Shown: positions 1-20,000 of the stretch, one piece after another
How positions within the stretch are numbered: the first letter of the stretch is position 1
Layout of the letters: each line of letters opens with the position of its first letter
IMG/VR virus record: IMGVR_UViG_3300020472_003601
Source of the DNA: an uncultured virus (IMG/VR IMGVR_UViG_3300020472_003601)
Lineage: Duplodnaviria > Heunggongvirae > Uroviricota > Caudoviricetes
DNA length: 20,000 nt
Strand: one strand, 5' to 3'
Translations under genes and position numbers: made by a program
Notes under the pieces: model-generated
The model's database searches: none
The model's input: the letters and a program-made list of their open reading frames with translations, nothing else
Told to the model about the DNA's origin: nothing

Positions 1-974
1 CATTTATAGGTATTCTCCATCCCGTCTCGAAGAGGTTGTGATACTGACCACCCAATCTTCTCGCGGTAAAGAGTATTGTCGGAATTTCTACCATTGACTC
101 CGATTGGGCATGGGTGGCCATACTTTTGTTCAAACTCATCCCCTTCAATATTATAAAGCGAAACACTCTTTCCAGATATGTCAATTGCCATGCGCACAAA
201 TTCATTGATCGCGATCATTTCTTCTGAGCCAATGTTGACTGGTCCTTGGAAATCTCCATCCATAAATCGTCTGGTTGCCTCTATACATTCGTCGATGTAT
301 AAAAAGGAACGCGTTTGAGTTCCGGGGCCCCACACCTCAACGGACTCGCCTTCGTTTGCAAGTGCAACTTTTCTGCAAAACGCTGCGGGTGCCTTCTCTC
401 TGCCACCTTCCCATGTTCCTTCTGGTCCAAAAATATTATGATAGCGAGCAACGCGTACTATGAGTCCATAATTACGAGCGAATGCCAACCAGAGTCTTTC
501 GCTGAATAACTTCTCCCAGCCATACTCGCTATCTGGATTAGCTGGATAGGCAGAATCCTCGACACAGTTAGGGTTGTCTGGGTCCATTTGATTGTGTTCT
601 GGGTACATACACGCCGAAGATGAGTAAAAGACCCTCTGAATGCCCTTTTTGACCATTTGTTCGGCTATATTAAGGTTAATCATGGCAGAGTTGTGCATGA
701 TATCGGCGTCATTTTCACCTGTGAAAACGAATCCGGCGCCTCCCATATCTGCTGCAAACTGGTATATTTCATCTAAATCTTCCGTTACAACGTCATTACA
801 CACTGTGGGATCTCTTAAATCTCCTACAATAAACTCATCAGCAACACTGTGAGCATCAAAAAACTCATGCTCTTTTAAGTCTACGCCTCGAACCCAGTGT
901 CCCTCAGACTTCAATCTTTTCATCATGGCGCCGCCAATAAATCCGCCGGCTCCGCATACTAATATTCTTTTCAT
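1..974 (-). CDS. NAD-dependent epimerase, GDP-mannose 3,5-epimerase-like extended SDR (3' end truncated by window edge)
   Basis: Not in the ORF track; translated by hand from ATG at 974: MKRILVCGAGGFIGG (GxxGxxG), YQFAADMGGAGF, FYSSSACMYP, DSEYGWEKLFSE (YxxxK). The frame is still open at position 1 (...IGWSVSQPLRDGMENTYK). AADMGG and YSSSACxYP are characteristic of GME-like enzymes. Confidence 0.88.
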   Translation of the reverse strand, partial: MKRILVCGAGGFIGGAMMKRLKSEGHWVRGVDLKEHEFFDAHSVADEFIVGDLRDPTVCNDVVTEDLDEIYQFAADMGGAGFVFTGENDADIMHNSAMINLNIAEQMVKKGIQRVFYSSSACMYPEHNQMDPDNPNCVEDSAYPANPDSEYGWEKLFSERLWLAFARNYGLIVRVARYHNIFGPEGTWEGGREKAPAAFCRKVALANEGESVEVWGPGTQTRSFLYIDECIEATRRFMDGDFQGPVNIGSEEMIAINEFVRMAIDISGKSVSLYNIEGDEFEQKYGHPCPIGVNGRNSDNTLYREKIGWSVSQPLRDGMENTYK

Positions 975-975
975 T

Positions 976-1572
976 TTATTTCTCCTCTCTCTTCATAGCT
1001 GTCTCCATACGGACCAGCTTACTATATTGTTCATTTCCATCAAAAACTTTGACCCCCGTAGACAAAACTGGTAATTCAAGTGTTTGTGAGAGCCCAAACA
1101 AAAATCGTTGAGGGTCTGTTACCATTGATTCATATGAAGTAAAATAAAAGGGCACTCCCGCCTCTTGAACATCATTTATAATGTTCCGATATCCTTGGGC
1201 TATGACCATATCAAAATTTCTGCGACGGCGTTGCTCGTGTCCTGATGCCACATTCTTTGGGTTCCAACAATGTGAATTGTAAAGACACCAATAATCTCTC
1301 ACCGGAATGAGAACGCGGATGTCCTGATAATTATGGAGCATTACGTCCTGTAAAATTTTCTTAGGGCTTGGCCACGGTCCTTCGCCTTGGTGCCCTGATG
1401 GGACACTGTATTTAAAAGCATATAATTCACTTCTTTCGGTGACAAGTTCGTGACCACAATTATGCTTTTTTCCGGTGGCGCCGAAGCCGTCAATTAATAA
1501 ATTTAACAAGGCTTTGGTTCCGGTATGCTCAGGTCCAAAGATGGCAATGGCTCGTCGGTTTAGTTCTTTCAT
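976..1572 (-). CDS. Sulfotransferase-fold (P-loop) protein
   Basis: IFGPEHTGTKAL resembles the 5'-PSB loop (GxxRSGT). VLIPVRDYWCLYNS resembles the 3'-PB motif (RDP...S). SYESMVTDPQRFL resembles the YEdLvxdP motif. Confidence 0.6.
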   Translation of the reverse strand: MKELNRRAIAIFGPEHTGTKALLNLLIDGFGATGKKHNCGHELVTERSELYAFKYSVPSGHQGEGPWPSPKKILQDVMLHNYQDIRVLIPVRDYWCLYNSHCWNPKNVASGHEQRRRRNFDMVIAQGYRNIINDVQEAGVPFYFTSYESMVTDPQRFLFGLSQTLELPVLSTGVKVFDGNEQYSKLVRMETAMKREEK

Positions 1573-2021
1573 TGGTATTTCTCCTTATAGTATTTTTTCC
1601 AATCTAGCGGATAATCAGTACAGATTCCCGCAATCTTCTGTTCGATATGAAATGGTTTCCCACATTCTACCACATAACTGTCTTTGATGTAAACTCCCGG
1701 ATAACACCAAATATTTTGTTTATTAGTTAAGGTCATCTCATCATTACGATGCCAAAACCACTGGAGGTCTGTTTTGATGGAGGTGATGTTTTCCACAGCT
1801 TCGTAATTCTTCAGATGCAACCACATGTTGGGAGCGAAGAATGTGCTTTCAACTTCGTATTTTGGAGCGTCGTGCCCCAAAAACCACTTATCATCCTTAA
1901 ACCAAACATCAACCTCCACACCAAAATGACTCAAAGCTTGTATAATGTAGTTTGGTTTGTTCTCCTCTTCGGGGCATGGTCCGCATAAGTTTCCCCTATG
2001 TGATACGATATTCATTCTCAT
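1569..2021 (-). CDS. Short glycerophosphodiester phosphodiesterase (GDPD/PLC-like) domain protein
   Basis: SHRGN...EEN, GVEVDVW, LGHD and a C-terminal GICTDY match GDPD-type motifs. At 150 aa it is short for the fold. Start may be 2015. Confidence 0.65.
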   Translation of the reverse strand: MRMNIVSHRGNLCGPCPEEENKPNYIIQALSHFGVEVDVWFKDDKWFLGHDAPKYEVESTFFAPNMWLHLKNYEAVENITSIKTDLQWFWHRNDEMTLTNKQNIWCYPGVYIKDSYVVECGKPFHIEQKIAGICTDYPLDWKKYYKEKYQ

Positions 2022-2650
2022 TCTGCCCTCCGTATAATATCAGCCATTAAATCATAGTTAACATCTTTCCAGCTTTTAATCTCATAGACAGAGGCGCCTG
2101 TTGCTCGGGCTGCTGCTAAACCCACTGCAGAGTCTTCAAAGATAATACACTCTTCTAAACCACAATCAATACGTGCTAAACTCATCAATGCGCGAATGTA
2201 AGGTTCAGGATGAGGTTTTGGGTTGACAACATCATTGTTGGTAACCAGCACATCAACATATTCCATAAGCCCTATGTGCTCAAGAAGCATCCGAGTCGAT
2301 TGACCATTCGCGTTTGTCACAACAGCAATCTTAATATCTTGTTCGGTCAAGTGCTGGAAGGCTTCTCTTTTGCAGAAATAGTGCTTAGGGTTTAATTCTA
2401 ACATAAGCTCATTGGCAATTTTCTTTTTATCTTCGTATATTGTTTCTACCTGATCCATATTAATGTAGCCCTTATCGCAAAACTTGATAAGCTTAGCTTT
2501 GGTGGTAATTGTAGAATGGACAATATCCAAATCACTAGGATGCCTAACATCGAACCCGTTGCGACCAAGGGCGCGGACGATTGAACGCGCCTGAATGTCT
2601 GTAGTGTCAACGAGAACGCCGTCAAAATCAAAGATGAAAGCCTTATACAT
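2018..2650 (-). CDS. HAD-superfamily phosphatase (beta-phosphoglucomutase/CbbY-like)
   Basis: Motif I FDFDGVLVDT, motif II VVTN, motif III KPHPEPY, motif IV IFEDSAVGLAAA. Confidence 0.9.
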   Translation of the reverse strand: MYKAFIFDFDGVLVDTTDIQARSIVRALGRNGFDVRHPSDLDIVHSTITTKAKLIKFCDKGYINMDQVETIYEDKKKIANELMLELNPKHYFCKREAFQHLTEQDIKIAVVTNANGQSTRMLLEHIGLMEYVDVLVTNNDVVNPKPHPEPYIRALMSLARIDCGLEECIIFEDSAVGLAAARATGASVYEIKSWKDVNYDLMADIIRRAE

Positions 2651-2651
2651 G

Positions 2652-3368
2652 CTATTCTCGTGGATGGTGTGTTAGATAATGATTCAGATCCTCGGGTGTT
2701 CCAAGACCCCACATTCTGTCGATGTGAAAGACCTTGACTTTCTGGTTGTCTTCGCATGCCTGATTATAAACTGGACAAACATAAAACTCATTATTCGTGC
2801 GAATGTCGCGCTCAATCATTTGCTCAGCATACTTGACATAATCAGAACCCTTGCGGAAGTAATATACTCCAGCGGTGGCGATGTTACTGATGGGATTCTT
2901 CTCTGCGACTTCTGTTACGAAGCCATCGTCGCCCAGCTTGGCAAAACTCCACTTGGGATGAGTTGCTTCAAAGGTGAGAATACCGCCATCAACCTCGTCG
3001 GCTACCATAGAATACATAAACTCGTTACTGTTCCACTCGAAAACCTGATCAGAGTTTGAGATGACCAAAGGCTCATCATTATTGATAAACTCCTTTGCCA
3101 ACAGAGTAGTACACGCGGCGCCCTCAGTAACTCCATCCACCTGTACGATAACACAATCCGGTGAGATGAGGTTTAATAATTGCTGCACATTATATTTCTC
3201 ATAATGAGACTTCTGCACAATGTAGATGTGACGAGCTTCGATGTTTAGATTCTCAATCACTAGTTGAATCATTGGCTTGCCATTAACATCAATCAGCGGC
3301 TTGGGAAATGTATACCCCGCCCTTTCAAATCGACTGCCGGCACCTGCCATTGGGATTAATACGTTCAT
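2652..3368 (-). CDS. Sugar-phosphate nucleotidyltransferase (GT-A fold, BcbE-like)
   Basis: IPMAGAGSRF...PKPLIDVNGKPMI signature, TEGAACT, NSDQ, VAEKNPIS, NNEFYVCPVYN and GLGTPEDL. Confidence 0.85.
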   Translation of the reverse strand: MNVLIPMAGAGSRFERAGYTFPKPLIDVNGKPMIQLVIENLNIEARHIYIVQKSHYEKYNVQQLLNLISPDCVIVQVDGVTEGAACTTLLAKEFINNDEPLVISNSDQVFEWNSNEFMYSMVADEVDGGILTFEATHPKWSFAKLGDDGFVTEVAEKNPISNIATAGVYYFRKGSDYVKYAEQMIERDIRTNNEFYVCPVYNQACEDNQKVKVFHIDRMWGLGTPEDLNHYLTHHPRE

Positions 3369-3985
3369 AATCTACGATCCTTTGGATATACATATAGATA
3401 TCCTTCATGATCCCATATTGGTTCTATGGAGTGAGTGGCACCAATTAAATCCTCAACAAAGGAAACTCCATTTTTATGAGGAAAATAGTTTGGATATTTC
3501 TGCCTTAGCTTGTCGCAATCTGGGTGTGAATCCCATGGATATTGAAAGGGTCCTTCGATATACACCCTCAAATCGTCAATTAAAAAATAATCATTAGTGA
3601 TGTCACGATTTTTAACTATTAATTCAAATTCTTTTTCTAACGGAAAGATAACTTCTTCGTCTTCCGTAAAAAAGGGATATTTTTTTGTATCTTCCGGTAT
3701 ATGTGCATCTAACCAATAGAAACACGACGAGTAGTTTTCTATACTTTTCAGCACAAGCGGCATCTTATCGATGGAATTGCCGTGCCATAAGGATATGTTT
3801 TTTGCATGTGAGAATTTAGCTCTCGCGCTGTTGAAATATCCTTCGTTTATTTCAATTGAATGTAGCTCAAGGAATCCTCCATTCTTGTGTGCATATTCTA
3901 AACCTACTCCGTCTTGAGTTCCGGTTTCCACAAAACTTTCAATTCCCGCGAAACGATTTAAATCAAAATTTCTTAATATTCCCAT
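3365..3985 (-). CDS. Class I SAM-dependent methyltransferase-like protein
   Basis: FVETGTQDGVG (motif I), HSIEIN, HGNS, YWLDAH and LIDD. SD-like AAGGAG upstream. Confidence 0.65.
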   Translation of the reverse strand: MGILRNFDLNRFAGIESFVETGTQDGVGLEYAHKNGGFLELHSIEINEGYFNSARAKFSHAKNISLWHGNSIDKMPLVLKSIENYSSCFYWLDAHIPEDTKKYPFFTEDEEVIFPLEKEFELIVKNRDITNDYFLIDDLRVYIEGPFQYPWDSHPDCDKLRQKYPNYFPHKNGVSFVEDLIGATHSIEPIWDHEGYLYVYPKDRRL

Positions 3986-4029
3986 TTTAGTGAACTCCTT
4001 CTGCTGCTCTTCGATGACTGTTGTTTTTA

Positions 4030-4848
4030 TTAATCGGCATAATATTCTCCGTCGGCTTCATAGGTGTACCAGTATCCAGAATTGTATTTTTCCCAATCTA
4101 GCTTAATGCGTGGTAGGGGCTGAAATAGTGAGTCCTTAATTGAGTCATAAAATTCCATTACCTTCGGACGATGTGCTGAATCATCCAGCAAGCAATTTCT
4201 CCAGTCTCCAACATGTTCAATAGCCTCTTCAAAAAATAGAGCGTAGTAATGCATACCAATATACATGGGAGAACGAATGTGCTCAGTAAAATAATTTGGA
4301 GGACAAATGGGGCCCGGATAGGGAGGCTCCGTACTAAGCGGCAAGGAAAACAACCTTAATAGGTCTTCTCTGTGTCCCATGTAAATGTGATCTTGGGGGT
4401 GGTAGGGGTAATTCCGATGATTTCCAATAACAAAAATCTTACTCTTTTGTTTTTCTCCGGAGTCTAGATATGATAGACTTTCTTGGTTCTTGTGTTCTAT
4501 AAAGAAGTCATAAATTTTATGAAAACTCTCATGATGAATCTTTTCATCGGATCGCACTTTAAAAACTACGTCTTGGGTTGTTCTCTTGAGTCCCTCTAAA
4601 GAAGATACAATTTGTAGATTTACATTACCGGGTCCAAAAGCGTCTGGTTTTTTGTTTCGAAGAAGTTCTATATTGTGTTGTTCTAAATCGCCCTGAAGAG
4701 TGGGGCCATTTACAAGACCCGCAAGTTTTGGATCGTCTTCCCATGTGGAAATAACCACTTTATCCACAAAATCTAATTTCTGATAATGAAACGCGGTTGG
4801 TATTGTGCTGTTCCATAGTCCTCCCTGTATGATGATGTCTATTTTCAT
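4030..4848 (-). CDS. WavE lipopolysaccharide-synthesis family protein
   Basis: IIIQG...VVISTWED...NVNLQIVSSLEGLK...KVRSD...HPQDHIYMG follows the WavE-family motif pattern. Confidence 0.75.
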   Translation of the reverse strand: MKIDIIIQGGLWNSTIPTAFHYQKLDFVDKVVISTWEDDPKLAGLVNGPTLQGDLEQHNIELLRNKKPDAFGPGNVNLQIVSSLEGLKRTTQDVVFKVRSDEKIHHESFHKIYDFFIEHKNQESLSYLDSGEKQKSKIFVIGNHRNYPYHPQDHIYMGHREDLLRLFSLPLSTEPPYPGPICPPNYFTEHIRSPMYIGMHYYALFFEEAIEHVGDWRNCLLDDSAHRPKVMEFYDSIKDSLFQPLPRIKLDWEKYNSGYWYTYEADGEYYAD

Positions 4849-4854
4849 GATTAT

Positions 4855-5223
4855 TTAATCTCCTTTTATGACCCTGTGGCTATCGCTGTCAAAGTGTTGA
4901 GTGGAAAACTCGAACAACTCTGAATCTTCTAAAGCAACCATCTGGTGTCGTAATCCGCGGTAAACATGGAAATTATCTCCGGGATTCAATATCAATTGTT
5001 TAGCTTTGGTAATATCGTCTTCTTCGGAATAGTATAACATCATTTTACCGGATTGCAAATAAAAAACTTCATCTTTTAATATATGATAATGCCAAGAGCA
5101 CCGTTTGCTTCTATTAAAAAATAATAATTTTCCACAATATTCTTCATTGTTAACAATCCAGCGCTCCCAGCCCCAGCCTTTATCTACGTGCTTCATCGGA
5201 AGTTTGTGCGTTTTCTTACTCAT
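4855..5223 (-). CDS. Cupin-fold sugar isomerase-like protein (D-lyxose ketol-isomerase / Man6P isomerase-like)
   Basis: YCGKLL...SWHYHILKDEVFYLQSG (HxH...E metal motif) and PGDNFHVYRGLRHQM (cupin motif 2). Confidence 0.75.
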   Translation of the reverse strand: MSKKTHKLPMKHVDKGWGWERWIVNNEEYCGKLLFFNRSKRCSWHYHILKDEVFYLQSGKMMLYYSEEDDITKAKQLILNPGDNFHVYRGLRHQMVALEDSELFEFSTQHFDSDSHRVIKGD

Positions 5224-5558
5224 TCAAAACTCGCCTCCATTGTAGTAAAAAAATTGACGTCCCTCATTCCTTTGTCGTCGATATAAAGATCTCCGGATGG
5301 CTTGCCTAAGAATAATTCATGAAATTTAACACCCCAATTTAACAATTGAGTACGCGTAAGTTCATAAAAAGCTTCATGAGCATATGTAAAAGAGTTGTTA
5401 GATCTTCCCATTCCTCTAGCTGTGTAGAGTGTTATTTTGTTTCCTTCTTTATATAATCTATTGACAACATCTATTCTCTCTTGAATTGGTTGAGAATTCT
5501 CATAATCGCCGTCGATAGTTTCGCAAAGAGTCCCATCTATGTCAAACACATAGTTCAT
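5220..5558 (-). CDS. Minimal capless HAD phosphatase (BcbF/EcbF-like)
   Basis: FDIDGTLC, ITLYTARG and GKPSGDLYIDDK in a 112-aa protein. Confidence 0.8.
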   Translation of the reverse strand: MNYVFDIDGTLCETIDGDYENSQPIQERIDVVNRLYKEGNKITLYTARGMGRSNNSFTYAHEAFYELTRTQLLNWGVKFHELFLGKPSGDLYIDDKGMRDVNFFTTMEASFE

Positions 5559-6324
5559 CTATATCCTCCTTGGTCAATACATAGGTTCCAAATTTTGTCA
5601 CTGAGTAGGATGCACACTTATTGGCAAACTCTATGGCGCGTGCCATGGAGCCGTGTTTCATGTATTTGTAGACTAAGGAAGCCATAAACACATCGCCTGC
5701 GCCACACACATCGAATACTTCAACTTTATTGGTGCGATAAATTTTATTTTTATATACACAACCGCCATCACCCATCGTCACAATAAGTTCGTAATTTTCA
5801 GGATAGTTCGTTATCTTTTCATATTCTAATTCATTTATCTTCAAAATAGCCCCCTCAAAGCATGACAAGTCGCGCTTCTTTGAATCCACAAAAAGAGGAA
5901 TATTTTGGCGCGCGCATAACTGAGAGATTTCGGTGCACACTTCGGGGAGCAGAAATCCCTTATCATAATCGCTAATTACAAGAACATCTACATCTTCAAA
6001 ATCGTGCTTTTGGAATTTATATGGCTCAATGTCTTGAATTTCGTTTCTGTCTACGCGTAACATATGCTGCTTTGAGCGTTCGTCTATGTAGCGATGTTTT
6101 TCTATATTATTTCTGTCGGTGATGTGATCTGTAGTTATTTCAAAGGCTCGTAGATTCAGAAATACATTTAGCGCCATTCCGGGGCGGATCTCGGTTTCAG
6201 TCTCCTGAAAAACTGGAACAGGTGCCTCTGGACTCAGACGACTACATTCGCCATAGTGGTATACATCCACGCACGCATCACCCATTAGTAATACTTTCAA
6301 TGATTTTTGTTGTTGAGTATTCAT
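5542..6324 (-). CDS. hldA: D-glycero-D-manno-heptose-7-phosphate kinase (HldA / HldE domain I, PfkB family)
   Basis: MGDACVD, RLSPEAPVPV, SDYDKGFL and the PfkB anion-hole motif DVCGAGD. Adjacent to hldC and hldD. Confidence 0.85.
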   Translation of the reverse strand: MNTQQQKSLKVLLMGDACVDVYHYGECSRLSPEAPVPVFQETETEIRPGMALNVFLNLRAFEITTDHITDRNNIEKHRYIDERSKQHMLRVDRNEIQDIEPYKFQKHDFEDVDVLVISDYDKGFLLPEVCTEISQLCARQNIPLFVDSKKRDLSCFEGAILKINELEYEKITNYPENYELIVTMGDGGCVYKNKIYRTNKVEVFDVCGAGDVFMASLVYKYMKHGSMARAIEFANKCASYSVTKFGTYVLTKEDIDELCV

Positions 6325-6676
6325 CTATTCTATCAAAATATCCTAGGATTTTAGCATGTTCAGAGCCGATTACGCGTTTTCCTTGCCAATCAGATCCGAC
6401 AATCATATAATCTGGGGCATATCCTTGGATCGCTGTTTCTAATTCTTCGTCACTATCAAATATTACCACATCATTGACCCACTTTAAATTAAGCAAGAAC
6501 TCTTTTCTTATTATTTCTGAATTAATCGGGCGGTCGGCGCCTTTAGATTGTCTTACTCGCCTGTCAGAATCAATGCCCACCATGACATGACTCCCCATCA
6601 TAGCGCAACGCTTAAGCAGGCTTAAATGCCCAAGGTGCAATATATCAAAACATCCGTTAGTAAAGACTTTAATCAT
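6278..6676 (-). CDS. hldC: Heptose-1-phosphate nucleotidyltransferase (HldC / HldE domain II)
   Basis: VFTNGCFDILHLGH (HIGH-like), GIDSD...KGADRPIN, GSDW and a C-terminal YSTT motif. Confidence 0.88.
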   Translation of the reverse strand: MIKVFTNGCFDILHLGHLSLLKRCAMMGSHVMVGIDSDRRVRQSKGADRPINSEIIRKEFLLNLKWVNDVVIFDSDEELETAIQGYAPDYMIVGSDWQGKRVIGSEHAKILGYFDRIDEYSTTKIIESITNG

Positions 6677-7542
6677 TTATTTTTCCTATTAGCATACACG
6701 CTCTCAATTCCTTCTTCTATTGAAGTTCGACTTTGGCTGATGCCGGCAGCTGTAATTTTACTATTATCACTACATGTATACTTTTGGTATTTACCCGCTA
6801 GATGATTGGGAAACGGTATTTTGGTAATTTTAGCATTTGTAATCCTCGACACATGTTGGGCTACCTCCATGAAAGATGTAGCTATTCCCGAACCTACATT
6901 GTATATCCCGGGTTTCTCGCTTTTAGCAATTGCAAGAGTGATATCAACAATATCTCGCACATAAACAAAATCACGATAAAAGTCTTCGCTACCTTCGAAC
7001 ACCCTTATCACTCCATTTTGTTTAGATTGTTCAAAAAATTTGTGCACTGGGCTAGCCATATCTTGCTTGTGTTCTTCATTTTCTCCGTACACATTGAAAT
7101 ATCTTAAACCATATACCTTTGCTGTAGGGTTGTCTTTTATTTTTTGGGCAACAAACTGATCGAAAGATGTCTTACTAATTGCATAATAATTTAAAGGAGT
7201 TAGGTGAGTATCTTCTCTGAAGCCGTGTTCACCCAAACCATAAACCGAGGCTGAAGAGGCATAGACTATGGGCACATTGTTAGCAATACAGTATTCTAGC
7301 AACTGAGAACTAAACAAAATATTATGCATAGATATCTGCGATGTATTTGTCTCAGTCGTTGACGAGATAGCCCCCAAGTGATATATCACAGATGGTCGAT
7401 TCGTCTTTAAAAGAGTCAGCAGTGCGTCTGGGCGTAGTACATTTGTCCCGCGAACATCACAGCACACCACTTCTTCGTCAGTGTTGATAGCCTTAAGCAA
7501 ATGAGAACCTATGAAGCCACTTGTTCCGGTAGTTACAATCAT
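6673..7542 (-). CDS. hldD: ADP-L-glycero-D-manno-heptose 6-epimerase
   Basis: TGTSGFIG, HLGAISSTTE, YASSASVYG, PLNYYAISK, LRYFNVYG-x-x-EEHKQDMAS, RDFVYV and YQKYT are typical RfaD/GmhD motifs. Confidence 0.88.
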   Translation of the reverse strand: MIVTTGTSGFIGSHLLKAINTDEEVVCCDVRGTNVLRPDALLTLLKTNRPSVIYHLGAISSTTETNTSQISMHNILFSSQLLEYCIANNVPIVYASSASVYGLGEHGFREDTHLTPLNYYAISKTSFDQFVAQKIKDNPTAKVYGLRYFNVYGENEEHKQDMASPVHKFFEQSKQNGVIRVFEGSEDFYRDFVYVRDIVDITLAIAKSEKPGIYNVGSGIATSFMEVAQHVSRITNAKITKIPFPNHLAGKYQKYTCSDNSKITAAGISQSRTSIEEGIESVYANRKNK

Positions 7543-7543
7543 T

Positions 7544-8284
7544 TTATAAACTTAACCACCTTTTGTCCCATGTGGGGGATTCAGTATAAGATACGCCCGG
7601 AGGTAACCCTTCTCTTCGAAGAAGAAATTTTGGAGTGTTCGGAAAATGTTCTTGGCAGACATTGTCGATAAAACAATGTACTGAGCTTTCTGTGCAATAT
7701 ATTTCTTTCGCCTCCTTTATGATCAAAAACCAGTCGGGGATCTGATAATCTTCTACGATATCCATCGTTACCACCGATCGGTTTTTAATTTCTGGCATTG
7801 GTGCCACATGACCTTTTGAACTCTTTACGTGGCAAAAAATGTAATCTCCCAAATCTCCTACTATTTTGTTATACAATTCTTTCTCTCTATATTCGACTCT
7901 TTTCCAATCTAATTTGTACTTCAAAGAAAAGGGGAGATTTGCCATTCTATATTTAGATCGTGCGGACGCAGATTTTTCATTAGCGCGCTGATCTGTGGCG
8001 TGTGGTCCTCGATCAGCCAAATTGAGAACTATATCGTATTTTTTTAAACTATACAATTTTAATATCTTATCCACATCTGATTTAAGCCAATCTGAGTGTA
8101 TTTGAACCTCCGGGATTGTCTCATGGTTGATATACTCGAAATATCTGAATAAAGGTGAGTATTCTTCTCTAGATGGCCATGTTATGTCGTATCCATTGTC
8201 ATAGTAATATTTGGCAATAGGTGCGCACTCAATAATATCTCCGAAAGCGCCCGGCTGAATCACTAATGCTTGTTTTCTTTTCAT
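7544..8284 (-). CDS. GT9-like (heptosyltransferase-like) glycosyltransferase
   Basis: N-terminal LVIQPGAFGDIIECAPIAK (GDxxxxxP), YDIVLNL and a C-terminal CTESSVHC resembling the GT9 DSG motif. Directly upstream of hldD. Confidence 0.55.
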   Translation of the reverse strand: MKRKQALVIQPGAFGDIIECAPIAKYYYDNGYDITWPSREEYSPLFRYFEYINHETIPEVQIHSDWLKSDVDKILKLYSLKKYDIVLNLADRGPHATDQRANEKSASARSKYRMANLPFSLKYKLDWKRVEYREKELYNKIVGDLGDYIFCHVKSSKGHVAPMPEIKNRSVVTMDIVEDYQIPDWFLIIKEAKEIYCTESSVHCFIDNVCQEHFPNTPKFLLRREGLPPGVSYTESPTWDKRWLSL

Positions 8285-9162
8285 TAGATTTTTCCTTCAG
8301 TCTGCATCTTATCTATAAAGTTGAAAATGTTATATTTCGTATAATAAAGATTCTTGGCTTCTAATATATGCGGCAACCTACCCTCATAATCATCGTTATT
8401 GTAAACTTCTTTAATTTGAGAAACTGTTTGTGCGATATCACCGCTAAAATCAATTTCTATAAAAGACTTAGGCGGATAGATTTGGTGCACGTTGGTACAC
8501 CCATAATATATTGGCGTTGTATTGCAGACAATCAAATCAAAGAATTTTTCCGTTAAATAATTATCATAGCTTGAGTTTTCTATAGCAATAGAATATTCAT
8601 ACGGCACAATTGCGTCCGATTTATTGTAGGGACTGCCCTTATATCTCGGATCTGGGAGATTCCAGTTTCTTCCGTAGAAATGAATATCTAAATCGGTTTC
8701 CAAAAGCGCACTAAATAATTCGTGTCTTTTTATGTAATTATGTTTATGTCCGTAGTTTGAAGATATAATGGACATACGATGTGTTTTTTTGAATTCATTA
8801 TTTAAGTAATAGTTGTGATAGTCTGTGGATTGAGTAAACATGAATAATGGATGTTCTATCACATTATCTCCCTCAAACATATTTTTATCCTGCGCTACTA
8901 CAAATTTACAATATTTATCTAAATCTCTTTGCCAATTCGTTGACCACTCTGGCTCCAACAGAAATCCAATTGTTTTTTCTTTATCTTTAAAAAAATGTCT
9001 ATCTTCAGGTCGAATGCCACCTAAAACAATCAGATATTCATAATCATCTTTGGATAATTGAAACTTTTCATGGTCTGGGAAATTGCGGAAAGTACGCATG
9101 CCAACATTAGGGTCATATATCTCATGCCAATTGGCGATTATCCAGATTTTTGTTTTAGACAT
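8284..9162 (-). CDS. GT10 (alpha-1,3/1,4-fucosyltransferase-like) glycosyltransferase
   Basis: YEYSIAIENSSYDNYLTEKFFD...TPIYYG is the GT10 motif. ATG at 9162 overlaps the upstream TGA (TGATG). Confidence 0.85.
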   Translation of the reverse strand: MSKTKIWIIANWHEIYDPNVGMRTFRNFPDHEKFQLSKDDYEYLIVLGGIRPEDRHFFKDKEKTIGFLLEPEWSTNWQRDLDKYCKFVVAQDKNMFEGDNVIEHPLFMFTQSTDYHNYYLNNEFKKTHRMSIISSNYGHKHNYIKRHELFSALLETDLDIHFYGRNWNLPDPRYKGSPYNKSDAIVPYEYSIAIENSSYDNYLTEKFFDLIVCNTTPIYYGCTNVHQIYPPKSFIEIDFSGDIAQTVSQIKEVYNNDDYEGRLPHILEAKNLYYTKYNIFNFIDKMQTEGKI

Positions 9163-9899
9163 CAATAGCCCTCCCGCAATGCCGATTTGAGACCCTCAAG
9201 CTCTTTATTATGTACCGCTGATACACTTCCGTGCTCAGTGATCGCTTTACCCCAATAAACATCTAAATCGAGTAACCTAAAGGCTATATTGAAATACCAG
9301 TCTATGGGCCAGTCGACTTTAAATGCATCCATATGCATGCAGAGTCTTTTCACTGCTGAAGCACGGTATAACACAGTGCACATTCCGTTCGTTAGAGTTC
9401 CGTTTTTCAAAACACTAAGGGGGGCGCTTGATGGATCCAATGGCCATGCTGTTGGATCTTTTTTGATGAATATATCCCTGTTATCTCCGATTCTCATAGC
9501 AGCCTCACCCATAAACAAACAATCAAAAGATATATTCTCTTCATCACATTTTTGTAAAATACGCGTGACATACTCAAAAGGATCTTCCTTAAATATGACA
9601 TCATCCTCTAAAACTAGAATGTACTCATCATCTTGCATCTTGCTTATCTTTCGTAAAACATCTTTATATTTTAAACAAAGAGATATTTCGCCCGGGCTGG
9701 GAGAACGCGAGGTATTCTGTTTAAATTTTTCTATATTCAGAGCATCTCTGATATCAAATTCATCCATTATCTCTTGGTCATGACTCTCTTCAAATTCTAC
9801 ATCTACGCGGTCAAGGTTCCATTTTTGTACCTCTGACATCATGTGCTTCTTTCTTTCGAGAAGTTTGGTATAGTGGACGACGAAAATCTTAGATATCAC
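9162..9899 (-). CDS. GT25 family glycosyltransferase
   Basis: IFVVH...ERKKHM, SPGEISLCL, LVLEDD and PIDW. An in-frame GTG at 9899 with GGAG upstream is preferred over the ORF-track start at 9944. Confidence 0.75.
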   Translation of the reverse strand: MISKIFVVHYTKLLERKKHMMSEVQKWNLDRVDVEFEESHDQEIMDEFDIRDALNIEKFKQNTSRSPSPGEISLCLKYKDVLRKISKMQDDEYILVLEDDVIFKEDPFEYVTRILQKCDEENISFDCLFMGEAAMRIGDNRDIFIKKDPTAWPLDPSSAPLSVLKNGTLTNGMCTVLYRASAVKRLCMHMDAFKVDWPIDWYFNIAFRLLDLDVYWGKAITEHGSVSAVHNKELEGLKSALREGY

Positions 9900-10587
9900 T
9901 TTTTCTCCCAAAAACCCAAGTAACCACTGCGTATCGGGGATCATTTAAGCCCGGATTAATCATGGTATTATAGCTCGGCCATTCTAAGTCTTCAAATAGT
10001 TTGGTCGTATATTCTTTGTTTCCCCATGCGCCAATAGACATAATTTCAAAACCAGCGGCTTCAGCGACACAACCAAGACCGGTCGGTGTAAATCCAGAAT
10101 AGTGGTGATAAGGGGTCATGTGAGGGATGTTTATGACAGGTAAATTGGCATAAAAAATGCCTCCGGGGCGCAGATGATCGTGAATTTTCTTTAAGCACTT
10201 AATTGGATCATATAAATGTTCTAAAGTCTGATTAAGCATACAAAAATCATAATCAGACTGTGGAAGGTTTAGGTTGTGTAAGTCGTTATTAACGGGATCG
10301 CTCTCATAGTGTATAACGTGCTTGTCAGAATACTCAAGATATTCAAATTCTGGATCGCTGTCTCCGTTGAAGCAAAGAACCTTTTCAAAACTTAAATTAT
10401 TTTGTTGTAGAAATTCTTCAAACTCTAAAAGGGCAATAACACGAGGAAAATCTTTATTTTCCCACTTCCAATTCTTGATGTTCTTATGTAAAGGTAGTGG
10501 AACGTACTTATAGGCATCCATCGTATTGCTTAGTATGTGGTCTCGATAGATGCGCATGACATCAGAATTATTAAGATAATCTTTCAT
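9889..10587 (-). CDS. Class I SAM-dependent methyltransferase-like protein
   Basis: YDFCMLNQTLEHLYDP...IHDHLRPGG is typical of Methyltransf_11-like proteins. Motif I is degenerate (VLCFNGD). Confidence 0.7.
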   Translation of the reverse strand: MKDYLNNSDVMRIYRDHILSNTMDAYKYVPLPLHKNIKNWKWENKDFPRVIALLEFEEFLQQNNLSFEKVLCFNGDSDPEFEYLEYSDKHVIHYESDPVNNDLHNLNLPQSDYDFCMLNQTLEHLYDPIKCLKKIHDHLRPGGIFYANLPVINIPHMTPYHHYSGFTPTGLGCVAEAAGFEIMSIGAWGNKEYTTKLFEDLEWPSYNTMINPGLNDPRYAVVTWVFGRKSDI

Positions 10588-11371
10588 TTATGTACTTCTC
10601 CCACCAACTAATTCTCATCATGTCTAGGTCGAACAGAGAATCTTCTACTTTTTCATAATATTCGTTTAATTTATTATAACTTAATTCAGACCAATCGTCA
10701 ATAAAATAAATTGGTAAATCACAAAAATCATTCATGTGAGTGCTTCTTTTCACAATAGGAATGGTCTTGAGATATAGAGCTTCCCAAGTTCGATGACAAT
10801 CAACTCCATTGCCACGGGGGGATATAACAAATTTGGAGGATGCCAGATCAAAATAAAACTTCTGCAAAGATAGTTTCTCGGTACATGTTATCCATGATTG
10901 TGTGGATAACAAATCCCAAACCACGGAGCGCTCGCGAGGATATGTTTGAATATTAAAATTCATATAGGCTAGCGTATTTTTCTGTATCCCATAAGAGGCA
11001 TATTTATCAATAAGATCGGCTTTCTGGAGAGCGCCGTTGACTTCGGAAGAATAAGCTCCGAAGCGGGCAGAGGCGTGGGTGCGTAGTTGCATATTTTCCA
11101 ACCCTATAGGAATAGATTGAATGTTTTCTGCATCTATGTCTTTGTTTTGTGCTAACCATAAATTACACCTAGGTCCGAAAGGGTAAACATTTTTGTCTAT
11201 ATGGTAGTCGCTATTATGAGTGATAAAGACATCTTCGACTTTATCTTTGAATTCTGCGATATAATCAGTCTTGCAAAACGTGGCGTCGGTTCTTTCGCAT
11301 ATATCAATAAACCGATTGCCAGTGATATATTCTTCAATACCAATTGTATGTTCTAAAAATTTTTCTTTCAC
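10571..11371 (-). CDS. Exostosin/GT47-like glycosyltransferase
   Basis: SKFVISPRGNGVDCHRTWEALYLKTIPIV matches the exostosin-like C-terminal motif. Confidence 0.75.
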   Translation of the reverse strand: MKEKFLEHTIGIEEYITGNRFIDICERTDATFCKTDYIAEFKDKVEDVFITHNSDYHIDKNVYPFGPRCNLWLAQNKDIDAENIQSIPIGLENMQLRTHASARFGAYSSEVNGALQKADLIDKYASYGIQKNTLAYMNFNIQTYPRERSVVWDLLSTQSWITCTEKLSLQKFYFDLASSKFVISPRGNGVDCHRTWEALYLKTIPIVKRSTHMNDFCDLPIYFIDDWSELSYNKLNEYYEKVEDSLFDLDMMRISWWEKYINERLS

Positions 11372-12114
11372 ATCATCAACGTATCGTATATCTTATCAAT
11401 CATTTCTGAATAATCTTTATATGGTCTCGGCAGGTGAATATCTACAAATCCATTATTCATTAGGGCTAGCCAATCTGCTCTCAAAATTCCTTCACGATCT
11501 AAGCGTCGATTGGATATAAATTCATTATTTGGTTTTATATTAATTTTATGTTTTCCAATTTGACTAAACAGGAATACTTCATCACTAAACCAAAGGTTGT
11601 TTCCCTGCAGGTGTTGTGGTAACCTAAAATTAAATTTGTCGGTGTCAAAGTCTAAATTAATAATCTTATCTAAAAATCCCTGCCATGTGGTGTTATCAAA
11701 CAGCTTTTTGTACAAGGAGCCATATCCACAATAGTAGCAAATCGGCAATTGTCCGAATTCTCGACGTTCTGGATTTAGATGAAAAAATGTATTCTCATCA
11801 CACGCGGCTTCTATTTTTGCTTTATCAAAAAAGACCGTAGAGACTGGAAACATGTCTATGTCTGACAATAAACATATTTCATCTTCAAACATTTGAGTAA
11901 AATATATTCTGGCTAACTGTGCTTGTAGGTACACAGGATAATCATCCAGTTTCTTGATGTAAAGAATTCCATCCTCAAAGGTTTCGGTCTCCTTTGCTTC
12001 ATTCACAAAAATCAACTTTGGTTCAATTCCAATTCTTTTCTGCCAAAGATCACGGACGAATGGCCAGAAATCAGAATAATAGGGATTATCATCACATGAT
12101 AACATAACATTCAT
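11368..12114 (-). CDS. Putative GT-A glycosyltransferase (unassigned family)
   Basis: Hydrophobic strand followed by DxD (ICLLSDIDMFP), WFSDE, a late DIHLPRP His motif, and cluster context. Confidence 0.5.
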   Translation of the reverse strand: MNVMLSCDDNPYYSDFWPFVRDLWQKRIGIEPKLIFVNEAKETETFEDGILYIKKLDDYPVYLQAQLARIYFTQMFEDEICLLSDIDMFPVSTVFFDKAKIEAACDENTFFHLNPERREFGQLPICYYCGYGSLYKKLFDNTTWQGFLDKIINLDFDTDKFNFRLPQHLQGNNLWFSDEVFLFSQIGKHKINIKPNNEFISNRRLDREGILRADWLALMNNGFVDIHLPRPYKDYSEMIDKIYDTLMM

Positions 12115-12908
12115 TTGGGTGCCTCTATAAATCTAAATTTATTAAACTTCGATTCTCGCGGAGATAAAATCATTTTATCGAAATCATGTTTATAATTGCG
12201 GTCAAATTCCGCTAGCGTTTGCCAATCTCCATATTTTGAATTTCTAATTGGATCAAAGCTTTGGTGGCGGTTGTGTTTATGAATCAAGACCGAGAGAACT
12301 GCCTGATCTTGCCTGTGTTCTATGCACGGTGATTCATTGCCGTCTGGATATCTTACAGTTGTATCCGGAAGCGCTATATCCGGATTCATCATATGAGAAT
12401 ACATCTCTTCAACAAAATTTACATTTTGTGGAGTTTTCTTGTATGCTTGAAAACCTGCCCAATATTGAGGCATTATCTCGGCGGCTGGGGCATCCATGAC
12501 AGATAGACATTTCTTCGTAGTCCAATATTGATTTGTTAATTTCTGATACGGATAAGCCATAAATAGAGAATCATCAATCAAATCTTCTTCTATATTGGTT
12601 GCCGGTCTAATAAAGCAATTTGCTGAATCAGAATAGATAAACCCATCGGAATGATTTAAAATACAATCATTAATGGCGTAGGTTTTATAGAAAAACACCC
12701 GCGGTGATAGTGCATGCGCGCAAACATCATCCACTTCTATCAGTCTTATCTTAGATCCAAAAATTTGAGAAAAGATGGTTAATTTATCTGGATCGGTATT
12801 GAAATAATACAAATAAACATTTTTATCGTAAGAATTGACCCTGTAACTTTGTATTAAATTTATCGCTTGAGGGATAAAGTTCTCACTAATAACAGTACAC
12901 AGATCCAT
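12111..12908 (-). CDS. Putative GT-A glycosyltransferase (DUF1647/GT8-like)
   Basis: FFYKTYAI, FIYSDSA, WAGF and EHRQDQAVLSVL (HRxDQ motif), plus cluster context. Confidence 0.55.
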   Translation of the reverse strand: MDLCTVISENFIPQAINLIQSYRVNSYDKNVYLYYFNTDPDKLTIFSQIFGSKIRLIEVDDVCAHALSPRVFFYKTYAINDCILNHSDGFIYSDSANCFIRPATNIEEDLIDDSLFMAYPYQKLTNQYWTTKKCLSVMDAPAAEIMPQYWAGFQAYKKTPQNVNFVEEMYSHMMNPDIALPDTTVRYPDGNESPCIEHRQDQAVLSVLIHKHNRHQSFDPIRNSKYGDWQTLAEFDRNYKHDFDKMILSPRESKFNKFRFIEAPK

Positions 12909-12917
12909 TGGGCGCCA

Positions 12918-14939
12918 TTATTTACTTAGAGTTGCCATTGGCGCTTGAGCAGTCATTTGGGCTTGATATTTTTGTAGATATCCTTGGAAAATTTCTCTTT
13001 CATGTTCCTTTTTCCACGAATCATGCTCGGGGTTGGTGGACATCCCTTCTGGATTGAAATAATAAACTCCTAAAATCTCAGGATGCTTAATGAATTTTGT
13101 CTCTCCGAAGGCGCATCGAAGCCAAAAATCCCAATCTCCGGAAGCCTTGTAGTGTTGGTTGAAGTAACCAAACTTATCATGAAGATCTCTTCTCCACATA
13201 GGGTTATTGTGAGGTAAATTTCCTCGCAGCATTGCTTCTTTCGAAAATTGCTCAAAATTGTATCTTTGGGAGTCCTGTGGGACACTTTCCCATGCTATAT
13301 TTGGCTCATGCACAATGAAGCTGTCGTTATAAACCAAGGATGCCTCCGGTGTCGCCAGAAGCATTTTAGCCTGCTGCTCTAAGCCGTCCGGACGTCGTCG
13401 ATCGTCGCAATTTACATTCGTCACATATTCGCCAGTGGACATCTTGATTCCCATGTTCCAAGTGTCATAGATGCCGGGATCTTCTTTCAGTCGTTTATAG
13501 ATAATATTATTTGGATACTTCTCAACATATTTGAGAATAACCTCTTCATCGAACTCCTCTCCGGGGGGATCCACATTCAAGATAATCCATTCGCATTTCT
13601 CTTCAAAGATTGTCTGGCGCGTTACATCTTCCATCAACTGCTCAATATAAGAGCCGGCTTTATATACAGATGTAATCAAAGATATAGTTGGTATATCAGA
13701 AACCTCTACATCTTCATGCGGAGAACGACCGATGAGGCTATTTATAAACTTCTTATATATATTGTCCTCTGAAAATTCCATGTTCAAATAATCCGCATGA
13801 TCTTGTGCGACTTTTATGATTTCGTCTTTCTTTCCGGAAGTAAGATCTTCGTAGCATGTCCTCATCTGTTTCTTTGCTGAATGCTCGCGAGGATAGCACC
13901 AGCTTGAATCCTTGAGTAGAACACCTTCCCAAGCTGCCGATTCTGGTATCTGAGATAGGTCGAATGCGACATTATAGAATCTTGCCTTCTTGTCATTGTC
14001 ATACAAATAATCTGCTGGTCCGGACCAAGGTGAGGTAATTACAGGCATGCCACTATATGCTGCCTCAAAGATTGGCAAACCAAAGCCTTCGCCATGCGAA
14101 AGACAAACGAATGCATTGATCTTAGGATCTGTGTATAGTCCGTGAATTTCCTCATCAGTCAAATCTCCATGCAAAAGATAGATTTTACACTTCACTGATT
14201 CTGAATCTTCTACTGACTTAAGCAACTGGTGGAGTCGATCATAACAGATCTCCCGATCAATCAGGCAATTTTTAGCAAGATTGGTCTTTACTACTAAGCC
14301 CACATCGTCATCGCGGAATTCTTCAATGAACCATTTGATGGTGTTTTCCATATTCTTGCGAGGGCCCCACTGGGCAACGGAGAGAAAATTAAACGGCGTT
14401 GAAATATCTAATTCCAAATCAACGTGCTCGTATTTTTTAACTGGATATCCAACCGCATCGATAGGAGTCTCAAGTTTAAGTAGAGTTTCTCCTCCATCGG
14501 TTCGTTCTCCTCTATATTGAGTGCTTTGAAATACATGTTTGGAGTGTTCTGAAACGCAGATAACCTTGTCCATTTCATTTGCTTTAAGCAGCCACGTGTG
14601 ATCGACGAGAGTTGTTTCGATTCCTGCTGTATACCCAACATGCACAACGTTGTTGCCTCCCCGGGGAGCTTCCCATTCATTGGGAATTGTAACCTGCAGG
14701 GTCATGTCAAAAGGTAGACCTTCTTGCATGTGATGTATGGTTGCTTCGATTCTTTCGTCGATATGTTGGCGCTCTGGATCTGAAGCTTCAGAAATCCACG
14801 AGGTTGTTCCCCAGTTGATCGGTTGAATAAATATTTCAAATTTTTCTGGCGCGCTTTTAAGTGCGCGATACGCAAATCTTGTTTGTTCTCCGTACCCAGA
14901 ACGTGTAAGGATTGGACCCTTTAATAATACTCTTATCAT
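12918..14939 (-). CDS. Bifunctional GT4-GT2 fusion glycosyltransferase
   Basis: N-terminal GT-B part: SGYG, RKNM, SHGEGFGLPIFEA (Ex7E). C-terminal GT2 part: ISLITSVYKA, PGIYDTWNMGI, NVNCDD, SGDWDFWLR. Confidence 0.88.
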   Translation of the reverse strand: MIRVLLKGPILTRSGYGEQTRFAYRALKSAPEKFEIFIQPINWGTTSWISEASDPERQHIDERIEATIHHMQEGLPFDMTLQVTIPNEWEAPRGGNNVVHVGYTAGIETTLVDHTWLLKANEMDKVICVSEHSKHVFQSTQYRGERTDGGETLLKLETPIDAVGYPVKKYEHVDLELDISTPFNFLSVAQWGPRKNMENTIKWFIEEFRDDDVGLVVKTNLAKNCLIDREICYDRLHQLLKSVEDSESVKCKIYLLHGDLTDEEIHGLYTDPKINAFVCLSHGEGFGLPIFEAAYSGMPVITSPWSGPADYLYDNDKKARFYNVAFDLSQIPESAAWEGVLLKDSSWCYPREHSAKKQMRTCYEDLTSGKKDEIIKVAQDHADYLNMEFSEDNIYKKFINSLIGRSPHEDVEVSDIPTISLITSVYKAGSYIEQLMEDVTRQTIFEEKCEWIILNVDPPGEEFDEEVILKYVEKYPNNIIYKRLKEDPGIYDTWNMGIKMSTGEYVTNVNCDDRRRPDGLEQQAKMLLATPEASLVYNDSFIVHEPNIAWESVPQDSQRYNFEQFSKEAMLRGNLPHNNPMWRRDLHDKFGYFNQHYKASGDWDFWLRCAFGETKFIKHPEILGVYYFNPEGMSTNPEHDSWKKEHEREIFQGYLQKYQAQMTAQAPMATLSK

Positions 14940-16222
14940 TTAGCTGCTATCTCCCATAAATGCCATTTTTCATAATTCTTTCTTGTCTCCCAAGAACCGT
15001 GTTTTTCAATTATACCATCCATAACTTCCACCCACTTGTTTTCAAAATCTTCAAATCCATAATTGTCGTGGACATGCTTCATTCCAGCGGTGGACATACT
15101 CTGGTATGCTTTCTTGGAGCATTTTAATGCTTTTTTCATTACTTTGATAAAGTCTTCTTTCGCAATCCTGTCCTCATAAATAAATGGTACTGTCAAAGAG
15201 CCAATAATCGCCTTTGAAGCAGGCTGTATTCCCCAGCCAAACCAGTCTTTACCGTCGGTAACCTGTTCTTGTAGACCACCTGTCATGTTAACTATGATTG
15301 GTGTTCCGCACATCAAAGATTCTAAAGTGGATAAACCAAAACCTTCTGCATCAGCAATATTAATCGTAAAATCAGCTGCATTGTACATATTGGCTAGGTC
15401 CTCTGGGGCTACTTTCTGAGTCGAAAGTAGTACTTGTCCGTCGTCTACTCCGAGAGTCTCAATAATGTGCGGCAAGTCTTGTCCGTGCACATCCTGTGCA
15501 TCAGTATGCATCAACAAAGATGCCTTATCGTGCCCTACTTCATCCAAGAATTCCTTAAACCACCAAATAAGAGTGCCGCTCTGTTTTCTTCTAGCGTTTC
15601 TGTTATTCCAGAAAAATATCTTCTTGTTTGGATTATCAAAGTTTGCGGAGCCACCGATAATCTTTTGCCGCATTGCTTCGGCAGTGGCAACTTCCTCGTT
15701 TTTGAATTTGTAAAATATAGACTGATTAACTGCATGTGGTATTCTGCAGCAGTGCGCCTCCGGGGCAACATTCCGAACAATTTCATCAGTAACTTTAGAG
15801 ATTGTGATGATTTCATCGGTTGAACGATAATATTTTGAATTATACGTAGGATATGGAAAGTTGTCCCAAACGTGATAATAGACCATAGGGACTACCGCTC
15901 TGATTTCATTTTCTATTTCCCACAACCAATCATAAAAGCGAGGATCAGTCATAAACCAAAGAACGTCTGGCCTCTCTTTTCGCAAAATAGAGCGCACTAT
16001 TTCGTGACTCCCATAGCCATCAACAGGGAATATGGTCCAATCTTCGCCCCATGGATCCACATTTTGTTGTTCATAGTTATTATGCTTAATGGCGCCGCCA
16101 AGACAGACAAATTGATATCTACCTGTTTTGAGAAGCGCCTCAATCATATATTTTGTCTGGGTACCCACTCCAGAAGGTGACAAGGGGTGATCAGATAATA
16201 CTAATATCTTTTTCTTTTTCAT
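14936..16222 (-). CDS. GT4 family glycosyltransferase
   Basis: SGVG, IPHAV, RNARRK and AEGFGLSTLESLMCGTPII (Ex7E motif). Confidence 0.9.
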   Translation of the reverse strand: MKKKKILVLSDHPLSPSGVGTQTKYMIEALLKTGRYQFVCLGGAIKHNNYEQQNVDPWGEDWTIFPVDGYGSHEIVRSILRKERPDVLWFMTDPRFYDWLWEIENEIRAVVPMVYYHVWDNFPYPTYNSKYYRSTDEIITISKVTDEIVRNVAPEAHCCRIPHAVNQSIFYKFKNEEVATAEAMRQKIIGGSANFDNPNKKIFFWNNRNARRKQSGTLIWWFKEFLDEVGHDKASLLMHTDAQDVHGQDLPHIIETLGVDDGQVLLSTQKVAPEDLANMYNAADFTINIADAEGFGLSTLESLMCGTPIIVNMTGGLQEQVTDGKDWFGWGIQPASKAIIGSLTVPFIYEDRIAKEDFIKVMKKALKCSKKAYQSMSTAGMKHVHDNYGFEDFENKWVEVMDGIIEKHGSWETRKNYEKWHLWEIAAK

Positions 16223-16229
16223 TTATTCC

Positions 16230-16991
16230 TCAAGGACAGTGTTCTGTCTTATAAAATTTACAACCATATCCACCGGTGCACGACAGTCGATTCTTGATAT
16301 ATCGTTGTTTTTTAATATTGTACAATGCTGTGTTCAAAAGTTTAAGCGCATTTTCTGTTTTTTTCGGTCCGGACGTCACTCTAAAGAATTCAACATGATC
16401 TTTTTTCGCAGTGCGCTTAAGTAGTGCAAAGTGAGTTTCGACATTTTTAGGATCGATATCCATTTTCTTACAGAAGAAGTGTTTATATAAGGTCAGCTGA
16501 TACATTACCATCTTGTCGCTCTTCTTTCGAGAATCCCAGCCCCAAGAACAAGTCTTCCAATCGAAAATGTGCACCTTGCCATCAGGAGTAGCCACAACGG
16601 CATCGATATAGCCTTTAAATTTGTGCTCTTCGTTTTCAATCGTCTCGTACAATGGCATTTCCACTGCTAATACTTCATATTCTTCAAAGTATTCTTTCAG
16701 CGCGGTGTCGATTTCAGGAATGATGCTGTTTCCCTGTTTCATCATCTGGTGGACAATTTTATTATCCACGGGTTCGTCCAATTCGGAAATATTCTTTTTT
16801 AATTCTTCAACAAAAAAATTATCCGTTACTTCTTCTTGAAGTAGCTTCTTCTCACAAACCGAATGAATAGCTGAACCAAATGCTGTGTACTGGTTACCTG
16901 TAAAACCATCTATTCCATCAACGCGTGTTAGTTTGTGATAAAACGCGCAGAATTTCCAATCTTTTAATTCCGAGTATGATATATGGGGCAT
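16230..16991 (-). CDS. PD-(D/E)XK exonuclease, Cas4/AddB-like with predicted Fe-S cluster
   Basis: ISYS...C (N-terminal Cys), GSAIH, AVE, GYIDAV, IFDWKT, QLTLY and C-terminal C-x5-C-x7-CP. Confidence 0.85.
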   Translation of the reverse strand: MPHISYSELKDWKFCAFYHKLTRVDGIDGFTGNQYTAFGSAIHSVCEKKLLQEEVTDNFFVEELKKNISELDEPVDNKIVHQMMKQGNSIIPEIDTALKEYFEEYEVLAVEMPLYETIENEEHKFKGYIDAVVATPDGKVHIFDWKTCSWGWDSRKKSDKMVMYQLTLYKHFFCKKMDIDPKNVETHFALLKRTAKKDHVEFFRVTSGPKKTENALKLLNTALYNIKKQRYIKNRLSCTGGYGCKFYKTEHCP

Positions 16992-17004
16992 TTTTCCTCT
17001 CTAT

Positions 17005-17033
17005 ATTATAACAACGAGAGATGACGTTGTCAA
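17005..17033 (-). promoter_or_regulatory. Perfect-consensus sigma70 promoter with extended -10
   Basis: Minus strand: TTGACA (17033-17028), 17-nt spacer ending TGT, TATAAT (17010-17005), then SD GAGG and ATG at 16991. Confidence 0.9.
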
Positions 17034-17722
17034 GTATTTTTCGGATCTTGAAGCATAATTATTTTCTTATATAATTGGGGGCTTACAGTTTTTAGAAAAT
17101 TATGATTATTGTTCATAAAAAAATCAGCGAATCCAGTCGCGAAATATTCCCTCAGAGATGTGGCGGCATATGGGTTGATAAAGAGTCCCTGCATCAAATT
17201 GACCAACTTATCGTACCCGATATCTTCGTATAAGAACATGTCGAATTCTTGATTATATTCAACATTCATAAAGAAGGATTCGGGTGCCCTGAAGTTATTA
17301 GACCACAATATATCGTGTAAGTGCTTTCTTTTGCGCAAAAATTCATCTTTAATTTTGTTGTCACCATATAGCAAATATCCATTAGGTGTTTCTAACGAGT
17401 GCGATATTTCATGTATGATGTTTTCCAGCATACTATCATCATCGGTTTGAATATGTGAAAGGAAAATTGTACCTCCATCATAAAAGGCAGTCAAATCTCT
17501 TTCTTCAAATTCATCAAACCATCCAACAATAATCATCTCTATTTCAGATAATAAATGAGGAGGAAGGATATCCTCGACATTAGAGATTGTCTTTTCGACA
17601 TCTATCTCTTTAGGAGACATTGGCTCCTTGAAATATACATGTATGCCCGATGGAGTATAAAAATCAGCTGTCTGATTCTGGCGAGCTTTCTGTTTCTCTT
17701 GCAAATGTTTTATGAGCATCAT
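17030..17722 (-). CDS. Hypothetical protein with zincin-like metallopeptidase motif
   Basis: IIHEISH (HExxH, 17399-17413) and downstream YAATSLREYFATGF, resembling the third-ligand helix of gluzincin/ATLF-like peptidases. Confidence 0.6.
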   Translation of the reverse strand: MMLIKHLQEKQKARQNQTADFYTPSGIHVYFKEPMSPKEIDVEKTISNVEDILPPHLLSEIEMIIVGWFDEFEERDLTAFYDGGTIFLSHIQTDDDSMLENIIHEISHSLETPNGYLLYGDNKIKDEFLRKRKHLHDILWSNNFRAPESFFMNVEYNQEFDMFLYEDIGYDKLVNLMQGLFINPYAATSLREYFATGFADFFMNNNHNFLKTVSPQLYKKIIMLQDPKNT

Positions 17723-17963
17723 CTAATCCTAATTGGTATCCTCGCAAAAAGTTTTCTTCTGCGTAAGCATATGCGAACTCAGGAAATTCTGTTGCAATAG
17801 TCTCTGCTATCATGTTAACTGTGACTTCTTCTTGGTCCAAGCGAGTGCCGACATATTCCACTAACATGTCTTTAAGTTCGGAGTCAGGCTGCACAATCAT
17901 AGCTAGAAGTTCGTTTGTGTGTATTTCCTCTTCGGAAATAACCTTGTCGTCGGTAGTTGTCAT
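17664..17963 (-). CDS. Acidic hypothetical protein (99 aa)
   Basis: Has its own promoter and SD (AAGGA), and is co-oriented with its neighbours. No recognisable motif. Confidence 0.75.
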   Translation of the reverse strand: MTTTDDKVISEEEIHTNELLAMIVQPDSELKDMLVEYVGTRLDQEEVTVNMIAETIATEFPEFAYAYAEENFLRGYQLGLDDAHKTFARETESSPESDS

Positions 17964-17980
17964 TTTGTTTCCTTTTTAAT

Positions 17981-18009
17981 AATATAATATATTTTTTTGT
18001 ATTTGTCAA
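17981..18009 (-). promoter_or_regulatory. Near-consensus sigma70 promoter
   Basis: Minus strand: TTGACA (18009-18004), 17-nt spacer, TATATT (17986-17981), then AAGGA and ATG at 17963. Confidence 0.8.
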
Positions 18010-18016
18010 GAACTTA

Positions 18017-19354
18017 TCAAAGGACTTTTGAAGCCAAAGTTGCCAATTCAGAACGCTCACCCTTTCTGAACGTTACGTGACCTGATATTGGGTACTCTTT
18101 GAAGTTTTCTATAGCATGCGCTAATCCATTTGATGTTTCATTGACATATACATTATCGATCTGTTCTACATCACCGGTGAGAACGATTTTTGTACCCTCG
18201 CCGATACGTGTAATTATAGTTTTAACTTCGTGTTTTGTTAAATTTTGAGCCTCATCAATTACAATAAATGCATTCGCAATTGATCTACCTCTAATATAAG
18301 TCAAGGCTTCGACTTCAATTTTGCCTTTCTCCATATACATTTCAAGATTGGTGCGATCGCCCATCAAAAACTTAAGATTATCTTGTATGGGCATAAGCCA
18401 TGGCAACATTTTCTCTTCCATTGTTCCCGGAAGAAAGCCGATATCTTTTCCTAAAGGTTGAACTGGCCGGGATACTATTAGCCGAGAATAATGATTATTT
18501 TCACTGCGTAAGCCTATTGTTTGCTGTAATCCTGCGGCGATAGCACATAAAGTCTTACCGGAGCCGGCGCGACCGACCAGTGATACAATTTTTATATCCG
18601 GATCCATCAACATATCAATTGCGAACGCTTGTTCTTTGTTCCTGCCTGTTATGTTCCAATCTGGTATGTTCTTGTGTATTATGTTCTTTAAGGGCTGGTG
18701 GTGGCTATTAAAGCGCGCTAATGCTGATTTCTTGTCATTGGCATTGGATACCAACATTACATATTGATTTGGATGCCATAATTCCGAAGTCTCATCTTGT
18801 GGAATTATTATTTCTTCGCCAGCATAATACCTGTCAACCACCTGATCGTCAACTGCGTGGATTAAAAAGCCATTATATAACTCTTCGGAAGACCCAACAG
18901 CCTTTTCAGACGTATAGTCTTCAGCTTTTATTCCTATGGAATCGCAAATTACACGCATATTAATATCACGAGAAACTACAATAGTCTTCCTTTTTTCGTG
19001 GAAAGCTTGAATTGCTTTAGCTGTGGCGATTATGATATGATCCGGTATTCTCAAATCCAAATCAGGAGGAAAAATAGCTTCTTTGAGAATACTATAAGAT
19101 ATCACCTTGAGGATTCCTTGTCCCTTACCGATGCGGATACCAGTTTGTAGATCTCCCTTTATCCTCAATTCGTCCAATATGCGTATAAATCGCCGAGCAT
19201 TGGCACCAACCGAATCTTGTCTGGTTTTGTGTTTGTCTACTTCTTCTAGAACTTTTAAAGGGACGAAAATATCATGATTTTCGAACTTAAAGATCGATTC
19301 AGCATCCGTTAGATATACGCTAGTGTCTAAGACGTAATTCTTTTTTGTGGGCAT
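18017..19354 (-). CDS. phoH: PIN domain-PhoH ATPase fusion (PhoH2/YlaK-like)
   Basis: PIN part: YVLDTSV, VLEEVD, PDHIII, SRDINMRV. PhoH part: GRAGSGKT (Walker A), IGFLPG, YIRGRS, IDEAQN (Walker B), TGDVEQID. Confidence 0.93.
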   Translation of the reverse strand: MPTKKNYVLDTSVYLTDAESIFKFENHDIFVPLKVLEEVDKHKTRQDSVGANARRFIRILDELRIKGDLQTGIRIGKGQGILKVISYSILKEAIFPPDLDLRIPDHIIIATAKAIQAFHEKRKTIVVSRDINMRVICDSIGIKAEDYTSEKAVGSSEELYNGFLIHAVDDQVVDRYYAGEEIIIPQDETSELWHPNQYVMLVSNANDKKSALARFNSHHQPLKNIIHKNIPDWNITGRNKEQAFAIDMLMDPDIKIVSLVGRAGSGKTLCAIAAGLQQTIGLRSENNHYSRLIVSRPVQPLGKDIGFLPGTMEEKMLPWLMPIQDNLKFLMGDRTNLEMYMEKGKIEVEALTYIRGRSIANAFIVIDEAQNLTKHEVKTIITRIGEGTKIVLTGDVEQIDNVYVNETSNGLAHAIENFKEYPISGHVTFRKGERSELATLASKVL

Positions 19355-19374
19355 ATGTTACCTTGCTGATATAA

Positions 19375-19632
19375 TTAGTCGCATTTTTTGATTATTTGCC
19401 AATCAAATACCCAAACCACGGGTTTTTCGTTCTTTGAATATGGTACACCATGTTGGCGCAGTTTGTCAACTTCTTTTTTATTGACAATCTGAGCATTCCA
19501 TCCATCTACCCCGAGCTTGTGGTCTGTTTCCGACACTATATAACGACTCTTTAATAATACGCGAACATCGGGTCCTGCAAATGATTTTACTAATACTTTA
19601 TCGCCTTTCTGGTATCTCTTGCCCAACTTCAT
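19375..19632 (-). CDS. Small basic hypothetical protein (85 aa, possibly SH3-like)
   Basis: ATG at 19632 gives MKLGKRYQKGDKVLVK..., where KGDKV is typical of small beta-barrels. The longer ORF-track N-terminus looks like a non-coding extension. Confidence 0.6.
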   Translation of the reverse strand: MKLGKRYQKGDKVLVKSFAGPDVRVLLKSRYIVSETDHKLGVDGWNAQIVNKKEVDKLRQHGVPYSKNEKPVVWVFDWQIIKKCD

Positions 19633-19747
19633 GAATCTTCTCGATAGCAAAATTAGCATTTTGCGGAATAAACAAAACACGCAAACAAAAGAACGCGGCA
19701 ATAAACATTGACATTGCTAAAACTAATAATTCGGCGACGTTCTTCAC
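19598..19747 (-). CDS. Putative small single-pass membrane protein (49 aa)
   Basis: GTG at 19747 gives MKNVAELLVLAMSMFIAAFFCLRVLFIPQ.... It fills the gap after tRNA-Gly and overlaps the next gene by 35 nt. No clear SD. Confidence 0.45.
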   Translation of the reverse strand: MKNVAELLVLAMSMFIAAFFCLRVLFIPQNANFAIEKIHEVGQEIPERR

Positions 19748-19774
19748 ATAAGTAATTATGTCGTAAACAAAAAA

Positions 19775-19849
19775 TGGAGCGGAAGACGAGATTTGAACTC
19801 GCGACATCCACGTTGGCAACGTGGGGCTCTACCACTGAGCTACTTCCGC
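19775..19849 (-). tRNA. tRNA-Gly(GCC)
   Basis: GCGGAAG TA GCTC AGTGGTA GAGC C CCACG TTGCCAA CGTGG ATGTC GCGAG TTCAAAT CTCGT CTTCCGC T CCA: canonical cloverleaf, U73, encoded CCA. Confidence 0.97.
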
Positions 19850-19850
19850 A

Positions 19851-19927
19851 TGGCTGGGGCAGTTGGACTCGAACCAACAACGGCCGGGGTAACAACCCGG
19901 TGCACCTGCCTGTGGCGCTTCACCCCA
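19851..19927 (-). tRNA. tRNA-Asn(GTT), atypical D-arm
   Basis: TGGGGTG AA GCGCC ACAGGCA GGTGC A CCGGG TTGTTAC CCCGG CCGTT GTTGG TTCGAGT CCAAC TGCCCCA G CCA: U1-A72, G73, encoded CCA. Confidence 0.9.
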
Positions 19928-20000
19928 ATAACGACTTTTCTGCCATGGACTAGGTAAGTCGACAACCTCTGCCTGCGTGACGATCGGCAGCCACGTCCTG

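Follow-up and report, generated by a model that had tools for sequence, protein, structure and literature searches.

The synthesis of ADP-L-glycero-beta-D-manno-heptose proceeds through GmhA, either HldE or the pair HldA and HldC, GmhB and HldD. To our knowledge, GmhA is the only known enzyme class for entry into heptose synthesis. The phage module described here shares with this canonical pathway genes resembling hldA, hldC and hldD, whose products have the expected motifs, and, counting the steps predicted for a cupin and a HAD protein, the same five chemistries; its bacterial versions also share the GT9 partner. It differs in that it has neither a SIS-fold GmhA nor a zinc-loop GmhB but a cupin of 122 aa and a capless HAD of 112 aa (mini-HAD), the kinase is shortened to 260 aa, and the whole is phage-encoded.

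Two previously described groups of viral genes come close to this arrangement. The cross-kingdom heptose enzymes of Tang et al. 2024 include, according to two commentaries (PMC11573728, PMC11461863), a viral HENase-type nucleotidyltransferase and a kinase, as in our module; one commentary describes the heptose phosphatase as absent in viruses, and neither mentions a cupin isomerase. Our literature searches found no published cupin or mini-HAD heptose route. The clusters T4-GC 304–308 of the T4-like cyanophages P-SSM2, S-SSM7, S-CAM3 and P-TIM68 share all five genes with our contig, with cupins 61–66% identical, but belong to a different phage lineage and have another gene order. In these genomes the HAD is annotated as "phosphoheptose isomerase" and the cupin as "nucleotidyltransferase" or "cysteine dioxygenase".

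The window analysed here is a 20,000-nucleotide stretch of an uncultured caudovirus (IMGVR_UViG_3300020472_003601). Its relevant features, all on the minus strand, are as follows.

4030..4848, minus: WavE-family protein (PF07507, E 4e-12), directly downstream of the cupin and part of the surrounding glycosylation island
4855..5223, minus: metal-binding cupin, D-lyxose/L-ribose isomerase-like, 122 aa (Cupin_2, E 4e-6)
5220..5558, minus: capless BcbF-like HAD phosphatase of the "GMGR + insert" subtype, 112 aa (TIGR01689, E 1e-9; PDB 9IQW, E 2e-14; 1XPJ)
5542..6324, minus: HldA-like PfkB heptose-7-phosphate kinase, shortened viral form, 260 aa (RLSPEAPVP and GAGD motifs; TIGR02198, E 2.5e-46)
6278..6676, minus: HldC-like heptose-1-phosphate nucleotidyltransferase, 132 aa (TIGR02199, E 2e-29; phrog_7878)
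6673..7542, minus: HldD-like NDP-heptose 6-epimerase, an extended SDR with the catalytic motif YAISK at 120, 289 aa (TIGR02197, 264 bits)
7544..8284, minus: uncharacterised protein, candidate GT9-like heptosyltransferase, 1 nt upstream of hldD

The five ORFs between 4855 and 7542 are contiguous in the order hldD-hldC-hldA-HAD-cupin, as the first-pass annotation had it, while the overlapping start and stop codons that it described occur at two of the four junctions only: 4-nt ATGA overlaps join hldD to hldC and the HAD to the cupin, and the hldC/hldA and hldA/HAD overlaps span 47 and 17 nt. The absence of a SIS-fold GmhA and a canonical GmhB, noted earlier for the window, extends to the whole 72,605-base contig (39% complete) in searches with TIGR00441, TIGR00213 and local profiles. 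Complete cyanophages P-SSM2, S-CAM3, S-SSM7 and P-TIM68 carry the same five genes and likewise have neither gmhA nor gmhB. Because the set recurs in four of the six cultured cyanophage regions inspected, in three different gene orders, its association is not a matter of chance. Among relatives, however, it is a four-gene core that persists, hldD being an accessory member found in 5 of the 41 cupin loci with hldA and hldC. P-SSM2 and S-CAM3 are available as cultured carriers of the module.

The assignments of the three recognisable heptose genes rest on best-matching profiles at scores below the family cut-offs. TIGR02198 is the best match for HldA (158 bits; equivalog cut-off 345), and HldC reaches 102 bits on TIGR02199 (cut-off 181.5) with its HLGH (HxGH) and YSTT motifs present. 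HldD falls 10 bits short of the 274.6 cut-off of TIGR02197, the next family, galE, scoring 77 bits. The C-terminal end of HldC, RIDEYSTT, does not fit the promiscuous STTR5 transferases, defined by (F/L)xxGRSTT (PMC11573728): it lacks the STTR5 arginine, which sets it apart from the Tang et al. type, and of the 53 family members surveyed, none of the 48 whose motif could be read has an arginine before STT. The protein at 7544–8284 has GT9-like neighbours in the ESM Atlas, but HHalign against GT9 gave only 40% (E 3e-4) over the N-terminal 79 columns and no match was found in Pfam (PF01075 included) or PDB; its family occurs in six other hldA/hldC-cupin loci and three gmhA loci, and we treat the heptosyltransferase identity as a lead only.

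The cupin, which we propose to be a sedoheptulose-7-phosphate isomerase analogous to GmhA, has K32, H45, H47, K50, E52, H93, E105, D114 and R117 as invariant residues, the first five being conserved in 21 of 21 family members. These five align with K62, H75, H77, K86 and E88 of the Thermofilum D-lyxose isomerase (numbering in which the alignment carries a 24-residue tag offset), in an alignment that is weak taken alone (E 0.11); the roles of the latter residues in metal and substrate binding are described in PMC8378251 (section 10). H93, E105 and D114 match H143, E156 and D163 by spacing only. The link to D-lyxose isomerases drawn by the first-pass annotation is upheld by the catalytic residues. 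The D-lyxose/L-ribose isomerases (PF07385; PDB 7NZO, 2Y0O, 3KMH, 5AVP) have the same cupin fold and the same C-x-K, H-x-H and K-x-E motif, but they are 170–270 aa long and about 21–27% identical to the phage protein, lack its additional invariant residues K15, S107, T108, H110 and R117, and differ in that our proposed substrate is a phosphorylated heptulose. PF07385 itself gives 15.5 bits, under the gathering cut-off of 20.8, with weak matches in all 21 family members (best E 9e-5).

Structural comparison of the predicted model is less discriminating. Foldseek placed the Thermofilum enzyme at rank 1 (E 4.5e-9), followed by CapF and KdgF at ranks 3–10, whereas in VIA-align it came at rank 31 (Z 12.5 vs. 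14.8; rmsd 2.8 over 116 aligned residues), below CapF, KdgF and other cupins, albeit with the highest identity (27%) among the 50 rows. The match in fold is therefore not a unique one. The "cysteine dioxygenase" label (phrog_7851) has this shared fold as its sole support in both searches.

The distribution of the cupin relative to gmhA was followed in 80 cupin and 83 gmhA viral loci (the viral loci in all number 598 and 505, respectively). Canonical gmhA or gmhB was present in none of the 80 cupin loci, of which 41 had both hldA and hldC (40 of these with the HAD), 22 had NeuB without hldA/hldC, and 17 had neither within 10 kb. Only seven gmhA loci carried hldA and hldC; none of the seven contained the cupin or mini-HAD, and four had canonical gmhB. 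Beside hldA and hldC the cupin and gmhA are thus mutually exclusive, in line with what the first-pass annotation proposed to test, with gmhA or gmhB in 0 of 41 loci on one side and cupin or mini-HAD in 0 of 7 on the other. Whole records of cupin carriers give the same picture (gmhB in 0 of 50, gmhA in 0 of 12 complete ones), as do GenBank phages, where all 31 HldA-bearing records fall within the 35 cupin-bearing ones and none of the 12 gmhA matches does. The cupin also lies between HddA and HddC in the phages Bellamy and SynMITS9220M01. In NeuB clusters one gene takes the slot of the other: SDR-cupin-neuB-HAD in one locus corresponds to SDR-gmhA-neuB-HAD in three (L061 vs. L175, L173 and L198), with SDR and NeuB proteins 62–68% identical and the gmhA homologues in this slot scoring 179–186 bits on TIGR00441. 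Routine co-occurrence with gmhA was not found, but a few cases of coexistence are known: a divergent cupin in 2 of 83 gmhA loci (L143, L155) and a mid-distant cupin with a true gmhA in one genome (G178). Furthermore, a divergent SIS protein (35–64 bits, TIGR00441) lies 1.5–7.5 kb from the cupin in 5 of 80 loci and is present in SynMITS9220M01.

The earlier notion of an alternative, possibly viral route stands as regards phage carriage, already present under wrong labels in GenBank cyanophages, but the cupin is not confined to viruses. Five Patescibacteria-type operons read GT9-cupin-hldA-hldC::gmhB-hldD, with the cupin in the position held by gmhA in related gmhA-hldA-hldC operons, and no gmhA was found hidden under a shadow ORF in them. 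In one class, 14 genomes were HldA-positive, of which six had the cupin, six gmhA and none both (p 0.0097; 0.085 with core cupins only, both statistics ignoring relatedness).

The mini-HAD, likely a GmhB stand-in acting as heptose-1,7-bisphosphate 7-phosphatase, has the motifs DIDGT, TAR, K86 and DDK, with D6, D8, T46, K86 and D95 invariant in 38 sequences, and no cap. It resembles the EcbF/BcbF capsule phosphatases (TIGR01689; PDB 1XPJ, 9IQW) in these motifs, the capless architecture and the length, but scores 38 bits against a curated cut-off of 162 and possesses a GMGR insert. The label "phosphoheptose isomerase" (PHROG 1238, GenBank) is contradicted by the HAD motifs and no SIS match was obtained; the idea that PDB 9IQW is a dNMP phosphatase of phage origin was not supported, "9IQW" not being mentioned in the literature found. 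The GMGR-insert subtype with an extra arginine was seen in 40 hldA/hldC loci vs. no NeuB locus (p 3e-10, uncorrected), and the short subtype also occurs in six hldA/hldC loci.

That the cupin might be a general phosphomannose-type isomerase, interconverting fructose-6-phosphate and mannose-6-phosphate for several sugar pathways and travelling as part of a sugar-supply kit, with hldA/hldC making an NDP-hexose or obtaining heptose-7-phosphate elsewhere, seems to us unlikely. A division of the cupins by pathway was not borne out, the hldA and NeuB contexts being interleaved in the tree (FastTree, about 110 columns, weakly resolved), and the nearest match to our cupin (L001, 91% identical) sits in a NeuB locus, which suits such a general role. 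A Kdn route would need mannose-6-phosphate. Weak MannoseP_isomer matches in 4 of 21 family members, the T. kodakarensis phosphomannose isomerase in the VIA top ten and stand-alone cupin copies (e.g., in G058 and G157) point the same way. Against this, true gmhA homologues occupy the same NeuB slot, and the five Patescibacteria-type operons, which encode canonical GmhB as well as HldD and GT9, must make heptose and lack the isomerase alone. The cupin is also fused directly to its presumed partners: 70 of the 120 best longer homologues are fusions, 18 with HldC, 3 with HldA and 49 with the mini-HAD, and none of the 120 carries a SIS domain.

We find it still harder to accept that the cupin is no isomerase at all but an RmlC/CapF-like epimerase on NDP-heptose or a KdgF-like helper in ring opening or mutarotation, heptose-7-phosphate being supplied by the host or by the 61% of the genome that the contig lacks. 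The CapF and KdgF matches, which are the best in VIA-align, the divergent SIS proteins and the incompleteness of the contig would be compatible with this, but complete carriers have no gmhA and their cyanobacterial hosts seldom do (19 of 151 Prochlorococcus-family genomes), the cupin exchanges one-for-one with gmhA, and the equivalents of lyxose-isomerase K62 and K86 are invariant in it. Very improbable is a cupin isomerase accompanied by a mini-HAD that is merely a general sugar-phosphate phosphatase, the 7-phosphate being removed by promiscuous host HADs. The HAD family does occur in NeuB clusters, including ones with gmhA (4 of 83 gmhA loci), and has none of the GmhB zinc-loop cysteines; yet it is kept in all but one of the hldA+hldC cupin loci and missing exactly where canonical GmhB occurs (the five bacterial operons and four viral gmhA loci), its dedicated extra-arginine subtype follows hldA/hldC, and its fusions to the cupin are numerous.

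We therefore consider it probable, on sequence grounds, that the five overlapping genes form a self-contained phage route to activated heptose with the cupin in the role of GmhA and the mini-HAD in that of GmhB; the suggestion that these two fill the missing chemistries draws support from the cupin/gmhA exclusion and the catalytic residues. The cupin would convert host sedoheptulose-7-phosphate to D-glycero-D-manno-heptose-7-phosphate at a Mn/Zn site formed by H45, H47, E52 and H93, through cis-enediol chemistry like that of D-lyxose isomerase. Sedoheptulose has the C3–C5 configuration of fructose, and therefore a fructose/mannose-type isomerase would yield the manno-heptose directly. By homology, HldA would phosphorylate C1, the mini-HAD may then take the 7-phosphate off the bisphosphate, and HldC and HldD are predicted to carry out nucleotidyl transfer (probably ADP) and C6 epimerisation. 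The product may feed neighbouring glycosyltransferases, perhaps the 7544–8284 protein, for glycosylation of the virion or the host surface.

In a broader reading, which we regard as evenly balanced, the cupin family would be a second, convergent class of sedoheptulose-7-phosphate isomerase, widely distributed among large phages and also carried by Patescibacteria, that swaps with GmhA in ADP-heptose, GDP-heptose and NeuB pathways and with the mini-HAD completes a host-independent viral NDP-heptose route. In the NeuB route, heptose-7-phosphate and PEP would then be condensed into a ten-carbon ulosonic acid, a product for whose names literature searches returned nothing. The cupin/mini-HAD route escapes surveys that recognise heptose producers by their GmhA and GmhB homologues. 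If the proposal is true, two proteins of 12–14 kDa fill both the isomerase and the phosphatase gaps, and the wrong labels that persist in PHROG 1238 and in cyanophage genomes are corrected. It would also explain heptose production by phages whose hosts mostly have no gmhA, and viral NDP-heptose, made for glycosylating virions or host surfaces, would be an ALPK1 agonist.

The window forms the final 20 kb of an IMG/VR virus record that is 72,605 bases long and an estimated 39% complete. The record belongs to a large tailed phage, since it carries genes for a baseplate wedge, primase, RuvC, SbcCD, PhoH and an exonuclease. A glycosylation island on the minus strand (GT2, GT4, GT10, GT25, GT47-like, methyltransferase, epimerase and WavE genes) takes up about 16 kb of the window and contains the five-gene module:

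6673–7542, minus strand, hldD-like
6278–6676, minus strand, hldC-like
5542–6324, minus strand, hldA-like
5220–5558, minus strand, HAD, 112 aa
4855–5223, minus strand, cupin, 122 aa

The overlapping start and stop codons reported throughout the module by the first-pass annotation are present at two ATGA junctions, but the other two junctions are overlaps of 47 and 17 nt. Its observation that gmhA and gmhB are missing extends to the whole incomplete contig, where curated and local profiles found neither. Gene content, conservation, residues, fusions, exclusion and the slot swap described below are direct observations, whereas we infer the module's substrates and glycan target, as well as its nucleotide, which would be ADP because hldD is present.

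Several other genes deserve mention. The 246-aa uncharacterised protein at 7544–8284 (minus strand), a candidate viral heptosyltransferase, has an N-terminal QPGAFGD...AP motif resembling GT9 heptosyltransferases, and its family is present in six further hldA/hldC-cupin loci and three gmhA loci. At 1569–3368 (minus strand), a nucleotidyltransferase, a beta-PGM-like HAD and a phosphodiesterase-like protein of 150 aa form a putative second sugar-activation unit, a trio also found in S-SM2 and several related loci. The 230-aa protein at 17030–17722 (minus strand) contains a HEISH zincin-like motif, gives weak, sub-threshold Pfam matches to Peptidase_M90 and ATLF, and has homologues in 7 loci. On G000:C1, very large minus-strand structural-looking ORFs of 1073–3503 aa with no PHROG matches flank two baseplate wedge genes (9727–47586).

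Near-length homologues of the cupin number at least 3,920, and K15, K32, H45, H47, K50, E52, H93, E105, S107, T108, H110, D114 and R117 are invariant in 21 diverse members. The best Foldseek match of its predicted structure (pLDDT 89.6) was the Thermofilum D-lyxose isomerase (E 4.5e-9, TM 0.73), with CapF and KdgF close behind; VIA-align ranked CapF first (Z 14.8) and D-lyxose isomerase 31st (Z 12.5, rmsd 2.8, 116 aligned), the latter with the top identity among 50 rows. In a weak phmmer alignment (E 0.11), assuming a 24-residue tag, cupin K32, H45, H47, K50 and E52 correspond to isomerase K62, H75, H77, K86 and E88, described in the available part of PMC8378251 as metal and sugar ligands in a cis-enediol mechanism; H93, E105 and D114 match H143, E156 and D163 by spacing only. 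The proposed kinship with D-lyxose isomerase is favoured by the aligned catalytic residues and the top Foldseek match but not by the PF07385 profile, which matched all 21 members weakly and below its cut-off, and the cupin is a lyxose/mannose-type isomerase in its predicted mode of action, not a member by score. Sedoheptulose and fructose have a common C3–C5 configuration, and therefore such an isomerase would yield manno-heptose from sedoheptulose. We found no account in the literature of a heptose route involving the cupin or the mini-HAD.

The mini-HAD has capless HAD motifs, its closest solved relatives being 9IQW and 1XPJ. Among 75 distinct copies, the subtype with GMGR and an 8-residue insert, to which the window's copy belongs, occurred in 40 hldA/hldC, 0 NeuB and 7 other contexts, while the corresponding counts for the short subtype were 6, 16 and 6 (p 3e-10 for the association, uncorrected). 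The extra arginine of the GMGR subtype could hold the C1 phosphate of the bisphosphate. The mini-HAD is absent where canonical GmhB is present; a commentary on Tang et al. 2024, in its available part, describes the heptose phosphatase as absent from viruses and eukaryotes. The label 'phosphoheptose isomerase' attached to this HAD (GenBank T4-GC 306, PHROG 1238) was rejected, the motifs being those of a HAD and the family that of capless HAD phosphatases; annotations of the adjacent cupin (PHROG 7851) read cysteine dioxygenase or nucleotidyltransferase.

Fusions link the same genes. In the best 120 of 586 longer cupin homologues the partner was the mini-HAD in 49, HldC in 18, HldA in 3 and another domain in 50, and a SIS domain in none. 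The viral loci were selected on different genes and so do not form an unbiased table. Of the best 80 of 598 cupin loci, covered up to 10 kb per side, 63 contained a HAD and 41 hldA with hldC, 40 of these with the HAD (37 of 67 and 36 of 37 with identical cupins removed); hldD was found in 5, NeuB in 28 and a divergent SIS protein in 5, and 17 lacked both hldA/hldC and NeuB. Canonical gmhA and gmhB were each found in 0/80. Among 83 gmhA loci (the best 80 of 505 plus 3), seven carried hldA and hldC, four of them with canonical gmhB and none with the cupin or mini-HAD, so that the suspected mutual exclusion of cupin and gmhA beside hldA/hldC was borne out; a divergent cupin lay 5 kb from gmhA in 2/83. 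In 50 whole records (the 44 longest distinct IMG/VR records and 6 cultured) gmhB was absent and gmhA weakly matched in four; neither gene was found in the 12 complete carrier records, and general SIS models matched nothing in 10 complete records, with a first-look filter that can miss divergent SIS proteins. A second small HAD and a CMP-synthetase-like gene frequently accompany a divergent SIS family (loci L087–L090, L126, L004 and L071; 35–64 bits on TIGR00441), either paired with it or fused to it.

Of 25 genome-collection loci, many of which resemble mis-binned viral contigs, five of Patescibacteria type have the order GT9-cupin-hldA-hldC::gmhB-hldD, with GmhB and HldD above their cut-offs in L111; no true gmhA was found in their incomplete genomes. 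HldA was matched at 1e-30 in 18 of 351 genomes of the same class; 14 (1e-50 or better) were kept, and four weak fused forms, none with the cupin, were dropped. Six of the 14 had gmhA, six the cupin (four core, two distant), none both, and the remaining two lacked either gene (Fisher p 0.0097; restricting the test to core cupins gives 0.085; relatedness uncorrected and with the seed, G064, included). The cupin does not adjoin hldA in genomes G058 and G157, and G178 combines a mid-distant cupin with true gmhA and lacks HldA.

A slot swap was observed in NeuB clusters. Locus L061 (6155–11528) has the order CMP-synthetase, aminotransferase-4, TIM barrel, SDR, cupin, neuB, HAD; L175 (4789–10045) is identical in order except for gmhA (179 bits) at the cupin position, and L173 and L198 share its SDR-gmhA-neuB-HAD core, the SDR and NeuB of these three being 62–68% identical to those of L061. 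Homologous clusters with cupin or gmhA in one slot suggest a phage NeuB route fed by heptose, possibly leading to a ten-carbon ulosonic acid. The interleaving of hldA-context and NeuB-context members in the cupin tree fits a single activity in both settings. The SugarBase preprint, in its available part, describes C10 ulosonic acids whose origin is not known, and mentions neither GmhA nor cupins. Another cassette, in L064, L066 and L093 (~4200–8000), comprises an RpiB::cytidylyltransferase fusion, PfkB kinase, class II aldolase, divergent cupin, transaldolase and mini-HAD; in L064 and L066 it lies ahead of a second hldC-hldA-cupin set, and genome G096 has a similar one with a cupin-HAD fusion.

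Among GenBank phages, tblastn with the cupin matched 35 of 50,697 records, most of which duplicate one another and represent about a dozen cyanophages. By accession comparison, all 31 HldA-matching records fall within these 35; none of the 12 true-GmhA-matching ones does. In SynMITS9220M01, which belongs to the cupin-matched set, a divergent SIS protein (47 bits vs a cut-off of 209) lies 6 kb away, next to a second GHMP kinase. Of seven of these phages examined, P-SSM2, S-CAM3, S-SSM7 and P-TIM68 carry the full five-gene set in three gene orders, a transketolase-domain gene immediately preceding hldA in P-TIM68; S-SM2 has a HAD-cupin pair with hldA ~7 kb distant, and in Bellamy and SynMITS9220M01 the cupin is flanked by the HddA-like kinase and the HddC-like transferase of the GDP route. 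Supply of gmhA by the host is unlikely for these carriers, since gmhA was matched in only 19 of 151 Prochlorococcus-family genomes and cyanobacterial LPS is described as heptose-free in the available part of PMC4515613.

Viruses are already credited with heptose enzymes in the available parts of commentaries on Tang et al. 2024 (PMC11573728, PMC11461863), and the accessible text of PMC7378029 names heptose genes of cyanophages purely from their annotation. The window's HldC differs from the STTR5 enzymes in not having their (F/L)xxGRSTT motif (PMC11573728, in part). The five-gene arrangement is confirmed, and its interpretation as replacement of GmhA and GmhB by the cupin and the HAD is supported; it seems likely that these phages carry the known heptose pathway in a new form, with what is probably a new class of isomerase.
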